From: a virus
Length of the DNA: 40,646 bases
IMG/VR virus record: IMGVR_UViG_3300001202_000005
Coordinates: 1 to 40,646 of that record
Reading direction: 5' to 3' (one strand)
Shown: piece after piece, positions 1-40,646 of the stretch
How positions within the stretch are numbered: position 1 is the stretch's first letter
How the letters are laid out: every line of letters starts with the position of its first letter
Made by a program: the position numbers and the translations under genes
The notes under the pieces: generated by a model
The model's database searches: none
What the model was told of the DNA's origin: nothing
Seen by the model: the letters and a program-made list of their open reading frames with translations, nothing else

Positions 1-49
1 CATTTCCATAGTCATTGCAAGCTCTAGTAAGCTTAATTTCAGTGAATAA
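1..49. repeat. 49-bp direct terminal repeat, left copy (identical to 40598..40646)
   Basis: catttccatagtcattgcaagctctagtaagcttaatttcagtgaataa was read at both ends of the window. This is typical of a circular assembly overlap or a short terminal redundancy. Confidence 0.95.
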
Positions 50-94
50 ATCCATACCTTTTGTCATTTCATTGTAAAGTTCTTGTAAATCCAT
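1..94 (-). CDS. hypothetical protein, 5' part of a 55-aa gene split by linearisation (continues 40646..40524)
   Basis: The ATG at 94..92 overlaps the stop of the upstream ORF. The frame stays open to position 1 and continues in frame through the repeated 49 bp to the TAG at 40526..40524 (MDLQELYNEMTKGMDLFTEIKLTRACNDYGNDVVLLGLELISVLEEYNEVFNFND). Confidence 0.6.
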   Translation of the reverse strand, partial: MDLQELYNEMTKGMDLFTEIKLTRACNDYGN

Positions 95-342
95 TATGCT
101 ACCTCCTCTAGATGGCGTTTAAATACATTGTAGGCACTCTCTAAGTAGTGATTTTCGCTCGGTACGACTCTATGAAGCATTTTATATGTCTCAAATAGAG
201 CTACGTTGAAATCGTTATGGCTCATATAAGGCTCATTTTGGTGCTTCTCAGCTCGATGCGTAAGTAAGCCTATACGTAGGCTAGGGTCGGTTCCTAAAAG
301 CCTTGAAATCCTTGATTTTGAAAGTATTTCTGTTTTAGTCAT
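94..342 (-). CDS. hypothetical early protein (82 aa from ATG 342; the track uses TTG 348)
   Basis: AGAGGAG SD lies 7 nt upstream of ATG 342. The ORF is co-directional and overlaps both neighbours. No motif recognised. Confidence 0.75.
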   Translation of the reverse strand: MTKTEILSKSRISRLLGTDPSLRIGLLTHRAEKHQNEPYMSHNDFNVALFETYKMLHRVVPSENHYLESAYNVFKRHLEEVA

Positions 343-493
343 TATCAAACTCCTCTTTTACTGAATCCCCAACGCCTCTAAGGCTTCTACTTGAACTTAA
401 GTAGTCTTGTATTATATCTTGGTAGTCAAATTCACTTAGTGGTTTCTCGTGTTTTTCAAAATCAAAATCAATACTTAAATTAAAACTGTCCAT
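335..493 (-). CDS. small acidic hypothetical protein (52 aa, below the ORF-track cutoff)
   Basis: The GGAGGATATTATG start is at 493 and the ORF fills the 348..503 gap. Translation: MDSFNLSIDFDFEKHEKPLSEFDYQDIIQDYLSSSRSLRGVGDSVKEEFDND. It overlaps the next start by 8 nt. Confidence 0.65.
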   Translation of the reverse strand: MDSFNLSIDFDFEKHEKPLSEFDYQDIIQDYLSSSRSLRGVGDSVKEEFDND

Positions 494-502
494 AATATCC
501 TC

Positions 503-748
503 CTATTTGTTTCTTTCCCAAAGCGTAAGTGCTTCAGATTCGTTCATTTCTATATTGTAAGCCTCTTCAGGCAACCCATATATGTCAATTATAGCCTCAA
601 GTTGTTCGTCGTCTAAATAGTCTCCTAGACCGTCAAATGCTTCATTATCTATAAACATAGCACTAACTAATTCTATTTCACCACAATCATTAAACTCGTA
701 GTCAAATGTATCTAGTGATACTTCTAATTCATCTATAAAATATTTCAT
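503..748 (-). CDS. very acidic small hypothetical protein (81 aa)
   Basis: ORF in the early leftward operon. I counted about 24 D/E versus 3 K/R in the translation. Its start overlaps the stop of the upstream ORF. Confidence 0.8.
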   Translation of the reverse strand: MKYFIDELEVSLDTFDYEFNDCGEIELVSAMFIDNEAFDGLGDYLDDEQLEAIIDIYGLPEEAYNIEMNESEALTLWERNK

Positions 749-978
749 GATAACCCCTTTTCTAAACAGTTATACCAATTAGTGAAAAACGAATCATAGT
801 CATCAAGATCAGTGATAGTTATTGGATTTACAGGATTATCTAATATATACTCAATAATTTTTAAATAATTATCGGTATTAAACTCTCCTGTATAATATTC
901 TTCTTGCATTCTATTCTCAAAGTCTGACTCTAATAAACCATCTAATTGTATAAACTCTTCTAATGTATATATTTTCAT
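745..978 (-). CDS. acidic small hypothetical protein (77 aa)
   Basis: AGGAG SD upstream of ATG 978. About 17 D/E versus 4 K/R. Start-stop overlaps on both sides. Confidence 0.8.
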   Translation of the reverse strand: MKIYTLEEFIQLDGLLESDFENRMQEEYYTGEFNTDNYLKIIEYILDNPVNPITITDLDDYDSFFTNWYNCLEKGLS

Positions 979-1139
979 TAAAACTCTCCTTTCATTTTAG
1001 ATTCAATAACGCTATGTACATTTACTTTAGTACTTTCTAATTGCTTAACCATAAAGGTAATGGTCTTAATACTCAATAGCCCTACAATAAAAACAATAAA
1101 TGTTGCTTTCAATACTTCTAACTTAAAATTCTCTTTCAT
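978..1139 (-). CDS. small membrane protein (53 aa), first gene of the leftward early operon
   Basis: AAAGGAGAAAAGATG start at 1139. One hydrophobic helix (ATFIVFIVGLLSIKTITFMV). The longer track version (to 1310) would run through the predicted promoter and has no SD. Confidence 0.7.
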   Translation of the reverse strand: MKENFKLEVLKATFIVFIVGLLSIKTITFMVKQLESTKVNVHSVIESKMKGEF

Positions 1140-1170
1140 CTTTTCTCCTTTGTGATGATTTGTTAATAAA

Positions 1171-1179
1171 ATTATAACA
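1171..1179 (-). promoter_or_regulatory. extended -10 promoter element TGTTATAAT for the leftward early operon
   Basis: The minus strand reads TGTTATAAT (1179..1171), a perfect TGnTATAAT about 30 nt upstream of the SD of the 978..1139 gene. There is no good -35, which extended -10 promoters tolerate. Confidence 0.45.
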
Positions 1180-1262
1180 TAAATAAAAATATATTCTACA
1201 TTCAATACAACAAATGTATATAAACATAATAATATTAAATAGTTACAGTATATAATAATTAC

Positions 1263-1281
1263 ATTGGGCAAGATCGGGCAA
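1263..1281. repeat. tandem direct repeat ATTGGGCAA / ATCGGGCAA (10-bp period)
   Basis: Read directly at 1263-1271 and 1273-1281 in non-coding DNA. Confidence 0.7.
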
Positions 1282-1343
1282 CCATTAATAGTGCCATCAA
1301 TGCAAGGCAATCAATATCGTAGTAACTTATGATGCTGGATGAG

Positions 1344-1365
1344 CTCTAAGGGGTTCTAGTTAGAG
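1344..1365. repeat. inverted repeat CTCTAA-N10-TTAGAG
   Basis: Perfect 6-bp arms at 1344-1349 and 1360-1365. The loop carries the word GGGGTT that recurs at 1818-1823. Confidence 0.5.
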
Positions 1366-1380
1366 AGAGTATGGACATTC

Positions 1381-1401
1381 ACATATAATAGTACATATAA
1401 T
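1381..1401. repeat. tandem direct repeat ACATATAAT x2 (12-bp period)
   Basis: ACATATAAT at 1381-1389 and 1393-1401. Each copy contains a TATAAT hexamer. Confidence 0.7.
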
Positions 1402-1447
1402 GTGTTCCGCTACTTGCCTCGCGGTCGGTCACCTTCATTAGTACATT

Positions 1448-1803
1448 GATGCACGCCACAATACTAACACCCTAGTGAACCATTAAAGCACGCCAATATA
1501 ATATGTCCCAAATTCTCCACCACTTCGTCATAGTTACACCAATTATGGCACGCACATTTATACCCTATAATGATACTTATCGGTAATAACTTTAGTTGGC
1601 ACGATTGTAAGTAGCTGAAATTATATGCCCCCACCCTCTTTATAGGGGGGTACCTTCATCTGTGGAAAACAAAATAAAGTATACATGGTACGCACAATTT
1701 TTTCCTAATTTCGGAACACATCTAGTAATATCAACTACTTACGCACGTTTAACTCTTTTTTTATCGATAAAATAGAGTTGGGTTGGTCAATGTTGGTCAC
1801 GCC
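1448..1803. repeat. dispersed iteron-like motif family, core GCACGC(C)ACAAT
   Basis: Clear copies: GCACGCCACA 1451, GCACGCCAAT 1488, GCACGCACAT 1548, TACGCACAAT 1689. Degenerate copies: GCACGA 1599, ACGCACG 1741, GGTCACGCC 1795. All are in the same orientation with 37-91 bp spacing. Confidence 0.6.
1628..1650. repeat. G/C-rich hairpin CCCCC(A)CCCT-CTTTAT-AGGGGGG
   Basis: The C-run at 1628-1637 is complementary to the G-run at 1644-1650. It is a local GC island in AT-rich non-coding DNA. Confidence 0.45.
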
Positions 1804-1905
1804 TTCTCTAATATAAAGGGGTTAGAGGGAACCCGAACCTGATTTCAGGGGGTTGCGACCCTAGGAGCGGAACGAATCATTGGTCACGGATTGGTCTTGA
1901 CCAAT
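1783..1905. promoter_or_regulatory. TTGGTCA operator-like half-sites (direct pair plus palindrome)
   Basis: TTGGTCA at 1783-1789, 1793-1799 and 1880-1886. TTGGTCT at 1891-1897. Inverted TGACCAA at 1898-1904. ATTGGTCA/TGACCAAT forms a perfect 8-bp inverted repeat (1879-1886 / 1898-1905). Confidence 0.5.
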
Positions 1906-1926
1906 ATACCTTACTAGTAATACAAT
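1897..1926 (+). promoter_or_regulatory. sigma70-like promoter TTGACC-18 nt-TACAAT for the rightward block
   Basis: -35 TTGACC at 1897-1902 and -10 TACAAT at 1921-1926. The ATG of the first plus-strand ORF lies 7 nt downstream (1933) with no SD. Confidence 0.4.
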
Positions 1927-1932
1927 AGTACT

Positions 1933-2253
1933 ATGATACCAGTTAAAAAAGCAAAGATCGGATGTTTTACTTATGATATAATTCTTAGTAAAGCCAAACA
2001 AATGTCTAGCCACGGTGAAACGAATATAGATACCAAACAAATAATAGTGTATCCAAACGGAAACGAAGACGTAGTTAAAGAAACTCTCCAACACGAGATT
2101 TTGCACGCACTATTAGAAGATATAATACCTACCATAAAAGAGATAGAATCTGAAGATAAAATGGAGGAACAACTAATACGTTTACTTAGTCCAAGATTGA
2201 TGAGTTTCGTATTAGATAATCCAAAACTAGCTAAATACATATGGAATCTGTAG
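1933..2253 (+). CDS. small HExxH metallopeptidase-like protein (ImmA/IrrE- or SprT-like, 106 aa)
   Basis: Motif KETLQHEILHALLED (HExxH) is preceded by G-x-T...I-I-V, as in small Zn-peptidase domains. It is the first ORF of the plus-strand block. Confidence 0.45.
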   Translation: MIPVKKAKIGCFTYDIILSKAKQMSSHGETNIDTKQIIVYPNGNEDVVKETLQHEILHALLEDIIPTIKEIESEDKMEEQLIRLLSPRLMSFVLDNPKLAKYIWNL

Positions 2254-2261
2254 GAGGGAAA

Positions 2262-2471
2262 ATGTTACTAGATAAGGAAACACAGGAAATTGCAGAGCAG
2301 ATTATGAAGCAAATGATAAATATTATCATGGGTGCAGTAAGAAAAGAAATAAGAGAGACAATGGTCAAGGAGGACGGCATGGTAAATGGATTTACTTTGC
2401 TTAAAACTCTCAAGGAATTAGAGAAAGAGTTAGATATGCTTAATGTAGAGGTAGACGATGGACGATCCTAG
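2262..2471 (+). CDS. hypothetical protein (69 aa from ATG 2262)
   Basis: GGAGGGAAAATG SD/start at 2262, directly after the upstream stop (2253). Coiled-coil-like K/E-rich sequence. Confidence 0.7.
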   Translation: MLLDKETQEIAEQIMKQMINIIMGAVRKEIRETMVKEDGMVNGFTLLKTLKELEKELDMLNVEVDDGRS

Positions 2472-2631
2472 AGACATGTTAAAAGCACTCTGTATAGCAG
2501 CCAATAACTGCATTATGAAGGGTTCTTTTAGTGGAGATGACATCCATGAAGCATCTAGAATTATGGTGCAATGTAAGCTTATTTTGGAGCAATTAGAAGA
2601 TGAAAAAGAATATACCAGAACAGACACTTAA
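2458..2631 (+). CDS. possible small hypothetical protein (57 aa, below the track cutoff)
   Basis: The open frame MDDPRDMLKALCIAANNCIMKG... fills the 2471..2600 gap. It overlaps both neighbours and has no strong SD. Confidence 0.35.
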   Translation: MDDPRDMLKALCIAANNCIMKGSFSGDDIHEASRIMVQCKLILEQLEDEKEYTRTDT

Positions 2632-3121
2632 ACTAGCTAAAACTAGATATATGGGTCACGAGCCTTTGTCTAAAATATGTAAAGATTTAGAGGTTCCTAG
2701 ATCTTCATTACAATATTATGTCAACCTAGAGTGGAAGCATGAAAGGGAGCTAGCCGAAAATGAAGTAATTTCAGCTTTTGCAGATAGTCGTGTTTCAGTA
2801 CTAAATAAGATCTCTAAACATAGTGCGGATATTATACTAAAATCCTTAGAGTCACTAAGCAAGAGAGAAAAACCACCAACAGTTATTGAAGCTAGAGCAG
2901 CAGTTACTATATTTGAATCTTTAGATAAAATCATGAGATTAGATAAAGGTTCACCAACTGATATTATAGGTGAAACTAAACCAATGACAATAATAGAGCT
3001 AAAACAAGAGTTTGCTCAAATTGACCCATTCTACATAGAGGAAAAAAATGACAAAATTATTACAGACGACAGTACTAGTATTACTAATGATGGCGACAGC
3101 GTTGAGTCCAGAAATTCATGA
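2600..3121 (+). CDS. putative terminase small subunit / HTH DNA-binding protein
   Basis: N-terminal helix-turn-helix-like segment (PLSKICKDLEVPRSSLQYYV). Acidic C-terminus. Located upstream of terL. Confidence 0.45.
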   Translation: MKKNIPEQTLKLAKTRYMGHEPLSKICKDLEVPRSSLQYYVNLEWKHERELAENEVISAFADSRVSVLNKISKHSADIILKSLESLSKREKPPTVIEARAAVTIFESLDKIMRLDKGSPTDIIGETKPMTIIELKQEFAQIDPFYIEEKNDKIITDDSTSITNDGDSVESRNS

Positions 3122-3761
3122 TAGATATATCCACTCACATGACAATTCTGTAGTCAAATTAGTTAACCCAAAAGGTGGTTCTGGTTCAGGATTTGTAATT
3201 AAACTAAAAGGTAAAAAATTCATACTCACTAATAAGCACGTATGTATGATGAATAAAGGCGGAGATTTATCCGCACTAGATAACAAAGGTGGAGACACTA
3301 TTGTTAGGGTATTAGTAGCTTCTAGAAACTACGATCTCTGTCTAATGACTTCTAGACAAGATTTACCGGCTTTAAAACTAGCTAGGTCTTATGATTTATT
3401 TGACAATGCTTACGTTATAGGACACCCTTTAGGGCTCCCGATTACTATGACTAAAGGTAGATTAACTTCAAAAGAAATCATTCAATTACCTGTTAGTTGT
3501 AAAGAAAAATATGATAGAAAAATAAAAGTACCTCCTCTATATAGGATAATATTAGGCATATCAGAACTATGTATAAAAAACCATAATTCAGTTAGAATAC
3601 ATGCACCTATTTATCCTGGAAATTCAGGTTCTCCAGTATTAAATATATGGGGTAACGTATCAGGTGTTGTTTTTGCAGGGTCTACTAAGGCAGAGTTTGC
3701 TTCCTATATTATACCTTTAGAAGATGTTAGAAGATTTTTAAAGTCTATTAGAGTTAGATAA
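3048..3761 (+). CDS. secreted trypsin-like (S1/S1C-type) serine protease
   Basis: Catalytic triad contexts GSGFVI..ILTNKHV (His), YDLCLM (Asp) and GNSGSPVL (Ser). N-terminal signal-like segment MTKLLQTTVLVLLMMATALS. AGAGGA SD before ATG 3048. Confidence 0.85.
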   Translation: MTKLLQTTVLVLLMMATALSPEIHDRYIHSHDNSVVKLVNPKGGSGSGFVIKLKGKKFILTNKHVCMMNKGGDLSALDNKGGDTIVRVLVASRNYDLCLMTSRQDLPALKLARSYDLFDNAYVIGHPLGLPITMTKGRLTSKEIIQLPVSCKEKYDRKIKVPPLYRIILGISELCIKNHNSVRIHAPIYPGNSGSPVLNIWGNVSGVVFAGSTKAEFASYIIPLEDVRRFLKSIRVR

Positions 3762-4006
3762 TGTTATTTGGTTGGTTATCTACTATATGTTTTAGTTTAT
3801 GTGCTTTACCGCAGGCATATAGATGCTATAAGACAAAAGACGCTACCGGACTAAGCTCAATAATGTTGGCATTATGGTTTATAGGGGAAATTTGTGCTAT
3901 TATATACGTATTACCTTCTCAAAATATACCATTATTAACGAATTACGTCATTAATTTAATAATACTATCATATATAATAAAGGTAAAACTTGAAGACTTC
4001 AGCTAA
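3761..4006 (+). CDS. PQ-loop / SemiSWEET-like 3-TM membrane protein (81 aa)
   Basis: LCALPQAYRCYKTKDATGLS matches the PQ-loop signature (PQ..k..k....g.S). Three hydrophobic helices, and the length is typical of SemiSWEET. TAATG coupling to the protease gene. Confidence 0.6.
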   Translation: MLFGWLSTICFSLCALPQAYRCYKTKDATGLSSIMLALWFIGEICAIIYVLPSQNIPLLTNYVINLIILSYIIKVKLEDFS

Positions 4007-5486
4007 CACAGCCGCTAAACTAACACTACAAATAATGAAGGATCTCCATAAGTACTGGAAACCACATGAAGGTCAAATAGAGGCTTTAAAACCATTATAT
4101 GACACTAATACAGAATCTAACCTTATATTTACACAATGTGGACGTAAGTTTGGAAAGACAGATTTAGCAGTATATTGTCTATGGAGACATGCTCTATTGA
4201 ATCCGGGATCTATGTGCTATTATATAGGACCTCAACTAGATCACGCTAGAAAACTAATTTGGAATAATAGAAGATTACAGAAATTTGGCTGTGAAAGGGA
4301 TGAAAGAGGTAATATTGTACCTGGAGGAGAAGATGCTCTTAATAAATATATAGATAAAGTTAATGAATCTAAGTCAGTTATTAAATTTAAGAACGGATCT
4401 AGAATTGAAATTATTGGTTCCGAAAACTGGGGAGCAGCAAACGGATTAACGCCTGATTTTGTTGTCTATGATGAATTTAAAATGTTTAAAAGACAATGGC
4501 ATACTGAATTTAACCCAAACAGGATTGCCAAAGCTGCACCACTAGTAATTATTGGAACACCTCCTAAGCCGGGGGACTTAAATAAAGAAGAATATATAGC
4601 TATTGCTGAACAGGCTAAGCAAAGAGAAGATCAACATCATATTATTAGAGATTCTTTCTGTAACCCACATATAGATCCTAAAGAAACATTAAGAGAAATA
4701 GAAGCTCTTAAAGAAAGAGGAGATCACGATGTTATTGAAAGAGAGTATTTTGGTAAGTTAGTATATGGTGGAGCCGCATCTATTTTTCCTATGTTAAATA
4801 GAGATAGACACGTACATAAACACTCAGAAATGATGTACGAAATAAGAAGAGATTTAAAGAAAATGGATTGGTTTTGCATTACAGACCCAGGAACTACGAC
4901 TTGTTTTGCAGCATTAATAGGTTGTATTAATCCATATACTAAACAAATATATTTACTAGATGAGTTATATGAAACAGATCAATTAAACACTTCTACACGT
5001 AAAATGGTGCCCCAAATGCAGGCTAAAGCTAGAGCGGTGCATCCAAGGTCTGATTTTGAAGATGACTGGTATAAAGTATACGACGAAGCAGCCGCGTGGT
5101 TTGCCAATGAAACAATGGATCAATTCGGAATTTATTTCACGCCCACAGCTAAACACATGAATAAGAAGGAACACGGAATATCTCTAGTTAAAGACATATT
5201 AATACATGATTTAGTCAAAATATCAGATAGATGTATATATCTAATAAAAGAGATGCTAGAGTACGTTAAAGACGATAAAGGCAATATTCCTAAGAAAGAT
5301 GACCATTTAATTGACTGTTTTCGATACTTATTGGCTCACGATGGGTATAACATGGTAGAAGCAATAGAGGTTATTAAGCAGAAAGATTCAGGTAGAGGTC
5401 ATTCTAGGTCTCTAGATAACGATTGGAAGTGGAAAGAAGACCAGTTAGAGGACTGGACCAAAATAGCGGATCGTTTCTGGGAGTAA
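3990..5486 (+). CDS. terL: terminase large subunit
   Basis: Walker A-like QCGRKFGKTD and Walker B FVVYDE. C-terminal nuclease-type acidic motifs (CITDPG, DDHLIDCFRY). Followed by the portal gene. The start is uncertain (TTG 3990 or ATG 4035). Confidence 0.9.
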   Translation: MKTSANTAAKLTLQIMKDLHKYWKPHEGQIEALKPLYDTNTESNLIFTQCGRKFGKTDLAVYCLWRHALLNPGSMCYYIGPQLDHARKLIWNNRRLQKFGCERDERGNIVPGGEDALNKYIDKVNESKSVIKFKNGSRIEIIGSENWGAANGLTPDFVVYDEFKMFKRQWHTEFNPNRIAKAAPLVIIGTPPKPGDLNKEEYIAIAEQAKQREDQHHIIRDSFCNPHIDPKETLREIEALKERGDHDVIEREYFGKLVYGGAASIFPMLNRDRHVHKHSEMMYEIRRDLKKMDWFCITDPGTTTCFAALIGCINPYTKQIYLLDELYETDQLNTSTRKMVPQMQAKARAVHPRSDFEDDWYKVYDEAAAWFANETMDQFGIYFTPTAKHMNKKEHGISLVKDILIHDLVKISDRCIYLIKEMLEYVKDDKGNIPKKDDHLIDCFRYLLAHDGYNMVEAIEVIKQKDSGRGHSRSLDNDWKWKEDQLEDWTKIADRFWE

Positions 5487-5539
5487 TCCTTGCATAATTA
5501 CACATAATTGTATTAATATAATACTATAGGGAGATTTTT

Positions 5540-5761
5540 ATGGGTTCTATGACGATTGGTGTAGCTATAGCGGCTTGTATAATAAGTAGTATTAGTCTTA
5601 TAATAGGATTATATTGTTTAGTAAAGGTTTTAGCCATGGAGAAGAGTACACATTCTGTCCAGTATGTACCTTTAGATGAAGCTTGGGCTACAGAAGATAA
5701 AGAGATTGATAAGATCAATAAGCAATTTAAAGAAGACACTGAAGAATTTTTTGGGATATAA
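5540..5761 (+). CDS. small membrane protein (73 aa)
   Basis: GGGAGATTTTTATG start. N-terminal TM helix and acidic C-terminus. Confidence 0.7.
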   Translation: MGSMTIGVAIAACIISSISLIIGLYCLVKVLAMEKSTHSVQYVPLDEAWATEDKEIDKINKQFKEDTEEFFGI

Positions 5762-5764
5762 TAA

Positions 5765-7816
5765 ATGAGTATTTTTGATAGCTACATGAGTGAAAATAAC
5801 CTTAAAGAGGCTATTGATATTAAACCGTTTCATACGGTTAAAGACAAACAAGACAAAGAAATCCTAGATTGGCTAAACTCTGCTGCTGAATCTCTGCTTA
5901 AGTATTCTAAAAATAGGCATCAGCAGCTAAAGTCAAATTTGGCAGCATATCGAGGATATAGACACGGATATGAAAAACAAACACCTAGAAGAGAATACCT
6001 ACCTCTACCTACTACAAGAAGAGAAAGGCTTACTGTAAATCATTTATTTGACCTAGTAGAAACTAAGGTGGCACAACTAGGTAGGCTTAAACCTTCTGTT
6101 CAATTACTTCCAAAGAATGATGAATTTGGAGATAAAAACTCGGCAAAAGCATCTAAACTATTATTAGATCATTATTTTGATCTAGTAAATTTTGATGCAA
6201 TCAATACCACAAGACAAAGACAAACCAAAATATTTGGTGAAGCATATACTTTTGTTACGTGGGATAAATACGCCGGAGATAAGCACCCTTTAGCTGGTCA
6301 AATTATAGAAGATGGAACAAAGGTTCCTGAAGAACTTACAGTTGGGGACGTTAAGTTAGAAGTTGAAGTTCCTTGGAGAGTATTAATTGATCCAGCAGAT
6401 AAATATGAAAAAACTAAGTTTGCATTTAGAATCCATATAGAGCACGTTGAAGACCTTAAATTAGAATACCCTGAACATAAAAAGAAAATTAGAGTAAACG
6501 ATGCATCTACATTATTTGACTATTCTACACTAGATACAGTTAAAATGAAAGATCATGTAGTAGTATATGAATTTTGGCATAAAAAGACCAAGGCATGTCC
6601 TAAAGGATTTTACGCTAAATTTACTAAAGATGTATTATTAGATTCAGAAGAAAATATGTATTCACATGGAGAATTTCCATTTGTTAGATCTACAGACTTA
6701 GATGTCCCAAATGTACTTCACGGTATTTCTCAATTAGAAAACATTAAACAAATACAAAACGCACATGATAGAATATCTAGTTTAATAGCTAAAAATGTTT
6801 ATTTAACAGCACACCCTAAATGGATGGTTCCAAAGGGAGCAGTTAAGTTAGAATCTTTAGGAAATGATGCTACAGTAGTTCAGTACCAAGGTCAAATACC
6901 TCCACAGTTAGCTACGTATCAATCAAATAGTCCAGAAGTATATAACTTTAGAGAATCTCTAGCATCTGATATGGAAAGAATTTATTCGGTTCACGGTGTA
7001 TCTAGAGGTGCCCCTCCTAGCGGAATAACTGCTGCTGTTGCACTTCAATTCTTAAATGAACAAGAAGCAGAGAGGGCAAGTGACGACGTTGCTAAACTTG
7101 GAATGTATGTTAAAGATATAGCTAAAAAAGTATTATCTGTAATGGGTGATTACTACGAGACGGATGATAATAGAATGGTTAGAATATTAGGTAAAGAAAA
7201 TAAATTCTTACTTAGACATTTTGATGCAGCTAACCTCAGTAAACCATATGATGTTAAAATTGATTTAGGGAACGCGTTAGCAGATACTAAAGCAGCTCAA
7301 ACACAAAGAATTATAGAGTTAGTACAATATAAGCCAGATGCATTATCAGGTGAACAAGTTATTGAAATGCTAGATTTAGGTAAAGCAGATAAACTAATAA
7401 ATCAAGTTACTTTAGCAGTTAGAACAGCAGAATCAGAAGTAGAAGATATGTTAGAAGGTAAACCGGTAGCTGATCCAGAGCCTTGGGAGGATCTTATAGT
7501 TCATTGGAGAGTTAAAGTTAAAGCTATTCAAGCAAGGTCCTTTAAAGAAGAGGTTCCTCCTGAATTAAGAGAAGTACTTAAAGAAAATATTAAAATTATA
7601 GAATTCTTAATGACTGAAAAAGCAAAAGAGAATCCTAAGTTTCAATCAGAAGTAGCACAATTAAGTTTATTTCCTATTTTTTATAAAGAAGGATTTACTG
7701 CTCAATCTGCTCAACAACAAGAATTAACCGTACAGGGTCAAGCGAATAGAGGCGAAGAGATCACAGGATCTATACCAGCAACTAATCCTTCGCCTTTACC
7801 AAATGAACCACAATAA
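5765..7816 (+). CDS. portal protein
   Basis: 683 aa, immediately after terL and before the acidic scaffold and the capsid gene. Called on size and synteny only. Confidence 0.75.
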   Translation: MSIFDSYMSENNLKEAIDIKPFHTVKDKQDKEILDWLNSAAESLLKYSKNRHQQLKSNLAAYRGYRHGYEKQTPRREYLPLPTTRRERLTVNHLFDLVETKVAQLGRLKPSVQLLPKNDEFGDKNSAKASKLLLDHYFDLVNFDAINTTRQRQTKIFGEAYTFVTWDKYAGDKHPLAGQIIEDGTKVPEELTVGDVKLEVEVPWRVLIDPADKYEKTKFAFRIHIEHVEDLKLEYPEHKKKIRVNDASTLFDYSTLDTVKMKDHVVVYEFWHKKTKACPKGFYAKFTKDVLLDSEENMYSHGEFPFVRSTDLDVPNVLHGISQLENIKQIQNAHDRISSLIAKNVYLTAHPKWMVPKGAVKLESLGNDATVVQYQGQIPPQLATYQSNSPEVYNFRESLASDMERIYSVHGVSRGAPPSGITAAVALQFLNEQEAERASDDVAKLGMYVKDIAKKVLSVMGDYYETDDNRMVRILGKENKFLLRHFDAANLSKPYDVKIDLGNALADTKAAQTQRIIELVQYKPDALSGEQVIEMLDLGKADKLINQVTLAVRTAESEVEDMLEGKPVADPEPWEDLIVHWRVKVKAIQARSFKEEVPPELREVLKENIKIIEFLMTEKAKENPKFQSEVAQLSLFPIFYKEGFTAQSAQQQELTVQGQANRGEEITGSIPATNPSPLPNEPQ

Positions 7817-7831
7817 CAGGGAGAAATATTA

Positions 7832-8974
7832 GTGAGTGATTTTAACACAGCTTTTGAAGCACAATTTGACGCAAAAGATTCTGAACCAATCGAGGTCCAT
7901 ACGGATACAGATCATGAAGATACAGGATCTACATTTGAAAAACTTGACAACAGTGATCCTAGTGAATTACTAGAGCAGGCTAAACAAGAAGTTCAATCTA
8001 ATGATGAATCAAATGATACATTAGAAGATCAAGTAAGTGTTGATAAATCCATGGAGGATAAATCAGCAGACGAAGTAGAACAAGAGATTATTAACTTAAT
8101 CAAAGCTAAGTCAGGTGAGAAAGAGTATGAAATTGACGAAAATGCTATGTTTTCTATCAAAATCGACGGTGAAGATGTAGACGTTAGTTTATCAGACCTT
8201 AGAAGTAATTATTCAGGGAAAACAGTTTGGGACAGGAAATTTTCTGAACTAGACACAGAAAGAAAAGCATATTTAGACGATAAGTCTAATGTTGAAGCCT
8301 ATGTAAATGAGTTTGCTGCTTTAGCAGGTTCGGGCGATAAAATGAAAGCTTTAGAGTTTTTAGCAACGATAAGTGGTCAAGACGCACTTCAATTCCGTAG
8401 AGATTTAAGATCTCAAGTTATGGAGGAAGTATTAGTTAGACAACAAATGAACGAAGATCAAGTTAAAGCATTAGAGCTACAAGAAGAATTGGATTTTGTG
8501 AAGAGAAGTCAAGAGTCTGCACATCAAAGCAAGATAGCGAGCCAAACCACTATGGAAGTTCAAAATCAAGTTATGGGAATGCAGGAAGCTTACGGACTAT
8601 CTGATCAAGGACTAGTTGAACTATATGACGGTGTTATTAACAAATACGGATCGGACTTAACAGACGGACAGATCATGCAAGCCCTTCAGCAAGAAGCTGA
8701 TTATGGCATAGCTATGGAAGGTGCTGGAGAATTGTTAGGCAACCTAGATACTGAATTAGTTAATCAAGAGAACATGGGAGCAGTAGCGGATTTAATTTTA
8801 AGTAACCCAGACTTCACTGAAGAGGACTTTACTGAAATTATCCAAGAAGCTTTTGGTTCTACCAAATCACGTAAGAAAACTAGTACCAAGGTAAAGAAGG
8901 CAACTCAAAAGGCAACGGAGCCTAAAAAAGCCATGACTTTACAAAACTACGTCTCATTTGATGACTTAGATTAA
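7832..8974 (+). CDS. scaffolding protein
   Basis: Highly acidic, coiled-coil-like 380-aa protein between the portal and major capsid genes. GTG start with a GGGAGA SD. Confidence 0.65.
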   Translation: MSDFNTAFEAQFDAKDSEPIEVHTDTDHEDTGSTFEKLDNSDPSELLEQAKQEVQSNDESNDTLEDQVSVDKSMEDKSADEVEQEIINLIKAKSGEKEYEIDENAMFSIKIDGEDVDVSLSDLRSNYSGKTVWDRKFSELDTERKAYLDDKSNVEAYVNEFAALAGSGDKMKALEFLATISGQDALQFRRDLRSQVMEEVLVRQQMNEDQVKALELQEELDFVKRSQESAHQSKIASQTTMEVQNQVMGMQEAYGLSDQGLVELYDGVINKYGSDLTDGQIMQALQQEADYGIAMEGAGELLGNLDTELVNQENMGAVADLILSNPDFTEEDFTEIIQEAFGSTKSRKKTSTKVKKATQKATEPKKAMTLQNYVSFDDLD

Positions 8975-9001
8975 TATTAACTTATAATTAGGAGAATAAT
9001 T

Positions 9002-10213
9002 ATGTCTGGAAACAGAACTTTTTCAATTCAAGAGGCTAGTGCACTCTTTAAAATTCACTATGACAAACTATCTATGAACGTTTATAACAGTGCTAACGTA
9101 CTTTTAGGACGAGTAAAAAAGAAGTATGACTTCACTGGTAGACAAAGAAACATTTCTATTCCTCAGAGTTTTTCTGGAGGGGTAGGATCAGGAACACTTC
9201 CAAAGTCTAACACTGCTCAATATGCTGAGGCAGTAATCACAGCTAAGAAAGTTTACGCTAGAGTAGACATCGATAGAGAGACTATCAAAGCAGCTATGAA
9301 AGATGAAGGTTCTTATGTTAGAGCTACTAAAGAAGTTGTAGAAAAAGGTGTTGAATCTTACATGAGAAACATGTCAAGAATCCTTTTTAATGACGGTTCA
9401 GGAAAACTAGCTGATATTGATACTGCTATTCCTGCTACTGGAACTGGAACTGAAGCTGATCCATATGTTGTTGTACTTGCTGCTGACACAAAAGAAGCAA
9501 ACATTGAAGAGAGAGATCTTGTAAATATTGACAACGAAACAGATTGTTTAGAGCTTTTATCTTATGATCCAGAAACTAAAACTCTTGAGCTTTGTGGTGT
9601 ATCAGCTGCTTTAGCGGGTGGAACTGCTACTGAGATCTTTATGCAAGGGTCTAGAAACAACGATCCTCTAGGTCTTAAAGGTGTTTTAGACGCTACTACA
9701 GGAACTCTTTATGGAATCCCTGTTGCACGTAGATGGCAATCAGTTCAGATCGACGCTTTAGCTGCTAACATCTCTACTGATATCATGAACAGAGCAATGC
9801 TTACTGTTGAGAGAAGAACTGGTAAAGTTCCTAATCTTATCATTACTTCTTACGAGCAATTCCAAAAGTTACTTGCTCTTCAAGAAGATCAAAAAAGATA
9901 CCCTATTCCTAACAGAGCCGGTGTTAAAGACAAAAACGGTGAGGTTCTTTCTTTCTCTGGAGTTCAGTTTATGAGTACTGCTGGAGCGGTTCCTGTAGTT
10001 GCTGAGAGATTCTGTGAGCAAGATAGAATGTATTTCTTAAATGATAGCTACATTTGTATTTACCACAGACCAGATTTTGGTTGGTTTGACGATGATGGAA
10101 CTGTATTCCTAAGAAAAGCTGAGTCAGATGAGTACGAAGCTAGATACGGTGGATACCTTGAGGTTTATATCAACCCAGTCTATCACGCGGTTATTTCTAA
10201 CTTAGCTGTATAA
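9002..10213 (+). CDS. major capsid protein
   Basis: 403 aa at the position after the scaffold. Strong AGGAGAATAATTATG RBS, followed by a GC-rich hairpin. Called on synteny only. Confidence 0.75.
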   Translation: MSGNRTFSIQEASALFKIHYDKLSMNVYNSANVLLGRVKKKYDFTGRQRNISIPQSFSGGVGSGTLPKSNTAQYAEAVITAKKVYARVDIDRETIKAAMKDEGSYVRATKEVVEKGVESYMRNMSRILFNDGSGKLADIDTAIPATGTGTEADPYVVVLAADTKEANIEERDLVNIDNETDCLELLSYDPETKTLELCGVSAALAGGTATEIFMQGSRNNDPLGLKGVLDATTGTLYGIPVARRWQSVQIDALAANISTDIMNRAMLTVERRTGKVPNLIITSYEQFQKLLALQEDQKRYPIPNRAGVKDKNGEVLSFSGVQFMSTAGAVPVVAERFCEQDRMYFLNDSYICIYHRPDFGWFDDDGTVFLRKAESDEYEARYGGYLEVYINPVYHAVISNLAV

Positions 10214-10222
10214 TTAATTAAT

Positions 10223-10246
10223 AGAGGGGGTTTCCCTGTCCCCTCT
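10223..10246 (+). terminator. hairpin AGAGGGG-N10-CCCCTCT after the capsid gene (possible attenuator/terminator)
   Basis: Perfect 7-bp G/C-rich stem (10223-10229 / 10240-10246). More G/C words and a T5 run follow (GGGGGTTTTT, about 10270-10279). It sits in an 84-bp gap in an otherwise gapless operon. Confidence 0.45.
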
Positions 10247-10297
10247 TCCCTCTAGGGTTCCGACCTTAGGGGGTTTTTAAGGGCAAAAGGTTTTCAT

Positions 10298-10612
10298 ATG
10301 GGCGTTATAAAAGGCAATGAATCAAACACTACTCCGATAACACATGATGTTACTACCTCTGTAGTTGGAGATAAGACTGCATTAGATGTAACTTTAGCAT
10401 CTGGTTCAGCAGTAGCAGTAGCTCCGGGGTCAGCAGTATCAATAAATGGAGGTTCATTAGTAACCGAAGAATTTGATTCTGTAGTAATTACATCAAAAAA
10501 TGCAGACGGATGCCCTACAGGAATAGAGTATTCTTTAGCAGGAGTATTAGTAGCTACTCTTACACTTACATATGACGTAGACGGAGATCTACAATCAGTT
10601 AGCAGGGTTTAA
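10298..10612 (+). CDS. hypothetical virion-module protein (104 aa)
   Basis: ORF between the capsid and fibre genes. Ser/Val/Thr/Gly-rich. Confidence 0.65.
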   Translation: MGVIKGNESNTTPITHDVTTSVVGDKTALDVTLASGSAVAVAPGSAVSINGGSLVTEEFDSVVITSKNADGCPTGIEYSLAGVLVATLTLTYDVDGDLQSVSRV

Positions 10613-10614
10613 TA

Positions 10615-12132
10615 ATGTCAAGATTTAAGTTCAACCCTTTAACAGCACAACTAGAAATAGCAGAATCATTTCCTAGTAACATACGAGGTCATGTAGACTT
10701 CTTTGCTGATCTACCTACTAGTGCTACTATAGGGGATCAATATATAGTTGACCAAGATTCAGGGTCAGTCTTTACTTTAAATAAGAGAGAAGCTGGATTA
10801 TATAGATGGAATGGAACAATCTGGGTTCCTAGTGCAGATATAACTACATTATCAATAGAAGCAGATGACACAAATATCGGTTCCGGAAGTAGTCAATTAC
10901 AAGCAGTATTAGATCATATAGATAGTATTGCTGACACAAATACAACAAATATAACAACAAACACAACAGATATTGCTACCAATAGTGGAGATATAGATAA
11001 TAACGAAATAGCAATAGCAGCTAACTTAGCATCTAGTATGTTAAATGCTACTAATTTATCAGATCATGAAACTGATTTAAATAATCCTCACGAAGTAACA
11101 ATTACTCAAGCTATTACACAAGATCCAAATACAAATATAACTACTACCCAACTAGAGACTCTTAGCGATGGTTCAGACGCAGATGCATTGCATACACATT
11201 CTGAGTTGACAGCCCCTAATGGAGATACCGTAGCAGAAGTATTTAATTCAGGGAGTTTAGCTATAGGTCCAGACGGAGACATAGTTTTAAACGCAGGAAA
11301 TAACCCTAGAATTAACTTTATAGACCCAGACACTACTAGTACTGGAGATATAACATTAGATAATACGTCTATAAGAATAGACGTAGATAATCCTGATGAT
11401 ACAGCCAATTCTCACTTTACAGTAAGATTAGATACAGACGAGAAACTTAATGTAACTACTACAGATATACGATTTAACGACTATGTTACAGCTAGAGATG
11501 ATGGACCAGTAGATACTGACAGAGTTGCTTATTTTGACAATCTAGGAAATGTACAAGTAGGGTCTATCCCAGCCGCTCCGGGATTAGAAATAGATGATTT
11601 AATAGATTCACCCGTTCCAAGCGCTGCTACAGCAGGGTGCTTATATCAATTAAGAGAAAATGCAACTGGAACTGGTTTAGAGTGGTGGCGAGATTTCTAT
11701 CAAGTAGACGAGAGAACAGACGGACTAGTAAATCAACAAAATGCAGTGTTTGAGCCGTATTTAAGTGTAACATATGACATAAAAGATGCTGGAGATTATC
11801 TATTAGATTTCTCATATATTTTTAGTATGAATAACACTACATTGAATTTTGAAGCTCACCTAGAAATAAATGGAACAGACGTATATCCTCTACATATTGA
11901 ACCGAAAGATGCAGGTGGAGCAGGGCTAGTACTTCCTATTATTGCAGGGGGCGTTGAAGGTCCAGGAACAGTAAATTCGGGAACAGATCAATTTTTAAAT
12001 AACTCTGGTAAGATGATAGTAAATCTACCTACGGGTGCAAACACTATAATACTTGAATTTTCAGCTAGAGGTGCAGCAAACCTAGAAGCAGCTATTCATA
12101 GAGCATTATTTGTATTAAAGAGGATTCCTTAA
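10615..12132 (+). CDS. tail fibre-like protein
   Basis: NT-rich repeat tract (TNTTNITTNTTDIATNSGDIDNNEIAIAANL) and a DLNNPHEVT motif common in fibre proteins. It shares a module with the next ORF. Confidence 0.65.
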   Translation: MSRFKFNPLTAQLEIAESFPSNIRGHVDFFADLPTSATIGDQYIVDQDSGSVFTLNKREAGLYRWNGTIWVPSADITTLSIEADDTNIGSGSSQLQAVLDHIDSIADTNTTNITTNTTDIATNSGDIDNNEIAIAANLASSMLNATNLSDHETDLNNPHEVTITQAITQDPNTNITTTQLETLSDGSDADALHTHSELTAPNGDTVAEVFNSGSLAIGPDGDIVLNAGNNPRINFIDPDTTSTGDITLDNTSIRIDVDNPDDTANSHFTVRLDTDEKLNVTTTDIRFNDYVTARDDGPVDTDRVAYFDNLGNVQVGSIPAAPGLEIDDLIDSPVPSAATAGCLYQLRENATGTGLEWWRDFYQVDERTDGLVNQQNAVFEPYLSVTYDIKDAGDYLLDFSYIFSMNNTTLNFEAHLEINGTDVYPLHIEPKDAGGAGLVLPIIAGGVEGPGTVNSGTDQFLNNSGKMIVNLPTGANTIILEFSARGAANLEAAIHRALFVLKRIP

Positions 12133-13250
12133 TGGCAACATTTAAAGTATATCAAGATGCAGAAGGTAGAACCTTTAGAGCATTAGAAGGATCGGATAGG
12201 GAGTTAGAGTTACTAGCCAATCCTAATTTAGTAGAGCAAGTAGCATTAGAAGTTACTGTAGATGACGTTACGGGTCTAACAGAAATAGGGGCACATCTAC
12301 ATATTGAGGCTGATATTACTGATTTAGATAAGTATACGCAGGCTGAAATAGATGCTCAGCAAGCTACTCAAGATACTAATATATCTACAAATATGGCAGC
12401 TACTATATTTAACACAGCTGCTATAACTACGAATACCCAGGATATAAATACAAACACCGATAATCTAGTTTTAGAGGCAAACACTAGAATTTCAGAAGAT
12501 AATTTACTGTCTAGTAGAATAGATTCTAACGAAGCAAGCACAGATGATAATGCAGAATCTATTATAACTAACGCAGCAGATATAGCTACAAATGCTATGG
12601 ATATTGACAACAATGAAATAGGTATATCGGCTAACTTAGAAAACAATACACTAAATTCCACCAATATTGCCAGCAATGATGTAGATATTGCGGAATTACA
12701 AGATAATGTAGATAGTCTAAATAATAGAACAAGATTAGTAACTATATCAGGTAGATTTGAAATTGATACCGACGACGATTGGGCTTGTTGGTCTGATCCT
12801 AACTTTGGTCCTAATTTACAAGATTGGGATTTAGATTTAGGAAATGGAGCTACTCCTAATGTTGATTTCGATGGCTTAGGTATGATGTTCCCTGCAGGTA
12901 CAACACTTAAACGTATATTTGTAAAAATAAGAGCAAATAATAACGATGCAGATTCTATTGAAACTTTTGCTAGAGTTCATGATGTTGATTTAACTCAAGA
13001 TTTACCTATAGATAGTATAGCAGAAATAAATGCAATAGATATATTAGAAGCTAACCTTACAATAAACCTAAACCAAGGTGCTGCGCAACCTTTAGATATG
13101 AGAGCATTTGAAATACCTCTAGGTGATTATGTTATGCAAAATGATGGAGATTTACATTTAATGATGCGTTCTACACCAGGATCTACTACAGCCAATAGAC
13201 AATTAAGATGTACTATGTTTATTGAGTACATATTACCAGAGGTTTTATAA
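12132..13250 (+). CDS. tail fibre-like protein (paralogous module)
   Basis: ADIATNAMDIDNNEIGISANL closely matches the module in 10615..12132. TAATG coupling. Confidence 0.6.
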   Translation: MATFKVYQDAEGRTFRALEGSDRELELLANPNLVEQVALEVTVDDVTGLTEIGAHLHIEADITDLDKYTQAEIDAQQATQDTNISTNMAATIFNTAAITTNTQDINTNTDNLVLEANTRISEDNLLSSRIDSNEASTDDNAESIITNAADIATNAMDIDNNEIGISANLENNTLNSTNIASNDVDIAELQDNVDSLNNRTRLVTISGRFEIDTDDDWACWSDPNFGPNLQDWDLDLGNGATPNVDFDGLGMMFPAGTTLKRIFVKIRANNNDADSIETFARVHDVDLTQDLPIDSIAEINAIDILEANLTINLNQGAAQPLDMRAFEIPLGDYVMQNDGDLHLMMRSTPGSTTANRQLRCTMFIEYILPEVL

Positions 13251-13834
13251 TGGAATTAAAATTACAAAGATATACAAAAACATACCCTTTAAAGACATGC
13301 AACTTTAAGAAAGAATGTGTTCCGAATCTAATATACGACGAAGTAATTCAAGACGGATTAATAGTAAAAGAATTATATTATGGGGATTATGATCAAACTG
13401 ATTTAATAGTTGAAGTAGATATTACGTATACATATGGGGCAGATACTTTAATAGAAAGAATGGATTTTGATGTAAATTACTACGACGATGATAACAAAAT
13501 AGGTATGACTATTAAGAAAGTTAAGAAGTTAACTAAAAGACAGAAATTAGGATTATTAAAGAAAAGAAGAAAAACAATATCTGAAGATGCTCAGGCTAAC
13601 GTTTTAGGTTTACTTAGAATGTCTTACCCAGAAGAGGATATGCAAAACCTACTTAATTTAGGGGGTTCTTTTATTATTAAAAATAAGCACGCTTTAGAAG
13701 TGTATGAGTCAGCGGGGTCTCCTCAGATTGTATCTGATCTAGCTAGTGCTACAGAATATTGGTTAGATGCTACTCCTTCTGCTCTAGGCGGAGCTACAAT
13801 CAGGCAATATTTAATAGGGGCATTTAGTGCATAA
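13250..13834 (+). CDS. hypothetical virion-module protein (194 aa)
   Basis: TAATG-coupled ORF. No motif recognised. Confidence 0.7.
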   Translation: MELKLQRYTKTYPLKTCNFKKECVPNLIYDEVIQDGLIVKELYYGDYDQTDLIVEVDITYTYGADTLIERMDFDVNYYDDDNKIGMTIKKVKKLTKRQKLGLLKKRRKTISEDAQANVLGLLRMSYPEEDMQNLLNLGGSFIIKNKHALEVYESAGSPQIVSDLASATEYWLDATPSALGGATIRQYLIGAFSA

Positions 13835-14102
13835 TAAAGATTATTGCGGACCTTTCTGGATGCCTAAATTCATGAGAAAATGGGCTTCTAGTAAATTTAA
13901 TATGAGTTGTAAAATACATGACGAAGACTACTCTAAAGATATGACTCAAAAAGAAGCAGATAGGATATTTCTATTTAATATGTTAAAACAAACTAGGGGT
14001 TCCGTATTTTGGGTCCATATGGCTCTATGGTACTATACATGGGTTAGATGGTTTGGTTGGATCTCATGGAAAAAAGGTCAAAAAGAAAGATTGAAGAAAT
14101 AA
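13827..14102 (+). CDS. phospholipase A2-motif protein (parvovirus-type YxGPF...HDxxY...ADxxF)
   Basis: DYCGPFW, CKIHDEDYS and EADRIFLFNML are collinear with the PLA2 Ca-loop and His-Asp dyad motifs. Trp-rich hydrophobic C-terminus. GTG start. Confidence 0.5.
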   Translation: MHNKDYCGPFWMPKFMRKWASSKFNMSCKIHDEDYSKDMTQKEADRIFLFNMLKQTRGSVFWVHMALWYYTWVRWFGWISWKKGQKERLKK

Positions 14103-14120
14103 GGGAAGTACTAGTATAAT
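14091..14120 (+). promoter_or_regulatory. possible internal promoter TTGAAG-18 nt-TATAAT
   Basis: -35-like TTGAAG at 14091-14096 and a perfect TATAAT at 14115-14120 inside the palindrome AGTATAATACT. Located in a 113-bp gap before 14216. Confidence 0.35.
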
Positions 14121-14215
14121 ACTATTATAGGCATACGCCGAAGCCAAGTTTAGCGAGCTTTTCGTAATAGTACAGGACAAGGGTTATTCGGCTAACCTAT
14201 ATTTTTGGAGAAATA

Positions 14216-14938
14216 ATGTCAAATAGAACAAAGAAATTTGAACAAGGTATAGGATTAGAACCTATAGATATTCCTGCTAACCCTAACGAAGGTGATTTAT
14301 ATGTTTCAGATGGGACTGTAAATCCATCGGGTTTAAACCTAAGACAAAATAATGCTTGGATATCTATAGGAGAAGCTTCTAATATAGAGGGTTCTGAGTT
14401 AGTATCTACAGAAGAGGATGCAGATAAGATATTAGTTACAGACGGAGCAGATGGTTTCACATACGAAGACAGAACTCCTACAATGAGAAAACAAACAAAT
14501 TTCTTACAAAGCAATATTGTAGCTTCAGCTACAGGACCTTCTCCGACATTAAACGATTTAGTATTTGTAAATTTAGACCCTGATAAAGTATATCAAGTTC
14601 ATTATCAGTTTTTTCTTACTTCTGACACAGATGGGTTTAAAACAATAGAATGTACATTGCCAGGATCACCTGCTGCACCTAACACTCCAAAAACATTATT
14701 CAGAGTATCTCAGGAAGTTAATCCAGCAGGATCAGGGACCATGTCTTCTTTAATAGTAGCAGGGGTAAGTGAGCCTTTTAAAGTATCCTCAGAGCCTAAT
14801 AGAAACTTTGTTAGTTTTGTAGGTTCTTCATTTAACGATACAGACACACTAGTAGGGGACGGAACTAGACAAGCTACGTTTGTAACTCTAGTAGAATTAC
14901 CGTGTAACTTAGTAGAAACAACAGATTTTTCATTATAA
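14216..14938 (+). CDS. hypothetical virion protein (240 aa)
   Basis: GGAGAAATAATG RBS. Located in the structural block. Confidence 0.75.
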   Translation: MSNRTKKFEQGIGLEPIDIPANPNEGDLYVSDGTVNPSGLNLRQNNAWISIGEASNIEGSELVSTEEDADKILVTDGADGFTYEDRTPTMRKQTNFLQSNIVASATGPSPTLNDLVFVNLDPDKVYQVHYQFFLTSDTDGFKTIECTLPGSPAAPNTPKTLFRVSQEVNPAGSGTMSSLIVAGVSEPFKVSSEPNRNFVSFVGSSFNDTDTLVGDGTRQATFVTLVELPCNLVETTDFSL

Positions 14939-14948
14939 GGAATAATAT

Positions 14949-15563
14949 ATGCCATTTTTAACAGTAGGGACAAATAACGACGATCTAACACTTCAGGTTC
15001 CAGCAAAAAGAACAACAGATTGGGCTAACGAGTTTTTAGATAATTTTGTAAGAAAAATAGTAAACCATGATCACTCCGGTAATGGTAGAGGTAAACAATT
15101 AACTTCTATGGCTTTAGCTGCCAATTCGGTAACCCAGAATCAGATTTTATTATCAGATGGATCAGCTTTACAATGGCAAAATCCTAATACAGGAAATGCT
15201 ACAGATATTATTAGTTATAGTGATGCAGATAATAAAATTACTATAACAGGAACTATTCAGCCTACAGGTATATGTACTTCAAATACTATAAATTTAGCTA
15301 CAGTTGGACTAACAGATACAGGCATAGAAAGTGTTACTGCTAGAATTATTCACTATAGTGCTACAGTAGACGGGACTTCCATCACTCAAATAGGTACAAT
15401 CTTTATTGATGAAAATAATATTATTACTCATGAATACAGTACAGGAACATCTAATTCTATTACAGTAAATGGATACCTGGGTGTAAATAATACATTACAT
15501 ATAACTAGTAATTTATCTAGCTCAGCAATACAGACATTTAAATATATAACAATAGACCTTTAG
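14949..15563 (+). CDS. hypothetical virion protein (204 aa), fibre/adaptor-like
   Basis: AAGGA SD. Has an HDHSGNGRGKQL motif of a kind seen at fibre N-termini. Confidence 0.7.
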   Translation: MPFLTVGTNNDDLTLQVPAKRTTDWANEFLDNFVRKIVNHDHSGNGRGKQLTSMALAANSVTQNQILLSDGSALQWQNPNTGNATDIISYSDADNKITITGTIQPTGICTSNTINLATVGLTDTGIESVTARIIHYSATVDGTSITQIGTIFIDENNIITHEYSTGTSNSITVNGYLGVNNTLHITSNLSSSAIQTFKYITIDL

Positions 15564-15572
15564 GAGAATAAT

Positions 15573-16079
15573 ATGAATACAACAGATTTTAATATTGATG
15601 ACGAGGAATTACAAAAGAAGATTCTTCAAAGGCAAGCTGCTAACTCTCAAGAAGTTACATTAACAGACGAAGAAATACAGGCTTCTGATCAAAAAGTTGA
15701 ACAACAACAAAAAGTAAGTCAAATAGCAGGTGTTTTAGAACAATTAGGTGGCGGACAACAACAAGCTTCTGGTGCCGGAAAACCCCAAAGCAACATAGAT
15801 AAAATTATTGCAGCTAAGAAAGCTACTAGTGGTTTTAAAGTTGTAGGTAAAGCCGGGGAAAGAGCAGGGCAAGCAGCACAGGCAAGTGGCGGGAACCCTT
15901 ACGCAGCAGCAGCGGGAGCAGTTATCGGAGTTGGTGAAGGACTTATTAAAAGAAACCAAGCTAAAAAAGATTTAAAAGTAGCAGAAAAGACTGCATTGGC
16001 AGATATAGAAAGCGATAAACAAAATAAACTACAAGGAAACATTCAAAGTTTCATTTCTAGTTTAAGATCAATTTTATAG
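15573..16079 (+). CDS. Gln/Ala/Gly-rich internal virion-type protein (168 aa)
   Basis: AGGAGAATAATATG RBS. Glycine-zipper-like AAAAGAVIGVGEGLI segment. Confidence 0.7.
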   Translation: MNTTDFNIDDEELQKKILQRQAANSQEVTLTDEEIQASDQKVEQQQKVSQIAGVLEQLGGGQQQASGAGKPQSNIDKIIAAKKATSGFKVVGKAGERAGQAAQASGGNPYAAAAGAVIGVGEGLIKRNQAKKDLKVAEKTALADIESDKQNKLQGNIQSFISSLRSIL

Positions 16080-16089
16080 GAGAATTATT

Positions 16090-16272
16090 ATGATGGATAA
16101 GAAAAAAGAGTATGGACCTAGTTACTTAACTAAGTACGAGAAGAAAATTAGAATGAAAAAAGCATCTGCTTTATTATGTAAAATGTTAAAGAAAGATAAG
16201 ATTTCACATAGTGATAAAGATAATAAATATATCAGTAAGTTTTATAAGGCTGCTGACAAAGGAGGAAAGTAA
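16090..16272 (+). CDS. small lysine-rich protein (60 aa)
   Basis: AGGAGAATTATTATG RBS. About 30 percent Lys by my count. Confidence 0.7.
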   Translation: MMDKKKEYGPSYLTKYEKKIRMKKASALLCKMLKKDKISHSDKDNKYISKFYKAADKGGK

Positions 16273-16439
16273 TGCCAAGTGAAGATATCGGCGGAAGCTA
16301 CTTAGGAAAAATGAAGAAAAAGAAAAGTAAAAAGAAATACAAGAAAAACTCTAGTGTTAAAGTTAAAGAGGAAGTTAAAAACGGCGGGTTCTTAAGTAGC
16401 TTAAAAGACAAGAAGAGATTTAAGATAGGACAATCGTAA
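16272..16439 (+). CDS. small lysine-rich protein (55 aa, below the track cutoff)
   Basis: TAATG-coupled at both ends. Translation: MPSEDIGGSYLGKMKKKKSKKKYKKNSSVKVKEEVKNGGFLSSLKDKKRFKIGQS. It fills the 16272..16439 gap. Confidence 0.6.
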   Translation: MPSEDIGGSYLGKMKKKKSKKKYKKNSSVKVKEEVKNGGFLSSLKDKKRFKIGQS

Positions 16440-17392
16440 TGAGAAGAATCGATAGACTTATAAAGCAGATCCGTAGACAGACTGAAAATCAAGATGTTGG
16501 TCTGAACTTTGGTATTACTGAAGACGAGTTTATCCAATATCTTAACGATGCACAGGAGAGATTACAGTCTTTAATAGTAGCTAACCACCAATCAGTGTTT
16601 GTTGCTGAAGAATTATACGATGCTCAAAGAGGTGTTCAAGAATATGCACTTCCTGAAGATGCTTATATGGATAATAAGATTGTAACTGTAGAATATTCTG
16701 AGAATGGAAACGAAGATAATTTTTATCATTTAAAGCAATCTACATTAAATAGAAGAACTACATATAGTGAAGCACACCCTTTTTCTTATATTAGAAGATC
16801 AGGCAATTTATTGTTACAACCTACACCTAATTTAGGAGGGGTAATAAGATTAAACTATATTAGAAAGATTGATAGATTAGATAGAATTATAGGTAAAATA
16901 CAATTTTTTAATGCGGATACCGAAAGAGATCCAGATACAGGAAGATTTTTCTTTTCTACATTTAGACTTAATACCACAGACGGTGACTGTCCTTTAGATT
17001 TAGATGTTTTAGATGATATTTGTGAAATTTCTATAGTTGGAAAAGACGGTAAGCGAAAGCTATCTATGGAAGTAGATGGTTTCAACTCTAGTACTGGGGA
17101 GTTTAATTTTGATACTTTTCCTAGTTTTACAGAAGATTCTGGATTATTCGAAGTTGAACCAGGAGACTTTATTGTTGAAGGTATTAGAACAGCGGCTCAA
17201 TCAGAATTACCCGATATGTGCGAAAGATATTTAATAGCTTATGCTAGTTGGAAAATACTTAAAAGAGATTCATCTACTGACTCTGCTGAACAATCGGTTG
17301 AATTAGTACAAATGGAGCAAGAAATTGTAGCTTCTTTTGCAGATGTAGACGATGATATTCTATGTATTCCTTTAATTAATTTGGATTGGTAA
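16439..17392 (+). CDS. virion structural protein (317 aa; adaptor / tubular-protein-A position)
   Basis: Immediately precedes the 764-aa nozzle-sized protein, as in T7-like gene order. Function is from position only. Confidence 0.6.
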   Translation: MRRIDRLIKQIRRQTENQDVGLNFGITEDEFIQYLNDAQERLQSLIVANHQSVFVAEELYDAQRGVQEYALPEDAYMDNKIVTVEYSENGNEDNFYHLKQSTLNRRTTYSEAHPFSYIRRSGNLLLQPTPNLGGVIRLNYIRKIDRLDRIIGKIQFFNADTERDPDTGRFFFSTFRLNTTDGDCPLDLDVLDDICEISIVGKDGKRKLSMEVDGFNSSTGEFNFDTFPSFTEDSGLFEVEPGDFIVEGIRTAAQSELPDMCERYLIAYASWKILKRDSSTDSAEQSVELVQMEQEIVASFADVDDDILCIPLINLDW

Positions 17393-19687
17393 ATGGCAGT
17401 AGTATATAATTTATTAAAACCGTTTAAAAGATGGTTAGGTTTAGATTTACGTAGTAGTGATGTAAATAGGGCACCCGAACATGCGACAGAGATACTTAAT
17501 GTAGATTATCGTAAAACAGGTGCCATGAACAAAAGAAAAGGCTATAAATGGATTACTGGAGATAAAGGTGGTTGTGGTATAACTACTTATCTTCAATTAA
17601 ATCCAACAACTAATGCCTTAGAAGAGACTCTGATTTCTATAGACGGTCAATTAAATACATTGACTCAAGAAACAATAACTATAACATATACTGGATTACA
17701 AGCATGTTTTATTAGTGTTACTTTAAAAGAAGATGGTTTTTATTACTTTGAAGCATTTGAAGATAATGATTCTTTTCTTGAAATTAACTTAGGTAAAGAT
17801 ATAGACGATACTAGTGTTATATCTGTACAAAACCTAGTAGATGAAATAAACTTATCTACTTTATTAACTGCTAGTACACCTATAAATGGAACCTCGCCTG
17901 CCACAGATTTAGTTATAGCAGAGAATGTAATATTAAACAATACAGGGGAATTAAAACTTAATTTCTTTGAAACAGTAGAAACCCCTACTAACTCACCTGA
18001 TTTCTTTGCAGAATTAACAGCAGCTAAGAATGATCCTGAGTATGAGAACCCTAGTTTTGCTAACATAAGTAGTAATTTATACATAGCTTCAGCTTTTCAT
18101 GATTTATTAAAATATGATGGAACTAGATTGTATAGAGCCGGGTTACCTATGCCAGAAGATATAACTTTAAATAATCAAATAGTAGGTTCTGGGGTCACTA
18201 TATGGGACAATGCTCCTTTAAACCCTGAAATATTTTATCAAATAACATACAGATATACAGATGCTAACGGAAATATAATAGATTCAGATGCTTCTGCTCC
18301 TTTTGGAGTAGATGTAAGTGCCTCTCCTTTTCATGATATCACTATTAATATACCCACTATTTTGGAAGGTTCGGGGTTTGATACAGACGGAAATATAGAA
18401 ATAGACATTTGGAAAACATTACCAGATGCACCAAATAACTTTTTATTTGTAGAAACAATAAGTAATGATCCTACAGTATCTAGCATATCTTATAATGATA
18501 CTACGGATTTTACTACATTATTTCAATCATTTTCATATATTATACCTTTAGCTCCTCACTCGTTACCTCCTAGAATGAAATATATTCACGTATATCAAGG
18601 TTTATTAGTAGGAACAGGTAATAATTCAGATATTAATACTGTATTTTATTCAGATATAGACTCGCCTGAATATTTCCCTAATAACGGAAATTCCTTCTTG
18701 ATTGAGTCTCAGATGGGTGACCGAAATACAGGTGTAAGTTCTTTAGGTAACTCTTTATTTGTATTTCAAAATGAATCAATACATCAAGTATTAGGTAACC
18801 TTTTTGATGGAACATTCTCAGTAGATTATTATGGGAATGGTAGAATAGGCTGTTCAGCACATCACACAATACAAGAAGTTAATGGGTTCTTATATTTCTT
18901 ATCTAGAAAAGGTGTTTTTGCATTAGATCAAAATGGACAACAATTAGGTGAGGTTTCTTTATTAATAGAGCAATTATTTACAGATCATGATCAACCATAT
19001 AACTTTAAAAGAGCAGTAGCTATAAATCATCTAGAAGAGGATAAATATCTACTTTATATGCCTGTTAGTAACACTGAAACAGACCTGTCAGCTACAGAAG
19101 AATCTGAAATATTCGCATATGATTATGTTAGACAGGCTTGGTTAAGATGGAATAATATGAACGCCCAATCAGGGTTTACTATATTTAATAGATGTCTATA
19201 TTTTGGAGAAAACTCCCCCACACATAATAGACTAGCTCAAATACACGATACAGGATCTACTCAAGATTACGCAGATCATACAGATCCTATTGAGTTTATA
19301 TACAAATCTCACTGGGAGGATCTAGGGGAACCTTCAGTATTTAAGAAATTCGTAAGAATGAATGTTATATCTCTAGATGCTTCTTTAGATGATTTTGAAT
19401 CAGATTCCTTTATATTAGAGTATGCTAGTGAAATTGATTGGATTGACTCACCTTCTACTACTAGATTATTAGATTTCGGTGGGGATCAAGGCGGCTGGGG
19501 TGTAGATCAGTGGGGTCTATTTCCATGGGGTAATGAAAGACTAGATAGAGTTAGAACTAAGATGTTTCCAGTTAAGTGTAAGTCTTTAAGGACTACATTT
19601 AGAAACAATAATTTAATAGAAAACGTGTTAATTTCTATAGTTGAATATGAAGTAGCTACAAACTACAAGCCATTCATAAAGGAATAA
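17393..19687 (+). CDS. virion structural protein (764 aa; tail tubular protein B / nozzle-like by size and position)
   Basis: Size and synteny match T7-type gp12. No motif-level evidence. Confidence 0.55.
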   Translation: MAVVYNLLKPFKRWLGLDLRSSDVNRAPEHATEILNVDYRKTGAMNKRKGYKWITGDKGGCGITTYLQLNPTTNALEETLISIDGQLNTLTQETITITYTGLQACFISVTLKEDGFYYFEAFEDNDSFLEINLGKDIDDTSVISVQNLVDEINLSTLLTASTPINGTSPATDLVIAENVILNNTGELKLNFFETVETPTNSPDFFAELTAAKNDPEYENPSFANISSNLYIASAFHDLLKYDGTRLYRAGLPMPEDITLNNQIVGSGVTIWDNAPLNPEIFYQITYRYTDANGNIIDSDASAPFGVDVSASPFHDITINIPTILEGSGFDTDGNIEIDIWKTLPDAPNNFLFVETISNDPTVSSISYNDTTDFTTLFQSFSYIIPLAPHSLPPRMKYIHVYQGLLVGTGNNSDINTVFYSDIDSPEYFPNNGNSFLIESQMGDRNTGVSSLGNSLFVFQNESIHQVLGNLFDGTFSVDYYGNGRIGCSAHHTIQEVNGFLYFLSRKGVFALDQNGQQLGEVSLLIEQLFTDHDQPYNFKRAVAINHLEEDKYLLYMPVSNTETDLSATEESEIFAYDYVRQAWLRWNNMNAQSGFTIFNRCLYFGENSPTHNRLAQIHDTGSTQDYADHTDPIEFIYKSHWEDLGEPSVFKKFVRMNVISLDASLDDFESDSFILEYASEIDWIDSPSTTRLLDFGGDQGGWGVDQWGLFPWGNERLDRVRTKMFPVKCKSLRTTFRNNNLIENVLISIVEYEVATNYKPFIKE

Positions 19688-19987
19688 ATGAGATTCAAAT
19701 TAGAGAATTTATTCGATTTCAGACAGCTTATAAAGCACTTAAGTTCTGGATTACAGCGATTAACCCTAGATGATAACTTTGAGGGGACCCGAATTTCAGT
19801 CAATTTTAACGGAAATGGTGAGGTTCAAGTACGAAATCCCTTGAATTTTATCCCCACTAGTTATATAATAATAAGTAAGTCCGCTAGTGGGACTATATTT
19901 AGGTCAAATACATGGACTAACGATTTTATATATTTTACAAACGATGGTACCGAACCTATGGAATCCATCATATTTTTAATGAGGTAA
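19688..19987 (+). CDS. hypothetical virion protein (99 aa)
   Basis: Abuts both neighbours in the structural block. Confidence 0.7.
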   Translation: MRFKLENLFDFRQLIKHLSSGLQRLTLDDNFEGTRISVNFNGNGEVQVRNPLNFIPTSYIIISKSASGTIFRSNTWTNDFIYFTNDGTEPMESIIFLMR

Positions 19988-19989
19988 TA

Positions 19990-20580
19990 ATGGCAACTTT
20001 AATTGCATCTCCGGCACCAACAAAACCACAATCTGCGACAGAACAAGTTCTAGGAGATGTAAAAAAAGGTATAGGTGTAGGTAAGGATCTAGTAGGGGAC
20101 GGATCGCTAGGTAGATTAGGCGGTGACAAAGATCTTAAAAATATTATTAATCAAAAGAGAAGATTATCTCAAGGTCTAACAGGGTCCGAGACAGCAGTAC
20201 AGAGAAGTATAGCTGATAATGCGATTAACTCTAGTACAGAACAAGCTAGGAGAAGATTGGCTTCCGCTCAAGCAAGATCAGGTCTTAGAGGTGGGACCGC
20301 TACGAACCAACAATCTCAGATCATCGGTCAAGGTATTCAAGCACAACAACAGTTTCAACAAGGACTAGTTCAGAATAATAGGGCAGCCCAACTTCAGGGT
20401 CTAAATAGCCTAGAAAGTACTGTAAATGGTGTAAGGCAATTTGATCTTAGTCAACAGGCTAAAGAAAAGTTTGCTCAACTATCTTCTGGGTTCAATCTTG
20501 CTGGTATCGGGGCAACCGAAAGAGGAGCATTGGCTCAAACAGAAGCAACTAAGTTCGCAGCAGAAAATAGTGGAAAGTAA
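19990..20580 (+). CDS. Gln-rich internal virion-type protein (196 aa)
   Basis: Position and size are like a T7-type internal core protein. Low-complexity Q/G/A-rich sequence. Confidence 0.6.
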   Translation: MATLIASPAPTKPQSATEQVLGDVKKGIGVGKDLVGDGSLGRLGGDKDLKNIINQKRRLSQGLTGSETAVQRSIADNAINSSTEQARRRLASAQARSGLRGGTATNQQSQIIGQGIQAQQQFQQGLVQNNRAAQLQGLNSLESTVNGVRQFDLSQQAKEKFAQLSSGFNLAGIGATERGALAQTEATKFAAENSGK

Positions 20581-20593
20581 TTTTCAAAAAGAA

Positions 20594-20884
20594 ATGTACG
20601 GTAGAGATACTTTATATTCTGATAAAGGATATATAGTTTATAATATACATGAAGATAAATCTGCGTATGTTCACCAAATTTATATTAAACCAGAATATAG
20701 AAGAACAGGTGCAATACAAGAATTAGAAGATATAATAAGAGATAAGCACGATGTTGAAATAGTTGCTTGTTTTGTAGATTTAAAGTCTAAAAACCCAGAA
20801 CAGTCTTTAATGGCTATTTTAAGTAGAGGGTATAAAATATTATCTGTTAATACAACTAGTATAGAACTATTTAAGGAATTATAA
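20594..20884 (+). CDS. minimal GNAT-like acetyltransferase core (96 aa from ATG 20594)
   Basis: YVHQIYIKPEYRRTGAIQELEDII resembles GNAT motif A (PeyRgkGig..L). SLMAILSRGYKIL resembles motif B. The N-terminal extension in the track overlaps the previous gene. Weak SD. Confidence 0.4.
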   Translation: MYGRDTLYSDKGYIVYNIHEDKSAYVHQIYIKPEYRRTGAIQELEDIIRDKHDVEIVACFVDLKSKNPEQSLMAILSRGYKILSVNTTSIELFKEL

Positions 20885-22083
20885 TGGACGAAAGAGAAAA
20901 AGAGAAAAAACCTATTTCTGCTAAACTAAAATCAGCAGCTAGTAATTTAACTAAAGCTAAAACACCTGAGGTAGACGAAATAGACGAAGATAAGGATTTT
21001 GATGAAGCAGTAGCAGAGGCTAATTCTCCAGAAGGTAAAAAGAAAAAGAAAAATCTTACTAGTACATTTCTTAAGTTTGCTCCAGCTATACTAGGCGTTA
21101 TCGGAGGTAATTCTAATGCTGTTAAATCTAGTTTAAATTTACTTGCAGCAGACGATAAATTGGCTATAGCTAAGCAAGAAGCTAGAGCACAGGCACTTGA
21201 GGCTAAAAAGAAAGCCATTAATGAAAATAGAGAATTTGATCTTAAAGTTAGGAAACAAGATTTTGATGAATTAGATAGGACCGCAGACAACGTTAGAGCG
21301 GATAAAAATACTGTAGTTCAAGAACAAAGAGCCGGTTTTGAGAAAACACGAATAGAAAATGCAGAAAAACAACAAGTTATAGATAATAATTTTGAAAGAA
21401 AGAAATTAGAAAATTCAAATAAGGCTTTAGAGGTTCAGGTAAAGAATGCCAACCTTAGAGCTAAAGAATTAGATTTAAGTAAAAAGGACCTATCTGAAAA
21501 ACAAAAAAGTAAAGAACAAGCTAAGATAGACAAAGAAAAGAAAGAGCTATCTAAATTAGAGATTAAAGGTGTAGGGTTTGCTACATCTGCAAAAGAAGCA
21601 GAACAAGGTAGAGATGTTCTTAGTAAAACTAATCAGGCTTTAGGTACATTAAAAAAAATAGTAGAGCTCAGGAAGGCTCATGGAGCAGGCACTATATTTA
21701 ATAGGGCAGATATAGCCGAAGGTAAATCTCTAGCAAAAGACTTGCAAATTGTACTTAAATCTAAATCATTTTTTGATCTAGGCGTACTACAGAAGGCTGA
21801 CTTAGAGTTACTAGAAGGTATAGTAGGTAGTAATCCTTTAGGTATAGATTTTACAGGGGCTACAGAAGCCAAGTTTAAGCAAGCAGAAGACCTTATATTA
21901 AATAAAGCAGGTTCTTTTTTTAATTCCAGAGGATTTGATTCCCCCTTTAGTGCTGATTCGCAGGTAGAAGATAATGTAAATTCAGAACAGCCTCAGCCAG
22001 CACCTCACGGTGATACAGTTACTAGAAATGGTAAAAACTATAGATGGAATGCCACTAGAGGTAAATATCAATTGGATCAATAA
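20884..22083 (+). CDS. Lys/Glu-rich coiled-coil internal virion-type protein (399 aa)
   Basis: TAATG-coupled. Long K/E-rich helical region, at the position of ejection proteins. Confidence 0.65.
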   Translation: MDEREKEKKPISAKLKSAASNLTKAKTPEVDEIDEDKDFDEAVAEANSPEGKKKKKNLTSTFLKFAPAILGVIGGNSNAVKSSLNLLAADDKLAIAKQEARAQALEAKKKAINENREFDLKVRKQDFDELDRTADNVRADKNTVVQEQRAGFEKTRIENAEKQQVIDNNFERKKLENSNKALEVQVKNANLRAKELDLSKKDLSEKQKSKEQAKIDKEKKELSKLEIKGVGFATSAKEAEQGRDVLSKTNQALGTLKKIVELRKAHGAGTIFNRADIAEGKSLAKDLQIVLKSKSFFDLGVLQKADLELLEGIVGSNPLGIDFTGATEAKFKQAEDLILNKAGSFFNSRGFDSPFSADSQVEDNVNSEQPQPAPHGDTVTRNGKNYRWNATRGKYQLDQ

Positions 22084-24156
22084 ATGAATGATAAGTTAGA
22101 CGAAAGCCTATTTGAAGACGTACCTTTTGAAGGTAATACACAAGATTCTTTGTTTGAAGATGTTCCTTTTTCTGAACAAGAAGATATACAGGAACAACAA
22201 GCAGTTCAAGAAATACAACAGGAAAAAGTACGTGCTGTAGCTGAGGAAATCAGTCCTGTAGAAACTTTTATAGCTACAGGTATTAACTCTGCTTTATTTG
22301 AAACAGGGGACGAAATAAAAGCTGGTCTAGAAACTGGGTTTGGGTTCTTTGGTGACTATGATGCAGCGTTACAAGAAAACAGAGCATATTTACAAGCAGC
22401 AGAAGAACAAAACCCTAAGGCAGCAACAGCAGGTCTAGTAACAGGAGCTATAGCTTCAGGTATTGCTACAGGCGGGGCATTAGGTGCAGCAGGATTATTG
22501 TCAAAAGGTAAGACTTTAGCTAACGCAGTTAAAATAGGAACTTTAGAAGGATCTCTTACTGGTTGGGGAGCCAGTGAAGAAGAAAAGTTTAAAGATCAAC
22601 TGTACGATGGATTAGAGGGAGCCGCAATTGGCGGTGCAGCAGGTGGGTTCTTTGACGTAGGCGGTAAGGCTTTAAAATCAACTAGTAGATTCATTCCTCA
22701 AAACATTAAAGATACATCTGAATTACTTATAGATAGAGCAGCAGGTATTTATAATAAAACACTTAAGAGACAGTTTGATAATGTTATAGATAGGATAGGT
22801 GGTACTAGAGAAGAATTTTACGGTAGAATACAGGATTTGAAGTTTAGAGACGGAAAGAATGTTTTAGACTTTAGTAAAAATAGGGTAGATATAGCAGAAG
22901 ATTTTAGATTAAAGAGAAAAGAACTAGGTAAGGATTATGAAGATATTTATAGCACTGCTGATGAATTTATACCCGAAGGATTTTCTCTTTCTGAAATTGC
23001 GGACGAATTAAATCTTAGATTTTCTTTTGATGACGACATACAAAAAGAGTTATTAAATCCAGAAAATACAGCTATTATAGAAAATATACAAAAAGCTCAA
23101 AACTATATAGAGTCTATAGGATATGTTAACGGGAAGCCCAGACAAGGAAACATATCTCTCTCAGGTATAGAAACTAAGAGAAAAGCACTAGTTACAAACT
23201 TTTCACAATCTAACAGAAGATCTGGTATTACAGATTACAAAAAGCTAACTGATGTAGAACAAAAACTAGAAAGACATTATAAAGAAATAATTAAAGACAA
23301 AATTAAAGATATTCCTCAAAGTAAAATAAGTGGTATTGCTGGAGAAGGTGCTGATTCGGCTGCCATCAAAGGTAACCTTAAAGACTTATTAGAGGAAACT
23401 GATAAATCGTTTCAGGTAACTCATGAATACTATACTCTAGCTAAAGAAACTGCTAACTTTGATAAGGCTTCTGGTGCTGGTTTACTGTTTGAATTTATAT
23501 CTAAGAATAATACATTTTTAGGTCTTAGTGCTGCTGGGGGAGCCTTCGATGCAGGGGACGGAGATTTCCTAAGAGGTGCAGGATTATTTGGGTTAGCATT
23601 ATCTGCTAGAACTGCTGCTAGGAACCCTAATGTATTGAGGTCTTTGGGAAAAGCAGGTAAGAAATTATTAGACAACAATATAGTTAAGACATCTGCTGAT
23701 GCAGGTAGATTATTAAATAAATATGCTGATCAATTACTTCAAAACCCAAAAGATGCTGTTACTAAAGCAGCTAGATTAGGTATAGGTAGTGGGAGGCTAA
23801 GTATTCAACAATATCAATCAAATACAGTAGATGAAATAATGCGTATGGAAGGCTATATTCCTACAGAAGAAGAAAAAGCTGCTAAAATAGAAGAAATTAA
23901 AGCAAGGGCTCCACAAACAGGTGTTAGAAAAGCTTTAAAAGACATGGATATAGTTAATCAACAAAATCTAGATCCAGATAAACTACCACAAGAACCTCAA
24001 GGCGAACAGCCTTTCTTTAGAGAATTAAAAGCTAGACCTAGAGGGGAAAATGGAAGGAAATTACAGGACGAAGACAGAACTATAGAGCTTCCTTCTTTTG
24101 ATTTATCTGACCCTAGTATTATACCTATTAAACCAGAGGGATTTGAGGACTTTTAA
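22084..24156 (+). CDS. large internal virion (ejection)-type protein with Gly/Ala-rich hydrophobic segments (690 aa)
   Basis: Segments TAGLVTGAIASGIATGGALGAAGLL and AAIGGAAGGFF look like glycine-zipper membrane segments. Position is analogous to T7 gp15/16. Confidence 0.6.
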   Translation: MNDKLDESLFEDVPFEGNTQDSLFEDVPFSEQEDIQEQQAVQEIQQEKVRAVAEEISPVETFIATGINSALFETGDEIKAGLETGFGFFGDYDAALQENRAYLQAAEEQNPKAATAGLVTGAIASGIATGGALGAAGLLSKGKTLANAVKIGTLEGSLTGWGASEEEKFKDQLYDGLEGAAIGGAAGGFFDVGGKALKSTSRFIPQNIKDTSELLIDRAAGIYNKTLKRQFDNVIDRIGGTREEFYGRIQDLKFRDGKNVLDFSKNRVDIAEDFRLKRKELGKDYEDIYSTADEFIPEGFSLSEIADELNLRFSFDDDIQKELLNPENTAIIENIQKAQNYIESIGYVNGKPRQGNISLSGIETKRKALVTNFSQSNRRSGITDYKKLTDVEQKLERHYKEIIKDKIKDIPQSKISGIAGEGADSAAIKGNLKDLLEETDKSFQVTHEYYTLAKETANFDKASGAGLLFEFISKNNTFLGLSAAGGAFDAGDGDFLRGAGLFGLALSARTAARNPNVLRSLGKAGKKLLDNNIVKTSADAGRLLNKYADQLLQNPKDAVTKAARLGIGSGRLSIQQYQSNTVDEIMRMEGYIPTEEEKAAKIEEIKARAPQTGVRKALKDMDIVNQQNLDPDKLPQEPQGEQPFFRELKARPRGENGRKLQDEDRTIELPSFDLSDPSIIPIKPEGFEDF

Positions 24157-24386
24157 TGAATAAGAAAAGCATGGACGCACTAGATAGAATTAATGATAAA
24201 TTAGATAATGTGGCTGAATGTCAAATTCGTATGGAAGCCGACCTTAAATATCATATTAAACGAACAGATATATTGGAAAATAAGGTTAAGCCATTAGGTA
24301 GAACTTATGACGCAATGAAATTAATATTACCATTTTTGGGTGCAGTTTATGCATTCCGGAAGCAGATTTTGGAGTTATTACAGTGA
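24156..24386 (+). CDS. small protein with C-terminal TM helix (76 aa)
   Basis: TAATG-coupled. Hydrophobic MKLILPFLGAVYAF segment. Confidence 0.7.
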   Translation: MNKKSMDALDRINDKLDNVAECQIRMEADLKYHIKRTDILENKVKPLGRTYDAMKLILPFLGAVYAFRKQILELLQ

Positions 24387-24856
24387 GTTTAAGAATAGCC
24401 TTTAACGGCGGTGTTTTACCCGAAGCTACAACTGAAAGACTAGTTGGAATTAAGATAGAAGCAGAACCAGGAAGGACAGAATCAGAAGGTGTTATACCTT
24501 TAATAGACGGATATACAATTACTAACGGTGCTGTAGATTTTCCTATTTTTGCATCTAAATGGACTTCTTTTGTAGTAGGAAATGACTTAGTTGTACCTAC
24601 TGGTTGGAATGGTTCTTTTACTAGAAATATTGGAGGTAACGCAGATACTTTCGAAACAAAACAAGGTGACTTAATCGGCTCTCATAGCCATACATATAAT
24701 AGACCTCCTCAAAACCAATTTACAGGTAGAGGTACAGGTACTAATATAGCAAGAAGAGGTACAAATTCAAACGTACAAACCTCTTCTACAGGCGGGATAG
24801 AAACTAGACCAGAGAACTTTGGTTTACAATATTATTTAATATTAGACACATTTTAG
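24383..24856 (+). CDS. tail collar/fibre-like protein (157 aa)
   Basis: PTGWNG...GGNADTFETKQGDLIGSHSHTY resembles the collar-domain P.GW ... H.H pattern. GTG start overlaps the upstream stop. Confidence 0.45.
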   Translation: MSLRIAFNGGVLPEATTERLVGIKIEAEPGRTESEGVIPLIDGYTITNGAVDFPIFASKWTSFVVGNDLVVPTGWNGSFTRNIGGNADTFETKQGDLIGSHSHTYNRPPQNQFTGRGTGTNIARRGTNSNVQTSSTGGIETRPENFGLQYYLILDTF

Positions 24857-24865
24857 GAGAAATAA

Positions 24866-25138
24866 ATGGAAGTAGAATTAAAAGTTATAATTTTAACAAT
24901 GACAGGCTCGCCACAGCCTTTATCAATAGATAATCATAGGGTATTATCTTTAACTTTAGATGCAGATAATCCTTTTGCATTAGGAGATATTGATGTACAA
25001 GCTGGATCGACAACTAGTGCTCAATTAGAACAAGTATTTAGAGATGATAGACATATTACTTATGATCTTAAAGATATTTATGTAAACGGAACAGGAGAAT
25101 TAAGAATATTCACTGTTCAAACAAAGCAGGTTGACTAA
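24866..25138 (+). CDS. hypothetical virion protein (90 aa)
   Basis: AGGAGAAATAAATG RBS. Confidence 0.75.
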   Translation: MEVELKVIILTMTGSPQPLSIDNHRVLSLTLDADNPFALGDIDVQAGSTTSAQLEQVFRDDRHITYDLKDIYVNGTGELRIFTVQTKQVD

Positions 25139-26793
25139 TGGCAATTATATTTAATAATGGAAATAATAGTTCTGGGGGAAGCGGCTTAGATCCTCAAACA
25201 GCCGTCAATACAACTGACATAGCTACTAACACTAGTAATATATCTACTAACTCTGCTGCAATAGAGGCTACAGGTCACAATATTAGTTTAAATGGTGCAA
25301 ACACCCTAGAATTACAGGATAGTGAGGGATCTGTTTTAGGGACTGTAGATCTTACTCCTTTTGCTGCAGATGTAATGTTAACTTCTAGTTCTTTTGATGT
25401 ATCTACTAATATACTTACTTTAACTTTAAGTGATAATAATGTTATTCCTGTAGATTTAAGTTCTTTAGGAAACGTAAATGTTGTTAGTGGTTCTATTTTA
25501 GGTAGGTGGTTAAGTTTATTTCTTAACGATACTGCTGGGACTGAAATACAGATTGACTTAACTAATTTATCTGATTCCCCTCAAGTACTTACAAATACTA
25601 ATAATATAGCTATTGTATTCGGTAATGCAGCCAATAATCTAAACGCTATTAATGCTTTAGCAGATGTAGCATCTACTGGTAGTTTTAATGATTTAATAGA
25701 TGTCCCTGATTCAGATGGTTTAGCTGTTTCTGATCAATTTTCTATATCTGATAATAATGCACTTGTATTAGTAGGGACAGAATATGAGCCTATTGAACTA
25801 AGTGGTGAAATAACTAGAGTTTTAGAAAATATAACTCAGACAGATCTATTGTCTTGGACACAGACTCAAATGGTAGGTAATATTCAAGAAAGAAATGGTT
25901 TAGGAGAGTTAGACGGTGAAGGGAATTCTACATGGCTTTTAAATGGCGGTCAAATAATAGATTTACTAGATTCTAATTTAAGCAATAGTGTAAATGCATT
26001 AGATGCTTCTAGGACATATGAAATAACTTATTATTTAAATAAATCTTCTGGTTCTACTGCATTTATGGGAGTTACTAACAATGATGTTGACCCAGATCTA
26101 GATAGTGATGTAATTACATTAAATCAAACTACAGGTATAGTTACTAGGACAACTACTTCAGCATCTCCTTTATTTGATTCTTATATAGTAGAAGATCAGA
26201 CAGATAATTTTAAAATAACATTAACAGGTGTTATTATAACTCCAGCAGTTACACATGCTTTATTGGAGCCTGTAGCCGGGACCCCTTTTGTATCTAGACC
26301 CTATATAGGAGGTAGATTACAACAAGTTATAGAATCTACTGCTTCTCAAATGGGTGCAAAATATACAGCCCGATACCTTGTAGATAGGAGTATTACTACT
26401 TTACAACCTAATAGTTTTACTAATGTGAACTTAGATCCTGCAAGTACGGTATTGACTCCGTCTACTGCTGTTCCTAGCTTTACTATAAGTACATCTACTA
26501 TAAATTTCACAAGAGAAGCTGTGGTAGCAGGTTACTTTAATTTTAGACTTAGAAATACTACAGTAGGTACTACAGGTGACTTGCAGATGACAGTTACTCA
26601 TAGAGATGCTAACAATCAAATTGTTGCTACTTTTAGAGGTGAACAATCAGATGCTTATGTTAATGGAGATAGAATAAATCTTTATGCTTTTGTACAGCCT
26701 GGAGATAGGTTTATTGTTCAGGGTTTCCAAACTACTGCTACTGCTAGAGATATAGACTTTAGTGATATGGTATTGTGGGTAGAGGAAATCTAA
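25138..26793 (+). CDS. tail fibre protein (551 aa)
   Basis: The N-terminal VNTTDIATNTSNISTNSAAI module is shared with 10615 and 12132. STGSFNDLIDVPD resembles the common fibre motif (g.Y.dL.nkP). Confidence 0.7.
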   Translation: MAIIFNNGNNSSGGSGLDPQTAVNTTDIATNTSNISTNSAAIEATGHNISLNGANTLELQDSEGSVLGTVDLTPFAADVMLTSSSFDVSTNILTLTLSDNNVIPVDLSSLGNVNVVSGSILGRWLSLFLNDTAGTEIQIDLTNLSDSPQVLTNTNNIAIVFGNAANNLNAINALADVASTGSFNDLIDVPDSDGLAVSDQFSISDNNALVLVGTEYEPIELSGEITRVLENITQTDLLSWTQTQMVGNIQERNGLGELDGEGNSTWLLNGGQIIDLLDSNLSNSVNALDASRTYEITYYLNKSSGSTAFMGVTNNDVDPDLDSDVITLNQTTGIVTRTTTSASPLFDSYIVEDQTDNFKITLTGVIITPAVTHALLEPVAGTPFVSRPYIGGRLQQVIESTASQMGAKYTARYLVDRSITTLQPNSFTNVNLDPASTVLTPSTAVPSFTISTSTINFTREAVVAGYFNFRLRNTTVGTTGDLQMTVTHRDANNQIVATFRGEQSDAYVNGDRINLYAFVQPGDRFIVQGFQTTATARDIDFSDMVLWVEEI

Positions 26794-26794
26794 T

Positions 26795-27262
26795 ATGGGA
26801 ATATTTAATTTTATAGGATCTATATTTAAACCTGTTACCGAATTAGTAGATGATTTACATACTAGTGAAGAAGAAAAATTAAAGCTTAGAAATGAATTAG
26901 CTAAGTTACAATTTGATATGCAGAAACAAATATTAGAGCATGAAACTAAATTAATGGTTAAACAGGCTGATATAGTTAAAGCTGAAGCTAGTAGTAAAAA
27001 TTGGTTAACATCTTCATGGAGACCTATTTTAATGCTAACTTTTGCTAGTTTAATAGTGGCTCGCTGGTTTGGGTTAACATCAAATGAAATCACACCTGAA
27101 CTAGAGAAGGAATTATTTACTATAGTGAAATACGGTATCGGTGGTTATATTGGCGCCCGAAGTGGGGAAAAGATAGTAGATAAAGTAATGGATAAAAGGC
27201 AGTCTATTGAAAAGACTACCCAATCTATCCTTAGTAAAGCTACAAAACGAACAAGAAAATAA
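26795..27262 (+). CDS. holin, GTA-type 3-TM family (DUF3154-like)
   Basis: The N-terminus GSIFKPVTELVDDLHTSEEEK followed by ...SSWRPILM matches the remembered family signature (iDdlhTSdEE ... WRP). Last gene of the late block. Confidence 0.6.
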   Translation: MGIFNFIGSIFKPVTELVDDLHTSEEEKLKLRNELAKLQFDMQKQILEHETKLMVKQADIVKAEASSKNWLTSSWRPILMLTFASLIVARWFGLTSNEITPELEKELFTIVKYGIGGYIGARSGEKIVDKVMDKRQSIEKTTQSILSKATKRTRK

Positions 27263-27266
27263 ACAG

Positions 27267-27308
27267 TTTAGATATAAGTTTAATTGCTTTTTTTAATCTA
27301 TATCTAAA
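27267..27308. terminator. 10-bp perfect inverted repeat at the convergent junction (candidate bidirectional terminator)
   Basis: TTTAGATATA (27267-27276) and TATATCTAAA (27299-27308) with a 22-nt loop containing GCTTTTTTT. Lies between the converging late and early/middle blocks. The long loop and A/T-rich stem lower confidence. Confidence 0.35.
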
Positions 27309-27399
27309 AGGAAGTGGAGGAGGGGTAGATTCTCTCTCTTCTACTAGTTCCTTAAATCTAATTAATTGTTTTGAATTTAGTAATATACATCTCATTTTT

Positions 27400-27630
27400 T
27401 TATCCATTCTTTAATATTTTATCATTATATTTTGTTTTGTCAATTTTTTCTTCGTCTAAAACACTGTATAATTGTTCTTTATATTTCATTATTGCTTTTA
27501 TAATAAAGTAATTTCTGTTACCCATATAATTAAGTTTAGCATGTAATTTATCTGTCTCTATATCTATTGTTTCTCTCTGACATTCAGATAATCCCGTATA
27601 AAACATTCTAGCCTCGTTTACTGTAATCAT
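27400..27630 (-). CDS. hypothetical protein (76 aa from ATG 27630)
   Basis: GGGAGGG SD lies 8 nt before ATG 27630. The track's GTG 27657 start would overlap the small TM ORF. Confidence 0.7.
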   Translation of the reverse strand: MITVNEARMFYTGLSECQRETIDIETDKLHAKLNYMGNRNYFIIKAIMKYKEQLYSVLDEEKIDKTKYNDKILKNG

Positions 27631-27758
27631 TACAAATACCCTCCCTTCATTATCCACTTAATAAAATGAACCATCACTATAAATAATAGACATATTCCGA
27701 CAAATGTCATACATACAACTATTAAATACATAAATAATTCTACAATTGTTTTAATCAT
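27630..27758 (-). CDS. 42-aa single-TM protein downstream of the endolysin (holin/antiholin/spanin-type candidate)
   Basis: Translation: MIKTIVELFMYLIVVCMTFVGICLLFIVMVHFIKWIMKGGYL. The ATG lies inside the endolysin stop region and the stop is TAATG-coupled to the next gene. Below the track cutoff. Confidence 0.55.
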   Translation of the reverse strand: MIKTIVELFMYLIVVCMTFVGICLLFIVMVHFIKWIMKGGYL

Positions 27759-28182
27759 TTTTACTACCTTTTTTTAACTCTAAATGCGGTCCATCAAAAA
27801 ATGTATGATCTTTAATTTCACCGTCTGAGTCCCAATCTACACCATTCCTAATTACATGATCAATATCTCCAATAACATGAAGCATATGTGCCACACCTTT
27901 AGCTATACCTTGATAGTATGTAAATCTAGCTGTATCTGACCAATCTCCATTTGGATATGGAAAAATATCTACAGCCTCAGATAGACCGTCTTTATTAGGT
28001 AGATGTTTAGAATTCATTGTTTTACTTAGTCCTTTACTAACATATTCTCTTTGCCTTTCCTTAGTTCGGACACCTTCAATAATACTGAAGTCAACTATAT
28101 CTAGCATATAATCTAGGATTAATTGTAAATCTGGATGTAATGTGTCGTATCTTTCTTGACTTCTTTTACTTAGTTTATTCAT
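27751..28182 (-). CDS. endolysin, peptidase M15 (VanY / L-alanyl-D-glutamate peptidase-like)
   Basis: Motifs DFSIIEGVRTKERQ, SKHL...AVDI (His/Asp Zn ligands) and DGPHLEL (third ligand) are typical of M15 phage lysins. Confidence 0.8.
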   Translation of the reverse strand: MNKLSKRSQERYDTLHPDLQLILDYMLDIVDFSIIEGVRTKERQREYVSKGLSKTMNSKHLPNKDGLSEAVDIFPYPNGDWSDTARFTYYQGIAKGVAHMLHVIGDIDHVIRNGVDWDSDGEIKDHTFFDGPHLELKKGSKND

Positions 28183-28190
28183 TCTAACTC

Positions 28191-28391
28191 CTAACTTAAT
28201 ATTTTTGGTTTGTCTAGTTCTTGTTTTAGTTTAAACATTACTGATTCTACTATATCAAAATGTTTCATAGCTTCCTCTAACATTTTACCTTCTAAGGACT
28301 GTTCTACAGAATCTTTAAAAAATAAAACGTAACCTTTTAAACCATCTATTGTCTCTTCTATCTCTTCTTGACTTAGCTCACTAATGTTCAT
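28191..28391 (-). CDS. hypothetical protein (66 aa)
   Basis: GGAGG SD. Acidic helical protein. Confidence 0.75.
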   Translation of the reverse strand: MNISELSQEEIEETIDGLKGYVLFFKDSVEQSLEGKMLEEAMKHFDIVESVMFKLKQELDKPKILS

Positions 28392-28641
28392 TTTGCCTCC
28401 TTTTTAGTTTCTTCAATTTCTTTTCTCTTTTTCTTATTTCCTTTCCTAATCTTTTTGATTCTTCTCTTACTCTTTTTAAGTCATTTACGTCACCTAATTT
28501 AGCCTCCATTCGGTTTCCCATACTCTGGGCTTCCTCTATTAGCCCCGCTAAGGCGTTATAATTTTTAGTTTCATCTAGTTTCCTCATTTCCTCTAATACA
28601 TCGCATAAAGTTCTGTTTAAATACAATCCTAATCTATACAT
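28381..28641 (-). CDS. hypothetical protein (86 aa, basic C-terminus)
   Basis: GGAG SD. Overlaps its neighbours. Confidence 0.75.
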   Translation of the reverse strand: MYRLGLYLNRTLCDVLEEMRKLDETKNYNALAGLIEEAQSMGNRMEAKLGDVNDLKRVREESKRLGKEIRKREKKLKKLKRRQNEH

Positions 28642-28858
28642 CTTTTAAACTCCTTAGTGTATTTTTAAAACACTTACTACATATATATTCCTCTTCTAAC
28701 ATTAACTTACCTTCAAATTGAAAACCTACTGATTTAAGAAAATACTCAAATTCTTGTAGTACTTCTACTAAAGAATCTGTTGTAAACTCTTTAGTTGAAA
28801 CCTTGTTGAAATCCCCATACCAATCCATGTCGTGTACAAATTTATAATTATTTTTCAT
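28634..28858 (-). CDS. hypothetical protein (74 aa)
   Basis: GGAGGG SD. ATGA overlap with the CYTH gene. Confidence 0.75.
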   Translation of the reverse strand: MKNNYKFVHDMDWYGDFNKVSTKEFTTDSLVEVLQEFEYFLKSVGFQFEGKLMLEEEYICSKCFKNTLRSLKDV

Positions 28859-29427
28859 TGATCCCTCCTATATATTTCATATAATGATTTGTTTAATCTA
28901 TTTCTATAAGTAATACCTAATGGTTCTAATATTTCCTTTTCTACGTCTCTCATTATTTGTAAAGACTCTTCAATACCTACTCTTTCTATTTCCTCTTCTT
29001 TAAATTCGATCTCAATATATCTACCGATTTCCTCCATGTTGGTATTATATACCGTGTAGTAAACAGTATTAAAAAGATCATAATTGTAAATAGCACAATA
29101 CTTATTGATAGTAAAGTTGTGTATAAATCCGAGATCAGTACAGAGATTGCTGATTGCATTTTCTTGTTCTCCTTGTAAAGAAATATTTATTTCCCTACGG
29201 TTAATATTATTAGTTCCTTGTTTCGTTTTTAATGTAAGCTCTGGTCGGGATCCCTTCCTAAGTCTTAAAAAAGTATCTGTTCCATTACTATAATAAATGT
29301 CCCAACTAGATACTTCAATTTTCTCAAAACTAGGTGCATATTTAATCATTGCATCGTCGAAATCAGTTAGGGTAACATTATCCGCTCTATACTTAAATTC
29401 AATCTCTCTAAATTCTAGATGCTCCAT
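28855..29427 (-). CDS. CYTH-domain (triphosphate tunnel metalloenzyme / CyaB-like) protein
   Basis: N-terminal ExExK (EIEFKY). Also DIYYSNGTDTFLRLRKG, ELTLKTK....RREINIS and the C-terminal IGRYIEIEF. All are in the order expected for CYTH strands. Confidence 0.7.
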   Translation of the reverse strand: MEHLEFREIEFKYRADNVTLTDFDDAMIKYAPSFEKIEVSSWDIYYSNGTDTFLRLRKGSRPELTLKTKQGTNNINRREINISLQGEQENAISNLCTDLGFIHNFTINKYCAIYNYDLFNTVYYTVYNTNMEEIGRYIEIEFKEEEIERVGIEESLQIMRDVEKEILEPLGITYRNRLNKSLYEIYRRDQ

Positions 29428-30008
29428 ATTTTTCTCTTTGTTAGTTTTTGTTCTATATCTTTAAAATATAAAGCGTGCTTACTATGCCTAAACATAGGGA
29501 CTTTGCACTCGTCTAATAAATCATTGTCTATAATATCTTTACATTTTACAACACCTAATATTTCAACTTCTAAGCCGTCTACTTTAGTAAATACGAAATA
29601 GTCATAATCACTAGGTTCTTGTGTTATTTTATCAGACTTCTGTAGTAACCACGAATTGCCGTATTTCTTAGCCGAACTTACGCCTTGAGATTTAACATGT
29701 ATATTTAACTTTTGTTTGTCTTTAAAATCGTCGTCACATGTTTTTACATCTTTAACAATTAAGTCAGCATCAAATGATTTCTTTCTACCTTTATATATTT
29801 TAAGATCTGGTCTACTGCAATTATGTAATTTAGATCTAATATATTTAGCAGCACCATATTCTCCTACTGTCCCAATAATAATATCTTCTAACATTTTATT
29901 TACTTTTAGCTCCCCTCGTCTACGGTACAAGTCTTCGGATAAACCAATTCTTTGTTCCGCAAACTGCCTAGCTTTTTCATACTGTTCTTTAGTAATTTTA
30001 ATCTTCAT
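29415..30008 (-). CDS. hypothetical protein, possible PD-(D/E)xK nuclease fold (197 aa)
   Basis: GTVGEYGAAKYI ... FDADLIV ... NIHVKSQ resembles an E...D...(E/Q/H)xK arrangement. This is a weak call by eye. The ORF overlaps the CYTH start by 13 nt. Confidence 0.3.
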   Translation of the reverse strand: MKIKITKEQYEKARQFAEQRIGLSEDLYRRRGELKVNKMLEDIIIGTVGEYGAAKYIRSKLHNCSRPDLKIYKGRKKSFDADLIVKDVKTCDDDFKDKQKLNIHVKSQGVSSAKKYGNSWLLQKSDKITQEPSDYDYFVFTKVDGLEVEILGVVKCKDIIDNDLLDECKVPMFRHSKHALYFKDIEQKLTKRKIWSI

Positions 30009-30181
30009 TCAACTTCCTTTTTACATTCTGGGTTATCACATTTTATATCGCAAAAGTCACACAAATTCCTTAAAGTTTCTTCATGTAATGCAAAAAATAC
30101 ATCAAGATATTCTACGAAATTGAAATGACCAGATTTTCTAAAATTCAGATATAGTTCCGAATTGCTTACATCTTTCTTCAT
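30005..30181 (-). CDS. small Cys-rich protein (58 aa from ATG 30181)
   Basis: GAGGGAG SD lies 7 nt upstream of the internal ATG. Has a CDFCDIKCDNPEC cluster. The track's longer form (to 30244) lacks an SD. Confidence 0.6.
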   Translation of the reverse strand: MKKDVSNSELYLNFRKSGHFNFVEYLDVFFALHEETLRNLCDFCDIKCDNPECKKEVE

Positions 30182-30341
30182 AGCTAACTCCCTCGTTGAG
30201 GGCTTTACGTTTCTTTTTAATAATTTCTTGTCTTTCTTTTTCATCCTTAGCCCTTTCTCTGTCTATTCTACCGCATTTGCATCCGTAAGCCATCATTTTT
30301 TCTATAGTACAAATACATTCTTCTCCTAGTTCCTCACTCAT
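30138..30341 (-). CDS. small Cys-rich protein (67 aa)
   Basis: CICTIEKMMAYGCKCG cluster. ATGA-coupled to the upstream small TM ORF. Confidence 0.65.
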   Translation of the reverse strand: MSEELGEECICTIEKMMAYGCKCGRIDRERAKDEKERQEIIKKKRKALNEGVSYEERCKQFGTISEF

Positions 30342-30493
30342 TTAATTTTAACCATAAATGAATAAGAAAATAAAGCTAAGGCAAGTACTTGATACATAAC
30401 CCTAGCTTCTATATCGTGTTCGGAAAAGGAGTAACCTAAACACAAATATCCTAATATTGTAAAAATTGTTTGTTCAATTAATCTATTTTTCAT
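30338..30493 (-). CDS. small 2-TM membrane protein (51 aa, below the track cutoff)
   Basis: Translation: MKNRLIEQTIFTILGYLCLGYSFSEHDIEARVMYQVLALALFSYSFMVKIK. It fills the 30341..30483 gap, with overlaps at both ends. Confidence 0.55.
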   Translation of the reverse strand: MKNRLIEQTIFTILGYLCLGYSFSEHDIEARVMYQVLALALFSYSFMVKIK

Positions 30494-30644
30494 TTCTTAT
30501 CCTTATTTCTAATATACTAAAATGTAAGATAAATATTATTGTAGTTAATAATGCACTATACAGGTCTCCTCTTATAATAAAACCTGTTAATATAAAGCCT
30601 ATAAGACTACTTATTATTATATTAAATATATCTATTTTTTTCAT
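30483..30644 (-). CDS. small 2-TM membrane protein (53 aa from ATG 30644)
   Basis: AGGAGATATATG start lies 7 nt after the polymerase stop. Hydrophobic IIISSLIGFILTGFII and LLTTIIFILHFSIL segments. Confidence 0.65.
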   Translation of the reverse strand: MKKIDIFNIIISSLIGFILTGFIIRGDLYSALLTTIIFILHFSILEIRIRNEK

Positions 30645-30651
30645 ATATCTC

Positions 30652-32532
30652 CTATTTCTTATATACTTTTGATATCTCATATTCTACTCCTATATGTACA
30701 TCTGGAGTAACTTCTTTCATAGAGTCTACCATAATTTTCTCTAAAAGTAAAGCTTTTTCTTTAGCATCTTTTTCATCTACTTCAATCACTAGTTCATCAT
30801 GAACAAAAGCAACAACCTTTAAGCCTGCTTTTTCAGCATTATATAGAGCTAGTTTGGCTCCATCTGATGCTAGTCCTTGAAAGGGGGGGTTTTTTTCAGC
30901 ACAGAAAGTAGTATTTCCTCTCATTCTGCCTGTTAAAGTAGTTACTTGTCCTAAAGCATCTTTCATATATGGTTCCATTTCTGGGAAAGCCGAAAACCAC
31001 GCATCTTTCATTTCTGCTGCTTCATCATCTGTAAGTGTCAAATCATATCCTTTTGCGAAGGTAATGAATGTTTTTAATCCTAGTCCTCCAGGGAACCCAA
31101 AATTGGCTGCCTTAGCAGATTGTCTTTCACCTTTATTTATATCTTTTATATCTTTACTGTATAATACTGAAGCATAATATTTATGTAAATCCTCACCTTC
31201 ATTAATTCTATCTTTCATTACAGATTCGCCGTATTTAGTAAAACATACTTGAGCTAGTGTTGCTAGTTCTAGTGCTGCATAGTCTGCAATAACTAAGGTT
31301 TTATTTTCGGGTGCCTGAAATACTTCTCTAATTCCGCCTTCTCTAGGTAATTGCTGCACATTTGGTTTAGAGCATGAAGTTCTGCCTGTATTCATAATAG
31401 TATTATATCTAGGGTGTACTCGAGTTTGACCTACTAGTGGCTTTAAAAAACTAGTTAATTTCTCTAATTTATGATATCTAACGTAATCTTTTATAAATTC
31501 AATATGTTGGTAAGGCTCTAAATCTTCTGCTTTAGAACTAACAGGAGTATTATTCATAAAGTTATTTTTTAATTCTTCTTTTCTTTTATTTAATTCAAAA
31601 ACTCTATCAGACCATTTATCTAATGATTCATTCTTTTTTTGTTTTTCTAATTTACTAAAATGTTCTTCAAATTCTTTTTCAGATGCGTCTCTTGTTTTAG
31701 GTAATAAATCATATATACCTAATGTTTTACACGCTGCTTCGAAAGCTTCGTTACAGCCTTTCATTCCTCTAACCCAGCCCCAATTTCCTAATCTATAACT
31801 AAGTTCTTTAAGTTGATCATTAAATTTATTTAGTTTTTCTTCTGTTAGCTTAGGGTTCGTTCCGATGCCTCGTTTATATATACGAGAAAGAGCAAGATCG
31901 CCTTTAACTTGTATACGCATTGAGAGGAGGGTTTTCATGCATATAGGTTCTCTAGGTATCTTACTCTTTAACGTATTATATAGAAAATATGTAGCGGCAA
32001 CGTCCTTGGCTCCATATGCTAACACATCTTCTGGTATATCTTTAAAATCTTTATTTTCGTATTTTCCCCATTCCATTCTTAAATGTTCGTCTTTATCTAA
32101 TTCTTCAAATAATAATTCTTTAGTACATAAAGCTAAATTATATCTTCTAGGAACATATCCTAACTGCGATAATTTAACTAATCTATATAATAAAGCTGTA
32201 TCTGCTATTTTTTCATTGTCAATCATATTGAAGAAAAAGTCAGAATCTCCTACTAATTTACAAATAACATCGCAATCAAAAGGAAAATTATGAAATACTA
32301 ATTCTGTATCTTTATGTAATATTAAAAAATCCTGAACTTGGTAAGGATATAGGTAATATGCTGTCTTTCCATCAAATACTTGAAATGTAACTATATCAGG
32401 TGTTTCTGTCCATTCGTCTACTAAGTGTGTTTCTGTATCTACTGCTAGGTAGCCGTATGTGGGTTCCAATTCTTGCCCTTCCCATATATTTACTTTGTAT
32501 TCTGTTGCTATGAATTGAAAAGATGTTAACAT
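30652..32532 (-). CDS. family A DNA polymerase with 3'-5' exonuclease domain
   Basis: Exo I AVDTETH, Exo II HNFPFDCDV, Exo III YGAKDVAAT. Pol motif A VIADYAALELA, motif B RQSAKAANFGFPGG, motif C AFVHDELV. GGAGGTAATATG start. Confidence 0.95.
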   Translation of the reverse strand: MLTSFQFIATEYKVNIWEGQELEPTYGYLAVDTETHLVDEWTETPDIVTFQVFDGKTAYYLYPYQVQDFLILHKDTELVFHNFPFDCDVICKLVGDSDFFFNMIDNEKIADTALLYRLVKLSQLGYVPRRYNLALCTKELLFEELDKDEHLRMEWGKYENKDFKDIPEDVLAYGAKDVAATYFLYNTLKSKIPREPICMKTLLSMRIQVKGDLALSRIYKRGIGTNPKLTEEKLNKFNDQLKELSYRLGNWGWVRGMKGCNEAFEAACKTLGIYDLLPKTRDASEKEFEEHFSKLEKQKKNESLDKWSDRVFELNKRKEELKNNFMNNTPVSSKAEDLEPYQHIEFIKDYVRYHKLEKLTSFLKPLVGQTRVHPRYNTIMNTGRTSCSKPNVQQLPREGGIREVFQAPENKTLVIADYAALELATLAQVCFTKYGESVMKDRINEGEDLHKYYASVLYSKDIKDINKGERQSAKAANFGFPGGLGLKTFITFAKGYDLTLTDDEAAEMKDAWFSAFPEMEPYMKDALGQVTTLTGRMRGNTTFCAEKNPPFQGLASDGAKLALYNAEKAGLKVVAFVHDELVIEVDEKDAKEKALLLEKIMVDSMKEVTPDVHIGVEYEISKVYKK

Positions 32533-32602
32533 ATTACCTCCATAAATGCTAAAGTTTAGGTAGTTTTAAGACATACCTAGGTCTAGATTCTAGATCAACT
32601 CC

Positions 32603-32998
32603 TTAGAATGCTTTTTTAAAGTTTGAAGCCTTATTTCGGTCTCCATACTGTGGGTTATTTGACTCTTGTGTATAAACAAAAGCTGTAATTTCTTTATCAA
32701 GAATAAGATCTTGTAGTTCCATATAGTCGCCATTTAGATCTCCAAGACCAGAATTACCAGTAGCTTTTAATAATTTATCTACTGCTTCTGTTCCGATTTC
32801 TACAGCCTTAGTAGAGGTTGGGTGTTTAATAATATAGTTGTCCCATACTTTGTCACCTTCCCTATCTCCTTTTACTACTGTGAATTCTGTCTTAGCCATT
32901 ACACAACCTTTAACGTTTTTAGAAGGTGCGATAGTTAGTCCTGTTACCTTTACGTTGTAGTTACCTTTGTCTAATAATTTAAATTCTTTTCTTGCCAT
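32603..32998 (-). CDS. putative ssDNA-binding protein (DUF669-like)
   Basis: 131 aa. The N-terminal F.LLDKGNYNVKV..........G pattern and the position next to the polymerase resemble the phage DUF669 family. Based on memory only. Confidence 0.4.
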   Translation of the reverse strand: MARKEFKLLDKGNYNVKVTGLTIAPSKNVKGCVMAKTEFTVVKGDREGDKVWDNYIIKHPTSTKAVEIGTEAVDKLLKATGNSGLGDLNGDYMELQDLILDKEITAFVYTQESNNPQYGDRNKASNFKKAF

Positions 32999-33009
32999 TT
33001 TTATTTCTC

Positions 33010-33195
33010 CTAGTTTAGTTTATTTAGGGTGTTGTTACCCATTAATTCACCTAATGTTTCTAAGTAAATCTCAATTGCTGACTCGACGAGTATTATTGTA
33101 TTGACTTGCTCCTCTGGGTTTAAGTCCTTAAATTGTTCGAGTTCTGTTAATTTCAATTTAGTTTTTAACATAGCTGTATTATTTTTTAGTTCCAA
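33010..33195 (-). CDS. hypothetical protein (61 aa; TTG start, alternative ATG 33171)
   Basis: Co-directional ORF with an ambiguous start. Confidence 0.55.
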   Translation of the reverse strand: MELKNNTAMLKTKLKLTELEQFKDLNPEEQVNTIILVESAIEIYLETLGELMGNNTLNKLN

Positions 33196-33385
33196 ATTCT
33201 TCCTCTAGTTCTCTCATTATATTATGTAAATCGTAATTAATAAGCATTAGAACATCTTCTATACCTTCTTTTTTACCTCTAAGACTATGTGTGTCTGATT
33301 TAACTTTAATGTGATTACTTAATACATAATTTATAGTATCTAGCCTTTCTTCTAAAATACCCTTTATTCTAAGTAATTCATTCAT
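33179..33385 (-). CDS. hypothetical protein (68 aa)
   Basis: AGGAGAATTATAATG start, TAATG-coupled. Confidence 0.75.
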   Translation of the reverse strand: MNELLRIKGILEERLDTINYVLSNHIKVKSDTHSLRGKKEGIEDVLMLINYDLHNIMRELEEEFGTKK

Positions 33386-33627
33386 TATAATTCTCCTTTT
33401 GTAATCATTTTCTTAGCTGCTCTATATCTAGCCCTTAATTCGTCTTGATGAAATAAAGTAACTTTCGGAACCTCTACAATTTTTAATCTGGGCTCTTTTG
33501 CTTCTTTAGTAGCTTCAACATCTAATCTAAGCTTTTTCTCCATTGCTGCTAGAACTTGGTGATAAGATCTAGGTCCTACTTTATATCCGATTGCTCTTCT
33601 TAGTGCTCTTGCTTTTTTACCATTCAT
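33385..33627 (-). CDS. basic hypothetical protein (80 aa)
   Basis: AGGAGAATATAATG start. K/R-rich. Confidence 0.75.
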   Translation of the reverse strand: MNGKKARALRRAIGYKVGPRSYHQVLAAMEKKLRLDVEATKEAKEPRLKIVEVPKVTLFHQDELRARYRAAKKMITKGEL

Positions 33628-33689
33628 TATATTCTCCTATTGTATATTAATATTACTGCCACGATCAACAATAGTGTAATTGCGTTCAT
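33627..33689 (-). CDS. 20-aa hydrophobic mini-ORF (MNAITLLLIVAVILIYNRRI)
   Basis: It exactly fills the gap between two genes. Its ATG shares TAATG with the dNMP kinase stop, and its TAA shares TAATG with the next start. Confidence 0.4.
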   Translation of the reverse strand: MNAITLLLIVAVILIYNRRI

Positions 33690-34321
33690 TATAGCAACCC
33701 CTCCAATTCTTTGTTAAGTTCTTCTATAGATCCATTATTACATACTTTCCCAGATATGTCAAGTACTTTATTTTCAGAAATGTGATTATCTTCACTTTTT
33801 TCTGTTTCTCTAGTAATTTCAATAACTTCACCTTCATATTTTTTTACAATATCTACTTCGTTTGGAAATCTAACGTCTGTAATTACTACAGGAATATCTC
33901 TAACTAACCAACCTTGTATAATTATATCTGTTTTATCAGTCCAATAAGTATTACTAACGATGTTCCTAGCTATATCTGTTCCTACTACTTGTAGTATTTC
34001 TCTAGGTGTTTTATATTCTCTAAAAAGAACTTCTTTGATTGCTTCTCTTTTTACTTTCTTATGTAAATTATATTTATATTTTCCTAAATTATCTATAAGT
34101 CTAGATAATGTAGCTCCATTAGGTTTAAATGGTTCTGGAAATGGCTTATCTTTAAATTCTGCTTGTTCTAGAAACCGCATAGGGATTCCGAAACTTCGTG
34201 CTACAATCTCTTTTAAAGGTCTCGCAAACTTTACATGTGCATAACCCTTTTCTAAAAAGAATTCAGCTGCTGTATCTTTACCAACGCCTTTTTTTCCTGT
34301 AAATGCAATTACTTTACTCAT
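33689..34321 (-). CDS. deoxynucleoside monophosphate kinase-like P-loop protein
   Basis: The N-terminal P-loop IAFTGKKGVGKDT and 210-aa length are as in phage dNMP kinases. Confidence 0.6.
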   Translation of the reverse strand: MSKVIAFTGKKGVGKDTAAEFFLEKGYAHVKFARPLKEIVARSFGIPMRFLEQAEFKDKPFPEPFKPNGATLSRLIDNLGKYKYNLHKKVKREAIKEVLFREYKTPREILQVVGTDIARNIVSNTYWTDKTDIIIQGWLVRDIPVVITDVRFPNEVDIVKKYEGEVIEITRETEKSEDNHISENKVLDISGKVCNNGSIEELNKELEGLL

Positions 34322-34553
34322 ATCTATTTTTCTCCTTTATTTTAGATACATATTTATTTTTAATATATCCTTTTCTACTTAATCTATCTAATATAACGTC
34401 TACAGTCATGTCACTAATATGTAGTGATTCTTTGTATTCGCCCGAGCCTTTTATTGTTTCTATTTGTTTTGTATCTAGGAAGCCTTCACATATACATGTC
34501 TCTAGTGCTATACTTAAGTCTTCTACTAGATCATAATATCCTTTTTTACTCAT
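34314..34553 (-). CDS. hypothetical protein (79 aa), possible winged-helix
   Basis: GGAGAG SD. VILDRLSRKGYIKNK resembles a wHTH recognition region (weak). Confidence 0.7.
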   Translation of the reverse strand: MSKKGYYDLVEDLSIALETCICEGFLDTKQIETIKGSGEYKESLHISDMTVDVILDRLSRKGYIKNKYVSKIKEKNRYE

Positions 34554-35385
34554 TACTCTCTCCTTTATTTCTTCTATATACTGCTGATTCTGGTATAATT
34601 AATTCTTTAATAGGTTGTTCTCTTTGCCAAATACCTGTCTTTCTACCTTCTTTAATATATTCAATAGCGTCTAAATATTTACGTCTGCCATTTTCTATGA
34701 ATTGTTCAGAAGCTTTAAAAGTTCTACATTGACCGTTTTGTTTACTAATAAAATAAAAGTAGAAATCGTGTTTCTTTCCAGTTACCTTTTCTAGTACATC
34801 ACAATATAGGGCAGCCGAAAGATCGTATTTCCAGCCAATACAAGTATTAATACATTCATCTATAGATACACCTGAAGCTGTAGTTTTAACATCTCCAATA
34901 TTAGTTCCTTGTCTTAAATCGGTTCTAACTTTTACTTTAACTCCATTAATTTCTGTGCATACTGTTTCCTCAAAAACGGCTCCCTCTAAAAACTTAGGAG
35001 CATAAGGGTTAGCATGAAATTGTTGTTTCATAGAATCAGCTAAATCTTTTTGAGAAGGCATTATTACAATTTTATCTTTGTTAGCTTCACAGAAATCTGT
35101 ATATTTTTCACCTCTTCTTATTTTACCTCCTGTATAAAATGCAAATTCATCGTCAACAATATGTGGTTCCAAAATCATAGCATGTACTAGTGAACCAAAA
35201 TCAAATGCTTTTTGTTGATTAGGTTTTACAATCTTAGGTTCTTTTAATACGTAATGCTTATAGTAATATTCTGGATCGTATAATACATATTTTAATACAG
35301 AACTAGATACATATTCTCTATCTCCATGATATTCTTCATTTGTACATTGCTCATTTATACCTTCGTTTAATTTAAATTTACTCAT
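34546..35385 (-). CDS. PD-(D/E)xK exonuclease (RecE/DUF3799-like)
   Basis: The N-terminal EEYHGDREYVSSSVLKY and the RTDLRQGTNIGDVKTT (D...D-x-K) core are typical of phage RecB/RecE-type exonucleases. Confidence 0.7.
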   Translation of the reverse strand: MSKFKLNEGINEQCTNEEYHGDREYVSSSVLKYVLYDPEYYYKHYVLKEPKIVKPNQQKAFDFGSLVHAMILEPHIVDDEFAFYTGGKIRRGEKYTDFCEANKDKIVIMPSQKDLADSMKQQFHANPYAPKFLEGAVFEETVCTEINGVKVKVRTDLRQGTNIGDVKTTASGVSIDECINTCIGWKYDLSAALYCDVLEKVTGKKHDFYFYFISKQNGQCRTFKASEQFIENGRRKYLDAIEYIKEGRKTGIWQREQPIKELIIPESAVYRRNKGESNE

Positions 35386-35572
35386 TGTTTAACCCTTTAG
35401 TTATTTCTTCTATTGCTCTCTGTAATTCATATTCGTGAGTAAAATCTTGATGTGTTGTTATCAACATCCCATCCATTTTTTCTATAGTTATTACACCTAA
35501 TACAGACGCATCTATAGATCTTATATCTGCTTTCAGCATTACTATGCTACCTATTTTTATAAAATTATTCAT
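35378..35572 (-). CDS. hypothetical protein (64 aa)
   Basis: Overlap-coupled ORF. Confidence 0.7.
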   Translation of the reverse strand: MNNFIKIGSIVMLKADIRSIDASVLGVITIEKMDGMLITTHQDFTHEYELQRAIEEITKGLNNE

Positions 35573-35951
35573 CTAAAATCACCATTTCCTTTGCGTGTCT
35601 TAATAAGAAGTTATCTAAACCTCCGTTTTCTATTATTAAATATAAAGCCTCTTCTGTTAATCCTTTAATGTTTTCCAAATATTCGGTTGCATCTAGGGCA
35701 GCCAAAACTGCTCTAATCTTTTTAGCGTATGCTCCCCTTTCTTCGGGGAACATTGCTATTCTGACTAAAGACTCTCTGGTGAGATCTATTGCATCTCCAT
35801 TATCTAGGTTTTTTCTAACTTTAATGGCATATCCTTCTCTAATCATATGTCCTAATTTAACATATGAAGTGAACTCCATTTTTTTTGAAGGTATAGAGAG
35901 GGTTCCATCTGATAATAAAACCACCTCTATCCTGCTATCCTGCTCTAACAT
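35565..35951 (-). CDS. hypothetical protein (128 aa)
   Basis: Overlap-coupled ORF. No motif recognised. Confidence 0.7.
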   Translation of the reverse strand: MLEQDSRIEVVLLSDGTLSIPSKKMEFTSYVKLGHMIREGYAIKVRKNLDNGDAIDLTRESLVRIAMFPEERGAYAKKIRAVLAALDATEYLENIKGLTEEALYLIIENGGLDNFLLRHAKEMVILDE

Positions 35952-37194
35952 ATCTATATCCTTTCATTTGAGTGTTCTCCTCTCTATTATATACAAGGTC
36001 TTCAATAATTATACCATATTCTATCAGTTCTGTCAAGGCTCCCCATCGTTGTTTTTTATTATATTGTCTAAAATGATTCCTTAATTGTTCTTTAGTTACA
36101 AAATTCTTCTTTTCTATGTAGAATTTAATATTTGAATATATTCTGCTTTCTACATGACATAAATTTGTATCAACTATAGCTGTAAAAGATTTTAGATTCT
36201 TTGTAATAATTTTATCTGCGAAATCTATATCTGCTTTAACTATTGTAGGTATTCCGTGAGGATCTCTAGATACTGCGTGTAATAGAGTTAATTTACAAGT
36301 CATTTGAAACGCTCTTGCAAGTATTGGTGCCATAGGGTCGATTTCATCTAAATCCATTAACATACTTCTATATCTGTCAAACTCTTGTACTAAATAATCT
36401 TTTATATCCTCTGTTATTTCTGGGACAAACATTTTATGTTCTGCTTGATCAAACCTTTTAGTAATTATTCTAGACGTATCTAGTGATTCATCATAAGGAT
36501 TCTTACCTGCTAAAGCTATAAGTTCTTGTCTTATATGTTCTGGTAAAGAAGCTTTTTGAGGTATAGATCCTCTTACTCGGTCACTATAAAATAACATGCA
36601 CCTTCCTAATAATCCTTTATCAATAGCGTCCATATTTACAGATTGTTCAAATCCTCTAGGTGTAGTACTCATTAGTAAATTTACATAAGGTCTAATACAT
36701 GCTCCCTTTATTTTGGGTTGTCCATCTTTTCCAGATGCTAACATCCTTCCTGGGAAAAAAGAGTTTGAACTAGTATATAATTCACATAGGATATCCGCCA
36801 TTTTAGTAGCATAACTATTTCCTGAACTATTTACAGTTCCTAGAAATCCTGAAGCCTCATCAATAACATCTAATCTAACTGGTTTATGATTTAAGGAATC
36901 CATTAATGATGCATCTGATACATAATCCCCAGCCCCTAATAATTCTGTTAGTCCACAATCTAGTAATATTTCTTTAGCTATTTCTTGTGGTGCGTTTTTT
37001 CCAGATCCAGATTTTCCAATATTTAAAATATATAAATTCATACAGTTATCATATAATACATATTTTCTAGCGGCTATAGTAGATAGTACTGACATTGCAG
37101 CAGATAGTGCTAAATCAGGTTGCGGAACCCAAGAATTAGTCAATATGTGTTGCTGAATTTCGTATAGTAATCCATCTTTTTTATTCAAAATCAT
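35935..37194 (-). CDS. P-loop NTPase, putative replicative helicase partner of the primase
   Basis: Walker A GKSGSGKN and Walker B RLDVIDEASG. Directly downstream of, and overlapping, the prim-pol gene. Confidence 0.65.
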   Translation of the reverse strand: MILNKKDGLLYEIQQHILTNSWVPQPDLALSAAMSVLSTIAARKYVLYDNCMNLYILNIGKSGSGKNAPQEIAKEILLDCGLTELLGAGDYVSDASLMDSLNHKPVRLDVIDEASGFLGTVNSSGNSYATKMADILCELYTSSNSFFPGRMLASGKDGQPKIKGACIRPYVNLLMSTTPRGFEQSVNMDAIDKGLLGRCMLFYSDRVRGSIPQKASLPEHIRQELIALAGKNPYDESLDTSRIITKRFDQAEHKMFVPEITEDIKDYLVQEFDRYRSMLMDLDEIDPMAPILARAFQMTCKLTLLHAVSRDPHGIPTIVKADIDFADKIITKNLKSFTAIVDTNLCHVESRIYSNIKFYIEKKNFVTKEQLRNHFRQYNKKQRWGALTELIEYGIIIEDLVYNREENTQMKGYRYVRAG

Positions 37195-38182
37195 AAGATA
37201 TCCTCGCTTTTTTTACTTTTTTAATTGATCCGCTTTTAACTTTTTTATATTGTAATCCCAGTTCATAAAGATCATGTTCTTCTTGACTACAAAAACTGCC
37301 ATTATTTAAAGTTATATACATTTTATTATCTTTAAATCTTCTACCTTGCACATAATCTAGCATTTTTACTAGAAACTTCATAGCGTTCGTTCTAACGTGT
37401 GTATGACAATGTCCTTGCTCATGTGTGTCTTTGAATAAAGGATTGCTTTCATGTTCTTTTAGGTCGTAATTAATAAGATCCTCTACTGCTTGTCCGATAG
37501 ATAAATTTTCTTTATCCATTCTTTCTATTAAAGTAAATGCTAGTTTTTTTAGATCATTAGTCCTTCCTGTAACAAGTGTGAAGTTCCCGCCTGTTTTATT
37601 TTTAGTAATTTCGGGCTCCTTGAAGTGGTCCGGAAATTCGCTCCTTAATCTCATCTCCATATTCGCAATTAACATTGGAGGTAATATAGGTAGTTCTTCT
37701 CTTTCTACATCTAGTAATCCTTTATCTTTCCATACATATTCCATACCTGCGGGGTGTATTGAAGGTGGTATAGTTACCTTAGCTCGTTTAGCTAGTACTT
37801 CAAATATTACTTGTTTATTGCCGTCTTTAACTACATAATTACATATTCCTGGGTACTTTCTATAAAATCTTACGAACCCCTTTGAACCAATTCTTTCAAC
37901 AGGTGATTGTGGTAATGCTTTTTCTAGAAACTTTAATAGCTCTTGATCTGTAGTATCTACATCTATAACACATAAATCATTATATTCTGTGAAGATTGTA
38001 CTAATATTAGTTTTAGGGTGTTTTTGAAACCAACTAAGTAAATCATCTTTGCTTGCTGGTCTGTCATAAAATGTACTCCATCCACTGGACCCGGCTGGAA
38101 ATCTCTTAGTCATAAATCCATCTGGTAATACATCAATACCTTTATGGAAATAATTTAATGCTTCTTTTTTGAAAATGTTCAT
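37181..38182 (-). CDS. bifunctional primase-polymerase (prim-pol/AEP) domain protein
   Basis: CVIDVDT (DxD) and TIPPSIHPAGMEYVW (sxH...Y.W) are the AEP prim-pol signatures. GGAGAG SD. Confidence 0.75.
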   Translation of the reverse strand: MNIFKKEALNYFHKGIDVLPDGFMTKRFPAGSSGWSTFYDRPASKDDLLSWFQKHPKTNISTIFTEYNDLCVIDVDTTDQELLKFLEKALPQSPVERIGSKGFVRFYRKYPGICNYVVKDGNKQVIFEVLAKRAKVTIPPSIHPAGMEYVWKDKGLLDVEREELPILPPMLIANMEMRLRSEFPDHFKEPEITKNKTGGNFTLVTGRTNDLKKLAFTLIERMDKENLSIGQAVEDLINYDLKEHESNPLFKDTHEQGHCHTHVRTNAMKFLVKMLDYVQGRRFKDNKMYITLNNGSFCSQEEHDLYELGLQYKKVKSGSIKKVKKARISYDFE

Positions 38183-38379
38183 TACTTACTCTCCTTTTCT
38201 TTTAGTTCTAACCACTTCGGGTCTATTTCTAATACTCTATTTATAAACATTTCTATCATTCCGCAACTAGCATGTAACTTAAATAAATCTCCTCCCCTAT
38301 TAGAGTTAATAGATATAAGCTCTGTATGTAAATCTATATAAGAATGTAATTGTTCTAAATTCATTTCATTTATTTTCAT
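38182..38379 (-). CDS. hypothetical protein (65 aa)
   Basis: GGAGGACTAATG start. TAATG-coupled on both sides. Confidence 0.75.
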   Translation of the reverse strand: MKINEMNLEQLHSYIDLHTELISINSNRGGDLFKLHASCGMIEMFINRVLEIDPKWLELKEKESK

Positions 38380-38552
38380 TAGTCCTCCTTTTTAGTTAAA
38401 TAATCAATTGCGTTGTCAACAACATTAGGCATATATAAAGTTATATGATTTACTAGTTCAAAAATAAAGTTTTCGTCTGCATCATGGTGTGCGATAAGCT
38501 TATTTAGAACGCTGTCTTCGAATTCTTCTTGGTGTGTTGTTTTATCTCTCAT
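38379..38552 (-). CDS. hypothetical protein (57 aa, below the track cutoff)
   Basis: GGAGGAAAGTAATG start at 38552. Translation: MRDKTTHQEEFEDSVLNKLIAHHDADENFIFELVNHITLYMPNVVDNAIDYLTKKED. TAATG-coupled at both ends. Confidence 0.65.
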   Translation of the reverse strand: MRDKTTHQEEFEDSVLNKLIAHHDADENFIFELVNHITLYMPNVVDNAIDYLTKKED

Positions 38553-38677
38553 TACTTTCCTCCGTTTTTGACGTAATACTTAATAAATTCTTTTTTTGCT
38601 TTTTTGTAATTTTCTTTAGTAAATGTGTCTTTAATTGCTGTTCTTTTAAATGCTATGTAAGCTTCTAAATATATCAT
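38552..38677 (-). CDS. hypothetical basic protein (41 aa, below the track cutoff)
   Basis: GGAGGATTATAATG start at 38677. Translation: MIYLEAYIAFKRTAIKDTFTKENYKKAKKEFIKYYVKNGGK. TAATG-coupled at both ends. Confidence 0.55.
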   Translation of the reverse strand: MIYLEAYIAFKRTAIKDTFTKENYKKAKKEFIKYYVKNGGK

Positions 38678-39150
38678 TATAATCCTCCTACGAAATTATT
38701 TAATTCAGTATAATAGAATTCTCTGTCTTTGTCAAGACATTTCTCAACTTGTAATTCAGACCACAGGTGAGGTCGCATTATAGAGGCAGGGCACAATACA
38801 TCCTTATCTGCATTTTGATGAAGTTCCCTGTCTTCGTTATGCCTTACATCATAAAAACAATGAACCATTTCGTGCATTATTAAAATTTCTTTTTGTCCTG
38901 CCCCTAAAATATCCCACTTTTTATCATTAATAACAATTAAATTCTTTTTAACATTACATGTTCCTAGTACTTTATCTGGTAATTCACCGAAAATAACGTC
39001 TCCTTTAAAACTTATATCTAATTCATTTTCTACAAATTCTACATAAGATAGTAATTCTGAGTCAATAATTTGGCTTCCTCTGAAAATCGTGTTACACGAA
39101 AATAATAATGATATTGTTAGTAAAGGTAATAATTTCAATAGGTTATACAT
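38677..39150 (-). CDS. predicted lipoprotein with HExxH Zn-metallopeptidase motif (157 aa from ATG 39150)
   Basis: AAAGGAGAAAATATG start. Signal peptide with a lipobox-like LLFSC. Motif ILIMHEMVHCFYDVRH. First gene after the leftward promoter. Confidence 0.65.
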   Translation of the reverse strand: MYNLLKLLPLLTISLLFSCNTIFRGSQIIDSELLSYVEFVENELDISFKGDVIFGELPDKVLGTCNVKKNLIVINDKKWDILGAGQKEILIMHEMVHCFYDVRHNEDRELHQNADKDVLCPASIMRPHLWSELQVEKCLDKDREFYYTELNNFVGGL

Positions 39151-39172
39151 ATTTTCTCCTTTTGTATAGTTA

Positions 39173-39201
39173 ATATTATCATCTTTTTTAATAAAAATCA
39201 A
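39173..39201 (-). promoter_or_regulatory. leftward promoter TTGATT-17 nt-TAATAT with TG extension
   Basis: The minus strand reads TTGATT (39201..39196), then a 17-nt spacer ending in TGA, then TAATAT (39178..39173). It lies about 25 nt upstream of the lipoprotein start. Confidence 0.45.
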
Positions 39202-39205
39202 GTGC

Positions 39206-39238
39206 TTTTACATGTTTTTTGGATTTTTACACGTTTTT
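39206..39238. repeat. tandem repeat TTTTACATGTTTTT / TTTTACACGTTTTT
   Basis: Copies at 39206-39220 and 39224-39238, each with a near-palindromic ACAYGT core. They abut the -35 of the leftward promoter. Confidence 0.6.
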
Positions 39239-39332
39239 ATTTTGGGCGGCAATACCTACAAATTCTCTACACTAAAAAACTAAACTAACTAGTTAATATT
39301 ACTAGGATATATAACATTTCTTAAAATAGTTC

Positions 39333-39360
39333 TTGACATATACTGTATATATGATATACT
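39333..39360 (+). promoter_or_regulatory. near-consensus sigma70 promoter TTGACA-16 nt-TATACT with TGn extension
   Basis: TTGACA at 39333-39338, TG at 39352-39353 and TATACT at 39355-39360. About 125 nt upstream of the RusA-like ORF. Confidence 0.6.
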
Positions 39361-39485
39361 CTATATCAGTAGCTACTTACGTAGCACTTCAGTTGTTCCT
39401 TATTTAGTTATTTTTATTTAGGGTTCCATCAATAGTACCATATATACGTAACCGTGTAATTTTTTTTTGACCAGGGAACCAAAAA

Positions 39486-40058
39486 ATGTTAGATCTTCTT
39501 TTAAAATTTAAATCCAGACCATTTTCCATTAATAAAGCCAATTATAGAAACGGCTCTCGAACTAGAGAGAATAGGGCATGGGCGGACTCCATACATACCC
39601 AAATGACGGAACCCGAAATTATGGATCAGATTATTAAGTTTAAAAAGAATATACCAAAATATCCTTTATTCCATGTAACAATATTTCATTTGCATCCTAG
39701 TTTTAAATTTTATACTGCTAGTCAAGACGTTCATTTACAAACTATGGATTTAACTAATATTGAGAAAGGCTTAGTTGATTTAATATTCGATAAGAGATAT
39801 TGTGGTCGGTTCACAAAATCGGGCGACCGAATTGAAACCCTGGAAAATAATGACAAGCGTATAATTGGTTTAGAGTCTTATAAAGGAATTAGTGAAAATC
39901 AGGAAAACGAGATAGTAGTTTATATTCAGTTGGTCCCAGATCTATCTCTAGTTCGGGACCGCCTAAATTCTGTCCATATGAAGCGAGATTACAATTCTAA
40001 TCTACTTTCTCCTCTCGGGTCACCTCAAGGGTCAGACCATGAACCGAAGCCCGAATAG
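39486..40058 (+). CDS. rusA: RusA-like Holliday junction resolvase
   Basis: [23 protein letters not shown] aligns by eye to E. coli RusA [39 protein letters not shown] aligns to [26 protein letters not shown] aligns to LDDAQVVDYRVVK. Confidence 0.65.
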   Translation: [190 protein letters not shown]

Positions 40059-40200
40059 AGGCTGATACGAACGATTCTTCATTAAGGTCTGTAGAAATAA
40101 CTTCAATATAGCCTTCTTTAATAATTACATTAGTTTTATCATCAAAGTCAATTGAATTTTGTATTCTGTAAATTGCTTCTGCTAGTTGTCTTACATTCAT
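39997..40200 (-). CDS. hypothetical protein (67 aa), last gene of the leftward early operon
   Basis: ATGA-coupled to the upstream ORF. Its 3' end overlaps the convergent RusA ORF by about 60 nt. Confidence 0.65.
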   Translation of the reverse strand: MNVRQLAEAIYRIQNSIDFDDKTNVIIKEGYIEVISTDLNEESFVSASIRASVHGLTLEVTREEKVD

Positions 40201-40352
40201 TTTAATTCCTTTAGTTGTTCAATAGTTATTATACTGATAGTTTTTTCCAATAGCAATCTAAACTGGTTATGATCAAGTTTAATTCCCTCTTTTACCAAAT
40301 TATCCATTAACCATAAAGATACCTTCTCAGTTTCCTCTAGACTTAGTTTCAT
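40197..40352 (-). CDS. hypothetical protein (51 aa, below the track cutoff)
   Basis: Translation: MKLSLEETEKVSLWLMDNLVKEGIKLDHNQFRLLLEKTISIITIEQLKELK. ATGA-coupled at both ends. It fills the 40200..40349 gap. Confidence 0.6.
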   Translation of the reverse strand: MKLSLEETEKVSLWLMDNLVKEGIKLDHNQFRLLLEKTISIITIEQLKELK

Positions 40353-40549
40353 TTATTACTCCTTTCATATTCTCCATAAATACGCTCTAATACTTTATCT
40401 CTTGATTCACATAGTCTTCTATTAGTAAAACATAAAGACTCTCGTTTATTGACATTTTCGCTTTTATCTGCATATTTCATACATGCTTCGAAATAGTCTT
40501 GACAATCTGCCATTACATTTAAACTAATCATTAAAATTAAATACTTCAT
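40349..40549 (-). CDS. small secreted Cys-containing protein (66 aa)
   Basis: GGAGGAATATAATG start. N-terminal signal-like MKYLILMISLNVMA and four Cys residues. Confidence 0.7.
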   Translation of the reverse strand: MKYLILMISLNVMADCQDYFEACMKYADKSENVNKRESLCFTNRRLCESRDKVLERIYGEYERSNK

Positions 40550-40646
40550 TATATTCCTCCAATACTGAAATAAGTTCCAGTCCTAATAATACTACATCAT
40601 TTCCATAGTCATTGCAAGCTCTAGTAAGCTTAATTTCAGTGAATAA
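40524..40646 (-). CDS. 3' part of the gene split across the contig ends (see 1..94)
   Basis: In frame with 94..1 through the 49-bp repeat. TAG at 40526..40524. Confidence 0.6.
   Translation of the reverse strand, partial: LFTEIKLTRACNDYGNDVVLLGLELISVLEEYNEVFNFND
40598..40646. repeat. 49-bp direct terminal repeat, right copy (identical to 1..49)
   Basis: Exact match read by eye. Confidence 0.95.

Follow-up and report, generated by a model that had tools for sequence, protein, structure and literature searches.

Which function is served by the gene-free stretch between the divergent operons of this virus? The window, that is, the whole stretch of 40,646 nt that was analysed, contains at positions 1140–1932 only short ORFs, none with a Shine-Dalgarno sequence, which agrees with the 790-bp gene-free stretch of the preliminary description. 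The gap is bounded by a leftward gene starting at 1139 (ATG 1139–1137, Shine-Dalgarno sequence AAAGGAGAAAAG) and by a rightward gene starting at 1933. Judging from the sequence comparisons below, we are confident that the gap acts as a DNA-level protein-binding hub and not as a gene or an RNA. A fuller reading, in which a lambda cos-like packaging or terminus site is fused to a regulated late promoter, is put forward as plausible but tentative.

A gap of 0.46–1.2 kb lies in the equivalent place, upstream of the same HExxH gene, in 10 of 10 relatives with a contig across the region, with lengths from 458 to 1226 nt over the window, L021, L013, L022, L024, L018, L002, L015, L031 and L026. The genes downstream are always the HExxH gene, a TerS-like gene, a Trypsin_2 protease and TerL, whose assignment is backed by PHROG hits. 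The HExxH gene is the first of the rightward operon, and TerS lies 0.7 kb beyond it. A 173-aa TerS-like downstream protein family has an HTH-like N-terminus, with a Terminase_5 match in two of eight members (E = 8e-6). No conserved ORF runs across the gaps of the relatives, and a hidden gene was rejected because tblastx between the gaps matches all six frames equally, which indicates that the gap is non-coding; the conserved protein-coding gene against which the preliminary description had asked its reading to be checked was not found in these comparisons. What the gaps share is short words amid unalignable sequence. A blastn search of positions 1000–2100 against 50,697 phage records gave no match, and the closest isolate proteins are only ~22% identical (tblastn with TerL and portal), so that no annotated relative could be used for comparison.

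At the right end of the gap, the conserved layout makes us fairly confident of a promoter with operator units. The putative promoter of the rightward packaging and structural operon (1897..1935, plus strand) reads TTGACC-18-TACAAT and is followed after 6 nt by the ATG at 1933, which predicts a leaderless mRNA. The -35 and -10 hexamers are found at the sigma-70 spacing of 16–18 nt with the start codon at the predicted transcript start, and the -10 ends 6–7 nt before the ATG in nine genomes (the window, L021, L013, L022, L023, L024, L001, L002 and L031), whereas a 25-nt leader that includes a Shine-Dalgarno sequence precedes the ATG in L018 and L014. A promoter-proximal operator (1880..1904, plus strand) overlaps the -35 and consists of an 11-nt tandem (ATTGGTCACGG / ATTGGTCTTGA) together with the inverted TTGGTC-TT-GACCAA; a distal pair of TTGGTCA units (1783..1799, plus strand) has a 10-nt spacing. 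TTGGTCA itself occurs at 1783, 1793 and 1880, TTGGTCT at 1891 and the inverted TGACCAA at 1898–1904. All three plus-strand copies of TTGGTCA in the genome lie in the gap, compared with a shuffle mean of 0.06. Equivalents of the distal pair are present in L001 (TTGGTCA / TTCGTCA), L013 (CCGTCAC, twice) and L021. The tandem layout is kept among the relatives while the unit sequence is phage-specific (ATCCGCC, CTACYTGAC, CACTTTAC, TTCGTCA, AGTTTCC), and the units are probably recognised by a DNA-binding protein particular to each phage, with a specificity that shifts from lineage to lineage. None of four downstream proteins tracks the unit sequence when discordant similarity is used to find such a protein. 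A link between the TerS helix and the unit sequence holds for the window, L001, L023 and L013 and is broken by L015, which has QYYVNKEW as in L001 and L023, yet carries AAGTTTCC units.

Further upstream, a two-fold-symmetric CCCCC-N12-GGGGGG (1628..1650, no strand assigned) forms a candidate terminase cleavage or recognition site (cosN-like) or replication cis-site. This C/G element, in the general form C5-7/N10-15/G4-6, occurs once in nine of ten full-length homologous gaps and has no match in 127 kb of flanking sequence; for any gap, at most 1.1% of shuffles contain it. It lies 215–400 nt upstream of the ATG, is always 22–24 nt long and has a variable centre, and in most phages no U-run accompanies it on either strand. 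The symmetric site is common to relatives whose flanking repeats differ, and it probably marks DNA packaging or replication.

The preliminary description had left out the two most conserved features of the gap, namely the ATG-abutting promoter and a 16-nt word, TAATATCAAsTACTTA, which matches the IHF consensus and is ~40-fold enriched in gaps. The exact copy TAATATCAACTACTTA (1726..1741, plus strand) contains TATCAACTACTTA, which fits the IHF consensus WATCAANNNNTTR (PMC10380432) and has an A/T-rich 5' flank; positions 12–13 of the word (AC) are also kept, beyond what that consensus requires. An inverted copy, TAATTTCAGCTACTTA (1608..1623, minus strand), stands 4 nt from the C/G element, and its position is kept in L013, L021 and L024. 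A degenerate third copy, TGATTTCAGGGGGTTG (1840..1855, plus strand), lies between the two TTGGTC clusters and aligns with word-like copies in L013 (3836–3853), L021, L024, L001 (152–169) and L023 (216). With up to two mismatches, the word is found three times in the full 40,646-nt window against 0.34 expected, and across loci the 8.7 kb of gap sequence yields 12 matches, compared with 3 in 93 kb of other sequence; for the strict IHF consensus, the enrichment in gaps is 13-fold. On these matches, we regard IHF-type sites in the gap as an even call. The word also has a T7-promoter-like look, and a role as a phage RNA-polymerase promoter was rejected because no RNA polymerase turned up among the scanned proteins and both words point in the same direction in L018 and L002; with this reading dropped, an IHF-type site is preferred. 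Since a further copy is present in another intergenic region (39286–39301), a general architectural or transcriptional role fits the word better than a packaging-only role. Between the two words lies a conserved non-coding block (1655..1725, no strand assigned; alignments A3 and A4), AAGGTATAyATGGTnCnCACAAtTTTTTnCCTAnTTT...TCTAAT. An invertible segment between the inverted words was rejected, as contigs start outside the repeats and the relatives have direct copies. A pattern scan of viral contigs for the word together with the C/G element found nothing.

For the core, a packaging or terminus role is our tentative choice. Terminase would recognise concatemers and cut them at C5-N12-G6 (1628–1650), with lineage-specific, same-orientation iterons to the left of the cut site and the unit clusters to its right, and the three IHF-consensus words would bend the DNA, one between the unit clusters and two flanking the core. 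The right end would be the promoter of the packaging and structural operon, producing a leaderless mRNA under the control of the tandem and inverted 11-nt units on the -35, in which the second pair of units, ~100 nt upstream, may join. Packaging would begin at a site of the cos or pac type that closely precedes the terminase genes and has the layout of lambda cosN / cosB(R3-I1-R2). The hub would also be where the virion DNA ends; with packaging entering the late-gene side, the early operon and its AT-rich promoters (1140–1281) would be the last part to be packaged and the first to be injected. The replication origin may share the hub or sit at 39201–39486. A cos- or pac-like layout, with a G/C site, IHF-like sites and repeats upstream of packaging genes, had not been considered in the preliminary description.

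In lambda, the symmetric cosN is followed by R3, the IHF site I1 and R2, and the R sites co-vary with the TerS recognition helix (PMC4669245). The gap likewise presents a symmetric G/C-rich site followed, within 100–250 nt, by short repeats with an IHF-type site between them: the two unit clusters (1783–1799 and 1880–1904) and the word-like site (1840–1855) lie on the terminase-gene side, directly upstream of the terminase-encoding operon. In both cases the repeats differ among related phages while the central site is common, and the distance from the site to the first gene, 215–400 nt here, is ~190 nt in lambda. However, the two share no sequence similarity: the G/C element is unrelated to GGGCGGCGACCT, and its centre is variable, whereas the cohesive-end sequence of lambda is conserved. 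The first gene here encodes the HExxH protein and not TerS, a promoter and operators lie on the repeats, and an extra iteron family occupies the other side. Cohesive ends are conjectural here. The pac sites of P1 and SPP1 have repeats on both sides of the cleavage region, and P1 also needs IHF or HU; the usual position of a pac site is within or next to the TerS gene, and permuted ends result from headful packaging. The gap resembles them in the IHF-like site that adjoins the centre and in having, in L021, one repeat family on both sides of the C/G element (CGGTGTG, at -220 to -36 and at +128), and differs from them in the lack of Dam (GATC) hexamers.

Contig ends of the relatives cluster near the C/G element (L023 at +17, L001 at ~+67, L014 at ~+70, L017 at -47 and L025 at +35), and the contig starts of L001, L014 and L023 are homologous to the block 1655..1725. 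The breaks are spread over ~100 nt with no single nucleotide in common, and the window and L012/L013 assemble through the element. The two ends of a 42-kb scaffold share an overlap of 104 nt that has the element at its centre and an identity of only 93%; L027 ends where divergence from L026 begins; and ~30 nt differ between L031 and L032 right beside the element. From these three cases, the breaks are explicable by strain hypervariability or mosaic junctions instead of DNA ends, and local strain variation could explain their clustering equally well. The far ends of the L001 contig (prim-pol, PolA and helicase queries) and of the L014 contig (DUF932 query) were not retrieved.

The left part of the gap holds an AT-rich block (1140..1281, minus strand; 12–21% GC) in which three sigma-70-like promoter candidates overlap; they point leftward, and their -10 hexamers end at 1252, 1193 and 1171. 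No other 100 nt of the genome are as AT-rich as positions 1158–1257 (12% GC) within it, which bears out the AT-rich block described earlier beside the repeats. The leftward operon starting at 1139 likely has its early-promoter/UP region in this block, which is also a possible DNA-unwinding element. The block ends in a tandem of ATYGGGCAA with a 10-nt period (1263..1281, plus strand), which has two copies only (ATTGGGCAA / ATCGGGCAA) and whose word GGGCAAGATC also occurs in L013 at a different place. Two overlapping rightward promoters of near-consensus sequence follow (1361..1401, plus strand; TAGAGA-17-TATAAT and TGGACA-18-TATAAT), and the twofold repeat of ACATATAAT (1381–1401) supplies both of their -10 boxes; L013 has TAGACC-17-TATAAT at the matching place, and the site is not conserved in L021. 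A transcript from these promoters would be C-rich and non-coding. TATAAT words are likewise enriched in the gap. A leftward promoter candidate within the core (TTAGGA ... TATACT) was discarded, with a 19-nt spacer and a score under the threshold of the scan.

A C-rich, G-poor tract (1401–1600; GC skew -0.28 to -0.48) carries the GCACG(C) iterons, all in one orientation (1451..1610, plus strand; copies at 1451, 1488, 1548 and 1599). The wider GCACGC family comprises GCACGCCACAAT at 1451, GCACGCCAATAT at 1488, GCACGCACATTT at 1548 and TACGCACAATTT at 1689, the last within the conserved block and with a CGC that is not conserved in the relatives, and weaker copies at 1599, 1741 and 1795. GCACG is present five times in the gap, always on one strand, compared with 0.21 copies expected from the genome rate, and the three copies of GCACGC (shuffle mean 0.05) were reached by none of 2000 shuffles. 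These repeats, like TTGGTCA, are thus far denser than in shuffled sequence, and every repeat listed in the preliminary description was found where it had been placed, including CTCTAA-N10-TTAGAG (1344–1365) and GGGTTAGAGGGAACCC (1819–1834). The GCACGC copies had been called phased, which their irregular spacings of 37, 60, 51 and 90 nt contradict. The word AAGGGGTT..AGAGRG is indeed present near both edges of the gap, but it is merely a two-copy 8-10-mer that the relatives do not conserve. A palindrome, CTCT-TTTTTTATCGATAAAA-T-AGAG (1752..1777, no strand assigned), is specific to the window; it is an insertion relative to the aligned L013 and L021 and probably not part of the core. Every relative has a same-orientation repeat family of its own within ~250 nt to the left of the C/G element (~430 nt in L031); the architecture of the repeats is kept among relatives while the sequences of iterons and units differ by lineage. 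Spacings of 22–27 nt are seen in L002 (four copies at 23 nt), L021 (22 and 24 nt), L018 (25 nt) and L022. Compared by eye with a DnaA box, neither GCACGC nor the conserved block exceeds 7 matches out of 9.

Such iterons are also the basis of the reading that led the preliminary description, an iteron-type replication origin, which we consider a serious rival, possible but somewhat doubtful. An initiator, e.g. the DUF3987 helicase or prim-pol, would bind the iterons left of the C/G element, IHF would bend the DNA, and either the AT-richest block (1158–1257) or the core would melt, with activation or priming by the flanking promoters. The phage does encode a prim-pol, a helicase and PolA, as had been claimed, but the prim-pol and helicase genes are 3–5 kb away and the neighbours of the gap are small unknowns, so that no initiator gene adjoins it, unlike in iteron origins. 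Iteron origins such as pSC101, R6K gamma, lambda ori and c2 share with the gap same-orientation iterons, an AT-rich block and IHF-type sites. Three or more direct repeats of one orientation, ~22 bp apart, are typical of such origins. The iterons here are lineage-specific and often 22–27 nt apart, and the four 23-nt tandem copies of L002 together with the AT-richest block look more like a plasmid origin than a packaging site; those of the window, in contrast, are irregularly spaced and lie 200–300 nt from the AT-rich block. Rep autoregulates through an inverted repeat in the iteron plasmids pSC101 and pPS10, which the inverted unit repeat on the downstream promoter of the gap resembles, and a precedent is lactococcal phage c2, whose origin lies between its divergent early and late genes. 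Origins, however, do not usually have a symmetric G/C site that is universal and keeps a conserved distance to the first gene of the packaging operon. A second iteron region, 39201–39486, lies directly upstream of the prim-pol/helicase operon and is at least an equal candidate; its TTTTACAYGTTTTT repeats are conserved and amplified to 5–6 copies in L013. The GC skew, a check named in the preliminary description, was computed and tracks gene orientation, which makes it uninformative.

A purely transcriptional switch is an unlikely account of the whole gap. Promoters, operators and bending sites would set when the leftward early operon and the rightward late one are expressed, with no role in packaging or replication, and the C/G element would act as a hairpin in the transcript or as the target of a regulator. 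The models for such a switch are the Mu Pe/Pc-IHF region and direct-repeat activation of the lambda CII type, in which TTGC-N6-TTGC repeats straddle the -35. The right-hand 150 nt of the gap support the multi-operator switch that had been offered as an alternative: the promoter there is conserved, an inverted TTGGTC repeat lies on its -35, tandem units occupy -37 to -58, and the unit sequence varies between phages. In common with the CII sites, the gap has a phage promoter whose -35 is abutted or overlapped by a tandem direct repeat of 10–11-nt period, although the unit is unrelated to TTGC-N6-TTGC, an extra inverted copy is present and the distal pair stands ~100 nt upstream. Near-consensus promoters run in both directions, their TATAAT words being enriched, and the three good words of the full window each lie upstream of, and face, one of three operons; the co-directional words of L018 and L002, on the other hand, are unpaired with leftward genes. 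For a switch, 460–1200 nt with 3–5 iterons is large, and neither a repressor nor an integrase-type gene turned up in the protein scans. The C/G element lacks a U-run in most phages and shows no covariation, and the clustering of contig breaks would be left unexplained.

Less probable still is a T7-like short direct terminal repeat, which would comprise the ~100–140-bp core between the minus- and plus-strand words, flanked by repeats and promoters. The T7 terminal repeat has CCCCCATAGGGGGTACC at 25–41, and the 925-nt gene-free end continues with CCTAAAG arrays and promoters; the gap resembles this end in ~1 kb free of genes, several short-repeat families, host-type promoters in both directions and a C5...G5 palindrome (ATAGGGGGGTACC in the window); the match to T7 is 12 nt long and may be due to chance. 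PolA and a T7-like internal virion protein match among the phage proteins agree with such an end, and so does the 104-nt overlap of the 42-kb scaffold, but true terminal repeats are identical and not 93% so. An exact repeat was rejected in the L001 contig, whose first 25 nt occur once and do not recur at its other end. Unlike in T7, where all genes read one way, the flanking genes diverge, and neither a phage RNA polymerase gene nor T7-type promoters were found. A genome with direct terminal repeats forms an unbranched cycle in the assembly graph and should not break contigs at one place.

The weakest reading, one or more structured ncRNAs transcribed from the 1372–1401 promoter or the core, with a 17-nt inverted repeat (1607–1623 / 1726–1742) closing a multi-branched fold, is hardly credible: the minus-strand fold of 1596–1750 is stable (z = -3.5, reached by 0 of 200 shuffles), as is the plus-strand fold of 1400–1932 to a lesser degree (z = -2.1), and a strong rightward promoter stands 530 nt upstream of the next gene, but Rfam at gathering score gave no match in the window and nine relatives, and none of 22 pairs shows a compensatory change. 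The 22 pairs come from four sequences, with low power, and shuffles do as well for two-sided changes; arms that vary break the pairing and diverge independently towards a common word, as protein sites do, and a long-range stem between the two words was rejected for want of compensatory changes. Of the fold, the alifold consensus retains no more than a 5-bp C/G stem that does not vary, the covariation term is 0, the conservation is that of short words split by unalignable sequence, and the leftward 541-nt leader (z = +0.6) folds no better than shuffles. In the window, the Rfam scan returned only weak, chance-level matches (best E = 0.22; the best below threshold was CRISPR-DR8, with 20 bits against a cut-off of 39), and ARAGORN found nothing. 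The ncRNA alternative of the preliminary description is accordingly set aside in favour of protein binding at the DNA level.

Regions of this kind are ordinary in phages, although the form seen here is undescribed, and the biology is not new in that gene-free cos/ori/promoter hubs are standard in phages. In this uncultured lineage, the hub alone allows the packaging start, the late control and perhaps the origin to be deduced from sequence. Together, the universal C/G element and its IHF-like word provide a compact signature to find and orient genomes of the group, allow genome ends to be predicted and hint at an IHF-bearing host. A combined ori-pac module, in which the symmetric C5-N12-G5 and the IHF-type words form a previously undescribed, lineage-wide cis element for terminus/packaging and replication start in a freshwater podovirus-like group, is improbable. 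If it were true, the adjoining segment would be an actively diversifying specificity determinant, with iterons and units swapping among co-occurring strains, and the recognition code would evolve fast enough to break metagenome assemblies. With its architecture kept and its repeats specific to each lineage, the hub illustrates cleanly how protein-DNA specificity co-evolves in nature.

The gene-free gap at 1140–1932 is real, conserved and non-coding. The start codon at 1139 (minus strand) bounds it on the left and that at 1933 (plus strand) on the right, and all the motifs listed in the preliminary description were found in place. The repeats are denser than expected by chance (five copies of GCACG on a single strand against 0.21 expected, and three copies of GCACGC in the gap against 0.05 in shuffled sequence); the phasing claimed in that description does not hold for the GCACGC copies, which are not evenly spaced. 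All three plus-strand copies of TTGGTCA in the genome lie within the gap, and no other 100 nt of the genome are as AT-rich as 1158–1257. Relatives were gathered by protein searches with the HExxH protein, encoded directly downstream, and its neighbors, followed by contig look-ups, and the comparison set comprises ten independent loci spanning the region besides several partial loci. In all ten, the HExxH gene is immediately preceded by a gene-free stretch of 458–1226 nt. To the left of it the flank is mosaic, with early small genes (the window and L013, where L numbers denote contig loci of related uncultured phages), DUF932/GP88 (L018) or same-strand genes (L015). Tblastx between gaps scores similarly in all six frames, which indicates that the conservation is at the nucleotide level, with no hidden gene.

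The window is a circularly closed phage assembly of ~40.6 kb with an exact 49-nt terminal overlap (1–49 = 40598–40646), and the circle is joined within a leftward early gene, outside the gap. The rightward block (1933 to ~27.3 kb) begins with the HExxH protein gene (1933–2253), followed by genes for two small proteins, a TerS-like HTH protein (2600–3121), a Trypsin_2 serine protease (3048–3761, overlapping the final part of the TerS-like gene), a small PQ-loop membrane protein (3761–4006) and TerL (3990–5486), and then, downstream of TerL, by portal, scaffold, major head protein and internal virion proteins, all on the plus strand. The protease and PQ-loop genes within the packaging module form an unusual gene set that is kept in relatives. 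Genes for endolysin, PolA, SSB, dNMP kinase, PD-(D/E)XK nuclease, DUF3987 helicase, prim-pol and many small proteins run leftward elsewhere. In TerL or portal, the closest isolate phages share only ~22% identity, and a search of 50,697 phage records gave no match to the gap DNA. Small HExxH proteins are the first genes of two operons (1933–2253, plus; 38677–39201, minus); both match phrog_1233, the latter also weakly Pfam PhageMetallopep, and the two genes are paralogous, with a copy of the conserved word described below upstream of each.

The right-hand part of the gap is well supported as a regulated promoter. A −35/−10 pair, TTGACC-18-TACAAT (1897–1926, plus strand), serves the HExxH-first operon, and in nine phages the −10 ends 6–7 nt before the ATG. 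No Shine-Dalgarno sequence precedes the HExxH gene in phages with this spacing, which predicts a leaderless mRNA; L018 and L014 differ in having a 25-nt leader with a Shine-Dalgarno sequence. An 11-nt tandem unit abuts the −35 in an arrangement that is constant, with a sequence that is phage-specific: ATTGGTCACGG/ATTGGTCTTGA in the window, AATCCGCCACT/AATCCGCCTTGA in L013, CTACCTGACGG/CTACTTGACTTG in L021, CACCTTACTTT/CACTTTACTTG in L022, AATTCGTCACA/AATTCGTCATTG in L024 and AGTTTCC x2 in L031. In the window, the second unit at the same time makes up the inverted repeat TTGGTC-TT-GACCAA, and a further pair of these units lies ~100 nt upstream (1783–1799), with counterparts in L001, L023 and L013. 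The units bear the signature of sites for a phage-specific DNA-binding protein that would co-evolve with them. One hint pointed to the TerS-like helix as the part that recognizes them (QYYVNxEW with TTGGTC, QYHVNTTW with CCGYCAC), but L015 does not fit it.

Gaps that are otherwise unalignable have in common the word TAATATCAA[C/G]TACTTA, which occurs in the window at 1726–1741 (plus, an exact copy), at 1608–1623 (minus) and, in another intergenic region, at 39286–39301 (three copies versus 0.34 expected). Across all loci, 12 matches lie in the gaps, which cover 8.7 kb, and 3 in the 93 kb outside them. Within the word, the IHF consensus WATCAANNNNTTR (quoted in PMC10380432) is matched perfectly, and the strict consensus is 13-fold enriched in gaps; recognition by a host protein would account for the persistence of this word, and no other, across diverged phages. 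Together, the two gap copies make up a 17-nt inverted repeat, from which a good predicted fold results (z = −3.5). However, no compensated pairs between the arms were found among the phages and arm variation breaks the pairing, so that a stem was rejected in favor of two protein sites. The space between the two unit clusters contains a degenerate third copy (1840–1855), and five relatives have word-like copies aligned with it. Outside the gaps, TATCAAGTACTTG (30382–30394, minus), inside an early coding region, matches the strict consensus and has the same sequence as the core of the relatives' variant of the word, and L003, a distant relative, has a one-mismatch copy (2046–2061, minus) in a small ORF between TerL and portal, outside any large gap.

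The symmetric element CCCCC-N12-GGGGGG (1628–1650) has a counterpart exactly once in nine of ten full gaps, 215–400 nt upstream of the ATG. The counterparts are 22–24 nt long (C5–7, variable center, G4–6). For no gap did more than 1.1% of the shuffles yield such an element; the 127 kb of flanking sequence lacks it altogether, as does the L026 gap (about 1.2 kb, including a 99-nt scaffold N-run). An intrinsic terminator is ruled out, as neither strand carries a consistent U-run. The window, L021, L013 and L022 have a ~150-nt block around the element in common. To the left of the element, within ~250 nt (~430 nt in L031), lies a same-orientation repeat family that differs from phage to phage: GCACGC in the window, CGGTGTG in L021 (five copies left and one right), ATAGCGT in L002 (four copies at 23 nt), CATGCC/TGCAAG in L018, CACGTCT and TGCCAA in L024, and GCGGTCA in L031.

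Further features of the gaps were observed. In L026 (reverse strand), a more distant relative, the gap is far larger; it contains four word copies, ten C5–6 runs on one strand and 15 families of direct repeats, among them 48-nt tandems x3. In the window, 1401–1600 is C-rich and G-poor (C 30–31 versus G 11–17 per 100 nt) and sits downstream of a near-consensus rightward promoter (1372–1401); read rightward it looks like a rut-like Rho-loading tract, and read leftward its RNA would be G-rich and R-loop-prone. A sub-threshold Rfam match to CRISPR-DR8 (1822–1859, minus; 20 bits versus a cut-off of 39, E = 0.22), which spans the GGGTT...AACCC and CCTGA..TCAGG hairpins as a single copy without an array, was judged to be chance. 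The intergenic region at 39201–39486 (L013 300–790), upstream of the leftward prim-pol/helicase operon, contains two copies of TTTTACAYGTTTTT and one inverted copy (5–6 copies of TTTTTACACGKT in L013), the word-like copy and a near-consensus rightward promoter, TTGACA-17-TATACT (~39333–39361); it is a candidate alternative origin or early operator.

Contigs of 39.9, 40.8 and 42.0 kb and one short contig start within ~70 nt of the C/G element, which is far from random for 40-kb genomes. However, the 104 nt by which the two ends of the 42-kb scaffold overlap, centered on the element (L017 1–104 versus L025 4212–4315), are only 93% identical, L027 (1–45 compared) ends at its point of divergence from L026, L031 and L032 differ over ~30 nt directly left of the element, and the window and L013 assemble straight through it. 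The breaks are thus no proof of termini; they show that there is something particular about this place, whether DNA ends or a hotspot of strain-level variation or mosaicism. Strain-level hypervariability or segment replacement beside the element was seen in same-study samples and coincides with contig ends.

For the core of the gap, we favor a packaging or terminus site, because G/C-rich cos sites are conspicuous in low-GC phages and because the shared symmetric G/C site, the lineage-specific repeats and the IHF-type sites resemble the cosN/cosB layout of lambda (PMC4669245), with the repeats and IHF-type sites between the G/C site and the first gene of the terminase-encoding operon. With DNA ends here, the early operon and its AT-rich promoters would also enter the capsid last and the cell first. 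An iteron replication origin is a serious rival, to which the IHF-type sites, the AT-richest block of the genome and, in several relatives, an iteron spacing of 22–27 nt all point; what counts against it is another conserved iteron region (TTTTACAYGTTTTT; 5–6 copies in L013) that lies directly upstream of the prim-pol/helicase operon. The T7 genome end has a similarly gene-free, repeat-rich layout and even carries CCCCCATAGGGGGTACC. Neither an exact terminal repeat in contigs of this phage group nor a phage RNA polymerase was found. Packaging and origin functions could share the hub, and the gap is a previously undescribed variant of a familiar type of phage control region.
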